Virus record (IMG/VR): IMGVR_UViG_3300028833_000061
Location: 64,001 to 128,000 of that record
Source: a virus
Taxonomy: Duplodnaviria > Caudoviricetes
Strand: one strand, 5' to 3'
Length of the DNA stretch: 64,000 bases
In this document: positions 1 to 64,000 of the stretch, piece after piece
Layout: the number at the start of each line of letters is the position of its first letter
How positions within the stretch are numbered: position 1 is the first letter of the stretch
Made by a program: the position numbers and the translations under genes
Notes under the pieces: model-generated
What the model saw: only the letters and a program-made list of their open reading frames with translations
Database searches by the model: none
What the model was told of the DNA's origin: nothing

Positions 1-1238
1 TCGGCCCACTCCTGCTGTGCAACTGTGGGCGTCTCTCCCTTCTTCGCAGGCTTGTCAGGCTTCTCAACCTTTGGTTTCATCGGCGAGCCGTCTGACTGCA
101 TGTTCAGTTGGAAGCACCTCTTGCATGGCAGAGGAGGCGATTCGAGCAGGGCCTTCTTGAAGTCTTCCGAGTCTAGATAGTCGTCTACAAGCCAGTACCT
201 GGAGTTGTCGGCCACGCATTTTCCGTATTTCTCTTCCGCGCATTCTATGTAGAAGTGGAACTTGTCAGACTCCTGCAGAGCAGGAGGCGTCAGTGCATAA
301 AACTTGGTCTTTGAATATTTTCCGTCTACAAGAAGCGGGGCGTGCGTAACCACGTCAACCAGTTCCCATCCCGCAAAAGCCGTAATCGTAGGCTCGCAGG
401 ACCATCTGTTCATTTCCAGCCACCTGTCAGAACCCGTGGCCGCAGCGTGCGGCGTCGGTTCAATGTGAACCGACCCGCAGACGACGCACACCGGAGCGCC
501 TGGCTCCATGCACGCCTTTCCGTTGGCGGCAACCTTCAAAACCGGATTCCTCAGCTGTGTGCCTACCGATGCCACTATCCTGTACCTGTCGAACATGTCG
601 TTCGTGCTCGGATCGTTTCCCGATATCTTTACGTCAATCGGCAATCCGAACTTCCTGCACATGAATACCTTGAACAGGAACAGGTGGAACAGAGAACAGT
701 TCTGCCCGTATGTGTATGGCCTTGGACGTCTTGCGAGAAGCTCCTCGTCCTCCGCCCTGTGTGCGAGCATGTGGGCCAGCTCAAGCAGCTTCCAGCCTTT
801 TGGATCCAGCACAAGATCCAACAGCCAGTCGCCTTTCGGCCGCCTGTACTCGCTCTCTGGCGTCACACGTCCTATGTGGCTCAGGTCGATCATCGTCTTG
901 TTCTGCCAGGTGTCGTTGATATGCCTTGGAACCGGCAGGTTCTTCAGCAGATACGCCGTGTTTCCCCGCATCTTGGATGCGGGCAGCCCTATGGCCGCAT
1001 CCCAGACGGCAGGCCATCCGCAACCGCTCTCAGCGAGCGGGTCGGCGGATACCAGCTCATCCGGTTTGGAGTTCTTCCAGCGCATCCGCAGCGACGAGTC
1101 TACTATCTCGTCTATTTTGTCGGAATGTGGATACTCAGGGTCGTCGAAAGGATACCCTGGCTCCTCGCTGTTCTTATCGACAGCAAGAAGCTTTGCGGCC
1201 TGATCCTTCCTTGTCTGGAAGAACTCTCGCCAATCCAT
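1..1238 (-). CDS. Hypothetical protein, >412 aa, runs off the left edge of the window
   Basis: Missing from the ORF track. ATG at 1238 (MDWREFFQTRKDQAAKLL...) reads with no stop to position 1, abuts the upstream gene's stop at 1240 and explains the long antisense + ORFs here. Confidence 0.8.
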   Translation of the reverse strand, partial: MDWREFFQTRKDQAAKLLAVDKNSEEPGYPFDDPEYPHSDKIDEIVDSSLRMRWKNSKPDELVSADPLAESGCGWPAVWDAAIGLPASKMRGNTAYLLKNLPVPRHINDTWQNKTMIDLSHIGRVTPESEYRRPKGDWLLDLVLDPKGWKLLELAHMLAHRAEDEELLARRPRPYTYGQNCSLFHLFLFKVFMCRKFGLPIDVKISGNDPSTNDMFDRYRIVASVGTQLRNPVLKVAANGKACMEPGAPVCVVCGSVHIEPTPHAAATGSDRWLEMNRWSCEPTITAFAGWELVDVVTHAPLLVDGKYSKTKFYALTPPALQESDKFHFYIECAEEKYGKCVADNSRYWLVDDYLDSEDFKKALLESPPLPCKRCFQLNMQSDGSPMKPKVEKPDKPAKKGETPTVAQQEWA

Positions 1239-1239
1239 G

Positions 1240-1536
1240 CTACGCCCTCGACGCCTCTGCGGGCATGTCGTCAAGCTTGACGTTCATAAGCTCCTCCGCC
1301 TCTTTCAGCGAGGAGTCTCCATACAACGCCTTGATGGTTCTAAGCAACTCTCGTTGATTTGTGATCTTGGTATAGAACTGCGACTGGTAATTCAAGACCA
1401 AAGCCCAGGTGTCACCGTACTTCGTCTTCTCCTTTACCAGACCAGCCGAGGTGATCTTGTCGCCATGGATGAAATCCATTCGACCCTCGGAGGTCCTGAC
1501 TCGCAGAACTTTGTTTTTAGGCGCTTCTAGCTCCAT
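1240..1536 (-). CDS. Hypothetical protein
   Basis: 98 aa ORF, tightly packed, AGAGGT upstream. Confidence 0.75.
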   Translation of the reverse strand: MELEAPKNKVLRVRTSEGRMDFIHGDKITSAGLVKEKTKYGDTWALVLNYQSQFYTKITNQRELLRTIKALYGDSSLKEAEELMNVKLDDMPAEASRA

Positions 1537-1546
1537 TGTCTACCTC

Positions 1547-1969
1547 TTAGTACACGTTCGCTGACGTGTATTCTCCTTCGTATCTCATCTTCTTCAGTAT
1601 AGCCTTGATATTTGATCTCATAGCTATGAATCCGGCATGGCTGTCGAACAGGCTCGGGTGCCCTTCGATCTTTATGCCTGCCTTTTTCAAGCAATATCCA
1701 AGGGCCCTGCAGGCCCTGGACTTCTGGTTAATTCCAAAACTGCCACTATAGTATGTTCCGATCCAGCCTCTTCCGTCGCGTAGTATCAGCTTGCACGACG
1801 TGTAGCATGGCTTGTCGTCGAACAGCGCGATGATGTAGTCGGTCTTGTTGACGTTATCGATACCGCAGGACAGCATAATCCCGGTTGCTGCCGATATCTT
1901 CTTCGTCTCGGAATCTCGATCGATCTGTCTAACTCTTGTAAGTCCATCAGTCGATACCGACAGGGACAT
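1547..1969 (-). CDS. Hypothetical protein
   Basis: Start reassigned to MSLSVSTD (ATG 1969), preceded by AGGAGG. Confidence 0.7.
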   Translation of the reverse strand: MSLSVSTDGLTRVRQIDRDSETKKISAATGIMLSCGIDNVNKTDYIIALFDDKPCYTSCKLILRDGRGWIGTYYSGSFGINQKSRACRALGYCLKKAGIKIEGHPSLFDSHAGFIAMRSNIKAILKKMRYEGEYTSANVY

Positions 1970-2567
1970 ATGGTGCCTCCTCTTTTGGAGATTGATATGA
2001 TTCGTCAATGTCAGGCAGCTCCCACTGCATGTACCTTGCCATGTCATAGAACAGCGGCCTTACAGGCCTGACCCAGATCTGCATCTCTGCCTTTTTGTCG
2101 AGAAGCATAGCCCCCGGCTGCAGAATCCACACCGGAACGGTAGGATTGTCGTGGATGAAGACATATGCACACAGGTGCTTCGGATCGTCCTCTCTAACTA
2201 TCACGATCGATCCTATGCCATGTGTAACGGCCTCTTCCGCGAGGTCGTCAATGTTGTCTTCGACCCATTTCCTTCCGTTTTTGGCCTCTCGTATGTCTAG
2301 CGTAAGATCAGACGGTGTTCCATCTCCAGGGGTGAACGCCCCGTGCGAAACGACGTCAAGTATCTGTCTGACGTGCTGTATAACTGGCGCGTCGTAGTCT
2401 ATGTCGATGCTAAGCGCCCGCTCAACCTGCCAGAACGCGTTTGCCGTATAACCTAGGCCGCGGATTATATGTCTCGCGGCCTGGTCGTCGGCTTTCATGG
2501 TTGCCGAGGTTACGTTGTCCTTGTAGAACTTTCGCCTCTTCAGCCAAGTCTCTCGCGGATCAGCCAT
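1947..2567 (-). CDS. Hypothetical protein
   Basis: 206 aa ORF overlapping both neighbours, phage-like codon usage. Confidence 0.75.
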   Translation of the reverse strand: MADPRETWLKRRKFYKDNVTSATMKADDQAARHIIRGLGYTANAFWQVERALSIDIDYDAPVIQHVRQILDVVSHGAFTPGDGTPSDLTLDIREAKNGRKWVEDNIDDLAEEAVTHGIGSIVIVREDDPKHLCAYVFIHDNPTVPVWILQPGAMLLDKKAEMQIWVRPVRPLFYDMARYMQWELPDIDESYQSPKEEAPYVPVGID

Positions 2568-3000
2568 CTTGCAAATCGGGATGCTCGTCCAGCAGATACA
2601 CGACAGGCAGAACGCTGTTCTTCCTGTACGCCTCGACGACCGCGTCTTCCAGGTCTTCCTTGTAGTGTAGGAGCTCCCATGCCTTGTCCGCGACCCATTG
2701 CTTGTACTTGTCTACGGCGTCTGCAGGAACCCCGGAATTCTTGTATGCCTCCAGCGTCTTGGACAGATCAGAACATATTCTTACGACATCCGGTATCTTC
2801 ATTCCAAGAGATCTCAGTCTTTCGTCGACCAATCTCCTGATCTTGCCCTTGCACTCCGGGCAGAGTCCGTTGCTGTCCAGTATTCGCTCATCTGTATACA
2901 GTTCACGGCACAGCGAACACAGCTGCAGTTTACCCGCGCACTCGCCGTACGGCTTTGGCTTTTCCGACAGGCGGTACGCATCAGGTTCAGGGGTGCTCAT
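2560..3000 (-). CDS. Zinc-finger protein
   Basis: CSLC...CPEC pairs, AAGGAG upstream. Confidence 0.7.
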   Translation of the reverse strand: MSTPEPDAYRLSEKPKPYGECAGKLQLCSLCRELYTDERILDSNGLCPECKGKIRRLVDERLRSLGMKIPDVVRICSDLSKTLEAYKNSGVPADAVDKYKQWVADKAWELLHYKEDLEDAVVEAYRKNSVLPVVYLLDEHPDLQDG

Positions 3001-3310
3001 ATTTCTCCTTCATCGCCTTTGCGAATTCTTCAACCTCGCACTTCATTATGCCCGGATGGCACTTCGGGCATTCTCTCGTGTGCAGAACCTCGTTCTTCTT
3101 GATTACATATCCACTGTCGTGCGGACCTGGCAGTATTCCGCCAATCAGATGTCCGCAGTTCCTGCATACGATGACGGCTACGTCGCCGTACTTCGTACTG
3201 CAGTCGTGGCACCAGCCCGGCCTGTCTCCAGGCCTGGCTATTTCACCGAGAAGAGGCTTTCCACACCACGAGCATAGCGCGGGAGGAAGTTGTTTCTGTT
3301 CCTGTTCCAT
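2987..3310 (-). CDS. Small multi-CxxC zinc-finger protein
   Basis: Likely start MEQEQKQ (3310); CSWC, CHDC, CRNC, CPKC. Confidence 0.7.
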   Translation of the reverse strand: MEQEQKQLPPALCSWCGKPLLGEIARPGDRPGWCHDCSTKYGDVAVIVCRNCGHLIGGILPGPHDSGYVIKKNEVLHTRECPKCHPGIMKCEVEEFAKAMKEKYEHP

Positions 3311-4107
3311 CAGCACTTGAAGAAGAGAAGTTGGTTGCCTTCGGTTATACACTGTCGGCACTTGGAGCAGCCTCCTTCGAGGTTCATCCTTCCAGCGTCG
3401 ACAGGACAGCATGTTATACGCGTCTTGTCCAGCCACGTCAACACGTCCTTGTCCTTTGTAGTCCTCTTCAAGTCGTCGATCTTGTTCGTGTAGTCCTCGA
3501 GCTCCTTGCCCATGTAGGCTATCTTGTACTTGGGACTCTGGTACATTTTCTTGTCGACGAACGTCTTCCATGCCTGCTTCCAGTTGCAATGGTCTGCAGA
3601 CAGGTACAGTATGAGATTAGGAGCCTTCATCAGTATGTCGGCATATTCGAACGATCTAGTGTACGTCCAGAACTTTATGTGAGGAAACTTCTTCATGGCG
3701 GACACGAGAGCCTTGGCGTACTCTATGTTGAATACATCGCCAGACCAGTGCAGCCTGAAATATGCGTAGTCCTCGTAGTTCTTTCCGTTCTTCTTGGCCC
3801 AGGCTTTCGTCTTGGCTTCGAAGTCCTCGATCGTCTCGACTAGCTCCTTGCGTATGTCGGCCTGCGTTCCTTGGAGCTTCTTGGTGTTGTCGTCCAGCAC
3901 CTTTCCGGCTCCCTTGAAGCACTTGGCCAGGCAGAAGGCATAGCAGGTCGGATTCTTCTTTCCTTCCGGGATATGGAAGCACCCTCCCTTCTCCTTCGTG
4001 CAGCCGGGACATGTACCTCCAAGGCATGGAGGCCCGGCATTAAGACCATAACTGTTTTCGTGCGTCGGGTAGAATCTGACCTTTCGGTCGCACGCCAGCC
4101 GGAGCAT
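3310..4107 (-). CDS. GP88-family (radical-SAM-like, Cys-rich) phage protein
   Basis: TCPGCT..GGC..CYA, FRLHWSGD, FWTYTRS, NLILYLSAD and C-terminal CP..CSKCRQC match the phage gene-product-88 pattern. Confidence 0.75.
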   Translation of the reverse strand: MLRLACDRKVRFYPTHENSYGLNAGPPCLGGTCPGCTKEKGGCFHIPEGKKNPTCYAFCLAKCFKGAGKVLDDNTKKLQGTQADIRKELVETIEDFEAKTKAWAKKNGKNYEDYAYFRLHWSGDVFNIEYAKALVSAMKKFPHIKFWTYTRSFEYADILMKAPNLILYLSADHCNWKQAWKTFVDKKMYQSPKYKIAYMGKELEDYTNKIDDLKRTTKDKDVLTWLDKTRITCCPVDAGRMNLEGGCSKCRQCITEGNQLLFFKC

Positions 4108-4301
4108 TATTTCATCTCCTCGACCGGCTGCTCCTCCGCTTGTTGAACAGGATTCAGCTGATCCGCGTCAACCTCGTAGAGGTCCTTCTTTCCATCTCCG
4201 CACAGTTCGCAGATGTGATTCATATACGGCTTTTCGACATCGATCTCGATGCCGTTCGCCTCTGCACAGTCTGCGCAAATGTATCTCTTGTCCGATTCCA
4301 T
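4107..4301 (-). CDS. Small zinc-finger protein
   Basis: CADC...CELC, 64 aa. Confidence 0.6.
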   Translation of the reverse strand: MESDKRYICADCAEANGIEIDVEKPYMNHICELCGDGKKDLYEVDADQLNPVQQAEEQPVEEMK

Positions 4302-4375
4302 CTGTTTTGCTTTTCATTTGTACTGCCTCCTGTTTCCAGGCCAGCTCCAGCTCTAGCAAGACAGATGGGTTTGAT

Positions 4376-4588
4376 TTACTTTTCCTTGGCTTTCTTTTCT
4401 TCGACCGGCAGCTGCTCCAAGGTTCCTTCCAGTTCTTCCTGGAGTCCCTTCAGAGTATCGTTATACTGCTGCATGGCCGCCTTCTTCGCCGACTTGGTGG
4501 ATAGGATCTGGCGGTTCAGTTCCGCGATCCTGTCCTTCAGCTCGGCAGGCGTTCTCTGGATTTTAGGTGCTTCTTCAGGCATTTGCAA
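4376..4588 (-). CDS. Small coiled-coil protein
   Basis: 70 aa, heptad-like K/E/L composition. Confidence 0.65.
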   Translation of the reverse strand: MQMPEEAPKIQRTPAELKDRIAELNRQILSTKSAKKAAMQQYNDTLKGLQEELEGTLEQLPVEEKKAKEK

Positions 4589-5147
4589 TCTCCGTTGCGT
4601 AGTTCAAATTAGCGTACTGGCTGTATATATTGCGCAGTCCTTCCATGTACTGGCAGATTCCCTGCTCGCATACCGGATCTCCCGACATGACGCATTCGTA
4701 TCTGTCGTTTTCGGAATAGTACTTGTCTCCAAGACCCATGAACTCGAATGCGTCCTTTTCCTCGACTGTGACATCCTTTATCCAGGCGCACTGTGTGAAT
4801 ATCCTGGAGATGTCGCAGACCATAGCGTCCTGCCACTTCTTCGTAGTAGGCTGCATGTACCTATAGAACGACAGACCCTTTCTGAAGAAGTTGACCATGA
4901 TGATGCCGAACTGAAGGCCGGCTTCCCAGCCAGTCGGCACTATAGGCCTGGTAGGCATGTTTCTGGCCTGCTGAGCTCCGCAGATCCTTGTCAGGTCGGC
5001 GTGCAGGTCCTCCCACAGAGTCTCTCCCTTGAACGTTCTCACGCCAAGTTCATTCCCGTGCGGTATTCCGACATGCACGGCGGCCACGGGGGTGAGGTGC
5101 CCCCGTGGCTCGGCCGGTTCACGAGTTACGCTGATATATATGTTCAT
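4575..5147 (-). CDS. Hypothetical protein
   Basis: 190 aa ORF, ATGA overlap with upstream gene. Confidence 0.7.
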   Translation of the reverse strand: MNIYISVTREPAEPRGHLTPVAAVHVGIPHGNELGVRTFKGETLWEDLHADLTRICGAQQARNMPTRPIVPTGWEAGLQFGIIMVNFFRKGLSFYRYMQPTTKKWQDAMVCDISRIFTQCAWIKDVTVEEKDAFEFMGLGDKYYSENDRYECVMSGDPVCEQGICQYMEGLRNIYSQYANLNYATEIANA

Positions 5148-5395
5148 TCAGCGTCCGGCACGCCGTCGTCTGTCGCCACCCTACCCAGGATCTTTTCTGT
5201 ATACTCCTGGATCGCGTCGATCAGATTCTGCTCGGTGTCTTCGATGAGACCCCTGAGCGACGTGTTGTTCTTCAGGGCGTCAGCCGACGGCTTCTCCTTC
5301 GGGTCCTTGCGAGAGATCCCGGCAGGAACGCTTACGGTTACTGAATCGTGACCATACTTTCCGTCCGTGACAGTGACGTTGATTTCGATCCTCAT
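5144..5395 (-). CDS. Hypothetical protein
   Basis: 83 aa, TAATG coupling to upstream gene. Confidence 0.7.
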   Translation of the reverse strand: MRIEINVTVTDGKYGHDSVTVSVPAGISRKDPKEKPSADALKNNTSLRGLIEDTEQNLIDAIQEYTEKILGRVATDDGVPDAE

Positions 5396-5985
5396 TAGTC
5401 GTTCTCCTGTTCGCGCTTAGCGCGACGTTCTTCGAGCTGTTTGCGCAGACCTGCCGCGAGTGCTTCGATAAGCTCGTCCGCAGGACGCTCGTTCTTGTTG
5501 TGGCGAACCGCGGCCGCAAGAGCGGGTCCGCGCTTTCCTCCCCTGAATTCGATCTCCCTCTCGAGAGACTCGATAGTGACACGCTTCCTTCCATACCCGT
5601 CCACCTTGGCGGCAGCGAGCCTTCCCTTGCTCAGGAGCACGGAGGCAGCATTGTACGCCACTCCGAGCCGCTTGGCCGCCTCAGACAGGTCGATGGTTGT
5701 TCCGAGGGACACGACGAGCTTGCGCACGTCCTCGATGTTGACTCCGACCGCATACGTGCGTCCGGGCAGCATCACGCGCCTGACGACGCCAGCCTTCACA
5801 TATCCGTATAGCTGGGCGTACGACAGGCCTGCGAGCCGTGCTGCTTCCTGCATTGTGCAGACGTCTGTGAATCCGTCCTCGTTGGCCTGTAGAACCTGGC
5901 CGTTCATGGACTCCTTCATATTGCGCTTCTGGCGCTTTCCGAGGGAGTCGTATACGCTGTTCAGATGTTTCGAGATTTTGCTCAT
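5395..5985 (-). CDS. Tandem excisionase/MerR-like HTH DNA-binding protein
   Basis: Two repeats: TMQEAARLAGLSYAQLYGYVKAG and DLSEAAKRLGVAYNAASVLLSKGRL. Confidence 0.75.
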   Translation of the reverse strand: MSKISKHLNSVYDSLGKRQKRNMKESMNGQVLQANEDGFTDVCTMQEAARLAGLSYAQLYGYVKAGVVRRVMLPGRTYAVGVNIEDVRKLVVSLGTTIDLSEAAKRLGVAYNAASVLLSKGRLAAAKVDGYGRKRVTIESLEREIEFRGGKRGPALAAAVRHNKNERPADELIEALAAGLRKQLEERRAKREQEND

Positions 5986-7079
5986 GACTGTTTCTTCTGT
6001 TGCTCGTTGTTCATGAATGTTTCAGCTATTTCGCTTGTCTTCTCAGGGTTGTGGAGCATCTCCAGCAGCAGCTCGTAGACGTCCGTTCCCTTCTCGAAAT
6101 AATCCTCGACCACAGACTCAAGCGACACGATCTGGTTGTCCCGGTCAATCTCTTCGACGGTGAATTCATCACCGTACGGGATGAGCCGGACCAGGGCACC
6201 GATCTTCTTCATCGACTGTTCGATTCCGGCGATTGCGCCGTCAATATCGTTCCTCACGCGAACGATGTTCATCGAGTACTGGATATCCTTGTCATTGTCG
6301 AAGTCCCCAAGGAACTTCGCATAGTCCTCCTTGGTGTCGATCCTGATCTCGTTGAACTTCCGCGTCGGTATGGGGATGTCTTCGCAAGCCATAAGCTCTG
6401 CGTCGTTGAACTGGACAAGGAATACCTTCTTGTCCTTCTCCTCGTTCAACGATCCAACTTCCGTGGAGCCTGGCTGCAGGAATGTAACCCTGTGCCCGTC
6501 ATACTCAACGTCCTTGCGCATGTGCTGGTGGATGTGGCCGACCAGCACGGTGTGGGTCTTCATTCGCTTCAGGAAAGGCATGACGTTCTCGAACGTCAGC
6601 TCGGCGGCGAACGGATCGCCCATCTCGGCAAATCCGCAATGAAGAACAAGCACCGGTATGCGCAGATTCTCGTTCTCGCACATGAGCGCCACCTCCTCCA
6701 GCTTCTCGAGAAGAAGCGACGGCTTCAGATAGTCGATGCCGTACACACCGAGAGACGAATCATAGTCCTGCTGGCCCAGAGGCGTTACGCCGCACACATA
6801 CAGCCACTCTCCAGTGCCCACGCGATCGTGGTTTCCCTCGATCCCGAACACAGGCGCGTTGCATGTGTCGACTCCGTCCTTCAGAGTTGCAACTGCCTTG
6901 GCCTGCGGTCTGCTTATGTCGAATATGTCTCCGGCAAGAACGACGGCGTCAACGGCGTGATAGTTGGCCTTGTCGAATACAACCGACGCGGCCGAATAGA
7001 AGTCCTCTTCTCTGTCCTTAAGGCCGTACATCCTGTCGCCAAGATGCAGATCGGCCGCAAAAAGCATTGTGTGTTCCAT
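5982..7079 (-). CDS. sbcD: Mre11/SbcD-like DNA repair nuclease
   Basis: ADLHLG, LAGDIFD, GNHD, GHIH and PGS metallophosphoesterase motifs. Confidence 0.88.
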   Translation of the reverse strand: MEHTMLFAADLHLGDRMYGLKDREEDFYSAASVVFDKANYHAVDAVVLAGDIFDISRPQAKAVATLKDGVDTCNAPVFGIEGNHDRVGTGEWLYVCGVTPLGQQDYDSSLGVYGIDYLKPSLLLEKLEEVALMCENENLRIPVLVLHCGFAEMGDPFAAELTFENVMPFLKRMKTHTVLVGHIHQHMRKDVEYDGHRVTFLQPGSTEVGSLNEEKDKKVFLVQFNDAELMACEDIPIPTRKFNEIRIDTKEDYAKFLGDFDNDKDIQYSMNIVRVRNDIDGAIAGIEQSMKKIGALVRLIPYGDEFTVEEIDRDNQIVSLESVVEDYFEKGTDVYELLLEMLHNPEKTSEIAETFMNNEQQKKQS

Positions 7080-8257
7080 TAGACTACGCAGCTTAGTACT
7101 TCGAGTTCTGCAAGACTGAACGGCGATATCGCCGACACGTACTCCTGTGCATAATACTTCTCCGCTCCATTGTCGCGGGCAAGCTTTGCGAATTCGCTGG
7201 AATAGAGGAAGAATTTGAATTCGTCTCGCTTTGCATACGTGTCGAACATGTGCTTGATCGAGATCCTATCGATGAACTTGCCGCAATCTATCGGCTTGAA
7301 CTTGGCAGTCGTATCCTTCCTTATGCCGACAGCATACGTGTACATGTCGCGATCAAGCCAGGCCGATAGCCTCTGCGACAGATACCTTCCGGAGAAGTTC
7401 GCCATCGCATCAACATACCACCACTTATCGAGCCCGAGATTGTCAAGGCTGTCGACGTACGTCTTATACGTGTACACCGATGTGCCTCTTTTAGGCTCGA
7501 GCTTTCTGATCGCGTGGACGAAAGCGCCCTCGCGATCGGTAGCGTCGACAGCCTGCGGAATGTCTGATACTACGATTCCTGTTACGGCCTCATCCTTCTT
7601 GACCTCTCTGGATCTGTCGTCTATCCTGGATGACTTGCACATATTGAACGCCTTGACTTCGCTGTGCTTCCACGTGTCGGGAGATATTACGACTGGAAAT
7701 ACTACCAGCTTGTGCTTTCGATCCTCTTCCTCGTTGTAATATGATATCTCGCAGTCTATGTTGTCTCGGAAGAAGTCAAGCACGTCTGGATGCCTTCCAC
7801 AGTACTGCGCGTCGCAGATTCCGTAGATGTACGTCATCGCGTCATGGCTCATCGGCGGCACCTTGTTTCCCTTGCTGTCACGCCCTACTATATGCGCGTT
7901 GTACACGTGCTTAAGAACGTTGTCCAGCCGCTCTATGCCCTTGTAAGGCATTCCTAGAGGGATGATGTCCTCCTTGTCGTCCATGACGTAGAACGTAGCG
8001 TAGTCTGTCAGGCACAGCGGGCAGGTGGCAGCCTTGTAGAACTCGGCCGTCGGCGACACATGCATAAGTCCGACCTTTCCATCCGCCCTTTCCACGGTAT
8101 TCCACGCCGAGCTCTGCCCCCACGGGCACGTCGTCGAGAAATACCTGGAGTTCATCGGGTTGGTCAGTATCTTCCTGACCTTTCTGATGTTTTTCATCGC
8201 GGCAGTCTCGACGATCTTCTTCGTCTCGAAGAGACCTTCCGGGATTGCATCGTGCAT
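7079..8257 (-). CDS. Hypothetical protein
   Basis: 392 aa ORF, AAGGAG upstream. Confidence 0.8.
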   Translation of the reverse strand: MHDAIPEGLFETKKIVETAAMKNIRKVRKILTNPMNSRYFSTTCPWGQSSAWNTVERADGKVGLMHVSPTAEFYKAATCPLCLTDYATFYVMDDKEDIIPLGMPYKGIERLDNVLKHVYNAHIVGRDSKGNKVPPMSHDAMTYIYGICDAQYCGRHPDVLDFFRDNIDCEISYYNEEEDRKHKLVVFPVVISPDTWKHSEVKAFNMCKSSRIDDRSREVKKDEAVTGIVVSDIPQAVDATDREGAFVHAIRKLEPKRGTSVYTYKTYVDSLDNLGLDKWWYVDAMANFSGRYLSQRLSAWLDRDMYTYAVGIRKDTTAKFKPIDCGKFIDRISIKHMFDTYAKRDEFKFFLYSSEFAKLARDNGAEKYYAQEYVSAISPFSLAELEVLSCVV

Positions 8258-8274
8258 CTATCTCTAGCTCCTTT

Positions 8275-8306
8275 AAAAAGGCCCCCTCCGTTTTACGGGA
8301 GGGGGC
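8275..8306 (-). terminator. Intrinsic terminator after the recA-like gene
   Basis: Minus strand GCCCCCTCC-cgtaaaac-GGAGGGGGC followed by CTTTTT. Confidence 0.8.
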
Positions 8307-8314
8307 ATTGTGTA

Positions 8315-9634
8315 TCATTCGTCCTGGTCGAAGTCCTCGCGCATGAAATCCTTCGTCTTGCGCTTTGGCTTCGTATCCTCCTGTTCCTGTTCGTCCAGGT
8401 CAGGAGGTCCCTCATAAGACTTCTCCCAGGAATGGCCGAATCCGCGGATTCGCATCTTCTCCCTGCATGACATAAGCAGGTCTTCGTTGTCATAGAACGC
8501 ACGCACGAACTCCTCCTCGTTGGCGAACGACGGCTGAGTCTTGTCGCGCAGAGCAGTACACGTTATTCCGTGTGAATGCTTGTAGCACTCGTACGGTTGT
8601 CCGTTTGCGTCAAGCAACGCGTGCGTCTTCGACTTGAACGGCGAATTGGCCGAATTCAACAGAAAATCGGCATCCGTGTGAATCATGTCGAAACCGTCCG
8701 TGTTGGACAGATACAGATCGATGCTGCGGTAGCGCGGGCTCCACTTGTTCTTGAACGTGGACAGATGCAATACGTCTCCCAGTTCCTGGCCCTTCGCCTT
8801 GTCATACCACCTGGATGCGTTGCCGAAATCGATGCCGAAGGTGCTGTAGATGCCGATCGCCTCCGCGGCAATCGACGTCTTCTTCGGCCCGGCCATCGCC
8901 GCCATTCCAGTCTCGATCTTCACCGTCTCCTGAGTTGTAAGGAACAGGGCCGTCTGCGTCGTCCTGAACCGCTGCACGCGCGAGGAGAAGAACTTTCTCA
9001 TCGCTCTCGCGGTGCTGCCTATTCCAGTGACCTTTCCGACGTCGATGACGTCCTGCTCCGCTTCCTTCTCGGATGCCAATGCCGACAGCGAGTCTATTCC
9101 TATTAGAATGGGACACTCGCAATCCTTGTCGACCGGCTCTGTGAATTTCGTCTTTATGCTTCTGCCGAGCTCGCCTACCATGCCGCCGAAGCCGCCGCGT
9201 ATCTCGCAGATGAGCGTGTCCACTTGCGACAGCGCGTCGTCAAGCGAATTGCTCTCCACCTGCAGCAGCTCGTTCGGATTCGCGCCGATCATCACGACGC
9301 GATCCGCAGGCATTGGCGCTCCCTCGGTCTCGATATGGAAGCAGAATGCATTGCTCTTCTTCTGGGCCGCTCCGTACTGAAGATACATGTACGAAGACTT
9401 GCCCTTCGAATAAGTCGCTCTCAGCTGGGTCACACGTCCCGCTATGAACCCTCTGGCCCCTATGAACCACTCCTGGGAGATGGTCGGCAGGCCTGTCTTA
9501 GGGTCGCAGAAATCGAGGTACCGCACATTCTTCATCATATCGGAAGCGGTCTCGATGCCCGTGTTGTTCTCTGAGAGCCTTTGTATCAGCGCCTGCATCT
9601 TGGATACAGGCAGCTCCTTCTTTCTTGGACTCAT
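8315..9634 (-). CDS. RecA/UvsX-like recombinase
   Basis: GRVTQLRATYSKGKS (Walker A), HIETEG, IGIDSLSAL (Walker B), FKNKWSP; adjacent to the SSB. Confidence 0.85.
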   Translation of the reverse strand: MSPRKKELPVSKMQALIQRLSENNTGIETASDMMKNVRYLDFCDPKTGLPTISQEWFIGARGFIAGRVTQLRATYSKGKSSYMYLQYGAAQKKSNAFCFHIETEGAPMPADRVVMIGANPNELLQVESNSLDDALSQVDTLICEIRGGFGGMVGELGRSIKTKFTEPVDKDCECPILIGIDSLSALASEKEAEQDVIDVGKVTGIGSTARAMRKFFSSRVQRFRTTQTALFLTTQETVKIETGMAAMAGPKKTSIAAEAIGIYSTFGIDFGNASRWYDKAKGQELGDVLHLSTFKNKWSPRYRSIDLYLSNTDGFDMIHTDADFLLNSANSPFKSKTHALLDANGQPYECYKHSHGITCTALRDKTQPSFANEEEFVRAFYDNEDLLMSCREKMRIRGFGHSWEKSYEGPPDLDEQEQEDTKPKRKTKDFMREDFDQDE

Positions 9635-9644
9635 GGCCTACCTC

Positions 9645-10919
9645 CTACTTGCGGAGGCGTGCCATGATCTCTTCCCTGGAGAGAGGCTTCGTCTCTCCGG
9701 GAACCCCGGCAAAGCCAGGAGACGGAGGAAATGCCGTCTGCGGCTGCTGCTTCGGAACGAAGGCAGGAATCGGCGCGGCAGGAATCGGTTGTGCCACGGG
9801 CTGTTCCGCCATCTTCTCCACTGCGACAGTCGCCGCCATCGGAGCGGCCACACCAGGCTTGAACGCGTTGGTGTTCTCTGGCTGCGGAGGAACGTTCACA
9901 GGATATGTGACGGTATTGGCAGGAGTGCTTGCAAGGCTGATGTTGCTTGTTGCGGCAGGAGCTGCCGGAGGATCTGGAACGACCCATCCGTAGTCGTTGA
10001 AAGCCATCTTCAGGAGCGCATATTCGTGATACCCCTTCGGAGAGCGCTGGCGGAGCATGTCCACCAGTTCGTCGACCAGTTCCTGCTCTGTCGGAATGTT
10101 TACGATGGATCCCACGTCGGCCATGTTGTACCGCTGGGCCATCTGATCCTGAGTCAGCTGCGCCCTCCATGGATTGCCGTCTGGACCGGTTGCCACGGAA
10201 AGCTCATAACCGCTGAATCCCTTCTTGTCGGTGCCCCTCTCGCAAACGAGAACCAACCCGTTGTTCGGATCGGTCAGGTCTCCCTTGGAATATTGATACA
10301 TGTAGTTCTGCGCGAGCAGCTCCTGCGGGACGCTGTCGTTGCGCTGGAACATGAGACCGTTCTTGCGATTCATGAGTGACATGAACGCCGACTTTGAAAA
10401 TTCTCCTACCCTGACACCGGATCCAAGATCGTACATGTCGAGCACGTTCGCCAGCATCGCAGGAGCGATTGGAGGCAGAGCTGCCCTGACGAATCCAGGC
10501 GTTCCATACTTGCCCTGGTCCATCGTAAGATATCCCCAGTCATCCTTGTTCTGGTCGATAAAGTTCATCAGGATGCTGAGAGGACATGTCGCGTTGGGTC
10601 CCTCGGTCTTCCTTGAGACCAGCTCGCGGCGCTGCTTGTAATCGCCGCGCCCGGCGAACTTGACGGAGAACATGATAGCCGCAAATTGCGCGATGTGTCC
10701 GTCAGGGGTTATGGATGGAGTATAGGACGTGCGGGTGTCGGGATTCGCAGGATCGAACGCGGGAAGAAGCTTGAAGGTTATCTTCTTGATTCCCTTGTTC
10801 TTGTTCTCCCTCATGTACAGGACGCGAACGCCTTCCTTGTATGTGCGCCTGCGATCCGACTGGGGATTGGTACTCATATTTTCCTGCGCGTATGTCAGTG
10901 ACTCTTCGAATGTTGCCAT
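9645..10919 (-). CDS. Putative gp32-like single-stranded DNA-binding protein
   Basis: Start MATFEES (10919); ITFKLLPA, CPL, DLTDPNNG, Pro/Ala-rich linker and a terminal SREEIMARLRK helix; sits next to the recombinase. Confidence 0.6.
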   Translation of the reverse strand: MATFEESLTYAQENMSTNPQSDRRRTYKEGVRVLYMRENKNKGIKKITFKLLPAFDPANPDTRTSYTPSITPDGHIAQFAAIMFSVKFAGRGDYKQRRELVSRKTEGPNATCPLSILMNFIDQNKDDWGYLTMDQGKYGTPGFVRAALPPIAPAMLANVLDMYDLGSGVRVGEFSKSAFMSLMNRKNGLMFQRNDSVPQELLAQNYMYQYSKGDLTDPNNGLVLVCERGTDKKGFSGYELSVATGPDGNPWRAQLTQDQMAQRYNMADVGSIVNIPTEQELVDELVDMLRQRSPKGYHEYALLKMAFNDYGWVVPDPPAAPAATSNISLASTPANTVTYPVNVPPQPENTNAFKPGVAAPMAATVAVEKMAEQPVAQPIPAAPIPAFVPKQQPQTAFPPSPGFAGVPGETKPLSREEIMARLRK

Positions 10920-10981
10920 TTCTGTTGCTTTCTGTTTTATGTGCTGTTGTTCATTGGTACTCCTTTCAGCTCTAGCTCCAG

Positions 10982-11010
10982 AAAAAACCCGCCGGTTACT
11001 GGCCGACGGG
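10982..11010 (-). terminator. Intrinsic terminator inside the ssb leader
   Basis: Minus strand CCCGTCGG-ccagtaa-CCGGCGGG followed by TTTTTT. Confidence 0.7.
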
Positions 11011-11078
11011 CAAAGGGTCATTATTCCACCTGTTTTTAACTATGACTGTGGCAGAATGTGTCGTCGGTAACGGGACAC

Positions 11079-11107
11079 AGTATAGCACAGCCTTTTATAA
11101 AATTCAA
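11079..11107 (-). promoter_or_regulatory. sigma70-type promoter with extended -10
   Basis: Minus strand TTGAAT-17 nt-TATACT with TGn directly before the -10 box. Confidence 0.7.
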
Positions 11108-11124
11108 TTAGAAAATGTAACTTC

Positions 11125-11451
11125 TTACACGCAGAATTTTCTCGCTCCGGGCTCCTGGATCGTGTACTCGTTCTTGACGTGAGCGATGACGTCGTCAGGA
11201 ATCTGATACATAGCTCGCAGCTCCTCGACGACTCCGTTCAGATCGATCACTGTCTTGGGCTTGTTGTATGCCCATGACGCGATCTTGTTCAACCCGTCTG
11301 TAGACAGCAGCGTATCGTTGTTGCCCATGAACTGTTCGATGGTCTTCCTAGGTTCGACCATCTGGTCCTCGATGCGCTTCTTCTGCTGTCGCAGATCGAT
11401 ATACTTTGTCAGAGCAGCCGCGATCTCAGGAGTGGCCTTGATGCTAGGCAT
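11125..11451 (-). CDS. Hypothetical protein (resembles the coiled-coil tail of YqaJ-type nucleases)
   Basis: 108 aa; YIDLRQQKKRIE..IEQFMG..IASW..ID pattern, no nuclease core. Confidence 0.6.
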   Translation of the reverse strand: MPSIKATPEIAAALTKYIDLRQQKKRIEDQMVEPRKTIEQFMGNNDTLLSTDGLNKIASWAYNKPKTVIDLNGVVEELRAMYQIPDDVIAHVKNEYTIQEPGARKFCV

Positions 11452-11824
11452 TGTCCTGCTCCATCATTTCGTAGACTGACTTCGACTGGCGCGTCTTGGC
11501 TTTTCTGCCGGCTGCCTTGACTTCAGGCTCGGCGGGCTGTGCCTCCTCGACCTGAGCCTTCGGCTTGCGACCACGGCGCTTCTTCGGCTGCTCATCCGCA
11601 GGCGCTTCCGCCTTTGGCTTGCGTCCGCGTCTCTTCTTCGGCTGTTCCTCCACGGGCGTCTCGGCCTTGGGCTTGCGGCCTCTACGCTTTGGAGCGGCAA
11701 GATACTTTGCACCGAGATCCGACAGGTCCTTGCCGACCTGCACGAGGATGTTTCCGACGGCCTGGCGAACATTGTCGTCGGCCAGTTTGACGATTTCGGT
11801 CGTCAGGGTTTCGAGTGTGTCCAT
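11444..11824 (-). CDS. Basic AT-hook-like repeat protein (nucleoid/histone-like)
   Basis: Three PK(K)RRGRKPKA units separated by acidic spacers. Confidence 0.7.
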   Translation of the reverse strand: MDTLETLTTEIVKLADDNVRQAVGNILVQVGKDLSDLGAKYLAAPKRRGRKPKAETPVEEQPKKRRGRKPKAEAPADEQPKKRRGRKPKAQVEEAQPAEPEVKAAGRKAKTRQSKSVYEMMEQDNA

Positions 11825-12457
11825 TTAGTTCTTGTGGGTTGCGGGCGTAACGTAGTACTTCGTTCCGTCCTTCATTGTTATGCTTGTTATGGCTCCACCA
11901 TTTCCAGGCACCCTTGTATAAGACTGCCCTGTCTTGTCTTTTTGCGTCTCGTTCCACCGCTTGACCATTTCTTCGCGTACCTGCATGTTGTACTTGAACT
12001 GGTTGACCATGGTAGGAATACCGTCCTTCACCTCGACGATAGCGGTGGTTGCATACTCATCAGGAGGCTCGCACAACGTAGACGCAATTATGTCATATCT
12101 TGCGCCAGTCTCCTTGTCGATGAAGTTTTCGACCTCGAGACTTCTCCAGGTCGGACGGTTTCTGTCCTCTGCATTCTTCTTCGTGTCGCCAACGAACTCG
12201 GCGTGATCCTTTATTCGCTCGTACTCCTCGCGCATCAACGCAAGAGCGCTGGAGTGGCTTCTGAAGCATCCGATTATAAACGGATGCTGGTCCTTGCCTG
12301 TGACCGTTACGACGTACTTGGAACCGCGGTATCCATTCTCGGATCCAATCATACTGCATTCGTCTTCAGGGTCACCTAGCTTGATCTCGCCGTCCATGGC
12401 CATCATCTGCTGGAATGTCTTTGCGTCATCCAGCAAGGCTTGGACACCGGTGGCCAT
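11825..12457 (-). CDS. Hypothetical protein
   Basis: 210 aa ORF, TAATG coupling. Confidence 0.75.
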   Translation of the reverse strand: MATGVQALLDDAKTFQQMMAMDGEIKLGDPEDECSMIGSENGYRGSKYVVTVTGKDQHPFIIGCFRSHSSALALMREEYERIKDHAEFVGDTKKNAEDRNRPTWRSLEVENFIDKETGARYDIIASTLCEPPDEYATTAIVEVKDGIPTMVNQFKYNMQVREEMVKRWNETQKDKTGQSYTRVPGNGGAITSITMKDGTKYYVTPATHKN

Positions 12458-13233
12458 TATTGCTTGCTGGTAGGATTGGTATCAGCAGAGTTACGGCAGG
12501 TGATCGTCGGATATGAAGGACTCTCGGGCTGCTGCCACCACGGCTTGTCCGGCTGCACAGACCACGGAGGCGGAGGATACGGAAGCTGGTATGGCACCGG
12601 AACGTACTGTGGAGGCGCAGGAGCCTTGGCAGGAGCATACTCCTCGTCGTCCTTCTTGTCAGCCGTAAGCCCGCGGAGCTGCGCAAGCTCGGACTGGATG
12701 CTGTGCAGCCAGCTCCAGCCGACATGCTTGGGCTTCTTGGTCTTGCGGTCGATGAGGTCTCCCTCCTTGACGAACATGGCATCCTTGAACATAGTCTCGA
12801 TGTTCGCGAGCGAGTTGGCCATCTTCGCCAGAGAAAGCGATATGTTCTCGAGGGCGATCTCCGACAATGTCCTTGTCGTTCCGTTCAGAGCATCTGACAC
12901 CATCCTGACGCTTCTGAACGAACGCTCCTCGCACGTGGTCGCTGTAGGATTGGCCTTCGCCTGCACGAGAATAGGCTTGGCCACGTCCTCCATGTAGTCC
13001 TGGAAGCGCCTGGCAAACTTCTTAACCAGGATCTCGTACGCCAGCTTCGGAAGCTTGTCCTTGTACTTGTCGACGAACTTCTTGGCAAGCTCGATAAGCT
13101 TGTCCTTGATGCTTGCGCGCTTGCCGCTCGAACGAATGGCGATATACTTGTACTGCAGCTGCTTGTACTCGTCTGTGTCCTTAAATTCCTGAACCAGTTT
13201 CAACTGTTCCTTGGTCAGTCCCATCTTGGTCAT
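12457..13233 (-). CDS. Hypothetical protein with Pro-rich C-terminus
   Basis: 258 aa ORF. Confidence 0.75.
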   Translation of the reverse strand: MTKMGLTKEQLKLVQEFKDTDEYKQLQYKYIAIRSSGKRASIKDKLIELAKKFVDKYKDKLPKLAYEILVKKFARRFQDYMEDVAKPILVQAKANPTATTCEERSFRSVRMVSDALNGTTRTLSEIALENISLSLAKMANSLANIETMFKDAMFVKEGDLIDRKTKKPKHVGWSWLHSIQSELAQLRGLTADKKDDEEYAPAKAPAPPQYVPVPYQLPYPPPPWSVQPDKPWWQQPESPSYPTITCRNSADTNPTSKQ

Positions 13234-13249
13234 TTTCTGTTTCCTGTAT

Positions 13250-16015
13250 CTAGTGTTTCATTTTCTCTCCCCAACGCGTGTATATATCCGTGTCGGAGTC
13301 AAGTCTGAATGTTCTTCCCGTCTTATATATCGGGATGTCTATCTCTGACATAGCCCAGTGCATCGCTTCCTTGGTAACGTCGATTTCATCGATCGGCACC
13401 TCGAGCATCAATGCATCGTGGATCTGGTTCTGGAGCTTGAATCTAAGCCCAAGCTCCTTTCTTCTGTTAAGCAGTCTCTCGGTTGCTATCTGTATCGTGC
13501 CTGACACAAGCGACTGGATGCTGTAGTTCGCACTTTCGCGTTCGTATGCCGCATTCCGTTCGCCAGGCCTGACAGGCGTCCACTTTCGCATTCCCCAGGC
13601 GTTCTCAATATAGCCTTTCTCGTACACGCTCTGCTTCCACTCCTCAAGAGTGTTCCACGCGACAGGGAACGAGCGTGTCTTCCATGCGTCAAGGACGTTC
13701 TGCATCTCTGCGGTGATTACATCCAACGGCCTCTCGTCTCTTGTCGACGACTTTATTTTTATAGCCAGTGCAGCCGCGCCGATTCCATACATGATCGAAA
13801 AGTTAGTCGTCTTTGCGGCAAGCCTCGGGCCGTTCTTCATCTGTGCGTGGGTCATGCACAGCCCGTGCTCGTTCTTGTATGTAAGGCTCTTCTGGAAGTT
13901 TTCGAACTCTTCGCAGGTATCTGAGCCAAGCTCCGAGGCATATTTGCAGATGTCGTCCATCGTCCATTCCTTGCCGTCTGGATCAAACATATGCAGGTGG
14001 AACGAGTCTACGGCAACCATTGTGTGCATGTCTGTTCCAAGGGTGTGCAAGGCCTTCAACAGATTAGGATCACCGGATAGGTTTCCTAGGACATGCAGTT
14101 CGGCAGTCGAATAATCCGTTTCCATCATGACCCATCCGTCTGGCGGCTTTACAAACGACCGCATCGACGGTGGCGGTGGATCTGGCGCGAAGATCTCGGC
14201 CATTGCGGCGTCGGCCTTCTTGCTAAAGTTCTGGACGTTTGGATCAGACGACGACAGCCTCCCCGTGGCAAGAAGCATTGAATATCTCGTATGGATCCTG
14301 CCATCCGGCCATACATAGCTCTTCAGTCCGCCTTTTCCGTGTTCGTCCGGCATCTGGAACAGATCGCACGGCTTCGACACCCTGCGATATCTCAGAAGCA
14401 GCCCTACTATCGGATGGGCGAATTCAAGCATCGTCAGGGAATCCTTGTCGGTGGACGCCTGCACAGATCCGCTGTCGTCATCCATGGCCATGTTCGCCAT
14501 GGCGTCTGCCCACGACTTCTTGTTCGTAGCCTTTATAGGTGTAAGTCCGCACTTGTCGAACAGCAACGTCCTGATGTGTGCAGAGCTGTTTACGTTGATG
14601 TCAGGCATTCCGAGGTTGGCGCAGGCTGTAGTCAGCTTTCCGAGGGCGTCTGCGCGGATATTCTGATACGCATCGACAAGTTCCTTGAATCTTTCCTCGT
14701 CGAACGGGAGGCCAGTGATCTCCATCTCCATCACCGACAAGGCCGTGGCCATAGTCGTGTGGAACAGCGACGGATACTCGCCTTTCACTCCTCTTGGGTC
14801 TAGCGCGCCTCTCTCCTGCAGCAACGGCAGCTGCTTCTCCATGATTCGATCAAGGACACAGACGTCATACGCACCATACGGCAGCAGTATTTCGTCAGGC
14901 ATGTTTCCATAGCCGTTGCTGTCTACGTCCGCCTTGTGCTCTTTGGCCCACTTGTCCGATGCTATGCAATACCTACCGAAATCGGTATATTTCATGGACA
15001 GGTCGTCGAGACCGAACGGGCCGATGTTCTTCAAGATGAATTCGGCCAGCATCGTATCGTAGAAGATCCGCGGACGTATGTCGATTCCGTACGACAAAAG
15101 CCATTCCGCGTCCGCTATGATGTTGTGGCCTACGATGTCGACGCGCTCGTCTTCCAGCAGCAGCTTCAGCTCGTCGAGCATCTTGTTGTAGCACGAGACG
15201 TGCCTGCCTCCCTCGTGGGTCAGCTGCACGACAACGGCCTTGTCCCTGGCATACGAAAACTGGATCGTCCTGAAATAGCGGTTCGGATCCTGCCAGTTCT
15301 TTCCGCCCCACTCCGAGTCAAGGAACAGAGGAACGTTCTTCTGGTTTTCGAACAGAATTTCGCGGAACGCCTTTATCTCGTCTGCCGACGTGAAGTACAT
15401 TACATCGACTTCCGGCACCTTCCTTGGCGTCCCGTCGAGATAGTTTATCGCCTCCTTCAGGTCGCGATGGAACGCATCGTCATATTCTGGATGCTTCTCG
15501 ACCTGGTCGAGGCTGAACACACCTAGAAGCTTTCTTGTCTTTCCAGCTATTTCCTTGTCTATTAGCTCGCCTCTGGATATGTCGAAATAGCCCTTGGCTC
15601 CGTACATGTTCTCGAAAGGATACGCCCCCAGGCAGATTATGATCTCAGGATCTACTTCCGCTATCTCCTCTTCAAGGAACAGCGAGCACTCCTTCGTCAT
15701 GTCGGCCTTTGGCTTCTCGCCTTTCTTCAGCGAGTACTTGAGCACATTCGTATAATACGTGCATCCTTTCGGGAAGCCTATCAGCCCAAGGTGTTCATAC
15801 AGAAAGTCAGCCTGCGAGTTGTACACGTCGCCGTTAGGAGCCTTCTGCAGGAACACCTTGCCGTGAACGACCTCGTTGTGGGTCGGAGCGGACCCGACGA
15901 TCATGCACCTGGCATGCGCCGGGCCGCGCCCGTTTACCCACATCCTGCTTCCTATCTGGAGCCTGTCTCCTTGGAAGCGGTGTGGTCTGTCGTCAATCTT
16001 TGGAATCTTCGCCAT
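13250..16015 (-). CDS. polA: Family A DNA polymerase with N-terminal UDG-like domain (SPO1 type) and 3'-5' exonuclease
   Basis: Exo LDSE / GHNIIAD / YGAYD; TGRLSSSDPNVQN; motif A DYSTAE, motif B RLAAKTTNFSIMYG, motif C IHDA; N-terminal GRG..MIVGSAP..YYTNVLK..DPEIIICLG. Confidence 0.93.
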   Translation of the reverse strand: MAKIPKIDDRPHRFQGDRLQIGSRMWVNGRGPAHARCMIVGSAPTHNEVVHGKVFLQKAPNGDVYNSQADFLYEHLGLIGFPKGCTYYTNVLKYSLKKGEKPKADMTKECSLFLEEEIAEVDPEIIICLGAYPFENMYGAKGYFDISRGELIDKEIAGKTRKLLGVFSLDQVEKHPEYDDAFHRDLKEAINYLDGTPRKVPEVDVMYFTSADEIKAFREILFENQKNVPLFLDSEWGGKNWQDPNRYFRTIQFSYARDKAVVVQLTHEGGRHVSCYNKMLDELKLLLEDERVDIVGHNIIADAEWLLSYGIDIRPRIFYDTMLAEFILKNIGPFGLDDLSMKYTDFGRYCIASDKWAKEHKADVDSNGYGNMPDEILLPYGAYDVCVLDRIMEKQLPLLQERGALDPRGVKGEYPSLFHTTMATALSVMEMEITGLPFDEERFKELVDAYQNIRADALGKLTTACANLGMPDINVNSSAHIRTLLFDKCGLTPIKATNKKSWADAMANMAMDDDSGSVQASTDKDSLTMLEFAHPIVGLLLRYRRVSKPCDLFQMPDEHGKGGLKSYVWPDGRIHTRYSMLLATGRLSSSDPNVQNFSKKADAAMAEIFAPDPPPPSMRSFVKPPDGWVMMETDYSTAELHVLGNLSGDPNLLKALHTLGTDMHTMVAVDSFHLHMFDPDGKEWTMDDICKYASELGSDTCEEFENFQKSLTYKNEHGLCMTHAQMKNGPRLAAKTTNFSIMYGIGAAALAIKIKSSTRDERPLDVITAEMQNVLDAWKTRSFPVAWNTLEEWKQSVYEKGYIENAWGMRKWTPVRPGERNAAYERESANYSIQSLVSGTIQIATERLLNRRKELGLRFKLQNQIHDALMLEVPIDEIDVTKEAMHWAMSEIDIPIYKTGRTFRLDSDTDIYTRWGEKMKH

Positions 16016-16736
16016 CTGGAAGCTCCGCTTTCACATGGCACGGATTCGTCTCATAATCGTCTGCCCACGGATACGAATCCCAGCCGTACCAGATATCGAT
16101 GTTCGGGCTGAACAGGATGTCGATGTCAGACAGCTTCTCTGCATTCTTGCAAATGCATAGACGAGGCTCGTCCTTCTTCGACTCGTCATAGTCCCATGAG
16201 CCTGGCTGACGAAGGCGATAGTCGATCACGTGATCCCCAACAGTGTCAGGGCCATCCTCTACGACCTGGTGGTCGATCTCGAACACCATATGCGCCTTCT
16301 TCGTATACGGCGTGTCCTTGGTTACCTCGGGCTTGTCCTCAGGATCCATATCCTCGTCCTCGCCATCCCACTCATAGCACTCGGAATAGTCGAATCCGTC
16401 GACATGGACTCCTTCGTCCTCGAGCAGGCTGCAGACTTGCTCCTCCCACATCTTCATGTCCGGGTCGTTCTCGACGTCGCCTGGACGAAGATCCGGCTCC
16501 CAGCAACCGAACTTGTTTGCGATCCTGAGTACGGTAAGATACTGCAGCTTGTCGTAGAACGTGTCTGGACCGTAGTTCCAGTCAGCCCTGTCAAAGTTGA
16601 ATCTGATCTTGCCACGCCTGATGCAGCCGCTAAGTTTGAAATACTCCTTGCGGCTGATCTTGCGCGGCGAAACAGACACTGCGTGCGTCGAGGACGAATT
16701 TGTCTCGAACACGCCTTCTCTTTTCACTTTTGGCAT
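15993..16736 (-). CDS. FETNSSS-motif protein 1
   Basis: N-terminal REGVFETNSSSTHA; FYDKLQYL; IDHQ. Confidence 0.85.
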   Translation of the reverse strand: MPKVKREGVFETNSSSTHAVSVSPRKISRKEYFKLSGCIRRGKIRFNFDRADWNYGPDTFYDKLQYLTVLRIANKFGCWEPDLRPGDVENDPDMKMWEEQVCSLLEDEGVHVDGFDYSECYEWDGEDEDMDPEDKPEVTKDTPYTKKAHMVFEIDHQVVEDGPDTVGDHVIDYRLRQPGSWDYDESKKDEPRLCICKNAEKLSDIDILFSPNIDIWYGWDSYPWADDYETNPCHVKAELPDGEDSKD

Positions 16737-16746
16737 TGTTTTTCTC

Positions 16747-17334
16747 CTATTGCGGTAAAACCGAAATCACGACATTAGGATTGTCGAGAAGATCGTACGC
16801 CGACAGCCGTTCCGTCATGTCGTCGAACGGAACACCGATATCGAAGTCCACTGACAGATACAGCTTCTTGTTCTTGCGGTTGAACGCGCTGGCTGCGTCT
16901 ATGTGAGCCCACTTGTACAGAGGGCCGGACGGCTCTTTGAATATCTTTGTCCAGCCCTTCTCGCTTTTCAAGTCGCGATCGAGCTTGCCGGCTCTCGACA
17001 GAACGCTGTTTGCGCTGTTCTCGATCATGCGGAATTCGCGCGTACGTTTAAACTCGTCTATATAATCCGTGACGTCATCATCGTACTTCTCCTGCTTGTA
17101 CATGAACCTGTCCATCGCGGCTTGGATGAGATACGCGACCTTTTCTCCGAATCCGGTGATCTTCGTCTCCTTGTTCAATATGACGACAGGCTTGACCTTG
17201 AGAACGTTGTTCTTGATCTTGATGTCTCTGAAGTAGTCGTCTGGCCACTGCTTCCTCGGATGATAGCCCTTGATGGAAAGGCTGTGCATCGACGACGAAT
17301 TCGTTTCAAAGACGTTGTGGCGTTCTACTTTCAT
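16747..17334 (-). CDS. FETNSSS-motif protein 2
   Basis: RHNVFETNSSSMHS; FGEKVAYL. Confidence 0.85.
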   Translation of the reverse strand: MKVERHNVFETNSSSMHSLSIKGYHPRKQWPDDYFRDIKIKNNVLKVKPVVILNKETKITGFGEKVAYLIQAAMDRFMYKQEKYDDDVTDYIDEFKRTREFRMIENSANSVLSRAGKLDRDLKSEKGWTKIFKEPSGPLYKWAHIDAASAFNRKNKKLYLSVDFDIGVPFDDMTERLSAYDLLDNPNVVISVLPQ

Positions 17335-17663
17335 TATTCGTATCCGTATGCGCAGAGTATGTGAATCTTATCGCCGTGTTCAGAAGTATACTCGTGCTCA
17401 TCCTGCTCAAGGTCCTCATACCACGCATCCATATTGAACCAGCCTTCGCTGCACAGCGGCCATACGGCCCCGTGCTCGATGTCGTCCTTAAAGTAGTCTG
17501 GAAGCAGCTTTATCGCCTCTTCCTTCGTCTTGATTCCGTGGTCCTTGTGGTACCATAGATTCCTGTCTTCCTTCAGTTTCTTGAAGTCCGCATCCGAAAG
17601 AATCGCTATCGCATGCGTAGACGAGGAGTTTGTTTCAAACACGCCATGCCTAGTTGTTTTCAT
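17334..17663 (-). CDS. FETNSSS-motif protein 3 (short form)
   Basis: RHGVFETNSSSTHA; ends YTSEHGDKIHILCAYGYE. Confidence 0.85.
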   Translation of the reverse strand: MKTTRHGVFETNSSSTHAIAILSDADFKKLKEDRNLWYHKDHGIKTKEEAIKLLPDYFKDDIEHGAVWPLCSEGWFNMDAWYEDLEQDEHEYTSEHGDKIHILCAYGYE

Positions 17664-18285
17664 GTTCTTCTCCGTAGAGTTTGTTGTAGTACGGGAGCTG
17701 CTTCACCCAGTCACAGAAGGTGTGCCACTCAGACAGCTTGTGAGTCTTTCTCGCCTCGTACATGTGATGCAGCACCTGATAGTTGCCCATCCATGTCGCC
17801 TTCTGGTTGTACGAAGATGGCAGCATCTGGACGATGTCTCGCCACATCGACTCCTTAAGGTCTGGAAGGTCCTCCTTCAGACACAGGTCTCGCATGAGGT
17901 TCAGCTCGTCGATCATGTCCCTGAAATAACGATAGCCGTATGACGTGCCGTCCCTGCTGAAGTCGTCGATAGTAAATGGCTTCTTCAACAGCGTGTGCAT
18001 GGTCGAGCAGCTGTTCCTTACTGTGCCTATTTTGTAGGTATCTGCCTCTTTCCACCAATACATCGGTGCTGTGATATCGGCATACACAACGATCATGCGA
18101 GTCAGCTTGCCGTGGTCGTCTCCGGCCTGTGCAAGCTTCATTGCAAGCTCAAGGTCCTTCTTGCCTGGAGTGAAAACTCCGTCTTCGTTTTTCGAATCTG
18201 ACAAGTGCCACGAATTCAACGGGTTGCGCATTGCGCGCAAGGCCTCCTTGAGTCCGTAAACACTCGTGTTTTCAATTTTGATCAT
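17650..18285 (-). CDS. ThyX/Thy1-like phage protein
   Basis: AMRNPLNSW, DHGKLTR, ITAPMYWWKEADTYK, NSCSTMH, LPSSYNQ, RKTHKLSEW; canonical RHR..S.R signature absent. Confidence 0.6.
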   Translation of the reverse strand: MIKIENTSVYGLKEALRAMRNPLNSWHLSDSKNEDGVFTPGKKDLELAMKLAQAGDDHGKLTRMIVVYADITAPMYWWKEADTYKIGTVRNSCSTMHTLLKKPFTIDDFSRDGTSYGYRYFRDMIDELNLMRDLCLKEDLPDLKESMWRDIVQMLPSSYNQKATWMGNYQVLHHMYEARKTHKLSEWHTFCDWVKQLPYYNKLYGEEHENN

Positions 18286-18952
18286 CGCCTGTCAGTACCT
18301 TCGCTACGTTTTCTTCGAATATCTTTCCCCAGTGATCCTCGAACTTGTTGGATTCCGGCAGGAACTTTCCATCATACTCGGACTGTCCGTCAAGCTCGAT
18401 GATGTACGAACGGGGATCTTCCAGGAATCTCTCGATGTTCTCCCGCTCGCGCAGATTGAACTTGTCGAGGAAGTCTGTCCGAATCCAGCAGTTGGTGTGG
18501 ATGAGCTGTATCTGCTCTGGTGGATCCTTGCTGATGCTGTCCTTGGGCTCGTTGTACAGCATCCTGATGTGGCTCGGGATTATACCAGAAACCTCGTAGC
18601 CGTGGCGCGCCATGACGTTCCTGACCGCCAGCTCGATCACAGGAAACATGGAAAACGGATAGTCTCCGAACACCTGCTCGGGCATGTACCAGTTGTCGTA
18701 CCACTTGCCGTACTTGTCCCAGAAGCTGTCCGCTGCCGTGGCAAGCAGCACGCGAACCTTGTCGTAGAACGAATATATCTCGTTCGGCATGTCGAAATCA
18801 TCGATCTCGAAGTTATTATACTTTCTGACATGCGTATACGCCTCCTTGAAGTACATGTCGTTCAGCACGAAGTGCTTGTCACCGTTGTACAGGGCCAGCA
18901 CGTGCGTCGACGACGAATTCGTCTCAAATACGCCTCGTCTAGTTGTTTTCAT
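18272..18952 (-). CDS. FETNSSS-motif protein 4
   Basis: RRGVFETNSSSTHV; FYDKVRVL; FLEDPRSYII. Confidence 0.85.
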   Translation of the reverse strand: MKTTRRGVFETNSSSTHVLALYNGDKHFVLNDMYFKEAYTHVRKYNNFEIDDFDMPNEIYSFYDKVRVLLATAADSFWDKYGKWYDNWYMPEQVFGDYPFSMFPVIELAVRNVMARHGYEVSGIIPSHIRMLYNEPKDSISKDPPEQIQLIHTNCWIRTDFLDKFNLRERENIERFLEDPRSYIIELDGQSEYDGKFLPESNKFEDHWGKIFEENVAKVLTGDDQN

Positions 18953-19499
18953 GCTTTCTTATTATCGTTATGTCGCTGCACAGCGTGCAGTACTCGATGT
19001 CTCCGAAAGATTTGCAGTTCTTGTTCCAGAACCACTCGAACTCAACCTCGTCGCCAGGCTCGATGTCTTGATTTATATACTTTCGCGTTATGAACATCTG
19101 CCCGGTCCAGGCGCGTATCCACTGGCGCTTCGTTCCATATCTGGTACGAATGTTGCACGACGTTATCGTACCGCGAAACTTTCTTCTATCTATAACCGGA
19201 GTATCCGGGGCCTTTGGAGGCTCGTACTCCTTAAGGCCTTCTGGACCTCCTACGACTACGCACCCGAGAATGATTCTTTCGTGGTTTCCGCTTACCGTGT
19301 ACGCGCTTACGGTCTGCCCTTTCTTTATGTCCCTGTTTATACTGAGACATGTCGATATTAGATCGGACAGACCCTTAAGCTTGATCGACTGCTTCGCCTT
19401 CCCGGCCACAGTACCGTACACCTCGCTCCACTCCACTACGCCCGTTGTTACAACGACGTCCTTGGAGTGGAACGAGCCTACGACGTCGCCAGCCTTCAT
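18939..19499 (-). CDS. Hypothetical protein
   Basis: 186 aa ORF with overlapping neighbours. Confidence 0.7.
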   Translation of the reverse strand: MKAGDVVGSFHSKDVVVTTGVVEWSEVYGTVAGKAKQSIKLKGLSDLISTCLSINRDIKKGQTVSAYTVSGNHERIILGCVVVGGPEGLKEYEPPKAPDTPVIDRRKFRGTITSCNIRTRYGTKRQWIRAWTGQMFITRKYINQDIEPGDEVEFEWFWNKNCKSFGDIEYCTLCSDITIIRKHENN

Positions 19500-20389
19500 C
19501 GCAGCGACCTGTACATTGCCGTGACGGAGACCGGTTTGGTCGGATCATAGAACGTGAGAACGTCCGTAAGCGAATTGCGTGCATAGGCATGCGCCACGGC
19601 ATCGACGTACATCGACGCAGAAGTCATGGTACCGTCCACTCCATCGTCGCCCATATACATTGACAGCCATGCCTGCGGCTCCATCATGTCCTTGACGCCG
19701 AGCTGGTTGAGGGCCAGATTGTCGAAAGACAGGACCTTGCATGGCAACTTACCTGTGACGATGTGCCTGACGACTTCCTTGAGCGTGGACATGTCCGGGA
19801 TCTCGTCCTTCTTTGCACGGCCCATGTTCTTGTAGCCAAGCAGCAGGATCTTCGCTCCGCTCGTCGCATACTCCACGACAGCCTTCGGAGGAACGATTCC
19901 TGCGATCAGGTGAAGAACCGTGTTGTCCGTCATCTTTTCGACGATCTCCGCATCGAAGTGATCGATCGACACTCCGATTCCGAACAGCTTCTTGTCGTTG
20001 ACGTACTTCATCAGGCGATCGTGGTACTTCAGGAAGTGCGTCCAGTGGACCGTTATGTTGGCCAGCAGTTCGTTGTCCGAGCACAGGTCCAGGATGCGAT
20101 CGAGGTCTGGATGCTCGATCGGAGATCCTCCGCCAAGCGCGACCTCGGTCCACGGCATCATCGTATCCACGACTGCACGCACGTCCTCATAGCTTGCGTG
20201 CTTTCCTGCAGGAGTGCAATTGCGATAGCAGAACGGACAGCCGACGCCGCACGCGTCGGTGATGTTCAGATCGATCGACTCAGGGAAGTCGGCAATGAAA
20301 ACAGGCTCTTCCCCGGAATCGCGGATCTTCGTTCCGTCAGTATCGTCTATGGAAACCTTGTAGTTTCCGTTCTGATACTCGTGCGTCAT
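19496..20389 (-). CDS. Radical SAM protein
   Basis: ITDACGVGCPFCY (CxxxCxxC), EVALGGGSP, ANIT, GIGVS, SFDNLA. Confidence 0.9.
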   Translation of the reverse strand: MTHEYQNGNYKVSIDDTDGTKIRDSGEEPVFIADFPESIDLNITDACGVGCPFCYRNCTPAGKHASYEDVRAVVDTMMPWTEVALGGGSPIEHPDLDRILDLCSDNELLANITVHWTHFLKYHDRLMKYVNDKKLFGIGVSIDHFDAEIVEKMTDNTVLHLIAGIVPPKAVVEYATSGAKILLLGYKNMGRAKKDEIPDMSTLKEVVRHIVTGKLPCKVLSFDNLALNQLGVKDMMEPQAWLSMYMGDDGVDGTMTSASMYVDAVAHAYARNSLTDVLTFYDPTKPVSVTAMYRSLR

Positions 20390-20787
20390 AGCTTTTCAAG
20401 CTCCTTGACGCGATGAACCAGCATGGCGGTCTTGCGCTCGGCGGCGATGACGGTCTGCTCGTCGAACGGAAGCTTTCCGCTTCCGCTGCCGTACCATTTG
20501 ACCACCTCCCAGTTGGCACCGACGATATAGGTTCCGTTGTCGCCATTGTCGGTGTCGAGGTGCTTCAGGTCACCGACTCCGATTCCGCTGTCCTTGGCAA
20601 GTCCGAGGTCGAACGCAATAAGTCCGCACAGTCTTGCCACCGCGTATTCTGGATCGTCTTCCGGGTCGCGATAGCCAAGCGCCTTTGCGGCCCCAATATA
20701 GCCAAGCACCGTGGCTGGATCTCCGTTCCAGTGGACGTAGATACCGGTATCGCAGTCATTCAATCCGATTACTGCTCTGTCTCCCAT
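20386..20787 (-). CDS. Conserved phage hypothetical protein
   Basis: MGDRAVI..IYVHWNG..DNGTY pattern. Confidence 0.75.
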   Translation of the reverse strand: MGDRAVIGLNDCDTGIYVHWNGDPATVLGYIGAAKALGYRDPEDDPEYAVARLCGLIAFDLGLAKDSGIGVGDLKHLDTDNGDNGTYIVGANWEVVKWYGSGSGKLPFDEQTVIAAERKTAMLVHRVKELEKL

Positions 20788-21416
20788 TATTCGTAGCTCC
20801 AGTCCTTCTCAGCATGGATCATGAATTCGATCTGCGTGTTGAAGATTAGGGTTATCATTTCATCGACGGACGCGTTCATAATCTCGAAATACTCGGTCCT
20901 GGCCTCCGGTCCGACGTACACCAGATTGCTCTGGCGTATAATCTTGCGGATTTCAGGCTCGTCGTGTCCGTCATGCCACTTTGGATTCCAAATCTGGTTT
21001 CCGTTGGAGTCGGCCTTGCCCATGGCGCAAGCCGGAAACTGCGCGCGCCCGAGGACTACTCTCCTGAGCGGCACGTCCTTTCCATCCTTGTGCGCGATAG
21101 CAAGCGACTCGTTGATCTTGTCGAACAGCGTCTTGAAGTCGACGAACTGCATAAGCTCGGCAGGAGTAGCATGGAACAGATGCTCATAGTTGCTGTATCC
21201 GAACAGGCTTGTCTTGCAGTCGTTCGCATACAGCGCCAACGCCGTCTTGATCTTGTCAGGCAGCGATATCGCCCATCCGTCATCCATGTCCAGCGACAGG
21301 TCTCCGATCCAGAAGTCTTTGGCCTTGGACCTGCGAAGCTGCTCGTAGATGCAGGCGGGATTGCTCTTCTTGCTGCGCTTTCTGAAAATCTCGAGAATGT
21401 ATCTCTCCTCGTCCAT
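20787..21416 (-). CDS. Hypothetical protein
   Basis: Likely start MDEERY (21416), coupled to the upstream TGA, GGAGG nearby. Confidence 0.7.
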   Translation of the reverse strand: MDEERYILEIFRKRSKKSNPACIYEQLRRSKAKDFWIGDLSLDMDDGWAISLPDKIKTALALYANDCKTSLFGYSNYEHLFHATPAELMQFVDFKTLFDKINESLAIAHKDGKDVPLRRVVLGRAQFPACAMGKADSNGNQIWNPKWHDGHDEPEIRKIIRQSNLVYVGPEARTEYFEIMNASVDEMITLIFNTQIEFMIHAEKDWSYE

Positions 21417-22123
21417 CAGCCGTTCCTCCAGTATGAGATTCCAAGTGTCTTGCGGATGACGATGTCTATAGGACGCCAGCCGCCGAAGCACGACGTGAGG
21501 CTCTTGTGCTCGTCCCAGGCATCCCTTGCCCAGTCACACACTTCGTGATCAAGGTCGGACACGACAAGCTTGCCTTTGTCGATCCGCTCGTACAGAATAA
21601 CCCTCTTTGCACTAGGATCCTCTATGATTTTTCCGTCGTCGTTCTTTACAGTGATGCACTTGAGCATGATATTGTCGTTGTCATAACTAGATCCAAGAAG
21701 ATCCTCCACCTCCCATAGGTCGGAACGTTCTCCGAACACGATATCCTTGAGGTTGAAGCCGAGCTTCTTGAACTCCTTCGTGAGGTCATTCACGAAATCC
21801 TTGTACGCCTTGTGCTTCTTCATCTTCTCGACGTCGATCAGATAGTCTCCTGTATAACGGTTCGTGAGCCCCTGGCCTATGATGCCGAATATGTACCGGA
21901 GCTTTGCGTCGAGCGAATACTTCGTCGTACGCATCTTTCCGCCTAGCTTTCTGATTCGCAGATACCAGTCGTCCCCCTGCTTGTCCATTACAACGGAATC
22001 CCAGTCATCAAGGTCCAGGACATCCGCCCTGTCGATCTTCTTGTATGTCTCCGCGAGATTCCAGGCGATCGCGTGGGTCGAGCTGGAATTCGTCTCGAAG
22101 ACGCCTCTTCTAACCGTTCTCAT
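21416..22123 (-). CDS. FETNSSS-motif protein 5
   Basis: RRGVFETNSSSTHA; LDAKLRYI; LDHE. Confidence 0.85.
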   Translation of the reverse strand: MRTVRRGVFETNSSSTHAIAWNLAETYKKIDRADVLDLDDWDSVVMDKQGDDWYLRIRKLGGKMRTTKYSLDAKLRYIFGIIGQGLTNRYTGDYLIDVEKMKKHKAYKDFVNDLTKEFKKLGFNLKDIVFGERSDLWEVEDLLGSSYDNDNIMLKCITVKNDDGKIIEDPSAKRVILYERIDKGKLVVSDLDHEVCDWARDAWDEHKSLTSCFGGWRPIDIVIRKTLGISYWRNG

Positions 22124-22514
22124 TTTCGTAGTCGTAGATTGCGTGTTGCGTTATCCCTGATTTCTCCATCAAGTGGATGATCTCTTCCCTTGTCTTGTTG
22201 CTGATAACATACGAGACGTTGTTCTCCAGAGAGATCTCATAGAATCTTTTTATAACCCCTCTCCACTCCCACCACTGCTCTTCGCCAGCATCGCCTCTGT
22301 AATCAAGCTTTCTGCGTAGGACTTTGATTTTGTCCTTCTGCATCTGCTCGTTAAGCCAGCCACATTCCTCGATACGGGCGATCAGAGACAATTTCACTCC
22401 GATCCAGTTTGGATGCATCTCGTTAATGCCGCCGGCATTCGTGGTCCGTGTATAGTGGTCGAACCACACGAGGTATTCCTGTAAGCCGTTAGAAGCTGGA
22501 GCACGCGCGATCAT
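22110..22514 (-). CDS. Hypothetical protein
   Basis: 134 aa ORF filling the gap. Confidence 0.6.
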   Translation of the reverse strand: MIARAPASNGLQEYLVWFDHYTRTTNAGGINEMHPNWIGVKLSLIARIEECGWLNEQMQKDKIKVLRRKLDYRGDAGEEQWWEWRGVIKRFYEISLENNVSYVISNKTREEIIHLMEKSGITQHAIYDYENENG

Positions 22515-22755
22515 AGCAGTCGTCGCAAAGACCTGTCTGGATCATCTCGCGCTCGGTTGGCGTGAACTGATCCACTGGCAGGATTTCCTGGATCAACTTG
22601 TGGTTCTTACCGCTGCAGTAGTCTCTGATAGCATTAGCCTGGTCTGTCGAACAGACAAGCATCTGCTTCTTTCCACACATTGGGCACGCTCTGTGCACCT
22701 CGGCCGTCGCCATGTTTGGGTGCATTATCATTCTGTCAAAACTAGCCATTTCCAT
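22489..22755 (-). CDS. Small zinc-finger protein
   Basis: CPMC...LIQE..ERE..TGLCDDC. Confidence 0.7.
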   Translation of the reverse strand: MEMASFDRMIMHPNMATAEVHRACPMCGKKQMLVCSTDQANAIRDYCSGKNHKLIQEILPVDQFTPTEREMIQTGLCDDCYDRACSSF

Positions 22756-23749
22756 CCTTCAGCTCTACCAGGCAATTGAACGAGCTCAACGTGAGACCGC
22801 TGTTTGCCAGGTACTTGTTTGAATTTACTGTGTCCTCTATCTGCCTCCATATTTCAGGCCTTGGACATTCTCCGGCGTCCTTGTATCCCTTCAGGGACAC
22901 TGGAACTACCAGCGTAGTAGTGGGAAATCTTGCGGCTAGCTTTGTCTGTTCGTCAGCCGCGTCAGGGTCCAACAGGAGAATGACAAGACGCCACCTGGAC
23001 AGCATCGATATCTGGCCGTCGCTGACGTTCTTTCCGAAAGTAGCCACTCCGCACAGCCCAACGGCCATGGCATCGAAGGCACCCTCGGTAACGACAACGA
23101 CGTCAGAATGCACCGCCCAGTCCTTGTTGAACAGCAGTTTTCCCTTTTCAACACCCGGAGACGTGAAATACTTCGGAGGTCTCCTGTACTTGCCACTTGG
23201 CTTCTTCTCGAATCCGAAGGCCGCGCATTCATCATCGCTCAGCTTGTCGGGATTGTACAGCAGCCTGGATTGCCATCCTACCACCTTTCCTTCGTCGTAC
23301 AATGGAAGTACTATGGTGTTGGACGTGTTGAACAATCCTCCTGCATACGGCTTTCCTTCCCGGCAATAGCATACTCCGAACATGCGCTCCAGCTCTCCCG
23401 GATCGAACCCGCGTTGCTTCAGGTACAGGATCGCCTGGTGACCTGAAGGCAGCGCGTGCAGCGGTATCAGTTCGCCAGGATCCGTCTGGACTATCGGTTT
23501 CTTCTCTTCCTTCTCAACAGGCCTGAATACCATATTCCTGGCCTCACGAATAAGGTTGCCTATGCGGCCTCCCTCACCACAGTGCCAGCAATGCCAGATA
23601 CCCATGTTGGCATTTACCGACATCTTGTACTCGTGCCCGCATTTCGGGCACGTCGTCAACAGTTCCAGACCGTTTCTACCGCTGCTTTTCCTGACAGGTC
23701 CGAACTTGTCCTCAAGAAGCTGCTGGAGCCTCTGGCTTGACTGGGACAT
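22742..23749 (-). CDS. DNA primase (zinc finger + TOPRIM)
   Basis: CPKC..WHCWHC, YLKQRG, GWQSR, PKYF, VTEGAFDA, LDPD, KDAGE. Confidence 0.85.
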   Translation of the reverse strand: MSQSSQRLQQLLEDKFGPVRKSSGRNGLELLTTCPKCGHEYKMSVNANMGIWHCWHCGEGGRIGNLIREARNMVFRPVEKEEKKPIVQTDPGELIPLHALPSGHQAILYLKQRGFDPGELERMFGVCYCREGKPYAGGLFNTSNTIVLPLYDEGKVVGWQSRLLYNPDKLSDDECAAFGFEKKPSGKYRRPPKYFTSPGVEKGKLLFNKDWAVHSDVVVVTEGAFDAMAVGLCGVATFGKNVSDGQISMLSRWRLVILLLDPDAADEQTKLAARFPTTTLVVPVSLKGYKDAGECPRPEIWRQIEDTVNSNKYLANSGLTLSSFNCLVELKDGNG

Positions 23750-25259
23750 TCGTTTCCTCTCCGGTCATCATCTGGTAGAACTTCTCAATTCCTTCGTCGT
23801 CTAGCAGCTTCATCGCGTCCAGCATGTCGTCGCGCTTGTCCCACATGCGCAAGGACGGCCCTTGGTAGAACGTCCTGTATGTGTTGATGGCTTCGGCGTC
23901 TCGGCACTTCAGGAACGACACGTTCATGAATCTGCTCAGCTCCGGCATCTCAGAGGCCTTCTTGCCGGTGTTGCTCATATATTTTATCTTTCCGGCGTCC
24001 TTAAGGGCAAGAGCGATGCAGATGTCGCAATAATCGATCACGTGCGAAGAATGCGCTATATCCTTGCGGACGAGCACGTTCTTCTCCTCGGACCCTTGCT
24101 TTACCTGGCAGGCGGTCCATATGATCGTCCGGGTCCTTCTGGCGATAGCGGACAACTCCCTGGATATCTTCTTGAGCAGTCCTGCCTCGTTGTCGGTCCT
24201 CTGGGCGTTTCTAACGCTATGAAAGTCGTTCGTGATCGATTCGATCCAGTCCACATATACGAACGAACAGCGATCCTCTGGTATTCCCTGCTTCATCTTG
24301 CTTTCCTTCCAATACGATATGGATGATTCGATAACGTCCAGGGTAGGCTCGATGTGCTGCATCTTCTGATACTTGCTCGCGCCAGAGAAGTCGAGAATGC
24401 TGATATTATTCCACAGTGGACACTTCTTGGCGCACCACCTGTAGTTTTCAAGCATCTTCTTGGGCCACAGGTCGAGATTTCTCTTCTTGAGATTGCGCGC
24501 GTCGATGAACGACATCATCGCATTCAGTCGAGAAACGACCATGGACTCAGGATTCTCCAGTGTCATAGTAAGGCTGTGGCGACCCATAAGGGCGTTGTTC
24601 ATGGCGAAATTCAGCATGCCTATGGACTTTCCGACGCCAGACGGCGCCACAAGGATCCCATACTGTCCTATGTCCATGCCGCCGCCAAGCGGTATGTCTA
24701 TGCTCTGAAGTCCGGTGCCGTACAGATACTCCGACTCCCCGAACACCTCAGAGAATTCCGTAGGATCCGTAAACTGGAATCCATCGGCGTTCATGGACGC
24801 CACGTCGGCCTGGATCTGGTTTATCTCCTCGGCATAGCTGTCAGCATCTAGACCCTTGGCGTCAGCTGCCATGAATCTGACGGTCTTTACGAACCGGTTC
24901 AGCTTCTTCGGGTCTCTGAAATAATTCGAATTTGCCGTAGACGGATTCTGAAGCGCATTGCATGCTCCGCACAGGACGTCCGCGAAATCGGAGTAGTCCT
25001 GTTCAGCTACGCTGTTCCTATAGGTATCCGTCGTTCCATTTACAGCCCCGATCGCCTCCATCTGCAGGATCTCGGGGGTTATCATCTGGTTGAACTTCTT
25101 GTAGTGCTTGTCGGCAACCTCGAATATCAGCCTGAGCGCATCAGTGCCGAAATCAGTTGATCTCAGCTTTCCCGATACGTCCTTGAAGAACTCCTTGTCC
25201 GCAAGAAGCGCATATAGAAGGTTTGTCTGGAACCTTCTGTCGAACTCTACGTTCAGCAT
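23712..25259 (-). CDS. DnaB-like replicative helicase
   Basis: APSGVGKS, TLE, VYVDW, IWTACQ, KCR motifs; adjacent to the primase. Confidence 0.87.
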   Translation of the reverse strand: MLNVEFDRRFQTNLLYALLADKEFFKDVSGKLRSTDFGTDALRLIFEVADKHYKKFNQMITPEILQMEAIGAVNGTTDTYRNSVAEQDYSDFADVLCGACNALQNPSTANSNYFRDPKKLNRFVKTVRFMAADAKGLDADSYAEEINQIQADVASMNADGFQFTDPTEFSEVFGESEYLYGTGLQSIDIPLGGGMDIGQYGILVAPSGVGKSIGMLNFAMNNALMGRHSLTMTLENPESMVVSRLNAMMSFIDARNLKKRNLDLWPKKMLENYRWCAKKCPLWNNISILDFSGASKYQKMQHIEPTLDVIESSISYWKESKMKQGIPEDRCSFVYVDWIESITNDFHSVRNAQRTDNEAGLLKKISRELSAIARRTRTIIWTACQVKQGSEEKNVLVRKDIAHSSHVIDYCDICIALALKDAGKIKYMSNTGKKASEMPELSRFMNVSFLKCRDAEAINTYRTFYQGPSLRMWDKRDDMLDAMKLLDDEGIEKFYQMMTGEETNVPVKPEAPAAS

Positions 25260-25969
25260 CGGCTAGGTTGGTGGTTATCGGTCGGTTGGTCTCCCCAGAT
25301 GGAGAGTAGGGTTTCAACCGTCCGGCTGTTCTTGACCCTAGCAAATTCTAGTACCTCTTGTCCAGCAAACAATTCTGCCCTTGCTCGCTCTCCATAGCGC
25401 TCAAGCAAGTCACGGTCCAACTCCTCTGGATACACGACCCTGAACCACGCAGGCAACGAAATCATTGGATTTGCAAGTACTTGCTTCTCCGTTCTTCCGT
25501 TCAATACAAGCTCTGTAACGATCCTTTCGGACGCGTTCCACGCATCCTCTGGGTCTATTGCAGAACGCTGTTTTTCCTTGGCGTAGTGCGCTATCGCGCT
25601 GGACGTAGTCAGATTGCCTGGCAGCACGATGCCCCCGTTGGAAGCTATGGACCTGAATACCGTACTTACATAGTCTCCAGGATCCCAGCCGTGTTCATCG
25701 CAAATCTTACCGATTGCAAGAAAGCTCTTCCAGTTCCGGTGTTCCTCATACATCTTTCCGATGCCGGACCTGGACATGTTGTGTTGCTCGAAATAAAACG
25801 AGTCGAATGCCTTTCTGGCGGCAAGGTCTATGCGGAGCAGTTTGTCCTGTATCGCCAGGTCGGTCAGAGGAGGCGTTCCAACGGAGTCGTCGGGCGCGCC
25901 TTCCATGTTGCAGTCGTCTTTACCAATTCCTTGTCCAGGAACGGCAATTCCGTCAATTGCTGCACCCAT
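25253..25969 (-). CDS. Hypothetical protein (start uncertain)
   Basis: ORF between the two helicases; 5' end overlaps the SF2 helicase. Confidence 0.7.
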   Translation of the reverse strand: MGAAIDGIAVPGQGIGKDDCNMEGAPDDSVGTPPLTDLAIQDKLLRIDLAARKAFDSFYFEQHNMSRSGIGKMYEEHRNWKSFLAIGKICDEHGWDPGDYVSTVFRSIASNGGIVLPGNLTTSSAIAHYAKEKQRSAIDPEDAWNASERIVTELVLNGRTEKQVLANPMISLPAWFRVVYPEELDRDLLERYGERARAELFAGQEVLEFARVKNSRTVETLLSIWGDQPTDNHQPSRC

Positions 25970-27441
25970 TGTTGTACGAATCCGAGTTCCTTGTACGACC
26001 TCTTTCTAGCTTGCGCCGCTCTTAGATTAGGTCCTGGCTTGCTTCTTGGATCGTTCATGTCCTGAACGTCCCAGGCAGGCCAAAACTCAACTAGATATGC
26101 GACGTCCTTACCATCTGTTCTTCTGGAAGCTCTGCCGGACACCTGCTTGGTCAGGATGTCTGACGAGGCTCCGTACGAGTTGATCACTACGTCAAGTCCA
26201 GGAAAATCTACACCGGTCGACCAGGCTCCAGAGGCTATGATCTTCATGATCTTGCGATCCCTGAAGTCGTTATAAGCCTGCTTGCGCTGTGCTGCCGACA
26301 CCGGCCCGACAGTAGGATATGTCACTTGGTACGACTCTCCGTTCCTGCCGGTTCTCCTGAACGACGTATCCGCGTGCATGTATTTGACGTCCTCGTCACA
26401 GAGCTGATGTATGTTGGATATCTGCTCGATGTGCTGGGCCATGCACAATGTCTGGATGTCCTTCTTCTGAGATCTCAGAATGTCCGATATCATCTGGCTC
26501 AGATTTGTGTTTTCCTCCAGTGCGTACTCGACCTTCTTCTCGCGCAGCTTGTAGCGCATGTATCTGTCGAGCCCGATCGACGGCTCCGGCAGTGGAAGCC
26601 AGTAGACCTCTATTGGAACCAAGGCCCCTGCCCTGACCATGTCGGCATATGTCCTTCTTACAACAACAGGCCCTAGCAGACCTTCCGAGACGATGTCTCT
26701 TCCGTCTGATCGGCCCTCTGGAGTTGCAGAAACGCCATAACGCATAGCCTTCATGAACTTTGACAAAGCCTCGGCTCTTGAGTCTGCTGCAGACGTGTGC
26801 ATCTCGTCCACGATAAGAAGCCCGACGTCGTCAGGATCCAGCAGGTGCAGACTGTCCAACGTGATGCAGATGATGTCATCGGACCACTTGGACGTGCCGG
26901 ACATTATGCATCCGACATCCCTTCCTGTTATGAATCTTGCAAGCTCTTCGGCATTCTTGCGGTTGATGTCCTTCGACGGACACGCAAAAACGCTCAACGG
27001 AGTTCCTCGCAATTTCCATTGTTCTGGATCGAACGCCTTTATAATAGCCGCCGACATAAACGACTTTCCGCTACCTGTCGCGGATTCGAGTACTCCTCCC
27101 TTGGACGCGAGCATGTTATAGATAATCTCTATCTGGTAGTCTCTTGCGCCTTCTATCGCTTTCGCGTAATCAGGTTCGGGGAACGGAGTTCTGAGGTCCT
27201 TGAACTCGAACTGGAATCCTGCGCTTCTCAGGCCGTCTATGACCCTGTGCGCGAATCCAGGCATCGTCGTGAACACTCTTTCGCCGTTTACTACCAGCTC
27301 GGAGAACAGCTGTTCCTTCTGGAACTGCATCTTGCGAGTACGCACGTTGAACTCGGCCTTGTTGTAGCTGAGCTCCTTTTCAAGGAATCCTGGCGGTCTG
27401 ATTATCTCGAGCAGACCATCCTTCAACGTGACCTCTACCAT
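25864..27441 (-). CDS. Superfamily 2 (UvsW-like) DExH helicase
   Basis: RDYQ, ATGSGKS, VDEMH, SATP, TGVDFP, QVSGRASR. Confidence 0.9.
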   Translation of the reverse strand: MVEVTLKDGLLEIIRPPGFLEKELSYNKAEFNVRTRKMQFQKEQLFSELVVNGERVFTTMPGFAHRVIDGLRSAGFQFEFKDLRTPFPEPDYAKAIEGARDYQIEIIYNMLASKGGVLESATGSGKSFMSAAIIKAFDPEQWKLRGTPLSVFACPSKDINRKNAEELARFITGRDVGCIMSGTSKWSDDIICITLDSLHLLDPDDVGLLIVDEMHTSAADSRAEALSKFMKAMRYGVSATPEGRSDGRDIVSEGLLGPVVVRRTYADMVRAGALVPIEVYWLPLPEPSIGLDRYMRYKLREKKVEYALEENTNLSQMISDILRSQKKDIQTLCMAQHIEQISNIHQLCDEDVKYMHADTSFRRTGRNGESYQVTYPTVGPVSAAQRKQAYNDFRDRKIMKIIASGAWSTGVDFPGLDVVINSYGASSDILTKQVSGRASRRTDGKDVAYLVEFWPAWDVQDMNDPRSKPGPNLRAAQARKRSYKELGFVQQWVQQLTELPFLDKELVKTTATWKARPTTPLERLL

Positions 27442-27677
27442 CGCTTTGATCTATGAATCGATATGATGTCCATCATGGCAATGACCATAGTCAGGCAGGC
27501 ACCAATCAGCATTATTACCATCAGTAGAGCGACCGGGATCCACATCGGACACAGAACCCATACCCAGTCCCAATCCACCACCTTGGCCAGCTTAAGCACG
27601 ATGAATACGACACACAGCATCATCGGAGTGGCCAGAGGCAGTTCAATCTTCATCCTTTGACTCATCTGGCGTTTCAT
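27435..27677 (-). CDS. Small membrane protein
   Basis: FIVLKLAKVVDWDWVWVLCPMW motif, two hydrophobic segments. Confidence 0.75.
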   Translation of the reverse strand: MKRQMSQRMKIELPLATPMMLCVVFIVLKLAKVVDWDWVWVLCPMWIPVALLMVIMLIGACLTMVIAMMDIISIHRSKRW

Positions 27678-28329
27678 CCTTTACTAGATTCAGAAGCTTG
27701 ACGTCGACGTTCTGTATGCCCTGCAGCCTTGTCCATACCAGCTGCTGCCGGTTGAGAGCGTCGTATCCAGCCTCTATCTCGTCGAGAGTTCTTGGTGTGT
27801 AGGACATGTACGGAACCATGCATCCGACATTGTATGCGGCCGGCTTGATCCTGTACAGCGATTCTATCGTCTCCTGCATCTTCAGGCATACCTTGTAGTC
27901 GAACGAGCAGTGGACGTGGCCGTACAGGTGCTTGCTTCCACGGAACATCCCGTTGTGCGATGTCATGTAATAGTGGCTCATCACCACCATCTTGCCCGCG
28001 TCCGAGATCTCCTTGTAGTTCTCCCACCCGACGACCTTGTCCTTGACACGCCTGTCGTTCAATAGCTGGTTGAGATAGTTTTCGCGGTCGTGGTTGCCCT
28101 TGATGAAGAAGATCCGGCCGTTGAGCCGCCGGATCTGGTCAACCCACTTCTCATACTTGTCCCACGAGAAGTCGCCGATATGATAGACGACATCCTCGTC
28201 GGTAACGACCGCGTTCCAGTTCTCGACCAGCTTTTCGTCCATCTCGTCGACCGACTTGAACGGACGATTGTCGTACAGGATTATGTTTGCGTGCCCTAGG
28301 TGCAGGTCGGAAATGTAGAAGTTCCTCAT
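27643..28329 (-). CDS. Calcineurin-like phosphoesterase
   Basis: Start MRNFYISDLHLGH; IGDF, KGNHD, SHY, YGHVH, NVG. Confidence 0.88.
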   Translation of the reverse strand: MRNFYISDLHLGHANIILYDNRPFKSVDEMDEKLVENWNAVVTDEDVVYHIGDFSWDKYEKWVDQIRRLNGRIFFIKGNHDRENYLNQLLNDRRVKDKVVGWENYKEISDAGKMVVMSHYYMTSHNGMFRGSKHLYGHVHCSFDYKVCLKMQETIESLYRIKPAAYNVGCMVPYMSYTPRTLDEIEAGYDALNRQQLVWTRLQGIQNVDVKLLNLVKDETPDESKDED

Positions 28330-29288
28330 TTCGGGCGATGCTTGAGCGCCTTGGACCGATGCATCGGATAGAACAGCCACCGGCACAGCAAGTTCATTCG
28401 CTCCGTGTCGAAGCAGAACCTGTCGGACGGATCAAGGAACTCGTTGCCGAAGAAGCATGGATGGTAGTTCTTCTTGAAGTCCTTGTTCTTCTGCAGGCTT
28501 GCAACCTCCTTGCGGCAAGAATCGCACAGACACCCGAGCAGCTTTACGAATACGCTGTTGTCGTTCTCCGGCCAGGTCTGCTTGACGCATCGCTCGCCGA
28601 AGTACGTCGACTTGTACAGGCTGTCAGGCGCGTTGTCCTCGACCTCGGACGTAGAGTCGTTGATCGTGATGTCGAACACCTTGGTGTCGCACGTATATCC
28701 GCTGATCGGAACCTGCGGGCGCTCGGTGGACTGGAACGTGGCGATAGCCTGGATATTGAACGGTACTCCAAGGCGAGGAATGCAGTGGAACATGATATAG
28801 CCGTAGGTAGGAACATCCTTGTTTGCCGGAACCTGCGTCTCGATATCTCCGACGAACGCGAGCTTGGCGTCGTTTGCAAGGAATTTCTTTCCAGACTGGC
28901 TGTCGTCGAACGGATGCTCCATGCCGGAGACACGATAGATCCCCTCCAGCAGCTTCTTTGCCTGTTCTTCGGTCAGTCCGTTGCGCTTGTCGTTGACTGC
29001 ACGGTCCACGATGCTCTTGACCATCGGAATGAAGTCCTTGATATAACGATAGGCGATCTCGGTATCGTCGAACTGGCTGGAGTTCTCCTTCTTGAGAGCG
29101 ACGCCGAAGGTATATCCGGCATAGAACGCTGTTCTGTCCGCCTGGGTGATGCAGGTGTCCGGCAAGGCGAAGATCGGCTTGCGGGAGTCTAGATCGACCA
29201 TACCCTTGTGGACATGAAAACCGACGTCCGTGTACAGTGCATCCATCTTGGCCGTGTTGTCGGCCGGTTTGTCGAAGTTTACGAACAT
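28326..29288 (-). CDS. Hypothetical protein
   Basis: 320 aa ORF. Confidence 0.75.
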   Translation of the reverse strand: MFVNFDKPADNTAKMDALYTDVGFHVHKGMVDLDSRKPIFALPDTCITQADRTAFYAGYTFGVALKKENSSQFDDTEIAYRYIKDFIPMVKSIVDRAVNDKRNGLTEEQAKKLLEGIYRVSGMEHPFDDSQSGKKFLANDAKLAFVGDIETQVPANKDVPTYGYIMFHCIPRLGVPFNIQAIATFQSTERPQVPISGYTCDTKVFDITINDSTSEVEDNAPDSLYKSTYFGERCVKQTWPENDNSVFVKLLGCLCDSCRKEVASLQKNKDFKKNYHPCFFGNEFLDPSDRFCFDTERMNLLCRWLFYPMHRSKALKHRPK

Positions 29289-29291
29289 TGG

Positions 29292-31421
29292 CTAGAGTTG
29301 GATGATTTGATCCGCCTGCGCACTAACCTGGGAATGGTGAGTGGCGCAGAGCACTTGAACGTTCATTGTCTTTGCGACATCCATGATCTTTTTCAGGACG
29401 CCGCCGAACTTGTTTATCGTTTGCTCGTCAAGATAGGCTGTCGGTTCGTCCAGAACCAGCAGCCCGAGCTTCGATGCGAACATTTCGTAGGTAGAGAACC
29501 GGAATGCGACGGCCAGCTGCACCTTCTGTCCTCCAGATAGGACTTCGGCTCTGGCGAGGTCGTTAGGCATAACCCTGCCGTCGTTGAAACGGCACAGGAA
29601 GCCGATTCCTTCCTTTTCTGGCTCTACCGTGAACGGAGCCGAGAACAGCTCCAGATAGTTGTTCACCTCGGCTGTGAGCTTCCTGACGATCTTCTGGGAC
29701 AAGGTGCGCGGAATCGCGGAATAGTGCAGCGCCTGCCGAACCTGCGACAGCACGTTGATTTTCCTGCGAAGCTCGGTCGACCCGTCCTTCTTGATCTTTA
29801 GATCTGCAATATACTGCTCGGAAGCCTTGATCTGCTCGTCTGTTGTCGTGATTGCGCCGTCTAGAGCAGCGATCTCTGCGGACAGTTGATCGAACCTGGA
29901 TATACCGTCGGACAGCTCGGCTGCTTGCTTCGTAAGCTCGTCGATTGACATCTGGACAGTTGTCTTGTCGTCCAGGTCGCCAACGCTCTTCTCATAGTGC
30001 TCGATCGACGTAGTGCATGCCACGACGGCCTTCTCGGCCTTCGCCTTCTCGTTGTCCCAGCCACGACGAACGGACAGCGCGTTCGCGATGTCCTGAAGCA
30101 TCTTGCGGCCTTTTTCGATATTGCTGTTGACCACGGCAGGCATCTTCGTCTCGATCTCGACCTTCTGATTCTCATAGCCTTTCAGAGTCGTCTCGATGAT
30201 GGAGACGTTGCGCTCCTTGGCTGCCAGATTCTGGCGAAGCATTGCGAAGTTATTGACCGGCATCCCGTTCTGGATCTTGGTATACTCGTTGGACGCGTCG
30301 GATCTCTCCTTCTGCAGCTTCTCCGCAAGATTGAACGACAGGACCGTGCCACAGACAGGACAGTTTCCGCTTCCCTGGACTATCTTGATATAGTTATCCA
30401 AAGTAATCATCCTGTTTGACAGAGCGGCCAGCTTCTCGCGAGCTTCGTTATACTCGGCTTCGTATTTCGCGATGCTTTCCTCTGGAATGGCCGGAAGCGC
30501 CTTTGCAACATCGAGCTGCTTTCCGACCTCTTCGATCTTGCGCTTGATCGAAAGATATTTCTCTACCTGCTCGACGGCCCTGTGCAGCTTCTCGTGCTCG
30601 ACCGACAGTTCCTCGACCGACTTCTCGCTGTGAGGATAGTCCTCCAGCTTCTTTAGCATTTCCTTCGCCTTCTCAAGCTCCACCCTAGCGACGTCAAGCT
30701 GCTTGGCATCGTTGAGGCGCTGGCGCTCGTTGGCGATATCCGTCTGGATCTGCGCTAGAAGGTCCATCATATCCTTCTTCGTTGGCATCTTGGCCAAAGT
30801 GTCCTTCATTTCGGTCACTTTGGCCTTCAAGCCTTCGCAGCGTTCCTTCGTGGCGGCAAGGTTACGCTCGGCGTCGTCAAGGAGCGTGTCGTAGTTGTCG
30901 GGATGGTCGTACTTGGTCAGGATACCGCCGAGCACGTTATACATCTTCTCGGTGTCACCAAGACCGGCGATCTTCTGGAACGCACGCTCGCGCTTGTTCT
31001 GCTCGTCGTCGAACAGGATTGATGTCACCTCCGTCTGAGGAACGAACACGACCTTCTTGAATATGTCCTTGTCGATTCCGAGCCGCTCCTTTAGTGCCTG
31101 TTCGACTGCCTTAGCTCCATTGATCTTATCGATACCGATCTGCATGGAGCACGCAGGCGAGGATATGAACCGCTTGATGGAGCAGTCGATCGTACCCTGG
31201 GAGAACTCAAGCTCGACATAGCCGTCCTTCTCGCCCCAGGAAACCAGGTCCTTCTTGTTCGCACCCGGCTGTTCGCCGGTCAGTGCAAATTGCAAGGCCC
31301 CGATGAAATTAGACTTGCCCGCCCCGTTCCTGCCTAGTATGGCTATAAGCGATCCGTTGAAGTCGACGTCGAACTCGTGATGCTGCCTGTAGTTACGCAG
31401 GCTTACCTTCTTTAGCTTCAA
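29292..31421 (-). CDS. sbcC: Rad50/SbcC-like SMC ATPase
   Basis: GRNGAGKS, Q-loop, coiled coil with CPVC zinc hook, LSGGQ, LVLDEPT, ATH. Confidence 0.92.
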   Translation of the reverse strand: MKLKKVSLRNYRQHHEFDVDFNGSLIAILGRNGAGKSNFIGALQFALTGEQPGANKKDLVSWGEKDGYVELEFSQGTIDCSIKRFISSPACSMQIGIDKINGAKAVEQALKERLGIDKDIFKKVVFVPQTEVTSILFDDEQNKRERAFQKIAGLGDTEKMYNVLGGILTKYDHPDNYDTLLDDAERNLAATKERCEGLKAKVTEMKDTLAKMPTKKDMMDLLAQIQTDIANERQRLNDAKQLDVARVELEKAKEMLKKLEDYPHSEKSVEELSVEHEKLHRAVEQVEKYLSIKRKIEEVGKQLDVAKALPAIPEESIAKYEAEYNEAREKLAALSNRMITLDNYIKIVQGSGNCPVCGTVLSFNLAEKLQKERSDASNEYTKIQNGMPVNNFAMLRQNLAAKERNVSIIETTLKGYENQKVEIETKMPAVVNSNIEKGRKMLQDIANALSVRRGWDNEKAKAEKAVVACTTSIEHYEKSVGDLDDKTTVQMSIDELTKQAAELSDGISRFDQLSAEIAALDGAITTTDEQIKASEQYIADLKIKKDGSTELRRKINVLSQVRQALHYSAIPRTLSQKIVRKLTAEVNNYLELFSAPFTVEPEKEGIGFLCRFNDGRVMPNDLARAEVLSGGQKVQLAVAFRFSTYEMFASKLGLLVLDEPTAYLDEQTINKFGGVLKKIMDVAKTMNVQVLCATHHSQVSAQADQIIQL

Positions 31422-31740
31422 ACACTGCCTCCAGCTGTTTGTTTTTGAAATGATCGCAGCGGACTACGTCATACGGTACTCTCGGAAAACAGTGTGGACA
31501 TATGGTTCCGAAATTCTTGTTGTTTTCAAGATTTGTGCAACGTTTGCAAAAATTGACAAAATGCCCGGCCCGTGCTTGATATGTCTCGGGACGTATGTTT
31601 CCGTGGATGTCTCGTATCTCTGTAATACAGGCAGGATACACGTCTGTCTTGTACCACTTCTCCTTGCGTATCTCATCAATAAGTGCCTTGAGACAGTATC
31701 CAAGCAGAAACAGTCCTGCGTACAAAAGAATGTCAGTCAT
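31393..31740 (-). CDS. Membrane-anchored Cys-rich protein
   Basis: MTDILLYAGLFLLGY transmembrane segment, CKRC..CPHC. Confidence 0.55.
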   Translation of the reverse strand: MTDILLYAGLFLLGYCLKALIDEIRKEKWYKTDVYPACITEIRDIHGNIRPETYQARAGHFVNFCKRCTNLENNKNFGTICPHCFPRVPYDVVRCDHFKNKQLEAVFEAKEGKPA

Positions 31741-32044
31741 GCTTAAGAAGTTTCGACAGCGCCCGAGCGGCAAGCCAGTGAATGCCGAATAATGGCAATA
31801 AAACAATCGCTACGACTGTAACCGTCAGCAAACCAACAACGAATATCGGCCAAAATATTGCGACAATCGCCGCCTCATCTACGTTGTCGAAGTCGAACAA
31901 CAGCGACAAAACAGTAGTGCTGTTCAGGAATCCGACAATATGAAGTTTGTACAACACAACCGTGAAAGCGACGCCGATTCCTAGATACACCACTATCCCA
32001 AGCAGTATTGCCGCTGCAGTTATCCATCCGCTTGATTCAATCAT
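31733..32044 (-). CDS. Small membrane protein
   Basis: Hydrophobic segments, FWP motif. Confidence 0.7.
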   Translation of the reverse strand: MIESSGWITAAAILLGIVVYLGIGVAFTVVLYKLHIVGFLNSTTVLSLLFDFDNVDEAAIVAIFWPIFVVGLLTVTVVAIVLLPLFGIHWLAARALSKLLKHD

Positions 32045-32241
32045 TCGAAGACATCCTCGTGTTTGATTTGTCCAGACATGGACAGCTGCCAGATTATCGT
32101 GTGTTCGGCCATTTCGAGGGTATAAAGATCATTATTGCATTCGACCCAGTACGGTATGAACGGGAACGGCTTGTACGCCAGTGAATATCCCCGCAGTTTT
32201 CCAGTCTCTTTGTTGAAATGTGCGATTATTTTCCACTTCAT
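32041..32241 (-). CDS. Hypothetical protein
   Basis: Likely start MKWKII. Confidence 0.6.
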   Translation of the reverse strand: MKWKIIAHFNKETGKLRGYSLAYKPFPFIPYWVECNNDLYTLEMAEHTIIWQLSMSGQIKHEDVFE

Positions 32242-32296
32242 TTGTTTTTTTTTCTCCAATAGGTAAACGCAAGGAGAGCTGTAGTTAAAGGACGGT

Positions 32297-32327
32297 AGGC
32301 ACGACGCGGATTTCTCCGCGTCGTGCC
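32297..32327. terminator. Strong hairpin, probable terminator or processing site
   Basis: GGCACGACGCGGA-tttc-TCCGCGTCGTGCC perfect 13 bp stem; no clear U-tract. Confidence 0.55.
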
Positions 32328-32336
32328 ACCATCCCG

Positions 32337-32699
32337 TTAATCTCGTATGAATATCCAGTTAAGGACGATCCATACGAGAGCCACCCAGACGATCACTTTC
32401 GTCACTCCGGGCGCCAAAAGTTGGAGCACGAAGCATACGACTGCTATAGCCTTTGCTTGTGCTCCGAACTTTTCTTCGTCTGTGGAGGCTACGGTGACAC
32501 CGTATTTCTCCATCCGGCTGCGCATGTGAAACACCGCAACCATCAGTAGAAAAGTCGCACCGAAGAACTTCGCGAACTCCGCGACGGCATTTCCGGCAAT
32601 GCCATGCCCAAGGGCTTTCATCCCAATAAGCATGGCAAAACCGAATGGTATGAGCCAGAAACCAGTCTGGCCCTCCTCTTCATCTTGGTTTTCCATCAA
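32337..32699 (-). CDS. Multi-pass membrane protein
   Basis: About four hydrophobic helices; start lies immediately after a CGTTATAAT element. Confidence 0.75.
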   Translation of the reverse strand: MMENQDEEEGQTGFWLIPFGFAMLIGMKALGHGIAGNAVAEFAKFFGATFLLMVAVFHMRSRMEKYGVTVASTDEEKFGAQAKAIAVVCFVLQLLAPGVTKVIVWVALVWIVLNWIFIRD

Positions 32700-32727
32700 T
32701 ACATTATAACGTTTTGTTGGATTTTAT

Positions 32728-32856
32728 TTACTTGGCCGAAGTTTCACGCATAAACTCTATCGCGTTCTTAAATCCTTTTACGCCTTTTATGAAACTGTTT
32801 ACAAAAATAGCCATGACTATCAAAATACCGAGAAGTTCAAACGGATTTTCTTTCAT
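32728..32856 (-). CDS. Small 42 aa membrane peptide
   Basis: Read manually: MKENPFELLGILIVMAIFVNSFIKGVKGFKNAIEFMRETSAK; fills the gap. Confidence 0.5.
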   Translation of the reverse strand: MKENPFELLGILIVMAIFVNSFIKGVKGFKNAIEFMRETSAK

Positions 32857-32865
32857 CGTTTTTAC

Positions 32866-33129
32866 TCAGTAGTATTTTCTGCGTTCTATGTCATACGACG
32901 TTCTTCTTGTAGTCGGAGTCGTATGTAGACCGTATCTGTTTCTCATTTCTGCAACAAGTCCTGCTACAGGGACTGCTCTAGCATCCTCAGATTTGTCGTT
33001 TTCAAGGTATTCTCTTGATCTATCAAGTCTAAGGTACCAGTATGGAGACTTCGACGTTTTGCGCTCAACACATCCTCGTCTAACTGGACAGTCAGGCGCT
33101 GAGTATTCTTTTACGTGTATTGTTTCCAT
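32866..33129 (-). CDS. Hypothetical protein
   Basis: 87 aa ORF. Confidence 0.55.
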   Translation of the reverse strand: METIHVKEYSAPDCPVRRGCVERKTSKSPYWYLRLDRSREYLENDKSEDARAVPVAGLVAEMRNRYGLHTTPTTRRTSYDIERRKYY

Positions 33130-33250
33130 TGACTTGTAGATCCTTTTGTTGCAGACTAATCAGTACTTTGATTCATGTACGCAGGAACATACCTCACGTC
33201 AATACCACGAATCGCAGTTGAAACACAGTTTACAGCAGATTTACCGATAG

Positions 33251-35248
33251 ATGCAAGAACATCATACGTCTGAATCGCAGGCTGCAGCTTCTTGTTCATA
33301 TGGCGAGACCAGTCTCGAAGAAACTTTCCGCCACTCTGGTCTCTCCTTAGAAGAGACTGCCGAAGTTTTGCCAGATCAAACGACTCGTTCGGAGTCCTCT
33401 GGCGAACTGCCTGCCGACCTTGCGATGTTTGGTGTAGGCAAGAATCCGAAGAAAGTTGAGTATCACGATAGAGAACTAGACCTTTCTGAGAAAATTTCAT
33501 CTAATTTATCCAGTGAAAGTTTGAGGGACATCCGATCCTACATACAAATCCCCAACATTACGCGGACGTTGCGAACCGTCCACAGATCGGAGTTTCTTCC
33601 TGGACTGTTTCGTCTAAACGGGAGGCCTTTTCATCTGAGAGGCCGCGAGCCGTTCAAGGTACTGTTCGAACACGAGCAACCAAAACGGCTTATTGTGTTA
33701 TCCGGTCGCCAATGCGGTAAGTCTGTGTCATTGGCCTACTCAGAAATCTTCGACTGTATCAGCATTCCCAATTTCAAGATCCTCTACGTTGCGCCTCAGG
33801 AAGTACAGGCACAACGCTTCGGAAACGGTTACTTGTCAGAGTCTCTTAATTCGTGTGCGCTCGCGAAGCTCCTGCAGGCAAAGGACCTGGAAGGAGTGTT
33901 CACGGACACGAAGATCCTTACTGCAGTCATGCACCAGTCGTTCGCCAACGGATCTTCAATACAGTTGACGTACGCAAAGACCAGCGCAGACCGAGCCCGC
34001 GGTATCACCGCAGACAGGATCGATTTCGATGAGATCCAGGATCAATTGATAGACAACATCCCGATCATTACCGCCTCGCTGACAACGTCCGACTTTCAGT
34101 TCGAGCGTTACACAGGAACGGCGAAAACCATCGACAACACGATCGAGTCCTTGTGGCAGGATTCGAGCATGTGCGAATGGGTGATGCCTTGCGAAGGCTG
34201 CGGAAACTGGAACATACCGAACGACGACAATCACGTCTACGACGGAACTATGATCCAGGCCGACGGCCTTCACTGCACCAAGTGCGGGAAGAAGCTTGAC
34301 GTTCTTCGCGGAGAGTGGATGGCCACATACGAAAACAAGATGACCGAATTCCAGGGCTATCATACTCCGCAGATCATCTTCCCGGCTATTGTCAACAACC
34401 CCAACCTGTGGTCCAGAGTCGTCACGAACAAGATCAAGCAGACAGAAGCCGCTTTCAAGCAGGAGACTTTGGGAATATCCTGCTCCACAGGCAGTAGAAT
34501 CATAACTCAAAGGGACATCGACGAGCATTCGCTGCTTCCGTCGATGCTTGAGCTGCAGAAGGACTTGAAGCGCTATCCAATGCTCGTAGGCGGTCTTGAC
34601 TGGGGTGGCGCGGAAGAGCAGTCGTTCACTGTTCACACGATCATTGGAATACGTGCAGACGGAAGACTTGACGTCGTGTACGGCCACAGATACCAGGGAT
34701 TCTCGCCTGACGAGGTCATGCCGTCGATCGCAAAGGCGCACCGTTTCTACGGATGCGACTCGCTGGCGGCAGACTATGGAATGGGCTTCGACAAGAACAT
34801 CATGCTGCAAAAGCTGTTCGGCATCAAAATGTGCCAGATGATGTTCTGCCACCAGAACAAGCTTCTGTCCTACTCTCCCACCCTCGGGTATCCAAGGTGG
34901 ACCGTCGACAAGACAACGGCTTTGGACACGCTGTTCATGGCGATCAAGAATCACCGTATGTTCTTCCCGAGAGAAGGATTCGAGACGCTGACGAAAGACC
35001 TGCTGTCGCCATTTGAAGAGGTGTCTGACGTAGGCGGGCTTTCAAGAAGAAGATACCTTAGAAACCCGAATCAGCCAGACGACTTCTGCATGGCCTTGTG
35101 CTTCGGAGCTATGTTGGCCATGAAGCTGGTTTACGGCTCCGACAACATCGACATGATACCCGACTCCGCGTTCAACAGGGGCATTACGGACGACACGCCG
35201 CCGGATCTTACAGTGCTCGATCCGGCAGACGTGCTCACAAGCTTATAA
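33251..35248 (+). CDS. terL: Terminase large subunit (GpA-like, internal zinc finger)
   Basis: SGRQCGKS, LYVAP, RARGITADRIDFDEIQD, GTAKT, CEGC..CTKC, nuclease GLDWG..ADYG..PDD. Confidence 0.88.
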   Translation: MQEHHTSESQAAASCSYGETSLEETFRHSGLSLEETAEVLPDQTTRSESSGELPADLAMFGVGKNPKKVEYHDRELDLSEKISSNLSSESLRDIRSYIQIPNITRTLRTVHRSEFLPGLFRLNGRPFHLRGREPFKVLFEHEQPKRLIVLSGRQCGKSVSLAYSEIFDCISIPNFKILYVAPQEVQAQRFGNGYLSESLNSCALAKLLQAKDLEGVFTDTKILTAVMHQSFANGSSIQLTYAKTSADRARGITADRIDFDEIQDQLIDNIPIITASLTTSDFQFERYTGTAKTIDNTIESLWQDSSMCEWVMPCEGCGNWNIPNDDNHVYDGTMIQADGLHCTKCGKKLDVLRGEWMATYENKMTEFQGYHTPQIIFPAIVNNPNLWSRVVTNKIKQTEAAFKQETLGISCSTGSRIITQRDIDEHSLLPSMLELQKDLKRYPMLVGGLDWGGAEEQSFTVHTIIGIRADGRLDVVYGHRYQGFSPDEVMPSIAKAHRFYGCDSLAADYGMGFDKNIMLQKLFGIKMCQMMFCHQNKLLSYSPTLGYPRWTVDKTTALDTLFMAIKNHRMFFPREGFETLTKDLLSPFEEVSDVGGLSRRRYLRNPNQPDDFCMALCFGAMLAMKLVYGSDNIDMIPDSAFNRGITDDTPPDLTVLDPADVLTSL

Positions 35249-35507
35249 CTTTTAGTTTGTTGTACAGATCAGACATCCTCTTGCAGTATTCCAGTTTTCC
35301 TCTCAGAAATTCTGCGATGCTTGGTTTAAACCCATCTACATACCAAGTATTAGGAGTCCACCATTTGCAGTCCCTGCTGGCGAAAGCTGGATACTTCAAA
35401 ACTGTGCTCTCAGTAACAACGACGGCATAATTCGGCCAATCGTTCTTAAGAGTATCCAGGTCCTTGCTGTTCTCTAGTACGACCTGGAATTCATCGAAGT
35501 AGATCAT
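35235..35507 (-). CDS. Hypothetical protein
   Basis: 90 aa, AAAGGA upstream. Confidence 0.65.
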   Translation of the reverse strand: MIYFDEFQVVLENSKDLDTLKNDWPNYAVVVTESTVLKYPAFASRDCKWWTPNTWYVDGFKPSIAEFLRGKLEYCKRMSDLYNKLKVISL

Positions 35508-35521
35508 TTATTTTCCTTTCT

Positions 35522-35920
35522 TCATATCCAGTCGTCCTTCTTCAACGAAAACAAGACATTAAGCTCGTCGATAATATTGGTGCCCTCTATATACGAGTCT
35601 CCGCTGTGCACGAGGAACGTATTCGAGAACGGACATTTCTCTGCCCATTCCAGAATGTGATCGACGAAGCCTGCCGGTGTCATTATTTTCTTTATGTTCT
35701 CATTGACTATAACCGAACTTGAATACTTTTTGGCAAAATTAAGAGCGGTGATGGCCTTGTATAGCTTCTCCATTTCGTCTAATGGCACACCGTGATTTCT
35801 TTTAGAATCGGCCCCGTTCGTCCTACTGAAAAGCTCCTTTTTGACTAGAGCAATGAAGTCGTCTGGGGCGTCGAGCAGGTTAGAATACGTCATAGCCATA
35901 GTTTTGATTGACTGCATCAC
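35522..35920 (-). CDS. Hypothetical protein
   Basis: 132 aa ORF. Confidence 0.65.
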   Translation of the reverse strand: MMQSIKTMAMTYSNLLDAPDDFIALVKKELFSRTNGADSKRNHGVPLDEMEKLYKAITALNFAKKYSSSVIVNENIKKIMTPAGFVDHILEWAEKCPFSNTFLVHSGDSYIEGTNIIDELNVLFSLKKDDWI

Positions 35921-36242
35921 TCAGCATGTTTCTCAGTCCTATCATGGCGTAAGCAGGATCGTTGTCGAAGATTTTTCTGAACGAGCAACTGTAGCGCGAT
36001 ATATCCTTAAGCCGCTTGAACAGCGACTCTCCGCTATAAGACAAGAACCTTTCCCTAAGGTCTTCCCTGAAGGAGCATCCTTTGGCGAACATATCCTTGT
36101 TTAGTAGCTCAAGCGCACGTTTCACAGCGATATTTACGTACCACTCGTTAAGCGTGCTTGGATAGTCTCTGGCTTCTTCCATAATCTTTACGAAGTCCTG
36201 CCATCGTTTCGTATTCTTCTTGCGTTCTTCAGCTATTGTCAT
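35880..36242 (-). CDS. Hypothetical protein
   Basis: 120 aa ORF. Confidence 0.65.
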   Translation of the reverse strand: MTIAEERKKNTKRWQDFVKIMEEARDYPSTLNEWYVNIAVKRALELLNKDMFAKGCSFREDLRERFLSYSGESLFKRLKDISRYSCSFRKIFDNDPAYAMIGLRNMLSDAVNQNYGYDVF

Positions 36243-36397
36243 TTCTTGTCGTACCAGAATGCAGCCGAGAAAAGGAACCCGAAGGCGGCTACTGCTAATA
36301 TTCCGCTGACAACGATGTTCCCGTTAAGCCCGAACAAAACAGACGACACCAGATCGAGGATCGCGGCAGCAAGGTTAAGAACGAATGTCCTGTTCAT
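36239..36397 (-). CDS. Small two-helix membrane protein (52 aa)
   Basis: Read manually: MNRTFVLNLAAAILDLVSS...WYDKK, with 4-nt overlaps on both sides. Confidence 0.65.
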   Translation of the reverse strand: MNRTFVLNLAAAILDLVSSVLFGLNGNIVVSGILAVAAFGFLFSAAFWYDKK

Positions 36398-36852
36398 TCG
36401 CTTACTCTCCAGACTGCTGCATACGGCGCCTCGTGCGCAAGATATACGAGGTCGTCGATAGCCTTCTTGGCGTTCGACGGAATGGGCGTCCAGTAATCGA
36501 TCTTGAACGGCCCGTTTCCGAAGCCTTTCTTCTCAAGCTCGTCGTGATGCTTCCTTGCCTTGTCTATATACGGGCCGTCTGGAAGCATCAAAAGGTACAC
36601 GGAACACGAGATGAGCTTCTTTATCGTGTCCTTGCACTTCTTTCCGTCCAGCCAGTCGATTCCTTTCTTTCCGAACATCTGTTTCCTTCGATAGAAAACA
36701 TGATAGTTTCCGGTGATGCTCATCTCGAGGTTGGAGTCAGGAATTACATCTCCGGTCCTTGGATCTATCCTGACGTTGGGACCGGACACCACTCTTGGGT
36801 TCTTGGCGGTGCATACTTCACCGTCCAAGACAACGGATACTGTTGAACTCAT
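36394..36852 (-). CDS. Hypothetical protein
   Basis: 152 aa; ITGN..GIDWLDGK..DYWTP..NA pattern. Confidence 0.7.
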   Translation of the reverse strand: MSSTVSVVLDGEVCTAKNPRVVSGPNVRIDPRTGDVIPDSNLEMSITGNYHVFYRRKQMFGKKGIDWLDGKKCKDTIKKLISCSVYLLMLPDGPYIDKARKHHDELEKKGFGNGPFKIDYWTPIPSNAKKAIDDLVYLAHEAPYAAVWRVSE

Positions 36853-37286
36853 TTCTTTTTGTTATTCTTCTGCGAAGATTTTTCTGCCTGGGCCAGGATG
36901 ACTTTAAGTATTTCTGCGTTGTCATAGTTGCGAATGTAATCCTTGTGAGTACTGCTGAGCAGCTTGTGTAAATCTGCGACTTTTTTTGTAAGTGCGCTAT
37001 GAGATTCAAGGTATGAAGCCAGAACGCGCTGTAGATCTGAAATAAGCCTGTCTGAGCGCTCTTCGAGGTGCCACATGGTACTTCCGAGAGCTGTTGTTGC
37101 TCCTCCGCATACGATTATTGGATACACCAACTTCGAGAATCTCTCATCTTCAAAATCAACGAAGTCGTCTTGGTTTAAGTCTCCGACCTTAGTTGTAAAC
37201 AAAGCTTTTTTCGCGTGTTTGAACAGAATAGCGTCTTCCGGCGTTGAAATAACCGTACCGAAAAAAGCACTGATTTTTAAAATCAT
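36849..37286 (-). CDS. Hypothetical protein
   Basis: 145 aa ORF. Confidence 0.65.
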   Translation of the reverse strand: MILKISAFFGTVISTPEDAILFKHAKKALFTTKVGDLNQDDFVDFEDERFSKLVYPIIVCGGATTALGSTMWHLEERSDRLISDLQRVLASYLESHSALTKKVADLHKLLSSTHKDYIRNYDNAEILKVILAQAEKSSQKNNKKK

Positions 37287-37568
37287 TTCCTATTCCTGGT
37301 GTGGTGGAACTTCCTTTTCACAGGAAACCAGAAAAACCACATTGAACAAGGGCTGGTCCAGACCTTATTTCTTACTTTGCTTTTCTTCATTTCCTTCTTC
37401 TCCTGCGTTTGAAGTCAGGTACGACTATATGACCTTTGTCAGGATGATTCAGGTCGGGCTTCTCCCACCACTCCATGGTTCTGACAGGCGGTGGTTCGAA
37501 CGCGTGCAGTGCTACTACTGCCAATGCCTTCTGTTCTTTGCTCATGTTGTCCTCATTTTATTACCTTG

Positions 37569-37670
37569 GTAAAAGAAAAGCCGCCAGCATCAGTTCATGA
37601 CCGTGAATTTTCCCCTTTTCCAGAAAGACTGATGCTGACGGCGTAAATCAAATGTGAAGGATTCCCTTCA
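37569..37670 (-). ncRNA. Candidate ~100 nt structured small RNA
   Basis: Follows CGTTATAAATA (37673-37683); 15 bp stem 37580-37594/37628-37642 with one G-U; ends in UUUUCUUUU. Confidence 0.45.
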
Positions 37671-37672
37671 AA

Positions 37673-37683
37673 TATTTATAACG
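37673..37683 (-). promoter_or_regulatory. CGTTATAAATA promoter-like element
   Basis: Same motif recurs in intergenic gaps at 53513, 55671 and 56323, with variants at 32703 and 38294. Confidence 0.6.
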
Positions 37684-37686
37684 TTT

Positions 37687-38211
37687 TTAGTACCGATATT
37701 CAGGGATTTCCAACGTCAATCCTCCGTCTTCGTCAAAGCCGGATGTCATTATCTCGTAGTCGTAGTCCTGTATACCGGCACGCATGGCCTCGACAACGTC
37801 TTTTGGAACGTTGTGTATGTCCTTGTGCTCTCCGGTCATTCTGAAGACGACCTGTGGAATGCCCATGGAATCTGCAAAATTTATAAGATCCATCATATGA
37901 ATCTGCTTGATGAACGTGTTGGATACGATAACAGTCGCTCCACGCATCATAGACTGGATAGCACCACTGTTGCACCACTCGATCGCGTCAGGCAGTCTTT
38001 CCTTGGACCACTCATATTTTCCATTCTTCATGAAGAACTGGTCATTCTCGTAGTGAACGATACCATGATCGGACGTACTTAGCTCAAGGAGCCTGTTTGC
38101 GAACGTAGTTTTGCCTGATCCAGGTGCTCCGCGAACGATTATCAGCTTCTGAGGATGGAAAACAAACCGAAGCCACGATGTGGTTTCTGTCGCATCAAGT
38201 TTGATTGTCAT
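37687..38211 (-). CDS. P-loop kinase (AAA_33 / polynucleotide-kinase-like)
   Basis: IIVRGAPGSGKTT, ENDQFF, VIVSNTF, HNVP. Confidence 0.85.
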   Translation of the reverse strand: MTIKLDATETTSWLRFVFHPQKLIIVRGAPGSGKTTFANRLLELSTSDHGIVHYENDQFFMKNGKYEWSKERLPDAIEWCNSGAIQSMMRGATVIVSNTFIKQIHMMDLINFADSMGIPQVVFRMTGEHKDIHNVPKDVVEAMRAGIQDYDYEIMTSGFDEDGGLTLEIPEYRY

Positions 38212-38252
38212 TTTTTGGTTGTTTGGTTGGTTGTTTTTGGCGTAAAAACTAA

Positions 38253-38280
38253 GAAAAAACGCAGCCTTTTACGGCTACGC
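38253..38280 (-). terminator. Intrinsic terminator
   Basis: Minus strand GCGTAGCC-gtaaaa-GGCTGCGT followed by TTTTT. Confidence 0.6.
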
Positions 38281-38332
38281 TTTTCCGTTCATGTAATTAT
38301 AACGCAATTTTTAACAAAAATAACGTTTTTCG

Positions 38333-39724
38333 CTATTTTGCGAGCGCTCTAACAGCAGGAGCGACAAGATGCTCTATTTTCGGGTAAACTCCGAAGAAAA
38401 ACGGGTACGCCATAGCGGCTCCGCGGTCATCCGCTATGCCCCTGTTAAGTTCTTCTACATTATAGTTCATCGCTTCCCTGGCCGCGTCTGCATATCTATC
38501 GAAAACACCAGCAAATTCCGGCTTTTTTAAGTCCTCTGGGCCAATTCCGAGCATCGAAAGACGTTCTCCGAACGCTCTATTGAACGACTCATTGTCCGTT
38601 ATGTGATACGCATTAAGTATAGATTCTACGTTGGATCTGTATTCATCTGCCTTTTCCATGTCTCCAGACCCAATCGCATCGGCATAATCATACACTGTCT
38701 TAAGGTCTTCCAGTGTTTTGTTTATTTCGTTGGCCTTAGCGATCATGTTGCTGCGCGCTTCTCGCTTGTCTAGAATTCCATTGATTGCGGAAAGCGAATG
38801 CCCTAGTATGTTTGCCTGTCCAAGCGGGCTGAATGAATCCGAAAACGTCGGTGTCATACCGAGCATTATCTTAGACGTATCAGAAAATCCCTTAGAGTCG
38901 TCCTGTACAGGCGGAACAGTGACATCGCCTAGAACACCGTGTGTAGCTCCGTATGAAGGATCCCTGCCTGCTCGTGTAACAGTCTCTATTCCCATGGGAA
39001 CAGCCTTAGCCATAGCTTGTGCATACGCTATCGGTGCCTTTGCTATAGCGGTTCCGCTGCCAAGTTCCATTGCCAAAAGGCTTGCATCGGCTATAGGCTT
39101 TTCTGCAGTCACAACCCCGCCTGGATTGTCCGGGTCAGAATACAAAGAGTGTCTTAGCTTTTCGTGGTTGTAGTTAAGCCACTTTTCCCAGTCCTTTGCG
39201 TTTCTTTCTCTCCCAAACGGTGCTCCAGCTATGTCTGCTATTCTTGCACTTCCGAGCATGGCCCTGTTTTTAAGGTCGTCAGCTGCCACTACAGGGGCAA
39301 AGAACGCATCGTGTACCCGTGTTAGCGCAGAATTGTCTACAGTACCGGCTATTCCATTGTCAGGCGTATATCCAGAGCCTGTCATCCAGTTGACTGTGCC
39401 GTTTACAGCTCCTCTAGTCGCATGTACCAAGTCTCTTGGTGTATCGTATGCGACAGCTTTAGCGGCGGCAGGCAAGTCTCTAGTGATGAAATCCTTGCCC
39501 ATTCGATACAGGTCTTTTCCTGTATCTACAACGGTTCCGCCAATTACCTTTCCCCAGTCTGTGCGTCCGTGCGATTCCGGGTCGCTCTGCACTGCTATCG
39601 AGTCTTGTACACGCTGTACATTGCTTGGATCTTTCCATATAGCCTTTACGGCATCTCTTTCGGCCGGACGAGGCCCGGCCTGTTTTTGCATACCTAGCAG
39701 GTGTAATAGCGCCCTTGTTTTCAT
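38333..39724 (-). CDS. Putative virion (internal head) protein
   Basis: 463 aa, Ala/Gly-rich, N-terminal GMQKQAG motif. Confidence 0.5.
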   Translation of the reverse strand: MKTRALLHLLGMQKQAGPRPAERDAVKAIWKDPSNVQRVQDSIAVQSDPESHGRTDWGKVIGGTVVDTGKDLYRMGKDFITRDLPAAAKAVAYDTPRDLVHATRGAVNGTVNWMTGSGYTPDNGIAGTVDNSALTRVHDAFFAPVVAADDLKNRAMLGSARIADIAGAPFGRERNAKDWEKWLNYNHEKLRHSLYSDPDNPGGVVTAEKPIADASLLAMELGSGTAIAKAPIAYAQAMAKAVPMGIETVTRAGRDPSYGATHGVLGDVTVPPVQDDSKGFSDTSKIMLGMTPTFSDSFSPLGQANILGHSLSAINGILDKREARSNMIAKANEINKTLEDLKTVYDYADAIGSGDMEKADEYRSNVESILNAYHITDNESFNRAFGERLSMLGIGPEDLKKPEFAGVFDRYADAAREAMNYNVEELNRGIADDRGAAMAYPFFFGVYPKIEHLVAPAVRALAK

Positions 39725-41071
39725 CTATACGTTTATGTAATGGATGGACACTAGTCCGTTGTGTGCATCCCATGTAAATACCTGATGCTTCTTAACAGCG
39801 CCGATGAATCTTTCAAGATAGCTCCAAGAGTCGGATTCACACGGTGATCCTATTCTGCGCGTGATGAGCCCTGCATTCTCGTCCACCACCTTTTCGCAAT
39901 GCAGATGGCCCATGTGCAGCTCCCTGTACACCGTGCTTCCCCACTCCTTCGGGAACTCGGCCGGAATTGAAGCTATCGTACGTTTCTGATTTACATCTCC
40001 GTGGTTGTAGAACAGGCCTACGTTTCCGAAAGTAAACGCCTGCGTAGGGGTGTAGTCTTCCTTAAAATGAATAATGTCCTTGTTGTCGGAGAAGTACTCC
40101 TTTAGAGCGCAGTACAGGAAGAACTCCATCGCCCTTGCGTGATTTCCTGCACAAAGCATGACGTTCACGACAGGAAACACCTTGGCTAGCTGCTCGATGA
40201 AATACTTGTACATGTCTAGTCCGCCCATGAACATCTTCCTGAAGTCAGCGGCATTCTGTTGAGGGGTTCCCTTTGTCGTAGTAGTCGTTGACTCGCTGTT
40301 GAAGAAGTCTGACCCTATTACTAGCAGGCACTCGTCGGCGTTTGTCGTTGTCTGCAGATCTATGATTGAGTTGACGATCTTGTAGAAATACTCTTCCGCG
40401 ATATCCAGGTCGTAAGACGTGTGTGAAGCTATGTCGTTTGCTATCCTGCCGTAATGAAGTTCGATCGGTGGTATCTCTAGAAGCCTTGGAGCCCTGCCTA
40501 TGTTAGAGCCATCACGAACGTGTGGTGCTTTCTTGAGCTTTTCGCACTTTCCGATCTTTCCAGAAAACGCCTCTTTTGCGAGCGCCTCGTAGTCCTTGGC
40601 AGTGAGATCGGCCTCGTTCTTCGGCAGAATGACAGCCTTGATGGCGAAGCAGTCCTTGTTAACGCTCTTGGACGGAACGTCCCAGTTGGACAGCGTGTAC
40701 TTTCCAAGCTTGAACAGCTTAGGATCGTATCCTAGCGCCTGCAGAATGACCTCAGGTGTCTTCTTTACGTCATGGTCGAAGTATGCCTTCTTGAAAAGCT
40801 TGATACGGTTGAAGTCCGCATCTACATACTCCTTGCCGTCTTCTGGCTGGAAGTCAGTGTCGTATGCCGGAGCAGAGAGATCTTCTACATACTCTGTAGC
40901 GTCAGCAGGTTCTGCGCACGAGGCATACCAGCGGGAGTATCTTTTCCTGAGCTGCTCTCCTGTTACTTTTTGCTTTGTTTCCTTGTTGAAATATACGGCT
41001 GCTTCGTTCCAGGATTTTCCTGACTCACGCAGGAACATTACGTGGTGGAATATTTCTGTTATGTCTTTCAT
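39725..41071 (-). CDS. Phage metallophosphoesterase with N-terminal HTH-like region
   Basis: ELHYG, GSDFFN, AGNH, NHGD, MGHLH motifs. Confidence 0.8.
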   Translation of the reverse strand: MKDITEIFHHVMFLRESGKSWNEAAVYFNKETKQKVTGEQLRKRYSRWYASCAEPADATEYVEDLSAPAYDTDFQPEDGKEYVDADFNRIKLFKKAYFDHDVKKTPEVILQALGYDPKLFKLGKYTLSNWDVPSKSVNKDCFAIKAVILPKNEADLTAKDYEALAKEAFSGKIGKCEKLKKAPHVRDGSNIGRAPRLLEIPPIELHYGRIANDIASHTSYDLDIAEEYFYKIVNSIIDLQTTTNADECLLVIGSDFFNSESTTTTTKGTPQQNAADFRKMFMGGLDMYKYFIEQLAKVFPVVNVMLCAGNHARAMEFFLYCALKEYFSDNKDIIHFKEDYTPTQAFTFGNVGLFYNHGDVNQKRTIASIPAEFPKEWGSTVYRELHMGHLHCEKVVDENAGLITRRIGSPCESDSWSYLERFIGAVKKHQVFTWDAHNGLVSIHYINV

Positions 41072-41091
41072 TGGCTGGTTTGGTTTGTGGT

Positions 41092-42300
41092 TTATTTGAG
41101 TTTTTTGATGAAAAGATCGCCATCGTCTGATACGTGGAATCTGAATATTCTTCCATTAGGCGACACTAAATCTATGTGCTCGACCGGCGTATTGATATCG
41201 TTGAGCGTAAGGCCTGAGTAGTTTTTGACCGTAGTCATTTGAAAAACAGTCTCAGCTACCCCCTGGACTATTACATTTTGAATATGTTCGCACGTCGTGG
41301 TGTATTCATTTGCTTCTGCTCCGTCACAAGTCACACTATAGGTCACACTCGGCGAGGCGCCTACGTTTACATGTACATCTACTGAATACTCGTGCTCCGT
41401 TTCAACCGTGAACGAGCCGTCGTACACGTTAGCCGTGTCTTGCGAGTAATCAAGCTCGATATCTGCCTTGTATATGTAGATTACACACTCGTTTGACTCT
41501 GCCGACTTTTCGCGAAGCTTTATACTTCCGCAAATCTTTGCTTTAGATCCAGAACTTGTGGAATACGTCATTATCCCGTCTATCGTAATCGAGTTAGTAC
41601 TGTAGAATAGAGCTACGGCTCGAACAGATCCTGGACGTATAGACAGATCTCCTGTCATTGAGTCTCCGGCCTTGCTGACCTTTGCAGATCCCATCGAATT
41701 GGTTGCATCTATAAGATCAGTCTCGCTAACGGCCCAAGGTGCCGAATCTGCAGGTATATAGCCTGAATCGTCTACAAGTACTGTCGATCTGAACTTCAAC
41801 GTGTTTTCGACGTCGTTTGTTCCGTCACCGAGTTGTATGGCACCGTTTGCATCTGCCTGTGCGCCCTTTCCAACAGCTACGCGGTTCGACCCTACAAACG
41901 AATAGAACTCAGGATCTGTCTCATATGTAGCTAGGTTCTGTATAAGGTTTGATACTGCAGAATCAGCGACACGCATGGCCGTGTTTGTTGCCATCTCTAT
42001 AGTTGAATCAAGCCTGAATGTCACGTTTTCAGAAAGACGGGCCAGTTCTTCCTGATCTCTGCGGCTTCCGTTTTCATTGACCCACTGAAAGACATCAGTA
42101 AACACGTGGTTTGTAGGGATGACGGAATAGTCAAGCGTGCCTTCGGGCCCGAGAAGAGGTATGTAGTTCTCGTACCTTGGAACACCACCTTCTTTTGTCG
42201 TACCCTTGGTTCTAAGAGTGGCTAGGATCGTTGACGCTGACTGCCCCATAGAGCAGGAGCACGCCACAAGAAACACAACTATTGTATTTAGAAACTTCAT
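41092..42300 (-). CDS. Fibre/adhesin-like protein with N-terminal signal peptide
   Basis: MKFLNTIVVFLVACSCSMG leader; YadA-like VAVGKGAQA..AIQLG; VSKAGDSMTGDL fibre repeat; C-terminal LVSPNG..F.VSDDGDL. Confidence 0.6.
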   Translation of the reverse strand: MKFLNTIVVFLVACSCSMGQSASTILATLRTKGTTKEGGVPRYENYIPLLGPEGTLDYSVIPTNHVFTDVFQWVNENGSRRDQEELARLSENVTFRLDSTIEMATNTAMRVADSAVSNLIQNLATYETDPEFYSFVGSNRVAVGKGAQADANGAIQLGDGTNDVENTLKFRSTVLVDDSGYIPADSAPWAVSETDLIDATNSMGSAKVSKAGDSMTGDLSIRPGSVRAVALFYSTNSITIDGIMTYSTSSGSKAKICGSIKLREKSAESNECVIYIYKADIELDYSQDTANVYDGSFTVETEHEYSVDVHVNVGASPSVTYSVTCDGAEANEYTTTCEHIQNVIVQGVAETVFQMTTVKNYSGLTLNDINTPVEHIDLVSPNGRIFRFHVSDDGDLFIKKLK

Positions 42301-42743
42301 TTATTTCTCAGCTTTCTTCTGCTTATCTTGTCCCCTGGCTCTATGCCGTGTTTCTTGCAAAAGTCGTACGGAAGCTCATATGCGTCGCGCGACTCGCGTT
42401 TCTCTGCAGAATACGACTTTTTCCCTTCTTTATCAACCTCCATCTGCAGTATCTCGGTGATCGTACCTTCCGGGTCTGCAAACACAAGGTCGAGCGGAAA
42501 ATTCGTATCCTTCATCCAGAAGTTTCGGCTTCCTGGAAACACCATGCCGCCGAATGGCTCCAACGCATCCCTATTTGACAGCCCCTTTCTCTTCTTCTTG
42601 TACGTATCGGCTATCTGCAGCAGGGATCCGGCCTTCTTCTTGCCGTCCTTGCCGCTGAAAACGTACAGGCGGCGTTCAAGCGGTTCTGACGCCTCAACGC
42701 CGCCTGCGGGTACGTTTTTCACCATTTCGGCGAATTTTACCAT
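42297..42743 (-). CDS. DUF192 family protein
   Basis: KGLSNR..GMVF..FWMKDTNFPLDLVF..EL..GIEPGD. Confidence 0.85.
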   Translation of the reverse strand: MVKFAEMVKNVPAGGVEASEPLERRLYVFSGKDGKKKAGSLLQIADTYKKKRKGLSNRDALEPFGGMVFPGSRNFWMKDTNFPLDLVFADPEGTITEILQMEVDKEGKKSYSAEKRESRDAYELPYDFCKKHGIEPGDKISRRKLRNK

Positions 42744-43042
42744 CAGATCATTCCAAGGTTCTTCGCTGTTGCCACGATGTTGTCTTCGGCAGATTGTGCG
42801 TTGACGACAGTGTCGGTCGGTGCAAGCCTTGCCTGAACTGTAGCGTTGAACACGTCACGCCGCTCCTTGCTCTTGTTGATGAGGTATGTAACAACTGTAG
42901 CGATCGACATGATTCCGCCGATGATCGTAGGAGCGGCCTTCGTGATGACGTCCGCTGTCTCCTGCGACATGCCGAATACCATAACTGCAATTCCGACAAT
43001 GTTGGCTACGAGAGCTGTGATACCTTCGTTGGTTACTTTCAT
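42743..43042 (-). CDS. Holin-like two-helix membrane protein
   Basis: Two transmembrane segments and a charged C-terminus, 99 aa. Confidence 0.5.
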   Translation of the reverse strand: MKVTNEGITALVANIVGIAVMVFGMSQETADVITKAAPTIIGGIMSIATVVTYLINKSKERRDVFNATVQARLAPTDTVVNAQSAEDNIVATAKNLGMI

Positions 43043-43257
43043 TTGTTTTTATTTGCTTTTGTGAGTTGGTTTATTTTTTTCTGTATAGACGCAAATTTCT
43101 TAAGCTCTCTTGCGAGTACGCGCATCTTCGCGCTTTCTACCTGTTCAGCAGCTTTTCTAAGTTTTATTTCGTTTGCAGTAGGAACCTTGTAGCCTGCTCT
43201 CTTGCACAAAGCGCTAAGTCTGTTTATGAATTTATCTGTGACAGGTGTATGTGTCAT
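43039..43257 (-). CDS. Small basic K-x-A motif protein
   Basis: KRAG, KAAE, KFAS. Confidence 0.6.
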   Translation of the reverse strand: MTHTPVTDKFINRLSALCKRAGYKVPTANEIKLRKAAEQVESAKMRVLARELKKFASIQKKINQLTKANKNK

Positions 43258-43916
43258 TTGTTGTCCCTCAATGCCTTATGTAGACCCTTCGACAATATTT
43301 CATTGTCCACGTTCTTAAGGTCAGGTATCCGATTGAACTGTGACGCCATGTCCTGGATGTTCTCTTTTAGATACCTGTCTATGTTCAAAGTGTTGCCAAG
43401 CGAGGCGAGGCTGTTTCTTATGGCCTGCTCGTCAGGCTCTGTGTCGAACACCTGGTCGAATATAGGATGGAACGCCGTGTCGTTGTAACCGTCGTTCTTC
43501 ATCGTAGCACGTATATAATCCTTTATAGTAGGCGAGAAAGGCAGCATATCGCGATTCATACCTATCTCTGCAATACCCCACGCAGCCTCCTCTGTAGTCA
43601 CAGGATCGAACATATCTGCGTATGGCTCGCCAGAGGCAAGCGTGTTGCATACTCCTAGGAAGGCGTCTATCCTTCTGAAGAACGCGTCGGATACCATAGC
43701 CACCTGAATGGCACACCAGCGGTCCATAACAGTAGTGCACGGCTCGCATTCAAACTCCGCCTTGCACTCAAGAGCCACGGTAACAGGTTCCCATCCGTAT
43801 ATCTCCTGCCCGAACCGGTCGAGCAGGATTGCATGCACAGTGGTGCCTAGCGTCTGGCTTGATTGGAGCAGCTCCTGCCTTGCGGCAATCCCAGCTCCAG
43901 ACAGATTAAACGGCAT
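43254..43916 (-). CDS. Hypothetical protein (probable morphogenesis)
   Basis: 220 aa ORF coupled to its neighbours. Confidence 0.7.
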   Translation of the reverse strand: MPFNLSGAGIAARQELLQSSQTLGTTVHAILLDRFGQEIYGWEPVTVALECKAEFECEPCTTVMDRWCAIQVAMVSDAFFRRIDAFLGVCNTLASGEPYADMFDPVTTEEAAWGIAEIGMNRDMLPFSPTIKDYIRATMKNDGYNDTAFHPIFDQVFDTEPDEQAIRNSLASLGNTLNIDRYLKENIQDMASQFNRIPDLKNVDNEILSKGLHKALRDNK

Positions 43917-44952
43917 AGCTCTGGATTGACCTCACTAGCGCTTTCTTGTCAGGCAGCGGAAGAGAATACAGCTCATCACGAAGCTTGGACTCGTCGATCT
44001 TCTCTGCAGTCTTGATCCTGTCTCCGAAATCATCGCCCAGAGCATTAGTGTAAACGTCTACAGGCAGCTCAGCAAGCTTCTTCAGGCTGAACACGTGTCC
44101 ACCCATCTCGACAGAATCCTTGACCTGCTCCTCGGCCTCCTTGATGGAGATGTCGAAGCAGAAACGAGAAGGAGGCAGAACTGTGCGATTGTACTGCTTG
44201 TCGAGGCCGAGATCGTGGTCAAGGTCCTCGATATAGCCTGCCAGCTTTTCAAGATTCTCGGAGAACTCCTTCGTATCGGCTTTCATAAGAGCCTCTGCCA
44301 TCTTTGAAACCTTGACCTGCGTGGCAGGATCCTTGATACGGCTTACGCGGTCTATGACGTTCTCCATTAGGAATGAGCGATCCGGCACGCCGAGTCCGGC
44401 TTCCATTCTAACGGTGTCGTTATAGTCCATTCCGTATTCTGCGCACTTCTTTACGATATTACGCGCAACCTCATGCCGATCTACCGGAAGCAGTTTATAG
44501 CAATTCTCCTCGAAATAAGCGTTTGCCTGCTTTACGCCCTCCTTGTCGAACATAGGATACAGCTTCTTGCTGAAGCATCCCCAGTTCTCGGCATAGTCGG
44601 CAGCCTGCTTTTCCTGTTTTGGAGTGCGAATGCGCTCCATCACATCATCGACATCCTTTCTGATTCCATGGACGTCGGCAGCCTTCTTGATCCTGCCTTC
44701 CATGTAGTCGCGAACAGCCTTGTTCTTATAGTCGATCTCGGCGGTCTTTGCGAAGTACGCGGCCGAAAGCCATGTGCTTGCCTTGGAGTCGAGCGGGAAC
44801 TGCCTGCGGTCTTCGTCTGCAAACAGGGTGTCCCTGAAATCGTAAGACGCGGTTTTCTCAAGCGCTTCCGAATCTAGAACGTACTTCGGAATCTGGCAGG
44901 TGTTGCCGATGTTGAGCAGAACCGCTTTCGTACTGTCGTGTAGTATGTCCAT
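43906..44952 (-). CDS. K-x-A motif-rich putative head-associated protein
   Basis: 348 aa with about 11 K-x-A sites and internally repeated FPLD..S.AYF / YPMFD..A.AYF units. Confidence 0.65.
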   Translation of the reverse strand: MDILHDSTKAVLLNIGNTCQIPKYVLDSEALEKTASYDFRDTLFADEDRRQFPLDSKASTWLSAAYFAKTAEIDYKNKAVRDYMEGRIKKAADVHGIRKDVDDVMERIRTPKQEKQAADYAENWGCFSKKLYPMFDKEGVKQANAYFEENCYKLLPVDRHEVARNIVKKCAEYGMDYNDTVRMEAGLGVPDRSFLMENVIDRVSRIKDPATQVKVSKMAEALMKADTKEFSENLEKLAGYIEDLDHDLGLDKQYNRTVLPPSRFCFDISIKEAEEQVKDSVEMGGHVFSLKKLAELPVDVYTNALGDDFGDRIKTAEKIDESKLRDELYSLPLPDKKALVRSIQSYAV

Positions 44953-45055
44953 TTGGTACCTTTTGTTTAGACGGAAACAGCTTTAAGGCTTGTTTCTTTA
45001 CTTTTTTGTGCACAGGCAATATGATAGACTTATTGAAAAGAAAACGCAATAGTAG

Positions 45056-47800
45056 ATGAAAATCGATCCCAAACTGTTTCTGAGGGCTCTAGGCTCGAGT
45101 TTACCAGAGGATCCCTCGGAACACAACCACAGCAAGCCTATAAAATGCAGGTGTCCTCTCCACGCAGGCGATGATACCATGTCCGTCATGTATACTTCGG
45201 ACGGAAATATGGTGTTTCGCTGCGTAGAGCATACCTGTAATTTCAATGGCGACGCCATCGCTCTTGTATGTGCCAGGTTCAATGTATCAATAAAGGCCGC
45301 CGTAGAGATGTTCAAGCCAGGCGGAATGCTGGCTTCATGCACCAGGGAGCCGATGAGCACCGACGATGCCAACGTATATCTAGGCAAGGCAAATACTCAG
45401 CAGCGTATAAAAAGCTACCTATCCAAATGCCAACAGTTGCTAGCCAGGAATCCGTCGAAGTGCAAGCTTAGGCCAGGCCTGACACCGGCTAATCTTAAAT
45501 TGCTTCCTCCAGAGGTCGGTTTGCTCGACATAAGCGATGACATGCCTGAGGCGTTTTCTGAATTCAGGAAGTCAAAATACAAAAAAGCGAATCTAATAAC
45601 ATTTCCATTCACTTATAACGGAGAGGTGACGCACGTGCTTGTAGTCGACGCAGACAATACTGCGTTCAGGCGTGATATCTGCATAACCAGACAAGGACTT
45701 GGTGTATTCGGCGAGGACATAACTGCCTATACCAGGAATCACACAATAGCGGCATTTACAGATCCTGTTACTGCATCTATCTACTATGGCACCATACAGC
45801 CAACCTCAAGCAGCAGACCGCCTGTCATGGCTGTTTCTGGGTTCCCACTTCCACACTCTTTCTCTGGTTTGCACGGTATAAGCATTGTAGGAACAGCCGA
45901 CGCTCCTATAACTTTGGATTATCTGCTTAGCGCAGTAGAAGCAGACGATGTCGTCGAAGGAGAAGAACTTCAGCCTTATGTAGGAGTGTACTCCTGTACA
46001 CGTGACATTCGCGATGTCAAAGAAGTCCTGTATTCTGCCATGTCGCAGGCAGAGCAGGAGGTGAAGACTCTAGAGCGGGCAATTGCCGACGAGATCAACA
46101 GGCTTGTAAAGGCAGGAAAGCGCGAACTTGTATTCGACGCGTTCCAGCAGCATCAGCCGCCTCAGCATTTAATCGAGGCGGTCGCGGAAGCCATAAATAC
46201 GTGCAAATACGACGAAGATTGCCTGTCTATCGTAAGAAGTATAGCTGTCACAGAAGTAGGAAAGCACGTACTCGGAAACAAGAAGACAATACTTTCGTCT
46301 GCTACCGGTACTATCTGTGCAGGGTCTAAAGGAGCAAATGACGTTCTGTCGAACTTTGGAATAAGGATCGACAAAAGAGTTCGCGGAGCAGATGGCTCTG
46401 ATTACTTCGTCTGCCTGATATCTCCGGCGGACAGGAGCGTTACCCCAGTATACGTAAACATACCCGAAAGTACGTGTAGCTCGGTTTCACGCATGCGGAG
46501 CCTTATATCCAAGGCATTCTCGGCCTCTGGACAGTCTCCTTACATAGCTATGTACGACGTACCTGGCGTAAGCTGGTATGACGTAATGTCAAAGCTGGCG
46601 GAGGGTTGCAGTGTCAGGAAGGAAGTGACCTCTCTCGGTGTAAACGACATAAGAGATATATACTTCCCGAACTCCATAATTTCAACTAGGACGAACGAGG
46701 TTCTCAACCAAGACGACGTTTCTCACGTCGACGAGGACGCCTGTAACAGATATTCTGCCGTGCACAACACGGAGAACGCCAACTTCATGCTGCCGTTCAA
46801 GCTGCTTGCAGAGAAATGTGACAATATCGAAGTTGGAGCGTTCTTGGCTGGCCTTATGCACTTTATGGGCCACACTGTAGTGCTTGCAAGGTACGGGCGC
46901 TGGGCATCAAACAAGGCAAAACACCTGTTTTTCGTCGAAACAGAGCCTGGCTGCTTCGATTCTGCTATAGCCAAGCTGAATTCTGTATTCACGGACGAGC
47001 CTTTAGCAGAGATAAGCACCAGCGCTCCAGTCAGATCTCTTTCAAGGTATAGCCAACTTGGAACGCTCCCGCTCATCTGCAGAATTCCAAGGGTAGACAA
47101 CATACAACGTCTGCTTAAGGCGGTTGATTCTTCCGAGTTTCCGATAATAGGGATCGTGGATTCGTTCACAGCAAGCGCTTTGAACGGCAGAGTAAACGCT
47201 GCCTACATAACTCCGTCAAACGAGGCAACAGCAGCATACTCCATACACGACAAGACCGTACACGACATCCGTGAGTCTTTTCCGCACATGCTCCTCAAGA
47301 TGTGTACAGACAGCAAGGTTCAGGAGGAGATACAGGATGGCCAGGTGTGCACGCGCGCGTTCGAGCACCTGTGCTCAGTGTTAGGCATACCCCCGTCAAA
47401 GCTGCTGCAAAACATGTGCAGTAAGGTATTTGCTGGGGCGGGAATGTCCGGCGTTGACTCGTTCTTCGACAGGCTACATTTCGGCACGACCGGAATAAGC
47501 TCGAAGATGAACCTGTGTATCGTGTACGGGAAACCGCAGCGAGATTTTAGCTTCACCAAGCGCGGACAGCACATATTCGTAATGGAAGACCGTGTTCTTA
47601 TAGGCAAATACGTGGTAGACTTGGTGAACAAGTTCTCTCACAACGTATTCAGCGTCGATCAGCTGAACGAAGAGCTTAATCAGCGTGAAATGCTTGTCGC
47701 TCTTCCAGACGATGTCGACGTCGACGAAAGCCGCTGCTGGTGCATACCCAGAGATATTTACGACGAAAAGATAATTAAAAAACCAATCCAACTTGACTAG
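45056..47800 (+). CDS. Large protein with N-terminal CHC2 (primase-type) zinc finger
   Basis: CPLH..FRCVEHTC..GDAIAL..SIKAAV; no clear TOPRIM or Walker A motif in the remainder. Confidence 0.65.
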   Translation: MKIDPKLFLRALGSSLPEDPSEHNHSKPIKCRCPLHAGDDTMSVMYTSDGNMVFRCVEHTCNFNGDAIALVCARFNVSIKAAVEMFKPGGMLASCTREPMSTDDANVYLGKANTQQRIKSYLSKCQQLLARNPSKCKLRPGLTPANLKLLPPEVGLLDISDDMPEAFSEFRKSKYKKANLITFPFTYNGEVTHVLVVDADNTAFRRDICITRQGLGVFGEDITAYTRNHTIAAFTDPVTASIYYGTIQPTSSSRPPVMAVSGFPLPHSFSGLHGISIVGTADAPITLDYLLSAVEADDVVEGEELQPYVGVYSCTRDIRDVKEVLYSAMSQAEQEVKTLERAIADEINRLVKAGKRELVFDAFQQHQPPQHLIEAVAEAINTCKYDEDCLSIVRSIAVTEVGKHVLGNKKTILSSATGTICAGSKGANDVLSNFGIRIDKRVRGADGSDYFVCLISPADRSVTPVYVNIPESTCSSVSRMRSLISKAFSASGQSPYIAMYDVPGVSWYDVMSKLAEGCSVRKEVTSLGVNDIRDIYFPNSIISTRTNEVLNQDDVSHVDEDACNRYSAVHNTENANFMLPFKLLAEKCDNIEVGAFLAGLMHFMGHTVVLARYGRWASNKAKHLFFVETEPGCFDSAIAKLNSVFTDEPLAEISTSAPVRSLSRYSQLGTLPLICRIPRVDNIQRLLKAVDSSEFPIIGIVDSFTASALNGRVNAAYITPSNEATAAYSIHDKTVHDIRESFPHMLLKMCTDSKVQEEIQDGQVCTRAFEHLCSVLGIPPSKLLQNMCSKVFAGAGMSGVDSFFDRLHFGTTGISSKMNLCIVYGKPQRDFSFTKRGQHIFVMEDRVLIGKYVVDLVNKFSHNVFSVDQLNEELNQREMLVALPDDVDVDESRCWCIPRDIYDEKIIKKPIQLD

Positions 47801-50800
47801 AACGGACATGACCTCCGCAAAGATCAATAACTTCGCGCTTTTTCTGACGCGAAAAGAGAAGAATAGGCTGCTCCACACGCAGGAGTATAAGACTGTACTT
47901 GGTGAGGCTGCGTTCATTTTTACAGCGTTGAGCGACGAGAATATAAACAGGTTGCCAGATAGCATGACCTGTATCGTAGCACCGGATATAACGGGTACAA
48001 AGCCTAGACAATTCATAGCTGATCTTGTAAATGCTGTAGAAAACGACGATGACCGTGTATACGCTTATTCAGGATATAGGTTCAAGGATGTCTTAGGTAC
48101 GGTCAATGCGCTGCAGAAAGTAGACGCGTACAATCGCATGCCGTTTGTTCCTCGGCATACTGTCGGAGATTCTCGGCCTGAAAAGATAGATGTAATAACA
48201 AACGGAACGTTTGCGTGTTCGGCCGGAACGCTGAAGTACGCCATGTCAAAGGCTGTTTCATTCGGAAGATACGATGTAAATCTCTCTGTAGCTTTCTCCA
48301 AGACAGGTACAGAGATTGTGTGCATCGTTCCGTCTACCGACTGGTCTGATCTTCCAAAGACGTCGAAGCCAGTAGAAGTCATGGTACGGATGGCCGATGA
48401 ATCTAGGTATCCTCTGTTTTCTTACAACGGATGGCATGTCGTTACAGACAAGCGCGCTGTCTCGTCAAGAGCATGCCCGTCGGATCCTGACTCCGTCGCA
48501 GTGATAATCACTACGCATAACAGGACTGATACAGCCAAGACGACAATAGAAAGTCTCGTCAGCAGGTTGAAATATCCAAAACTGCATTGGTTTATAGCAG
48601 ACGACAGGTCAGACCCGGGGCACGTTAAGCAGCTTGTGGACAAGTTCGTAGAACTAGGAATAAAAGACGTATACGTTACTGAGACAAACGACGAGCACTG
48701 GGGACTTGGGGCTTCGCTGAACAACGCGCTCACCGCTGCTTTTAAGCTGACAGACGTCGTACTTACTACAGAAGATGACTGGTATCTTCAATATGACCTA
48801 GATATTTCTGAGTTTGTAGATACCATTAAAAACGATCAGACAGTAGGTGTAATACGACTAGGTGCCGCCAATCACTTGAGCAAGTATATGGAAGAGTACA
48901 CAGACTCTCTTGCCTGTGTTTCTGTTGAAAAATATAAAAGAGACCGAGACAAGACTGGAAGACTGAACAGTCTTCAGGTGGCCATAAGGCATAAAAGGCT
49001 ATTTGATCGTATAGGGTTCTATATTGAAAACAGCAACCCTGACGTCGTCGAGACGGATATGAACTCAAGGTTCGTTAACTATGGGTTGTTAAAAATCCTG
49101 TGGCCTAAAGCATACTGTACATACGATCTTGTGTGCACAGAGAATCCGTTTATGCATTTTGGAGAGTCGACGGTTGGGCATAGTTTCGAGTACATAGACC
49201 CGTGTACGTCACTTGGATGTACCACCGAGGTAGGAGACACCTCCACCCCGTTTTTCGGGGTTGTAATACCTGTATACAAGTCATGCGAAACGCTTAAACG
49301 AGCGCTTACGTCCATAAAAAAACAGACGTACGGCGGATACAGGGTATACGTGTGCGATGATGAGTCTGGCGAGCCGTATGCGTCTGAAAACGAAAGATCA
49401 GTAAATACGATACTTGGTGCCCGCGGAAAATTCATACGAGCAGGAAGCAAGGTCTATGCCGGTGGAGCTCGTGACAAATGCCTTGAGCAAGCAGAAAAGG
49501 ACAACGTTGAGTATATTCTATTCCTGGATGCCGACGACCTTTATGCATACAACGAATTTTTTGAAGAGCTGCGTAACTGCATACACCACAACAACAATCC
49601 AGACCTTGTAGTTATTCCTGCATATTTTGAAACAACTGAAACAAATACTCTAGAGCAGGTTCTGAAGTGCAAAAATATAGAGGCATATTACAAGCAGTCG
49701 ATCCTCTGCACTCCATGGGCCAAATGTATAAAGGCCAAGCTTTGCCCTAGGTTTGAATCTGGACTACGCCGTGCAAACGATGTGTTACAGCACATGCGTG
49801 TGCTCGATACCGTAAAAACAATCGTGCCATTTAAGAAAATAGCCGTAACACGAAAGAAGGACGGCGAGACCACACTGCATGGCACGGCCAAGAAAAAGAA
49901 CATACAGTCTATCGGGGCTCTTACGGGTCTTTTAAAATGTGCATGTCAAATACTTGAAGAGAAATACGAGCATGAATACATGCGGTGGCCCGTAGCCAGA
50001 TTCGTGAAGATGATTCTTACAACACAAGTCGGAGATGTGCTAAATGCCATGGGTACAAACCTTCAGAATTTGATAGATGTCGGATCGGTGAAAAGAGTGC
50101 ATGACTCCGACAACAGGCTTGTAACCGTAGATCTTGGAGGAAGGCTCGGAAATATAATGCTGTCCATATATACATGTTTCTGGTATGCAAAGACGCACGG
50201 AATGCCTGAAGACGTAGTGAAGATAAATGAAAACTATATTCGCACTGGATTAGCAGGCGACCTTCCTGAGTATTTCAAGATGAACATGCCTATATTCAGC
50301 AATGTAAGAAAACATATAATTCCAGAAGAACAGTACAACAAAGAGGTCCAAGTTGCAGACGTGACCATGCTCAATACTCCAACGCGCTCTGTCGATTCTA
50401 TTGACGCGCTTGATCGCGTATGCTTTCCAAAATACGTGTGGCACTATCCTAAGACAGGCTCAGACAGGGAACAGTTCTGCAAACTATTCAGGGTTCCAGA
50501 GCTAGAGGACGAGCTTAGAAAAAAATACCCGGAATATTTTAAAAATAAAAACGTGGCACTGCACGTTCGACGAACAGATTTTCAGTGGTATGCAAATGGA
50601 AAATACATGGAAGATACGGCATCGATCGTTAAAAAGCTAGACGCACACGCCGGAAAGACAGTTGTCGTATTCTCTGATGATATAGATTGGTGTAAAAACA
50701 ACATAACGTCAGACAAGTGCAATATAATATTCCATGAATCGCAGACGCCTGACTGCATGGACATGGTCTTGATGAGCTTGTTCGATTGCATAGAATCTAA

Positions 50801-50882
50801 CCCGTACTCTACGTTTTCATATTGCGCGAAACTATTGAACAAAAATTTGCCACTTACACGAAGAGTCGGAAAACCGGCATAA
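47793..50882 (+). CDS. Multidomain glycosyltransferase GT2 + GT2 + GT11 (fucosyltransferase-like)
   Basis: VIITTHNR..ADDRS..EDDW; VVIPVYK..CDDES..FLDADD; GRLGN..LHVRRTDF..FSDDIDWCK..DMVLMS..STFS. Confidence 0.85.
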   Translation: MTRTDMTSAKINNFALFLTRKEKNRLLHTQEYKTVLGEAAFIFTALSDENINRLPDSMTCIVAPDITGTKPRQFIADLVNAVENDDDRVYAYSGYRFKDVLGTVNALQKVDAYNRMPFVPRHTVGDSRPEKIDVITNGTFACSAGTLKYAMSKAVSFGRYDVNLSVAFSKTGTEIVCIVPSTDWSDLPKTSKPVEVMVRMADESRYPLFSYNGWHVVTDKRAVSSRACPSDPDSVAVIITTHNRTDTAKTTIESLVSRLKYPKLHWFIADDRSDPGHVKQLVDKFVELGIKDVYVTETNDEHWGLGASLNNALTAAFKLTDVVLTTEDDWYLQYDLDISEFVDTIKNDQTVGVIRLGAANHLSKYMEEYTDSLACVSVEKYKRDRDKTGRLNSLQVAIRHKRLFDRIGFYIENSNPDVVETDMNSRFVNYGLLKILWPKAYCTYDLVCTENPFMHFGESTVGHSFEYIDPCTSLGCTTEVGDTSTPFFGVVIPVYKSCETLKRALTSIKKQTYGGYRVYVCDDESGEPYASENERSVNTILGARGKFIRAGSKVYAGGARDKCLEQAEKDNVEYILFLDADDLYAYNEFFEELRNCIHHNNNPDLVVIPAYFETTETNTLEQVLKCKNIEAYYKQSILCTPWAKCIKAKLCPRFESGLRRANDVLQHMRVLDTVKTIVPFKKIAVTRKKDGETTLHGTAKKKNIQSIGALTGLLKCACQILEEKYEHEYMRWPVARFVKMILTTQVGDVLNAMGTNLQNLIDVGSVKRVHDSDNRLVTVDLGGRLGNIMLSIYTCFWYAKTHGMPEDVVKINENYIRTGLAGDLPEYFKMNMPIFSNVRKHIIPEEQYNKEVQVADVTMLNTPTRSVDSIDALDRVCFPKYVWHYPKTGSDREQFCKLFRVPELEDELRKKYPEYFKNKNVALHVRRTDFQWYANGKYMEDTASIVKKLDAHAGKTVVVFSDDIDWCKNNITSDKCNIIFHESQTPDCMDMVLMSLFDCIESNPYSTFSYCAKLLNKNLPLTRRVGKPA

Positions 50883-50916
50883 TTACGAGAAAACAAGGTT
50901 AATTGTACAATATATT

Positions 50917-51038
50917 AAAACAGAACCGACAGGTCCTCTCCAACCTGTCGGTTCCGACGATATGTCCCACGCCCACGGGTAACCAGCCCGCTTTCTAACC
51001 CATAACCAGCAATCAACCAATACCAACCATAACCTCAC
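50917..51038 (-). ncRNA. Candidate GGUU-repeat small RNA with its own terminator
   Basis: TTGACA promoter upstream; five GGTT in about 40 nt; 12 bp terminator stem 50923-50954 followed by TGTTTT. Confidence 0.5.
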
Positions 51039-51042
51039 CTAT

Positions 51043-51072
51043 AATTTAAAACGTAAACGGTTCCAGTGTCAA
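51043..51072 (-). promoter_or_regulatory. sigma70-type promoter
   Basis: Minus strand TTGACA-18 nt-TAAATT, pointing into a gap with no ORF. Confidence 0.6.
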
Positions 51073-51076
51073 GCAT

Positions 51077-51889
51077 TTATTCTGGCTTCTTCGGGTAGCT
51101 GTACCACGGTGGCCTTAGAATAAACGGTTTAACATGCGGAGGAGGTGGAGGTGGAATCGGACAGGGAGGACGTTTGTCCATAGCTTCCTTAACAGCAGTA
51201 ACAAGCTGTTCTATTGAAGAAGCCATATCTGATAACGCCTTCTCTACATCTGTCTGCTCTGTTTCTTTATCGTCCTTGTCATCCTTGTGCGGACAGCCAG
51301 ACTTAGCGCCGACAAGGTATTCTGCTATAAGCTTTACACCTTCCTCTACGTTTCCAAATGAACTGTGCCCTGCCTCGATATCCGCAAGAACAGCACGAAG
51401 TCTCTCTTTCTGCTCGTCCGTCATCCCCTGAATGCACTTGCATACTGCAGAAGCGGCAGTCTCGTCGTCCCTGTAAGGAATATCGTGAACGGACGAAGAA
51501 GGTTCGTACTCGACTTCGAAGTGTCCAGAAAGCTGCGTCTGACGATGTCGACCGTCAATATCTGTAACGGCTAAAGAAAAAGCGTATGTGCCTCTTCTGA
51601 GGCTGTTTGACACCTTGTCAGGTACGACGACGTGCACAAGACCAGGAATTACTTCGTCTGAAAAAACGCCTTTCGACCACTCGCCGACCCAAATCGGGAA
51701 GTGATTAAATTTCGTCTCTGAAAGCACGAATTTGACGATCGTGTTCCTGTAGTTTGCAGGCATGCCGTTTGAAGGGTTTATAAGCTTTGCGTCAACCTTC
51801 CACGCGTCGCCTGAAACGACCTTGACGATGTGCATCCTGTCGCACTCAAGCGGCTTGTTGCACCCAGGAGGATTTGGTTTTACGAACAT
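51077..51889 (-). CDS. BppU-like N-terminal domain protein with Pro-rich tail
   Basis: IVKVVSGDAW..VKFVL..GTYAFSLAV..SGHFEV beta-sandwich pattern. Confidence 0.55.
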   Translation of the reverse strand: MFVKPNPPGCNKPLECDRMHIVKVVSGDAWKVDAKLINPSNGMPANYRNTIVKFVLSETKFNHFPIWVGEWSKGVFSDEVIPGLVHVVVPDKVSNSLRRGTYAFSLAVTDIDGRHRQTQLSGHFEVEYEPSSSVHDIPYRDDETAASAVCKCIQGMTDEQKERLRAVLADIEAGHSSFGNVEEGVKLIAEYLVGAKSGCPHKDDKDDKETEQTDVEKALSDMASSIEQLVTAVKEAMDKRPPCPIPPPPPPHVKPFILRPPWYSYPKKPE

Positions 51890-51892
51890 GTT

Positions 51893-52867
51893 TTATCCTA
51901 TCTTTATCTTGTTCCACAGCCACTTCCAGAAAGACTGCGTCTTCGGCTTCGTGGCAACCCTAGGGTCTTTTCTGAACACAGGAATACCCCATCCGAACTC
52001 TTCATCCCTGCCTTCAGGCCCTACATCATATGCTATTTTTCTCAATTCGTCACGAAGATCCGCAGGCTTCAGGAAAAGGCCTGTGCGTTTCTTGAAGTCG
52101 CTCTGTATCAATGCACCGACAGCCGCAACCGCAGGACAGGAGAAGCTTGTTCCTGACATTGACGCATACGTATTGTTCAGGAACGTGCTGAATACGTCTA
52201 CACCGCCTGCTGCAAACTCGACCTCAGGTCCTCTTGACGAGAAATCTGCAAGCTTCTGCTTTCTGTCTACTGCAGCTACAGCTATTACAGTATCGAATCT
52301 TGCAGGGAAGTTCACCTCTCCGGAATCGTTTCCAGCTGCTGCAAATAACGTAGCCCCCTTGGAGTACGCATACTCACAGGCCTTCTCCAATGCAGGATCT
52401 ACATAGTAGTTTGAAGGAATTCCAAGCGACATATTGATGATCTGGGCCTTTACGACATCCACTGCCCAGTATATGCCTTCTATGAGGTATCTAGTGGATC
52501 CGCTGCCATACTTGTCAAGAACAGCTCCGTAGTAGTCCTGGCAGTCAGGTGCTATCCCCTTGATTCCTACTCCGTTATCTGCTGTGGCTGCTATCACACC
52601 GCCGCAGAATGTTGAATGGCCCGCCAAATCTAGGCCATACCCAGGTACAAATGAAGTGCTGCCAGCAACAGTTATATCCCTGTGCGTAGGCGTTCCTGTA
52701 TCAAGAATCGCAACCTTTACGCCTTCGCCCCTTGAATTCCTCCAAGCGGAAGGAATGTTCATAAGATCGTGGTTGTAGTCAGTAACCTCGGATAGGGTCT
52801 GCACCTTGAATGCAGGCACTATCGACGGAACCATTGGAAGAAGTTCGTTTAAAGGAAGCTTTTTCAT
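51893..52867 (-). CDS. Subtilisin-like serine peptidase (S8)
   Basis: VAILDTG, GHSTFCGG, INMSLG, AAAGND, SGTSFSCP; intact D/H/S triad. Confidence 0.93.
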   Translation of the reverse strand: MKKLPLNELLPMVPSIVPAFKVQTLSEVTDYNHDLMNIPSAWRNSRGEGVKVAILDTGTPTHRDITVAGSTSFVPGYGLDLAGHSTFCGGVIAATADNGVGIKGIAPDCQDYYGAVLDKYGSGSTRYLIEGIYWAVDVVKAQIINMSLGIPSNYYVDPALEKACEYAYSKGATLFAAAGNDSGEVNFPARFDTVIAVAAVDRKQKLADFSSRGPEVEFAAGGVDVFSTFLNNTYASMSGTSFSCPAVAAVGALIQSDFKKRTGLFLKPADLRDELRKIAYDVGPEGRDEEFGWGIPVFRKDPRVATKPKTQSFWKWLWNKIKIG

Positions 52868-52874
52868 CCAAGAC

Positions 52875-52883
52875 AGTATAGCA
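52875..52883 (-). promoter_or_regulatory. Extended -10 promoter (TGCTATACT), probably giving a near-leaderless peptidase mRNA
   Basis: Same TGCTATACTGT as at 11077-11087; ATG lies 7 nt downstream of the -10 box. Confidence 0.55.
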
Positions 52884-52893
52884 TATATAAAAT

Positions 52894-52933
52894 GTAAAGA
52901 GAAGCCCCGAGCCCGCTTGCGCGGGCCGGGGCT
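52894..52933 (-). terminator. Intrinsic terminator
   Basis: Minus strand AGCCCCGGCCCGC...GCGGGCTCGGGGCT followed by TCTCTTTAC. Confidence 0.7.
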
Positions 52934-52946
52934 GTCGGGCTAGGAT

Positions 52947-53363
52947 TTAGTAATCCATAGCGATTTGGTATCCAACCCCTTGCTGTCCTTGGGTGAATAG
53001 AGTTCTCCACCCTACACGGACCGCGGACCGGACCGCACAGCGATCCTCGGTGAAGTTGAGGAAGTAGAGGGCATCACGCATGGCGGGAAGTCCCTCCTGC
53101 TCCTCAGTTTCGCGCATCTTTCTGTCGAATTCTGCCGTCCTGATTATCATCCTGTTTGACCACCTCCTTACAGGAGCGAGCGATTTCCACTCCTGTTCTC
53201 CTCGTACAACCACTCTTGCCTGCGACAGGTCGTATCCCGCGTCCCAGAACCTGGCCTCTTCGGCCAGTTTGCTCGGATCATACCCAAGCATTCTTGCGAG
53301 CTTTTTGGTGTACTGGAACACGCCACCGTGGGCGATTGCAGCCTTCATTTGCCGTTTCTTCAT
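52947..53363 (-). CDS. Hypothetical protein
   Basis: Start reassigned to MKKRQMK (53363), preceded by AGAAAGGAAG. Confidence 0.7.
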   Translation of the reverse strand: MKKRQMKAAIAHGGVFQYTKKLARMLGYDPSKLAEEARFWDAGYDLSQARVVVRGEQEWKSLAPVRRWSNRMIIRTAEFDRKMRETEEQEGLPAMRDALYFLNFTEDRCAVRSAVRVGWRTLFTQGQQGVGYQIAMDY

Positions 53364-53378
53364 CTTGCTTCCTTTCTG

Positions 53379-53506
53379 GGCGATTGCCCGGTTGCCGTCC
53401 GCGACGAAGCAACGATCGCGAACGGTTGTTTTTGACGGAGACGCCATGTGCTGACCACCCGGCCAGCATGCACGACGATCGTTCCGTCGAACAATCGCCT
53501 TTCGGC
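53379..53506 (-). ncRNA. Candidate multi-stem structured 5' leader RNA
   Basis: 12 bp closing stem plus three internal stems with G-U wobbles, lying between a TATAAATA element and the SD sequence. Confidence 0.45.
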
Positions 53507-53512
53507 TTCAAT

Positions 53513-53523
53513 TATTTATACCG
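53513..53523 (-). promoter_or_regulatory. CGGTATAAATA promoter-like element
   Basis: Recurrent intergenic motif. Confidence 0.6.
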
Positions 53524-53557
53524 CGAAAATGCCTGGAATTAAGTCTTCGTACAACGG

Positions 53558-53589
53558 GTAAAAGAAAGCCCCGGAACATACTCCGGGGC
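53558..53589 (-). terminator. Intrinsic terminator
   Basis: Minus strand GCCCCGGA-gtatgt-TCCGGGGC followed by TTTCTTTT. Confidence 0.8.
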
Positions 53590-53595
53590 ATTCCA

Positions 53596-54063
53596 TTAAC
53601 GGGCTTCCATAAGGCGCTTCAACCTGGCTGGATGGCGCAGCTTTCGCAGCGACCGAGCCTCTATCTGGCGAACTCGCTCGCGCGTTATGCCGAGGCGTTC
53701 GCCGACCTCTTCGAGAGTAAGCGGCTTATTGCCGCTAAGGCCGAACCTGAGAGACATTACAATTCTCTCTCGCTCCTTAAGAGTATTTAGGACCGAGTGC
53801 ACGACATCGAAGATATCGACGATCGCCATGTTGTCGGTAGGAAGCCTGGGCTGTGTCCTTGCTTCCTCGAAAACCTCCTCGGCCAGCTTTTTCTTTTTAA
53901 GCCTCTTCGATACGTGGGCCGAATCAATAATACGGCCATTCTTTGTTGTCTGGAGGCCACATCTGTTGTGCTTGCCTCCAGTGCATTCGACACACGTGGC
54001 ACATCTGTCTGTGTCACGTTGCTCGCCCGTAACAGGGCAAAGGAATCTTGCGTGTGTTTTCAT
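53596..54063 (-). CDS. Stand-alone sigma70 region 4 protein with N-terminal Cys cluster
   Basis: LKERERIVMSLRFGL..TLEEVGERLGITRERVRQIEARSLRKLRHP; start MKTHARF after an AACC leader; no region 2. Confidence 0.85.
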   Translation of the reverse strand: MKTHARFLCPVTGEQRDTDRCATCVECTGGKHNRCGLQTTKNGRIIDSAHVSKRLKKKKLAEEVFEEARTQPRLPTDNMAIVDIFDVVHSVLNTLKERERIVMSLRFGLSGNKPLTLEEVGERLGITRERVRQIEARSLRKLRHPARLKRLMEAR

Positions 54064-54133
54064 GGTTTTGGTTGGTTGTGGTTGGTGTAAAAGTAAAGAA
54101 ACGCACGGAGACTGGTCGCGCGTTTCATCTGGG

Positions 54134-54637
54134 TTAGTGTTTGTACTCAAGAACGATGACGTCGTCCACGAGTTCGAGAAGCACACGGGCTGCCATGTGC
54201 GAGTCGTACGACTTTTGCGCTGTCGTTAGAGGAATCTCGCGAAATGCCTCCTTTACTGCAACACTGTACGGCTTCGTGCATGCCTTCGTTTTTGCAAGCT
54301 TCTTCACAGCCGCAACACGAACGACAGCCGCAGACACTGCGAACTCGTCCTTGCGTGACGTCCAGACATCAAGCTTGGACCAGCGCAAGAACATGTCCTC
54401 CAGTCCGTTGATGATAACGGACGGATACCAGTCGAGCGCGCGGTTGACTGCGCAGACTACATCGTACCGCGACAGCTCTTTGGAATCTTCGTCCAGCATC
54501 TCGTGCGCGACCGCACGAGTGTTTGACATCGCACGATCGAGAAAACGAGTCTTGTTCTTTACATGGATGTGCTCGTTGCCCCATGATCGAACGACCTGGA
54601 TCTGCGCGCAGCAGCACGTTAGTGAGAGAGTGTTCAT
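54134..54637 (-). CDS. Hypothetical protein
   Basis: Start MNTLSL after an AC-rich leader. Confidence 0.7.
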   Translation of the reverse strand: MNTLSLTCCCAQIQVVRSWGNEHIHVKNKTRFLDRAMSNTRAVAHEMLDEDSKELSRYDVVCAVNRALDWYPSVIINGLEDMFLRWSKLDVWTSRKDEFAVSAAVVRVAAVKKLAKTKACTKPYSVAVKEAFREIPLTTAQKSYDSHMAARVLLELVDDVIVLEYKH

Positions 54638-54707
54638 GGTGTGTAGTTGTTGTTGGTTGTCGTTGATGCAAGTAAAGAAGCGCGGATGTTGAGTCCGCGC
54701 TTCCTGG

Positions 54708-54881
54708 CTAGCGAGCGTGCTCAATCGCACAGTGCTCGCTGCATCCCTTCGTTGCACTGCCCCATTGTGGGCAGCCGGGGCAGCACGGGCCCCAGTTATC
54801 GTGGGAGGACTGGATTGCCTCCCAATCGACGGACGGCTTGTTCGGCTCGTCCGATTTCTTTGAATTGTTTTCGTTATTCAT
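54708..54881 (-). CDS. Small Cys-rich protein
   Basis: MNNENNS...CCPGCPQWG..GCSEHC. Confidence 0.5.
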   Translation of the reverse strand: MNNENNSKKSDEPNKPSVDWEAIQSSHDNWGPCCPGCPQWGSATKGCSEHCAIEHAR

Positions 54882-54976
54882 GTGTGTGGTACGAGTTGGT
54901 TTTCCTCGCAATAAGTTATAACTTATTCCATACAATATTTAAAAGAAGGCCGGAGGCCGACCTTCTGCTGCAAGGA

Positions 54977-55642
54977 TTACTCCTCCAGCCCCAGCTTGAT
55001 GCTGTCCTCCATGAGCTTGACTGCGTCCTGGATGCTGTTGGCAAGCTTTAGGGCGTCCTCTTTGTCGCCGACACGTCCAAGCTCCCAGAACTCGCGGAAG
55101 AAATGCATCGTTACTTCGCGTGCGTTCTTCAGGGTCTCTAGAACCTTGTTGAAGGCGTCGAGCCGTTCCTGCTTGGCTTCCTCGGCTTCGTCCGCAAGCA
55201 TCTCCTCGACATCTTCCGGTGCGCACATCTTGTGCGCCAAGGCCATGTCTTCGGATGAATGTTTGTTTTCGAATGACCACTGTATCCAGCTAGGAGGCTT
55301 TCCTCCGAACGTAGAAGTCCAGCCTGCGCGATTGTTCTTCACTTCGAACTCGGTGGATTCTGCAACGAGCTCTCCGATGAACTTTGGCGTCATGGATGCT
55401 CCTAGCAGCGGAAGCGCGAAGAACTTGCCTGTTCCGGCAGGCATCAGGTGTCCGGTGTTATCCGTGCACGAGAAGCCCTTGCATGGACAGACGATCCACG
55501 AGAGGACTTCGCCGTTGTCGCCTGACATCCACGAAGTGATGACGAGCGAAGGAACGCCGTTGATGAGCCGAACGTCGCCTGGCTTGATGGCGTCACCGCT
55601 TTTGGCAGGAGGGGTGATCGAACCTTTGTTGTTTGTGTCCAT
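54977..55642 (-). CDS. Hypothetical protein
   Basis: 221 aa, downstream of TATAAATA and followed by a hairpin at about 54945-54966. Confidence 0.75.
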   Translation of the reverse strand: MDTNNKGSITPPAKSGDAIKPGDVRLINGVPSLVITSWMSGDNGEVLSWIVCPCKGFSCTDNTGHLMPAGTGKFFALPLLGASMTPKFIGELVAESTEFEVKNNRAGWTSTFGGKPPSWIQWSFENKHSSEDMALAHKMCAPEDVEEMLADEAEEAKQERLDAFNKVLETLKNAREVTMHFFREFWELGRVGDKEDALKLANSIQDAVKLMEDSIKLGLEE

Positions 55643-55670
55643 AGTGAAAAATCCTGAGGGGTAAACAGAC

Positions 55671-55679
55671 TATTTATAA
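55671..55679 (-). promoter_or_regulatory. TTATAAATA promoter-like element
   Basis: Recurrent motif, about 30 nt upstream of an ATG. Confidence 0.55.
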
Positions 55680-55712
55680 TCCGCCGTCTGCCAGGGCGGA
55701 GTTGGTGGTTGA

Positions 55713-56201
55713 TTAGTAGTCGTGGCGCTGGCAACCGCACCAGCCCCAATTGGAGAGGAGGGGATCGGGTCTGCCATCGTCTTGTTCGGTGAACTTCGCA
55801 TAGAGCTTGAGCTCCTCACCGCGAAGTTTCAAACTCCGTGCGTTGGTGTAGAACAGCGAGCGAACATGCTCGCGGTCTCGCCTGCTTCTGGATACCCAGT
55901 CCGTCATTTCGTTGATGTCGATCTTGTCGGTGCCTACGACGCGAGCATCGTGGCAAGCTACGAGGCAGAGCGCCTCGTTGAGATCTGTCTGAGCCATCCT
56001 GATTTTGTGCAGGAGTTGGCACTGGGTCCAGTTCCTGTCCTCGATTTTCTCCGGGACCTGCTCGGCAGCGTCCTGGATGATCTTGGCGAAGGCGGCGCAA
56101 GCCGCCAGCAGGACTTTGTAGCCACGCTGGATGATGTTCAGCGGCGTGGACGCTGCGGGGATGTGCTCCCCGTACTTGAGCGGGAGGAGGTTGATTTTCA
56201 T
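55713..56201 (-). CDS. Hypothetical protein
   Basis: Start MKINLL after CCAACC. Confidence 0.7.
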   Translation of the reverse strand: MKINLLPLKYGEHIPAASTPLNIIQRGYKVLLAACAAFAKIIQDAAEQVPEKIEDRNWTQCQLLHKIRMAQTDLNEALCLVACHDARVVGTDKIDINEMTDWVSRSRRDREHVRSLFYTNARSLKLRGEELKLYAKFTEQDDGRPDPLLSNWGWCGCQRHDY

Positions 56202-56322
56202 GGTTGGCGGGGTGCTGGTACTTTGTCGCAAGCACGATCCTTTTCATCGTGGCATGCAACTGCCTCTCCGCAACCTGTGTAGGGTGCGTAGATTTAATCC
56301 GATTTGGAAGCTTCCCAGCAAC

Positions 56323-56334
56323 TATTTATAACGC
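56323..56334 (-). promoter_or_regulatory. GCGTTATAAATA promoter-like element
   Basis: Recurrent motif at the head of the 52.9-56.2 kb accessory block. Confidence 0.6.
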
Positions 56335-56356
56335 AATACCGCCGTGTTTTTAGACG

Positions 56357-56668
56357 TCAGAAAGAGACGGTTTCTATCTTTCTGGCTATCCTGTTAACCT
56401 TGTTGTACTTTATTGTATCGACACCAAAATACTTCTTCAGACGTTCCTTTCCGTCGTCTGTAAGCGTCGGAAGCATTCTCATGAAATCTGCGTTAACGGA
56501 GCTTATCATTCTTCGTGCCTGGCACGGTGCACAACCCTTTTTCGAGTTGGTCCGCATGGCATCCATCTTTACTTTAAGCGATGCAAACTCAGGTACCTTT
56601 TCGAAGAATGTAGCATCCGACAGCGCGTTCGAGATTTCGCTCGGACCGAATGTCATGATCTTAGCCAT
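56357..56668 (-). CDS. Hypothetical protein (CxxC)
   Basis: 103 aa, GCAPC, GAGGTG upstream. Confidence 0.7.
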   Translation of the reverse strand: MAKIMTFGPSEISNALSDATFFEKVPEFASLKVKMDAMRTNSKKGCAPCQARRMISSVNADFMRMLPTLTDDGKERLKKYFGVDTIKYNKVNRIARKIETVSF

Positions 56669-57056
56669 AGGTTTTCACCTCTTGTTCTGTGTATTGGTTT
56701 TCGTCATTAAGCATTCTAAGGTTGTCAAGCAGCCTGGCCACGTCTGAGTCTATTCTTGTTTCTATCTCGTCAAGCCAGTCTGCAGAGCGCGTCCACAGTG
56801 TTACGCTTTTTCTCCTGTAGTAAGGATTTTTACTGGACATGTCAGGCTCGTTCTCAGGAGTCTCCTCGATATCTGCCGGAGAGGCTACGTTCGAGAATGT
56901 GTCTACAACCTTACCAGACGGAAGTTCCGGTGTACCTGCACGGTACATGAAAATATACGGCGTAACTCCCTCGGCTTCAACTACCTCGGCCTTGAAGCCG
57001 TAGCTGAAATACTGGTCGCCGGTCGTGGTCTTTGTGTATTTTACCTTCAGTCTCAT
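56661..57056 (-). CDS. Hypothetical protein (putative structural)
   Basis: 131 aa; IFMY..FSNVASPAD..PYYR. Confidence 0.7.
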   Translation of the reverse strand: MRLKVKYTKTTTGDQYFSYGFKAEVVEAEGVTPYIFMYRAGTPELPSGKVVDTFSNVASPADIEETPENEPDMSSKNPYYRRKSVTLWTRSADWLDEIETRIDSDVARLLDNLRMLNDENQYTEQEVKTYG

Positions 57057-57085
57057 CTTTTGTCAGACTTTTTGCATGTATGTTA

Positions 57086-58897
57086 CTAAAAAGTGTAATC
57101 AAAGTAAAATCCTACATCACACATAGAATTATATGTTGCTGTCGCCGACGCGGTTGGAAGAGACCAGCTACCGCCATCACCGCAGCTTGTAAGCTTACTT
57201 CCATACGCTGTTCCTGATGCTTCACGATCGGTTATGCCCTGCAAGGTCCGCTTCAGAGACCCAGGAACTACAAGATTCGTAAGATTTACTTTTCGACACT
57301 TATTCTTTGCTACAGAGCCTATCGATCCGCTTTTGCTAGGAGCAAGGTCTACGAAGCACAGGGTCTCCGTATAGATAAAGTAACAGCTTTCCTCATCCTT
57401 CCAATCAACATCCTCGGTCTCCTCGTTACACCAGCTCGCGTCTTTAGTGTGTACCTCATTTATATCTACGTCTTTTTTCCAATAATGTTTTGAGCGGTCG
57501 TTTCCAAGTTTTGACATGTATCTGCCGTCATATTCACAATATGAATAATACCTCATACCTTCGTGCGTAGGCATCGACGGTCCTTTTGCCCTGACACCGG
57601 GTATTTTCGAGTCAACCTGTGTTTGTTTATTAACCTGCGCGAACCACGGGTGTTTCACCTGTGTTGGACAGCGTTCTGTCACTACGAATCCGAACGCGTT
57701 ATACCCGTGTATAGGCATCATACCCCAGCAATCTCTAAGAACATCTGCGCCGGTAGAAGCACCGAAAGGCCCCGAAGCATTGCAATTTTGCCGCTCTTGC
57801 TCTTCTTCGGTGATTGAAAACTTAAATTCAACAGGAGTCTGTTTCCATTTATATTCTTTTTGCTTACACGAAAGAAACCCATGGCCCGTAGGATCCACGA
57901 CCCATGTGACAATATAATTAAACGTAGCAGAACATTCTCCAGGGTTCAAAGAGAACTGGCACGATTGAGAAGCTCCGTAGGCGTAGCAGTCTCCAAATTC
58001 TCCAACACTATACTCCTCGACTATCGGAGAATTGTACAACTTGTAGCCATTACCATATCTGAAATTTTCTAGAGCGCCGTACCCAGGCACATAAGATGTA
58101 TCGTTAGTGCCTGTTCCAGCCTGATTAGGAGACTCGACTCCACCATAGCCAGGATCGTTCTTGTATATATGATGCTCACAATTATTTACAGTTGAACCTA
58201 CAAGATAGTAGTGCAACGTAGCATCAAACGGAGCCTGATTTTCAATAGAAATTTCTTTTTCAGGCATGTTTTCCAGGTCATACCCGTAATAATGCTCGGT
58301 CCTGTGAGAGTACCCTGTCTTATACTGTTTCGACGGGTAGTCAGGGGCAGCCTTCTCCCTCTCTCCGTACTCTATGCTTGTAATCCTGTTTGTAATTACG
58401 GAAAAATCATATGGTTCGCAGTGATAGCCGTAGTGATCCGGCACCCGCCTGCAGTATGTTGCTCCGCCAGCAGGTACAATATGCAATTCGTCCATTAGCG
58501 CCTCTGCGTCTGATACAAACTGCTCTACGCGTGATATTACTTTGGGATCGAACATGTTCTCTGCGGTTCCAGGGAGATGCATACCCACGTTCCTGTGCCT
58601 GGCCGTTACGCGTCCTGGCGTGTAATATACCGGGAAGTTTGTAAAATGCGCGGCCGCGTAGTCCACGTTTGGATCGACATACTGCTCTGCTACCGCAAAA
58701 ACAGCATCTTGAAGACACTCGAGTATACCAGGAGTGAACGGCAACCTCTTGTATATCTGGCTGCACATCGGCACACGCATGCCGACAGCCGCGGCACGTT
58801 TGGACAGCTTGTCCAGAAGCGATTTGAACGATTCCGAGCTGGCGACTGTGTACGGGCTGTCTGGTATGTCGATCGTGGGCATGCTGCCTACCTCCAA
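57086..58897 (-). CDS. Putative tail/baseplate-region protein
   Basis: 603 aa, rich in G/Y/C, within a contiguous late-like operon. Confidence 0.55.
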   Translation of the reverse strand: MEVGSMPTIDIPDSPYTVASSESFKSLLDKLSKRAAAVGMRVPMCSQIYKRLPFTPGILECLQDAVFAVAEQYVDPNVDYAAAHFTNFPVYYTPGRVTARHRNVGMHLPGTAENMFDPKVISRVEQFVSDAEALMDELHIVPAGGATYCRRVPDHYGYHCEPYDFSVITNRITSIEYGEREKAAPDYPSKQYKTGYSHRTEHYYGYDLENMPEKEISIENQAPFDATLHYYLVGSTVNNCEHHIYKNDPGYGGVESPNQAGTGTNDTSYVPGYGALENFRYGNGYKLYNSPIVEEYSVGEFGDCYAYGASQSCQFSLNPGECSATFNYIVTWVVDPTGHGFLSCKQKEYKWKQTPVEFKFSITEEEQERQNCNASGPFGASTGADVLRDCWGMMPIHGYNAFGFVVTERCPTQVKHPWFAQVNKQTQVDSKIPGVRAKGPSMPTHEGMRYYSYCEYDGRYMSKLGNDRSKHYWKKDVDINEVHTKDASWCNEETEDVDWKDEESCYFIYTETLCFVDLAPSKSGSIGSVAKNKCRKVNLTNLVVPGSLKRTLQGITDREASGTAYGSKLTSCGDGGSWSLPTASATATYNSMCDVGFYFDYTF

Positions 58898-60216
58898 GCC
58901 ATAGAGAACGCGGCGGATAGCTTTTCTCCGTTGTTCGGGTTGTAGAAAGAAAAGCCAACCTGTTTTATTCCTGAGACATCAAAGTCCTTCATGTGCGTAA
59001 AATTCCTATCCCGTGTAACCCCACGATACACCCGCCCATCCTTGTTTTCCTTCATCATCTTTCTGCTCGAATCTAATTTGTATATACGTGCGCCGGAATT
59101 CATACCAAAAAGAGCGTATGCCGGTTTTCCTCCTTCTACTACGACATGAAATTTCCTTGTGCCGCCAAGCGTTATCTGCCCGACAGATATGTAATGTGAC
59201 TTGTTACCTTCTTCGATGAATTCGCTTGTTACGTCATACCCGTCTACATTCTTTGTAAGCTTCGCTCTGACGTACTTTTTCCTGGACGTACCTTCTGTCT
59301 TGCCTGTAGGAAGGTCAAGCTCGACATACTCCATTCTCTCATAAAACTTTCCAGATAAAATCTTCGAACCGGATGCCGCTTCATCCTTAGAAATCGTGGT
59401 ACTGTCAAACACAAATCTGCAGAACTCACCAAACTCCAGCCCGTATGGCGCATAATAGTCATTTTTTTTAACAAGTCTATATCCGTTTGTCTCATCTACG
59501 GCAAATTCTACGCTAAATCCGCCGTCACCGTACCTGCCGTGGCTGATCGTACCTACTTTCATCTTAGACAGGTTATACCCGTACAGTTTCGTAAGATTCC
59601 ACATTGGATCGCTTAAGCCACTCTTGTACTCAGGAAACTGAAACACAGGACACCCAAGCAGTAGTTTCTGCGGCTTACCGTAGCCGGTGTCAAACGCTTT
59701 CGAATACAGGCCGGCATACGGTACAAGCGTGCCAGAACAAAAGTCTACTCCACCCGTCGCACCAGATCCTACATACCGATACCCGACACCAGCTCCCTTC
59801 AGTGTAACAGCGTCACCAGATACTATGTCGTTGTATGTAACGATGCTGCCAGCTCCTGGAAGCCCGCTTCCCCTGTAGAATCCACAAGGCGAGTTATCGT
59901 CAGGGCACCTGGAATAGAACGGCTCGGTTCCTTTTGCAGTAACTATGTTGTCATACGAATCAGAATATGATTTGTACAACACACCAGAACCAGAGAAAAA
60001 AGGATATCCGTTGTATACAGACCCAGAACTGACCTCGAGGTTTCCAGACATCTTACCACCGAGCTCTATATGAGGCTTGTAGTACAGGCTACAACCAGAT
60101 GATCCTCCTCTCCCGACTTGTATAAGCGTGTATCCATCTCCGAAATCAAAGTATCCGCCTCGGTACACCGACGCAGTGTCGGGCCTGAATATCGCTCCGT
60201 TGCGTATAGTAAGCAT
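58888..60216 (-). CDS. Putative tail-region protein
   Basis: 442 aa, G/Y/S-rich. Confidence 0.55.
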   Translation of the reverse strand: MLTIRNGAIFRPDTASVYRGGYFDFGDGYTLIQVGRGGSSGCSLYYKPHIELGGKMSGNLEVSSGSVYNGYPFFSGSGVLYKSYSDSYDNIVTAKGTEPFYSRCPDDNSPCGFYRGSGLPGAGSIVTYNDIVSGDAVTLKGAGVGYRYVGSGATGGVDFCSGTLVPYAGLYSKAFDTGYGKPQKLLLGCPVFQFPEYKSGLSDPMWNLTKLYGYNLSKMKVGTISHGRYGDGGFSVEFAVDETNGYRLVKKNDYYAPYGLEFGEFCRFVFDSTTISKDEAASGSKILSGKFYERMEYVELDLPTGKTEGTSRKKYVRAKLTKNVDGYDVTSEFIEEGNKSHYISVGQITLGGTRKFHVVVEGGKPAYALFGMNSGARIYKLDSSRKMMKENKDGRVYRGVTRDRNFTHMKDFDVSGIKQVGFSFYNPNNGEKLSAAFSMAWR

Positions 60217-60230
60217 GTGTGGCTGCCTCT

Positions 60231-60749
60231 CTAGCTTATAGCAAACACATTGTCTGACGACAGCGTTATGACCATATACATGCTGCCTGCAGTCCTATCT
60301 CCCTGGCCTATCGGAGTAGCCCCGGTGTTTTCACCTGTAAATGCATCCAATATCGCCCCTCCCTCGCTAGATACAACTCCAAGAGTAACACTGCTTTTCG
60401 GTGCAGGAAGATCCAGCATTATGTCTACAGAATCAAGCGTGCACGTATCATCTTTTCTTCCCAATGTAACGCGTGACTCGTTGGCAGCTGTCTCTCCTGA
60501 AAACCGCACATCGAACTTCGTGTCTTTTTCAAGCGCACAATCAAATTTAGGAAGTTCTACAGGAAACGGTTCCACAACAGGCAGAAGATTGTCGAATATA
60601 GGCGCCTTTCTAGAAGCAGACGCCAGCATCCCATGTATCCTGGCCGGATCTAGGTCACTGCAAGGAGACATGTCCGGGAATGTCGGTATCGTATACCCCG
60701 GGCATCCGTCATGCGCAGCAAACGCTGTTCTTGTACAGTCCAGTGCCAT
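60231..60749 (-). CDS. Hypothetical protein (putative structural)
   Basis: 172 aa, coupled to the upstream TGA. Confidence 0.6.
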   Translation of the reverse strand: MALDCTRTAFAAHDGCPGYTIPTFPDMSPCSDLDPARIHGMLASASRKAPIFDNLLPVVEPFPVELPKFDCALEKDTKFDVRFSGETAANESRVTLGRKDDTCTLDSVDIMLDLPAPKSSVTLGVVSSEGGAILDAFTGENTGATPIGQGDRTAGSMYMVITLSSDNVFAIS

Positions 60750-61489
60750 CACAGTGCCCCAGTCAGGTTTCCGGCCGCCTTCACATACACAGCAGGAACT
60801 TTCTTGCCGTCTATGCTGACAGCCTTTCCAGAGTCGACGACAACGCCTGTGCCGCCCACTATATTTATGTTTCCTTCTGCATCTGCTCTCTGGCCGTTGA
60901 TAAACAGAAGAGCATTGGAACAGTTAAAGGTATTACGTCCGCCGCAGTACTGGCCAAGGCCGTATCCGTTGCCTATGCGAACGAATAACTTGTTATTGTG
61001 TATTCTGGCCGTTGTGTTGTAGCCGTCCTTTATCTTTATTGTTCCCGTCAGTCCGGCTATAGACATAACCTTCATGTTTCTGTTTGTCTCTATCAGCCTG
61101 GACTCAAGGACCGGGATGGATACATCGTGGACACCTTCCGAAAGATCCAACGTGTATTCGTTTTCTCCGCCGTATGTCGCGAATTTTATCTTTATCCCGT
61201 CGTCGATGTCTATTGTTCCTACGGAAATACCAGATCCTAATTGTATCGGCACCTCGAACACGAAAGTAGCCTCGCTCGTAGAATACTCGAAGACAAGACT
61301 TACCGAGGATCTATCGACGTTTACAGACTCGCATACAAGGGTAGATTCACCTGCAGTTCCGCTGAAATCTGCGTTTACAAGCAGCATATCCAGCAAAAGC
61401 CAGTTAGGTATCCCGTCTGGAACTGTATCCTCCTTGAACGGATATGCCCTGTGCTTGTTTGAAGAAAGCCACTCCTGAATTTTTCTCAT
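60749..61489 (-). CDS. Putative structural protein
   Basis: EWLSSNKHRAYPF N-terminus; GYN..G.GLG..C; INGQRADAEGNI fibre-like repeat. Confidence 0.6.
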   Translation of the reverse strand: MRKIQEWLSSNKHRAYPFKEDTVPDGIPNWLLLDMLLVNADFSGTAGESTLVCESVNVDRSSVSLVFEYSTSEATFVFEVPIQLGSGISVGTIDIDDGIKIKFATYGGENEYTLDLSEGVHDVSIPVLESRLIETNRNMKVMSIAGLTGTIKIKDGYNTTARIHNNKLFVRIGNGYGLGQYCGGRNTFNCSNALLFINGQRADAEGNINIVGGTGVVVDSGKAVSIDGKKVPAVYVKAAGNLTGAL

Positions 61490-61491
61490 GG

Positions 61492-64000
61492 CTATACTCC
61501 CGGAACACTTATTTCAACCCCAGTATTCTTGAGATTCGTCTTAACTAGATTTCCTATCTCTTCGCCTACCTCATGGTAGTCAGTGGGGTCGGATATGTCA
61601 ACGGACGCTGGCGCTATAACTCCAGTTACAGGAGCGACATGAATAGGGTTGTTGTACGACACATCGTCAGCAACAAAATCTGTGACATTGAACGACAGCA
61701 TATTTCTTCTATCAGCGGTCATTCTATACTTCAGAACTACGTCGTCTCTGAGTATGTCGACTTCTTCAGGCTCATCAGGTTCTTCTGGTTCGTCCGGCTC
61801 GTCTGGCTCTGTGTAATCATATTCGTCAGGTTCTTCGTCGTCTTTATACCACGGAAGATCTTTCCAGTCCGGTATGACTATATCCAAGTCGGCATACCTC
61901 ATCGGACCGACGAGCGTGCTTCCATAAAAACATTTATCGGCTTTCTTGTCCCGGTATACCGGAGAATCCACAGGCTGGACAATCTCCTGTGAATCGGCGT
62001 CAACTCTGTTATTGTAGTAGAAGCATGTCCTGTCGAGGGCATCAAGCGTTTTCTCGTCGAAAACGTCATCCATGTACTTGAACGTAGGATCGTATTCTGG
62101 CGTGTAGTCCTTGTACAGATAATCCTCCGGGAACGAACCCCACCACAGGTGATCGGCCATACAGGGATATCCACCACCAAGACTTGCGTCTCCTGTATAC
62201 AAGATATGGCTCAGTGCGCAAGACCAATCGTCGTGATAAGTTTCAGGCCTATTCCAATACGGAGCATGCCTACTGTCTTCAAGAACAGCATATTTTTCAG
62301 ATTTAGTATAATCCCTGTAATCCTTGGCCCAAAAGTCTCCAGTAAACACAGTAATTCCTCTTCCTGGAGGTAGTAGGAATAGCCGCAGCTGATTCCCGTT
62401 CTTGCTGTGTCTTTTCCACCACACAAGACGACTTATCCCTGTTCGCGAGTATGTATACTCTTTCCCGTCTCCTCCTGTAAATGTAAGAGGCATGTTACCG
62501 CCAGAGAAATAATTTCCTCCAGGGACCTTGTCGTTGCCCTCGAACCATCCAACAAGCCATCTTGCCTCGTCGCATACGTTTTCTGAAATCTCCCAGTTCT
62601 TGCATCCGAAGTGCTCGAAAAACGATTTTGCCGGTACGATGTAGACTAGCTTCGCCTTGTTCAGCAATCCGTCTGTGGCAAGACGCTGCTTTATCAGCTC
62701 GGTCATTCTCCACGATATTTTCTCGTCGAATTCCTCTTGGCTGACACCCCAGTCTTCGGCTGTTCCAGGCGGTATAGGTGTGTTTCTTTCCTGTGCTTCA
62801 AAATAATCATATGGTATGTCTCCAGACAGCCACCCGTGCTTTGCACATATATCTACTATCTCCTTCCTTCCTAGAAAGCCAAGGCCTCCGTTTCCACGCA
62901 TTACAAAATACTCGTAGAATTCACGGTATTTGCTTGGCTTCAAGCACAGCAGCATATTACCGCTCATACCTAGTCCGTCATTATATGTTCTCACGTATCC
63001 AGCGCCAGTATTTACTCTTCCGTCGCCTGCCATCTGCGCGATCGTGTAGTCATCTGCGATCTTGTCACCAAAAAGGCGTATAGTGCTGTATGTGTCTTTG
63101 AAGAACACGTCTACACATACCCATCCGTTCAATGGGAAGGAAAACTTGAACCAGATTTCTCGCTCTATATTCATAACCGTCATAGTGCTCTGGCCACCTC
63201 CAAGTCTACTCGAGCCATTCCATGAGTAGGAGACTACAGTATATGGCGGAGGTATAAGCTTGCTGTCCCAGGCAGCCTTGTCTGATACGCACTTCTTGCG
63301 TATCTCCCTTCCAGTAGAACCTGCAACAATACGTTCCACGTCGTTTACTACCGGGACTCCTGTTGGAACGGGAACAACGCCTGGGACAACCCCACAGTTA
63401 ACTTTCGAATTCTTTTCCTTGTAGTCCTTTATTGCTGCACTATCGTCGCTTCTTGCACAGATGTCCTCTCGGTCTATAAGACTGTACTGATCCATGAACC
63501 CCGTACTCGTTAGATACAAGTACGGTTCTCCGTCCTTATCCATTATGTTGAACAAGGATCCAGGCTTCCTTACGACATACAGCGTGTTGACTCCTGTACC
63601 TCCAAGTCCCTTATTTGCAGGAACAACGTCGAACCTTATGGAGTTCTCATCCTTGTCAACGACAGGTTTTATAACGGCAGTGCTACCGCTGGATATGAAT
63701 TCTATTCTTCCTCTGGTATCTACTCCTGAAAATACAGCTGACGACACTCCGTCTCCAGGAAGCTCGAACTGGCACGTCTCTGCAAACCTCACATTTTCAT
63801 ATGTCCTCGAGGATTTCCCTGAAAAGAGTTCTTTTGCTCCGTTTCCTAGGACGAGAGTACCCCTGTGAAATCCGTTTGTATCGAAGAGTTCTGATGTACG
63901 CGAATCGGCAGAGAATGTACCGCGCATGCCCGAAACGACGATTGTCGCTGTATTTCTGTCATCAGAAAGCACTATACTTTCAAGATTGCACAGGCCGCTA
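61492..64000 (-). CDS. Large putative structural protein, start outside the window
   Basis: Reading frame stays open from 63972 to the window end; acidic EPD repeats near the C-terminus. Confidence 0.7.
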   Translation of the reverse strand, partial: SGLCNLESIVLSDDRNTATIVVSGMRGTFSADSRTSELFDTNGFHRGTLVLGNGAKELFSGKSSRTYENVRFAETCQFELPGDGVSSAVFSGVDTRGRIEFISSGSTAVIKPVVDKDENSIRFDVVPANKGLGGTGVNTLYVVRKPGSLFNIMDKDGEPYLYLTSTGFMDQYSLIDREDICARSDDSAAIKDYKEKNSKVNCGVVPGVVPVPTGVPVVNDVERIVAGSTGREIRKKCVSDKAAWDSKLIPPPYTVVSYSWNGSSRLGGGQSTMTVMNIEREIWFKFSFPLNGWVCVDVFFKDTYSTIRLFGDKIADDYTIAQMAGDGRVNTGAGYVRTYNDGLGMSGNMLLCLKPSKYREFYEYFVMRGNGGLGFLGRKEIVDICAKHGWLSGDIPYDYFEAQERNTPIPPGTAEDWGVSQEEFDEKISWRMTELIKQRLATDGLLNKAKLVYIVPAKSFFEHFGCKNWEISENVCDEARWLVGWFEGNDKVPGGNYFSGGNMPLTFTGGDGKEYTYSRTGISRLVWWKRHSKNGNQLRLFLLPPGRGITVFTGDFWAKDYRDYTKSEKYAVLEDSRHAPYWNRPETYHDDWSCALSHILYTGDASLGGGYPCMADHLWWGSFPEDYLYKDYTPEYDPTFKYMDDVFDEKTLDALDRTCFYYNNRVDADSQEIVQPVDSPVYRDKKADKCFYGSTLVGPMRYADLDIVIPDWKDLPWYKDDEEPDEYDYTEPDEPDEPEEPDEPEEVDILRDDVVLKYRMTADRRNMLSFNVTDFVADDVSYNNPIHVAPVTGVIAPASVDISDPTDYHEVGEEIGNLVKTNLKNTGVEISVPGV
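61762..61842 (-). repeat. Coding EPD/EPE tandem repeat
   Basis: DDEEPDEYDYTEPDEPDEPEEPDEPEE. Confidence 0.7.

Follow-up and report, generated by a model that had tools for sequence, protein, structure and literature searches.

The window analysed here, a 64,000-nt stretch of a 201,401-bp phage genome, carries five open reading frames (W1-W5) on the minus strand whose products all begin with the same serine-rich tag of 17 residues, M-x3-4-R-x-[G/N]-V-F-E-T-N-S-S-S-[T/M]-H, as reported in a first-pass annotation of the same DNA (Table 1). Six-frame scans of the window and of the whole genome returned exactly these five, and about 1e-4 occurrences of the exact 7-residue word would be expected by chance. 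All five lie within 6.2 kb together with the gene of a radical SAM (rSAM) enzyme, the single copy of its family in the genome. The setting is the replication block, between genes for a family A DNA polymerase and a DnaB-like helicase, and not the head block. Stops and starts of the module genes overlap on the one strand; for example, the stop of the rSAM gene overlaps the start of a 186-aa gene by 4 nt, and the end of the latter overlaps the start of W4. The interspersed genes are not conserved with the module, and the phrog_6721 gene, found in only 2 of 183 related loci, is likewise outside it.

Table 1. Genes of the tag-rSAM locus (window coordinates)
Gene	Position	Strand	Description
W1, tag protein	15993..16736	minus	247 aa, pI 4.5; tag MPKVKREGVFETNSSSTHA; body motifs KLQYL helix, EIDHQVVEDG, DIDI and YGWDS, conserved in close homologues
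W2, tag protein	16747..17334	minus	195 aa, pI 9.0; tag MKVERHNVFETNSSSMHS; DH motif degenerate (HIDAA)
W3, short-class tag protein	17334..17663	minus	109 aa; tag MKTTRHGVFETNSSSTHA; without DH motif
Interspersed gene	17650..18285	minus	211 aa; phrog_6721 (E 8e-68), function unknown
W4, tag protein	18272..18952	minus	226 aa; tag MKTTRRGVFETNSSSTHV; KVRVL helix kept
Interspersed gene	18939..19499	minus	186 aa; no family
rSAM enzyme	19496..20389	minus	297 aa; PF04055, phrog_16999
Two interspersed genes	20386..21491	minus	133 aa and about 234 aa; no family
W5, tag protein	21416..22123	minus	235 aa; tag MRTVRRGVFETNSSSTHA; AKLRYI helix and DLDHE

Pairwise, 3-10 of the 14 tag codons differ synonymously and nucleotide identity is 57-81%; the tag is therefore not a DNA repeat, in agreement with the earlier reading. 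Among 324 distinct tag proteins, Met1 stands 8-9 residues upstream of the tag F, and the two flanking positions that had not been selected for are nearly fixed, with R at -4 in 323 and H at +8 in 320 of the proteins. The E-T-N-S-S-S core is essentially invariant in this set, although those residues were constrained by the regular expression used for selection. An AF2 model of W1 (pLDDT 79, pTM 0.81) gave a folded protein with residues 1-13 below pLDDT 50 and a first strand beginning at S16, suggesting that the first 13 tag residues may form a free, flexible arm, modelled with low confidence. Together with the lack of a solved-fold match for the body, this model speaks against the tag being simply a buried strand of a known fold, a possibility raised at the outset. 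In the model of P0179, a natural fusion of a tag protein with the enzyme, residues 1-10 reached pLDDT 85, whereas residues 23-69 remained below 50, which is suggestive of a predicted docking of the tag.

The bodies behind the tag had been described as extremely divergent. They are indeed only about 25% identical, but not unrelated: after removal of the tag, W1 (41 bits), W2 (17.8 bits; shuffled maximum 4.3) and W5 (13.9 bits) all matched one body-family profile. Membership of W4 is marginal by this measure (5.5 bits against the same shuffled maximum), and W3 did not match the long-class profile; its body has 20 homologues among tag proteins at other loci. The view of a common leader in front of variable effectors thus needs amending, as most bodies are members of a single divergent family that has its own motifs. 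The proposed K-[LV]-x-[YV]-[LI] helix is real, with K63 and Y66 nearly invariant in a 38-sequence alignment and located within helix 60-76 of the W1 model. The late IDH remnant also exists but is uneven (EIDHQ in W1, DLDHE in W5, HIDAA in W2, QLIHT in W4, none in W3). Over all tag proteins, which span 80-320 aa, a DH motif is present in only 88 of 324; short classes, W3 among them, have none of the body motifs and still carry a perfect tag, and long-class bodies have conserved polar motifs, GYIDHQS and IDNDN. Searched against Pfam and against known or solved folds, the bodies of the window proteins gave no hit. The Tad2-like domain PF11195, absent from W1-W5 in the Pfam search, was found in a relative at another locus (L019:9998-10783; 26.5 bits, cut-off 25).

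Assignment of the neighbouring gene to the CxxxCxxC radical SAM enzymes was borne out by a PF04055 match of 39.2 bits (cut-off 29.5) and the cluster motif C47-x3-C51-x2-C54, whose three cysteines are invariant in 30 homologues. In this alignment they are the only invariant or nearly invariant cysteines, without SPASM/twitch or other auxiliary Cys, and none of the SPASM-type NCBIfam models scored above its cut-off. Further conserved elements are an N-terminal YxNGNYxV..DGTKIR hairpin, SFDNLAxxQ and YMGDDGxDG..TSASMYVD. Sequence likeness to any solved rSAM enzyme is very weak (best E 8.5e-6). Structures were compared by VIA-align and Foldseek with the rSAM domain from the model of a homologous fusion in place of the window enzyme. 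The best VIA-align neighbours of this domain were SkfB (Z 19.8; 279 residues aligned, rmsd 4.3) and SuiB (Z 19.3), followed by EpeE (Z 17.2), viperin-like enzymes (Z 16.6) and anSME (Z 14.4-14.8), with Foldseek E values of 2.5e-6 to 1e-4. As judged from this model, the closest structural neighbours are peptide and protein maturases, and a partial TIM-barrel core with a peptide-binding architecture appears to be common to it and the SPASM/twitch enzymes.

A functional coupling of tag proteins and enzyme is strongly supported by their distribution. Starting from the rSAM family, a tag gene was found within 10 kb at 151 of 160 loci (76 of 80 viral and 75 of 80 MAG or genome loci), always on the same strand, and six of the nine loci lacking one are at contig ends. 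All 378 tag ORFs with an rSAM gene in the same locus share its strand, at a median distance of 1.3 kb. In the opposite direction, 116 loci were collected with a DNA pattern for FETNSSSxH as the sole seed; an rSAM gene was present within the fetched stretch in 77 of these, and of the other 34 motif-seeded records 23 carry it elsewhere, including all 11 that are at least 90% complete. Co-occurrence is hence two-way, and it is not common for FETNSSS genes to be found where this rSAM family is missing. Within 4 kb, the rSAM family recurs in 180 loci, the tag family in 170 and the next family in only 30; no third gene family, protease, exporter or separate RRE protein recurs beside the pair, and conservation between phages does not extend to the flanking genes. 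Natural fusions in the order tag-body-linker-rSAM form at least eight protein clusters, with canonical tags in P0178, P0179, P0180 and P0184 and altered ones in P0181-P0183 and P0185, where SSS is kept and N, H or FE is changed. Genomes encode 1-7 tag proteins. The enzyme family comprises 3,291 homologous clusters at 90% identity. Its presence was confirmed for 498 IMG/VR stretches, and it is also found in Lak megaphages and in two cultured Microcystis phages, Ma-LMM01 and MaMV-DC; Rhodothermus phage RM378 has a degenerate form. Even between very distant phages the tag does not vary, and it is the same on an archaeal contig from a MAG, where the system is present among cellular-type genes.

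Since both families travel together, sometimes fused, across hundreds of phages, the pair is probably a protein-modification system, and an undescribed one; our literature search found no publication describing it. The reading we prefer, at roughly even odds (about 0.5), is that of a two-component module in which the enzyme modifies the Ser triplet of the tag proteins. A minimal rSAM enzyme with a single [4Fe-4S] cluster would act on a family of client proteins whose N-terminus, M-(K)-x-x-h-R-x-x-V-F-E-T-N, would serve as a short built-in leader. This leader would bind the enzyme directly, probably by strand pairing with the conserved N-terminal hairpin, and thereby bring the invariant Ser-Ser-Ser, which immediately precedes the first strand of the body, to the 5'-deoxyadenosyl radical. 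One Ser could then be altered by epimerisation, by oxidation to an aldehyde or dehydro residue, or by a cross-link to a tag neighbour such as His+8. As for the biological role, the clients would be acidic, rapidly diversifying phage proteins from the replication-gene block that need the modified tag for their function. Several points weigh against a modification. The auxiliary clusters that the nearest relatives use for oxidative chemistry are absent, and the fold scores of viperin-like nucleotide enzymes are only somewhat lower. Enzyme-substrate fusions are unusual, and a fusion would suit a permanent partner or subunit at least equally well; more than ten conserved tag residues are also more than substrate recognition usually needs. 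Variable tag positions showed no clear co-adaptation to the locus. Given the conserved polar motifs within long-class bodies, the tag could instead belong to an intrinsic active site.

The main rival explanation, tentative and in our view somewhat unlikely, is that the tag proteins are interchangeable subunits of the enzyme rather than its substrates: the tag would complete or gate the active site, and the bodies would recruit the true substrates, for which host proteins, nucleic acids or small molecules are candidates. The co-occurrence and fusion data fit this explanation equally well; moreover, enzymes are more often fused to a specificity subunit than to a substrate, the many conserved tag residues, including E, N, S, H and R of catalytic type, would suit a structural or catalytic insert, and several paralogues per enzyme resemble alternative specificity subunits. 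Nevertheless, in the stand-alone model the tag appears as a flexible arm beside a folded body, as expected for a peptide substrate, the nearest structural relatives take peptides into the barrel and act on them, and no recurrent third gene is linked to the module that might encode the true substrate.

Quite unlikely, in comparison, is that tag, GYIDHQS and IDNDN together form the intrinsic metal-binding or catalytic site of a new family of enzymes or binding proteins, which would share a pathway with the rSAM enzyme, with a nucleotide or signalling molecule as an example of its target, and with neither protein modifying the other. The polar motifs of the long class would be explained in this way, and the position of the cluster between replication genes, the viperin-like nucleotide enzymes among the structural neighbours and the one tag protein with a Tad2-like small-molecule sponge domain are in line with it. 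Yet the scarcity of the DH motif and the perfect tags of short classes devoid of body motifs are not as expected for such a site; an active-site strand would not usually be modelled as a low-confidence arm or stand at a fixed distance from Met1, and a shared pathway is not reflected in the non-conserved flanking genes. Finally, a capsid-targeting or prohead-protease signal as in T4 internal proteins, or another sorting or autoprocessing signal (Tat-like RRxFh, or Asn/Ser self-cleavage to a pyruvoyl group or N-terminal nucleophile), with an incidental rSAM neighbour, would agree with a portable-looking N-terminal tag at fixed distance from Met1 and with a presumed likeness of V-F-E to h-x-E protease sites, as in T4 and phiKZ biology, in acidic, diversified proteins, but is highly improbable, as it leaves the roughly 95% rSAM linkage, the fusions and the archaeal MAG contig unexplained, the genes lie outside the head block and no hydrophobic region follows the RR of the tag.

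If the enzyme does modify the tag, the pair would represent a widespread, unstudied protein maturation system of large phages, with a substrate motif that resembles no known rSAM target, a serine chemistry performed by a single-cluster enzyme and client proteins without a known-fold match, all of which would be new. For rSAM enzymology there would be a new reaction to define, and a large block of uncharacterised phage genes, with up to seven copies per genome, would gain a candidate function; cultured phage-host pairs make the system directly testable. An extension of the preferred reading, speculative and rather unlikely, is that the Ser triplet is converted to a protein-derived functional group (a cofactor, a cross-link or a reactive warhead) that arms diversifying phage counter-defence proteins of unseen fold. 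This would imply a post-translational system common to some archaeal elements and to jumbo phages, megaphages and cyanophages. A fusion to a Tad2-like sponge domain for immune signals already exists in one lineage.

Compared with described systems, the analogies first suggested for the pair (RiPPs, glycyl-radical activases and sulfatase maturases) hold for the architecture, but the defining features of each fail. T4 internal proteins with a capsid-targeting sequence are likewise diversified acidic phage proteins with a common short N-terminal peptide; T4, however, has no rSAM enzyme, and here the genes lie in a replication block and the tag extends to very distant phages and an archaeal contig. 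Viperin was rejected because NF038283 matched residues 38-152 only (20.5 bits, cut-off 180), as did PADLOC pVip residues 39-152 only (25.7 bits), and the viperin-like fold scored below SkfB and SuiB. The glycyl-radical-enzyme activases PFL-AE and NrdG, with their clients and spare-part proteins, are similarly small single-cluster rSAM enzymes of about 300 aa that act on an invariant loop of folded proteins encoded adjacent to them, but their clients carry a C-terminal RVxG glycine loop in contrast to the N-terminal, Ser-rich motif here. No such loop was found in W1-W5, nor any PflA- or NrdG-type NCBIfam hit among the 24 weak matches of the rSAM enzyme.

The RiPP maturases SkfB (6EFN) and SuiB (5V1Q/5V1T), with which CteB, ChlB and PqqE are grouped, are the best structural matches over about 280 residues, including the N-terminal extension: their alignments to the fusion model start at chain residues 12 and 4, respectively. 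The proposed N-terminal recognition segment followed by modified residues would mirror their leader and core. Unlike these enzymes, the phage rSAM has no auxiliary clusters. Its conserved extension before the cluster motif comprises about 45 residues and may not amount to a full RRE winged helix of about 90 aa. Membership in the SPASM/twitch group (anSME, SkfB, SuiB, CteB, EpeE) was rejected for want of the auxiliary-cluster Cys set, and a RiPP system because the clients, at 80-320 aa and with W1 modelled as folded, are not short precursor peptides and have no linked protease or exporter. The peptide epimerases EpeE/YydG (8AI2), which can be considered alongside PoyD-type proteusin epimerases, are the next-best structural relatives. 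Epimerisation needs no electron sink and is hence compatible with a single-cluster enzyme, but EpeE contains a further cluster and a Cys that donates a hydrogen atom, whereas the phage family has no conserved Cys outside CX3CX2C.

The pair anSME/AtsB (PDB 4K37) and sulfatases differs in the SPASM domain and auxiliary Cys, both missing from the phage rSAM, and in the client motif, (C/S)-x-(P/A)-x-R as opposed to R-x-x-V-F-E-T-N-S-S-S-x-H at a fixed distance from Met1. It was rejected as an explanation, since (C/S)-x-(P/A)-x-R is absent from W1-W5, which gave no sulfatase Pfam hit even at E <1 and no fold match. In both cases, nevertheless, one rSAM enzyme with a similar core fold is accompanied by several folded clients with a common short, invariant motif that contains Ser and lies near the N-terminus, and the modified residue, as proposed here for the phage proteins, would be needed for client function.

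The five ORFs that the first-pass annotation had singled out by a shared FETNSSS leader (W1-W5) indeed all begin with M-x3-4-R-x-[G/N]-V-F-E-T-N-S-S-S-[T/M]-H, a Ser-rich N-terminal motif of about 17 residues referred to here as the tag, and six-frame scans of the window and of the whole 201,401-bp record, in which the window occupies bases 64001-128000, led to these five motif-bearing ORFs only. Compared pairwise, the tags show synonymous differences at 3-10 of 14 codons and share 57-81% of their nucleotides, indicating that the peptide is the level of selection, as had been proposed. The tag genes are part of a tightly packed, co-directional minus-strand block, which extends from a DnaB-like helicase to a family A DNA polymerase and includes the radical SAM enzyme gene (rSAM), whose earlier assignment as a CxxxCxxC enzyme was confirmed by its Pfam domain and its cysteines (see table). 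None of the interspersed genes of 211, 186, 133 and 234 aa is kept with the rSAM-tag pair across related loci; the 211-aa gene belongs to no Pfam or NCBIfam family and is present in just 2 of 183 related loci. G+C content is about 0.52-0.57 over the first 32 kb of the window and about 0.45-0.50 over most of the remainder (0.52-0.54 at 52-56 kb), and GC skew is negative almost everywhere, consistent with the gene bias toward the minus strand.

Features of the tag gene and rSAM block (window coordinates)
Feature	Position	Strand	Length	Remarks
Family A DNA polymerase	13250-16015	-		UDG and exonuclease domains; one end of block
W1	15993-16736	-	247 aa	tag ORF
W2	16747-17334	-	195 aa	tag ORF
W3	17334-17663	-	109 aa	tag ORF
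Interspersed gene	17650-18285	-	211 aa	between W3 and W4; phrog_6721 (function unknown), E 8e-68
W4	18272-18952	-	226 aa	tag ORF
rSAM	19496-20389	-	297 aa	PF04055 above threshold; phrog_16999; C47-x3-C51-x2-C54
Interspersed ORF	20787-21491	-	234 aa	listed GTG start overlaps W5 end by 76 nt; real start probably downstream ATG (MDEERY...)
W5	21416-22123	-	235 aa	tag ORF
Zinc-ribbon, primase-like ORF	22742-23749	-		putative primase; beside helicase at same block end
DnaB-like helicase	23712-25259	-		other end of block

Coupling of tag genes and rSAM was tested in both directions, from the enzyme and from the motif, with independent samples. Starting from a 30-sequence rSAM alignment, 80 viral and 80 genome or MAG loci were obtained, and a tag ORF was found within 10 kb of rSAM in 76 and 75 of them respectively. 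All 378 tag ORFs sharing a locus with rSAM are on its strand, at a median distance of 1.3 kb. Among the nine loci without a tag gene, rSAM is at a contig end in six, and three have good flanks and are still tagless. The motif-side search used a degenerate DNA pattern for FETNSSSxH restricted to TCN serine codons, so that the resulting 116 viral stretches represent part of the tag family; 77 of these have rSAM inside the fetched piece, and for the remainder it was located elsewhere in 23 of 34 records, among them every one of the 11 with a completeness of 90% or more. Most records without rSAM represent fragments that are 3-16% complete; three are larger (37%, 76% and 88%). The co-occurrence across phages suggested as a check in the first-pass annotation was thus observed from both sides, and tag genes are not commonly found without the enzyme. 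When every ORF on the rSAM strand up to 4 kb away was clustered in search of a third partner, rSAM was recovered in 180 loci, the tag family in 170 and the next family in only 30.

The record encodes one member of the rSAM family. As the three cluster cysteines are the only ones conserved in the 30-sequence alignment, the enzyme lacks a SPASM or twitch auxiliary cluster. Invariant elements outside the radical SAM core are an N-terminal hairpin, Y-x-N-G-N-Y...D-G-T-K-x-R, and the C-terminal motifs SFDNLAxxQ and YMGDDGxDG..TSASMYVD. Sequence similarity of the family to solved radical SAM enzymes is marginal (best E 8.5e-6), and the enzyme structure was taken from the model of P0179, a natural fusion of tag, body (the tag protein minus its tag) and rSAM, in which the rSAM half has a pLDDT above 90. 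Its nearest structures are SkfB (Z 19.8), SuiB (Z 19.3) and EpeE (Z 17.2), followed by viperin-like enzymes (Z 16.6), PqqE (15.9), ChlB (15.3) and anSME (14.8). The alignments with SkfB and SuiB begin at the conserved N-terminal hairpin, which is aligned opposite the N-terminal domains of these two enzymes.

At least eight clusters of rSAM homologues above 520 aa represent natural fusions, arranged as tag-body-linker-rSAM, with a canonical tag in P0178, P0179, P0180 and P0184 and a drifted tag that keeps the Ser triplet in P0181-P0183 (ETSSSSASA) and P0185 (ATNSSSTHS). Two longer rSAM matches, P0094 and G013, are not tag fusions. Highly conserved phage genes are typical intein hosts, and intein or LAGLIDADG homing-endonuclease domains (PF14528, PF14890, PF05203) in 21 of 30 homologues above 520 aa identify the rSAM gene as a frequent one; one more such homologue carries PF07463 instead (all among P0156-P0177).

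In 324 distinct tag proteins, Met1 is located 8 or 9 residues ahead of the Phe, and Arg at -4 (323/324) and His at +8 (320/324), both outside the selection pattern, are almost always present; the F-E-T-N-S-S-S core is near-invariant, although its residues were constrained by the selection regex. An alternating hydrophobic pattern follows the tag His, and the median pI is 4.7. The bodies are much more divergent than the tag (~25% identity within a locus), as had been noted. The impression that they are extremely divergent did not extend to unrelatedness: BLAST single linkage unites 337 of them, and a large body class shares the motifs FGEFGWG, KLxYLxT, GYIDHQS and a C-terminal IDNDN. Against the profile of this class, tag-stripped W1, W2 and W5 scored 41, 17.8 and 13.9 bits, and W4 a marginal 5.5 bits (shuffled maximum 4.3), while W3, for which 20 body homologues were detected, falls into a short class of its own. 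W1-W5 matched no named family in Pfam, NCBIfam, PHROGs or PADLOC, and PDB sequences searched with a profile yielded matches at chance level only. A single-protein word search for W1 detected just 6 relatives, and 1.84 billion representatives searched with a profile yielded 30 at E up to 0.001, due to most family members sharing little beyond the tag; an ESM Atlas search with W1 returned nothing useful.

W1 was modelled with AlphaFold2 from an alignment of 38 rows (pLDDT 79, pTM 0.81); residues 1-13 have a pLDDT below 50 and the first strand begins at S16, which would place the Ser triplet at the hinge where a free N-terminal arm joins the folded core. The model matched nothing in the PDB (Foldseek; exhaustive VIA-align, best Z 2.9) or in BFVD. 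These empty searches are not proof of a new fold; as far as the model can tell, the motif is explained by no known fold and is not the buried strand of one, which the first-pass annotation had named as a contrary outcome. Residues 1-10 and 11-20 have a pLDDT of 85 and 72 in the P0179 fusion, compared to 39 and 63 in stand-alone W1, and the confident first 20 residues of the fusion are followed by a stretch below 50 (residues 23-69). This uncontrolled comparison is suggestive at most; such a rise would be expected if the tag packs on a well-ordered enzyme. No clear locus-specific co-adaptation was seen at the variable positions of the tag.

A maturase-client system fits these data best, with a probability of roughly one half. 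In such a system, the N-terminal arm would act as a mini-leader built into the client, hydrogen would be abstracted at the Ser triplet, and the body would be the functional cargo. By analogy with known enzymes, the lack of an auxiliary cluster may make epimerisation or cross-linking an easier reaction than net oxidation. In the main rival, the tag would complete the active site of the enzyme, and the tag proteins would act as its interchangeable subunits or adaptors; the fusions and the very high tag conservation suit this reading at least as well, and we consider it tentative and rather unlikely overall. That the tag proteins are mere pathway neighbours of the enzyme, with the tag as an intrinsic active site, is improbable, a reading weakened by short classes that keep a perfect tag without the body motifs. 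A sorting or self-processing signal leaves the linkage to the enzyme unexplained and is very improbable. Among specific candidates of this type, a Tat signal was rejected (no hydrophobic region, second Arg variable). A T4-like capsid-targeting sequence was rejected too, as was self-processing to a pyruvoyl group or an N-terminal nucleophile; none of these accounts for the rSAM linkage or the fusions.

As for the biological role, one 262-aa tag protein (L019:9998-10783, +) has at its C-terminus a Tad2-like (Thoeris anti-defence 2) domain (PF11195, 26.5 bits; cut-off 25), and the model of a 62-member ESM Atlas cluster of 261-aa Tad2-like proteins overlaps a tag-protein body (TM 0.61, 127 residues). 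Together with the acidity, the rapid divergence and the copy number of tag genes, which varies from 1 to 7, this lead makes counter-defence a plausible candidate role; no matching system was found in PADLOC.

The rSAM family comprises 3,291 clusters at 90% identity and 498 confirmed IMG/VR stretches, and is present in Lak megaphages and in cultured phages of Microcystis, carrying the annotation 'Fe-S oxidoreductase' there. In Ma-LMM01, gp130 (L301:6076-6573) is a tag protein with a perfect tag upstream of the rSAM gp128, with gp129 between them, and in p106 of Rhodothermus phage RM378 (L302:8076-8846), which lies next to p108, the tag has drifted to GLSTNSSSSHS; the RM378 rSAM is divergent (24% identical). 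The hosts of these two phages are oxygenic phototrophs or aerobes, which is worth noting for an oxygen-sensitive enzyme class. A claim that the module is also bacterial needs care, as many 'genome' matches are phage contigs binned into MAGs (L109, for instance, shares length and coordinates with the viral contig L028) or prophage-like regions. The only contig with cellular-type neighbours is from a Methanomassiliicoccaceae MAG (L148:9977-11681, +), where rSAM is directly followed by a 260-aa tag protein among Ham1, MazE/PhoU, AAA_14-DUF4143 and HipA genes; this setting is that of a cell or a mobile island and not of an obvious virus. On a Lachnospiraceae isolate scaffold (L142:2711-15225), genes for three DNA methylases (one C5, two N6/N4), an ADP-ribosylglycohydrolase and an RlaP nucleotidyltransferase surround the pair, a prophage-like anti-restriction neighbourhood.

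The module is real and widespread, and apparently undescribed to date: FETNSSS or its variants appeared in no paper found, literature on radical SAM enzymes in phages yielded nothing relevant, and gp128 and gp130 go unmentioned in the paper on the Ma-LMM01 transcriptome. The analogy to RiPP and sulfatase maturases drawn in the first-pass annotation holds for the proposed working scheme, which resembles both anSME with its sulfatases and a RiPP maturase with its leader-bearing substrate, but not for the features that define each of them (auxiliary clusters, client motif, client fold, released peptide, linked protease). The known kind to which the module would belong is that of a radical SAM enzyme with dedicated protein clients, its mechanism and role being putative.

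Follow-up and report, generated by a model that had tools for sequence, protein, structure and literature searches.

A compact unit on the minus strand, at 50917-51072 of the window that we analysed (64,000 nucleotides, bases 64,001-128,000 of a 201,401-bp IMG/VR virus record rated complete), combines a promoter, a G/U-rich tract with five GGUU and an intrinsic terminator, and its tract contains exact complements of a motif that marks translation leaders composed of A and C. We put the probability that the locus is a real, selected RNA element at about 0.65. That it operates through a full anti-leader regulatory mechanism, from which regulation and a discrete transcript are predicted, appears to us possible at somewhat less than even odds. 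On our analysis the unit belongs to the known kind of phage-encoded base-pairing RNAs and lies outside any Rfam family.

In our own gene call of the whole genome the minus strand carries 219 of the 224 genes, 16 tRNA genes are present and about half of the genes (116/224) have a Shine-Dalgarno sequence of the GGAG or AGGA type. Because of this strand bias, the 194-nt gap between convergent genes at 50883-51076 is one of few convergence points. The gene upstream of the unit (51077..51889, minus strand) encodes a 270-aa protein with no Pfam or PHROG family match, and is itself preceded on the minus strand by an S8 protease gene. The convergent gene (47793..50882, plus strand), among the genome's few plus-strand units, encodes a 1029-aa multi-domain glycosyltransferase of GT2-GT2-GT11 architecture. 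Among cultured phages, Moorella phage MTATph1 and large Bacillus phages, SP-15 for instance, have the closest homologues of the S8 protease, which hints at a Firmicute-type host. The ruminant gut is indicated as the origin by sample names and by the RNA runs.

The minus-strand promoter TTGACA-18-TAAATT, proposed in a first-pass annotation, was recovered exactly. It begins 4 nt past the stop codon of the 270-aa gene and comprises a -35 hexamer TTGACA (51067..51072), an 18-nt spacer (51049-51066) and a -10 hexamer TAAATT (51043..51048) that matches the consensus at four of six positions; both hexamers are identical in 6/6 copies compared and the spacer length is constant among them. Its score of 10/12 is the highest of any promoter-like site within the 8 kb covered. 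The pattern TTGAC[AT]-N16-19-TAnnnT has seven matches on both strands of the genome, three of them intergenic, the promoter of the unit included. As a candidate for a general phage promoter, TTCTTTAC was rejected, having only about 10 intergenic occurrences, mostly terminator tails.

The predicted RNA would start near 51036 with the G/U-rich tract (50993..51036, minus strand), in which the five GGUU quoted in the annotation are present letter for letter, at irregular spacings of 6, 10, 11 and 7 nt. Comparison of the copies delimits an invariant core at 51035-51010, and within it lie two putative seeds, UGGUUGGU (51029-51022, RNA nt 9-16) and AUUGGUUGAU (51021-51012, RNA nt 17-26). The first ~45 nt of the RNA are G/U-rich, C-poor and weakly structured, and the core is predicted to be mostly open, opening of nt 3-27 costing ~4 kcal/mol, which bears out the little self-structure that had been claimed. 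A small hairpin, GCGGG-CUGGUUA-CCCGU in the predicted fold (50975..50991, minus strand), follows as described, with a sixth GGUU in its loop. The terminator (50917..50956, minus strand; stem 50956-50921, U-tract 50920-50917), which contains two further GGUU copies, is the sole terminator-like site from 51077 to the convergent gene and is common to the unit and the upstream 270-aa gene. It consists of a stem of 15 pairs, G-U pairs included and eight of them G-C, a 6-nt loop and UUUU; the hairpin and U-tract of the annotation are thus present, but the stem is longer than the 12 pairs given there and the U-tract has only four U. The total length of ~120 nt holds if transcription starts near 51036.

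The description of the gap as ORF-free agrees with the finding of no conserved ORF in 50883-51076. Reading frames show no conservation among the copies: they are shifted by 1-nt indels, and L027, a relative, has other ORFs than the window. It is highly improbable that the locus serves to encode a small protein, whether from a 51-codon GTG frame or from a 5-codon AUG frame (MVGIG) in the core. A 51-aa GTG ORF does exist in the window, and GAGG stands 2 nt ahead of the AUG of the mini-ORF; however, the 51-aa frame extends across the terminator, single-base indels interrupt it in L018, L027 and L028, and the 2 nt between GAGG and AUG are too few for a Shine-Dalgarno interaction.

Neither the window nor six related loci gave an Rfam family at gathering score, and at E <= 10 the region 50850-51120 gave only chance-level matches, on the opposite strand of the terminator and none of them GcvB. 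The unit is single-copy, without a paralogue elsewhere in the genome. Its tract is the densest 45-nt window for AACC/GGTT in the 201-kb genome, with 5 copies versus 0.13 expected; in 150 genomes simulated with a second-order Markov model, the maximum per genome was 3 in 138 and 4 in 11, and no genome reached 5. In a gap of 194 nt, ~0.002 TTGACA-type matches are expected. Both figures speak against a plain 3'UTR and terminator of the 270-aa gene, where the promoter match would be idle and the GGUU cluster a neutral relic, for example of an inverted AACC leader. This explanation, which we regard as unlikely, draws support from the plus strand, which resembles a typical AACC leader, and also from the available RNA data.

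Parts of the stretch are present in three sheep-gut metatranscriptome runs from two studies, as assembled, unstranded contigs in which DNA carry-over is possible. In two runs of one sample, a contig of 580-586 nt with 100% identity covers 50965/50972 to 51544/51557, from the entire G/U tract through the promoter and into the 3' part of the 270-aa gene; at a depth of 10.3 it exceeds the other local contigs (2-7). The tract sequence therefore occurs in RNA libraries, in a form compatible with a 3'UTR of the upstream gene. Since the contigs bridge gene and tract and no terminator lies between the two, the tract is at least also the 3'UTR of the 270-aa gene, as a plain 3'UTR would have it. The RNA contigs leave 50812-50964 uncovered, a stretch that we did not use as evidence. 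The contig ends at 50965/50972 were considered as an RNA 3' end and rejected, a contig with a 30-nt overlap marking an assembly branch at that place.

Of 23 homologues of the 270-aa protein in a large protein collection, eleven were compared in their DNA context. When conservation was looked for in these related phages, the unit was found in synteny, at the same site, in five metagenomic relatives (L014, L018, L019, L027 and L028), with hexamers, seed and terminator retained. Together with the window there are six copies, that of L019 being partial and ended by the contig end. This partial copy is the most informative one: in a background identity of 75-84%, the two hexamers and a 23-nt core are identical at 35/35 positions, whereas only 10/24 positions are identical in the spacer (7/18, its length still being 18) and the start region (3/6). 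The difference between functional and spacer/start positions is significant (Fisher p = 1.5e-7), and the contrast is a fair test because the position classes were set from the window before L019 was inspected. As far as a single partial sequence can indicate, the pattern is the classic signature of a working promoter and of a constrained RNA 5' end. Intact hexamers and core beside a scrambled spacer are not what an idle promoter match in a plain 3'UTR would leave.

In the four other relatives the unit is 92-95% identical, against ~92% for the S8 protease gene; these copies are at background conservation, and the evidence of selection therefore comes from L019 by itself. That four of the five other copies do not exceed the background suits a plain 3'UTR. 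The 270-aa protein is only 68% identical in L018, L027 and L028, a figure that overstates their divergence, since the protease gene is ~92% identical and hypervariability in the 270-aa gene is confined to its C-terminal half (52-56% nucleotide identity). Three stem substitutions were observed in relatives, one in the small hairpin and two in the terminator, and pairing is kept in 3/3; in the small hairpin of L014, a U-to-C change turns a G-U pair into G-C.

Among the remaining loci the unit is absent from L015-L017 and L029, where the convergent gene begins 6 nt past the stop codon, from L020, which has a different hairpin 2 nt onward, and from L021 and L022, which have other genes at that place. 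In the P0007 contig the called genes overlap, hence there is no gap, and L024 (P0011) is without the unit. Relatives lacking the unit have a terminator or a convergent gene 0-37 nt past the stop; the 120 nt can therefore be considered as an added module, a point that again argues against a plain 3'UTR.

Searches of wider collections gave few matches. No match was found by blastn of the region in the phage GenBank collection, or in IMG/VR with the 270-aa protein and the protease as queries; the glycosyltransferase retrieved from IMG/VR only distant, non-syntenic matches, and a profile of the 270-aa family retrieved three distant contigs that share the N-terminal domain only and are without the unit. 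Exact-pattern scans of IMG/VR gave none for the core 21-mer and none for the hairpin segment, and a scan of the metagenome collection gave one unrelated coding match (L023).

Homology stops right past the U-tract, the DNA downstream being ~46% identical, which is the random level. The convergent neighbour differs among relatives, yet the unit remains beside the 270-aa gene, a point that bears on a function exerted through the plus strand or through DNA. A Rho-loading (rut) site ending the plus-strand operon ahead of a collision with leftward transcription would not be expected to stay with the 270-aa gene in this way. The plus strand of 50993-51037 is indeed C-rich and nearly G-free, and it directly follows a hairpin that lacks a T-tract when read in this direction, in a genome where the location of 219/224 genes on the minus strand makes convergence points very few. 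But a rut site needs a composition rather than an invariant 26-nt sequence, and gives no reason for the opposite strand to keep -35 and -10 hexamers a constant distance apart. The related proposal that GGTT motifs are protein-binding sites on DNA sits poorly with the repeat spacing of 6, 10, 11 and 7 nt, irregular for a DNA-binding array. We consider that either of these functions is quite improbable.

The leaders that the RNA would recognize were defined independently of it, an A/C-only leader being a 25-nt upstream region with at least 84% A+C. Thirteen genes of the whole genome have such leaders and they form two groups: genes of the tRNA-rich region (22-57 kb of the genome), which have long spacers, and a second group, located in the window, comprising genes for a sigma-70 region-4 protein, an AAA_33 P-loop kinase and unknown proteins. 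The AACC-rich leader of the DnaB-like helicase gene (start 25259) narrowly misses the 84% cutoff. The structural part of the genome contains no clear case. The annotation had listed AACC repeats before the ATG at 38211, 41071, 54063, 54637 and 25259; all five leaders are A/C-rich, carry AACC repeats and are without a Shine-Dalgarno sequence.

These leaders share more than a base composition. The sequence ACCAACCA occurs seven times on the transcribed strand of the 201 kb, and 7/7 occurrences lie within 45 nt upstream of a start codon, as do 2/2 occurrences of AUCAACCAA and 15/21 of CAACCAA; leaders represent ~5% of the genome. The leader motif is thus specific, beyond mere composition. Two ACCAACCA are present in the A/C-only leader (54064..54100, minus strand) of the gene for the sigma-70 region-4 protein, a predicted target whose ATG at 54063 is confirmed by gene calls of 153-155 aa in relatives. 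Another is carried by the A/C-only leader (38212..38245, minus strand) of the P-loop kinase (AAA_33) gene (38211), also a predicted target.

Exact complements of the leader motif, UGGUUGGU and AUUGGUUGAU, are located in the invariant, accessible core of the RNA. Perfect Watson-Crick matches of 8-10 nt are found with 11/225 initiation regions, versus ~5 expected for uniform sequence, and no minus-strand window has more 7-mers complementary to the A/C-only leaders than the tract, which shares the top rank. When the targets were ranked with correction for accessibility, 12 of the 13 best were A/C-only leaders, the median over all genes being +3.2 kcal/mol, and the predicted duplexes cover about -30 to +5. 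The ranking includes, as predicted targets in the window, the A/C-only leaders of a 448-aa gene (41072..41105, minus strand; rank 3) and of a 167-aa gene (54638..54670, minus strand) and the AACC-rich leader of the DnaB-like helicase gene (25260..25295, minus strand).

How much of this affinity depends on the actual sequence was estimated with two controls. The mean energy of the top ten targets is -15.0 kcal/mol, versus -4.0 +/- 1.4 for random genomic seeds inserted into the same RNA scaffold, 0/18 of which reach the observed value. Dinucleotide shuffles of the seed give a top-ten mean of -10.0 +/- 2.75 with a best value of -14.7, so that 0/18 reach -15.0 and z is about -1.8. Most of the affinity comes from G/U versus A/C composition, and the actual order adds a modest amount. 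The claim that the RNA pairs with the AACC leader class accordingly stands in part: A/C-only leaders make up 12/13 top targets, random seeds are surpassed and pairing to AACC leaders is better than to random UTRs, but shuffles explain most of the energy, a point that also favours a plain 3'UTR. Crude duplex energy, calculated without accessibility, discriminates weakly, since 14/150 random genomic 43-mers score equally well. In the search for covariation between RNA and target across relatives, whole-seed energies gave no consistent cognate preference. For the leader of the 448-aa gene, local energies are -13.9 and -11.3 for cognate pairs versus -9.1 and -9.0 for cross pairs; because no preference appears over the whole seed and a 10-nt match is not unlikely by composition, this local preference is not evidence.

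The mechanism that we propose would use a regulatory tract carried on two transcripts with one common terminator, one being an RNA of ~120 nt that would start at a sigma-70-type promoter of the unit, the other the mRNA of the upstream gene for the 270-aa protein, with the tract in its 3'UTR. Two transcripts ending at a shared terminator correspond to the layout of a type I 3'UTR-embedded sRNA, and the unit is probably such an sRNA or a functional 3'UTR, GcvB-like or DapZ-like. Through UGGUUGGU and AUUGGUUGAU it would pair with the ACCAACCA and AUCAACCAAU motifs in the short, unstructured, A/C-only leaders, devoid of a Shine-Dalgarno sequence, of about a dozen non-structural genes, including those for the sigma-like factor, the DnaB-like helicase, the P-loop kinase and small proteins of the tRNA-rich region. 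A duplex over about -30 to +5 would occlude the ribosome landing site and thereby lower translation of the gene class, possibly affecting mRNA stability too, and the unit could thus achieve, by means of RNA, a class-wide translational shut-off. By default we expect repression, since the leader probably forms the entire landing site of the ribosome; activation instead, for example by blocking Rho or a nuclease, stays conceivable.

A bolder version, which we regard as speculative and on balance rather unlikely, is that of a private translation-initiation code, in which regulatory and replication genes would use the ACCAACCA-type A/C tract in place of a Shine-Dalgarno sequence and the anti-leader RNA, both on its own and as a 3'UTR, would gate the class as an RNA-only master switch of translation during infection. 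The regulon would then consist of early, regulatory and replication genes, namely those for the sigma-like factor, the helicase, the kinase and many small proteins, and code and RNA would have been gained together in one sub-lineage of rumen jumbo phages.

A selected RNA might instead have another job, such as pairing with host mRNAs, binding or titrating a protein, or acting in cis as an antisense to read-through of the glycosyltransferase operon. The evidence for a selected, bounded RNA unit serves this explanation just as well. Plus-strand read-through would bear a perfectly complementary AACC strand and is plausible given a terminator hairpin without a T-tract on the plus strand, and the leader of the glycosyltransferase gene ranks 6th among the predicted targets. 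Nevertheless, the invariant seed holds exact complements of the leader-specific 8-mer, GGUU is not placed in repeated hairpin loops as in protein sponges and no known RNA family matches, and we give another job of this sort a low probability. Titration in the manner of CsrB, which the annotation had offered as its alternative, is not supported by the anatomy of the unit: the motifs stand in one single-stranded tract, with no repeated hairpin loops and no GGA-in-loop pattern. The unit resembles the CsrB/RsmZ sponges in repeating a short motif within a small RNA, but these present GGA in multiple hairpin loops, whereas here five GGUU lie in an open tract and one in a loop.

With the anti-leader mechanism as the preferred reading, GcvB is the closest comparison. 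GcvB is transcribed from a chromosomal locus divergent from gcvA and depends on Hfq. Its repression works by silencing C/A-rich (ACA) enhancers of translation that many mRNAs have in their initiation regions (PMC3879156). The unit likewise has an open, G/U-rich seed complementary to C/A-rich initiation regions, a likeness of mechanism with GcvB (RF00022) and not of membership, since it has no sequence or structure match to the RF00022 covariance model. Unlike GcvB, it is phage-encoded and lies between the 270-aa gene and the glycosyltransferase gene, not divergent from gcvA; its seed is at the extreme 5' end; its dependence on Hfq is doubtful if the host is a Firmicute; and its predicted targets are the phage's own Shine-Dalgarno-less leaders, in which the A/C tract would be the whole ribosome-binding site and not an enhancer.

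The position of the unit recalls another group of RNAs. DapZ reportedly has a GcvB-like G/U-rich seed, as described by Chao et al. in 2012. The type I 3'UTR-embedded sRNAs DapZ of dapB and MicL of cutC have their own promoter and share the terminator of the upstream gene (PMC7821165). In the same manner, the unit has its predicted promoter where the upstream gene ends and shares the terminator of that gene; unlike in DapZ and MicL, this promoter is placed just past the stop codon and not within the coding sequence, in a phage genome, and the transcript is a predicted one.

Phages have base-pairing RNAs of their own, such as c4 and CI, which mask sites on transcripts of the phage itself. Phage-encoded RNAs of the base-pairing kind include c4 of P1/P7, CI of P4, OOP of lambda and PreS, and the prophage RNAs AgvB and DicF. 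The kind has been reviewed (PMC12197685), and PreS is described in 10.1101/2024.10.31.621285. Like these, the unit is phage-borne and would control translation or stability by pairing; unlike the known phage RNAs, whose targets are host genes or at most a few specific sites, it is predicted to target a whole leader class. In AgvB the situation is reversed: this C/A-rich mimic acts as a sponge of GcvB (PMC12197685). In T4, RegB cleaves GGAG in early mRNAs (PMC1702504). The unit would resemble RegA and RegB of T4 in a class-wide post-transcriptional shut-off exerted through initiation regions, a functional resemblance only, as it is an RNA rather than a protein and different motifs are involved.

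Leader motif and RNA appear to go together in the relatives with 20 kb of synteny. Two of them carry the unit: L027 has two A/C-only leaders and two CAACCAA, and L028 has three and four, respectively. The third, L029, lacks the unit and has no A/C-only leader among 20 genes and no CAACCAA, and its orthologue of one of the A/C-leader genes of the window has a GAGGAAG Shine-Dalgarno sequence instead. The short loci L020-L022, also without the unit, have A/C-rich leaders of the ACAAA type and no CAACCAA. These observations, which amount to a single lineage contrast, fit a linked origin of the leader motif and the RNA.

To our knowledge, nearly all phage sRNAs described so far belong to temperate enterobacterial phages and have one site of action or a few. 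What would be new here is a large virulent-type phage with a leader-specific class of non-Shine-Dalgarno motifs, a cognate RNA able to gate this leader class, and the joint presence or absence of leader motif and RNA across relatives. If the proposal is correct, a virulent-type phage of an uncultured rumen host would translate a set of genes from A/C-only leaders with a defined motif, and masking of that motif throughout the set by one phage RNA would constitute a simple temporal switch at the RNA level. The occurrence of motif and RNA together in one lineage, and their absence from the nearest one, would then offer a natural test of the birth of an sRNA regulon. There is a practical side too: the ACCAACCA leaders are of interest as compact initiation elements that contain no Shine-Dalgarno sequence.

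The genome shows an extreme strand bias, with 219 of its 224 called genes on the minus strand. The triple glycosyltransferase gene, together with a primase-like gene, makes up one of the very few plus-strand units in the genome (window 45056-50882). Three neighbouring minus-strand genes each have, about 30 nt ahead of the ATG, a GC hairpin with (C)TTCTTTAC after it (window 54679, 54100 and 52901). These elements are terminator tails immediately adjoining the leader of the next gene, which gives each of these genes the look of an autonomous cassette. The block lying between the 103-aa gene and the S8 protease gene is missing in the related metagenomic locus L029, and it varies among the window and two other relatives, L027 and L028.

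The ATG of the protease gene lies about 8 nt downstream of a conserved TGCTATACT (window 52868-52905), which is kept in the orthologues of L014, L018, L019, L022, L027, L028 and L029. This element resembles an extended -10 promoter element, so that the protease mRNA may be leaderless or carry a very short leader. The protease itself is 324 aa long in the window versus 755 aa in L014, a 98%-identical relative, in which the gene (L014 1730-3997) has inserted intein-splicing and LAGLIDADG homing-endonuclease domains.

The 270-aa gene between the protease gene and the G/U-rich RNA unit contains a hypervariable patch in its C-terminal half (window 51150-51500). The nucleotide identity of this patch to L027 and L028 is 52-56%, as against 88-98% in the flanks on either side, a pattern suggestive of either the replacement of a cassette or diversifying selection. 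A domain corresponding to the N-terminal approximately 140 aa of the protein recurs in further large phage proteins, where it lies close to collagen-like repeats.

In L022, a relative devoid of the unit, there is a GC-rich gap of 340 nt without any called gene (L022 2323-2661); it looks structured, and a comparison with Rfam gave no match. In the sheep-gut metatranscriptome X2, one assembled contig (record 9) has exactly 30 nt in common with the unit, corresponding to the small-hairpin segment (window 50966-50995). Beyond these 30 nt the contig is unrelated in sequence, with UUGGUAUU present again, and its continuation was not found in this phage genome. The same sample may contain a second variant of the unit that differs in its 3' part.

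Two tRNA genes have their 3' ends only 16-18 nt upstream of ATG codons. Over their full length, both intervals (genome 50731-50748, window about -13269; genome 54109-54128, window about -9891) are A/C-only leaders, and they contain ACCAACCA or AUCAACCAAU. The 5' ends of the mRNAs behind these two tRNA genes may be created by tRNA 3' processing.

The sole other intergenic matches to the TTGAC-type promoter are located at genome positions ~44538-44565 and 26373-26401 (window -19462 and -37627). Both are followed by an identical AGGCGCCGTTCC, which at one of the two sites runs directly into a CCCAACCAAACC leader and then an HNH endonuclease gene.
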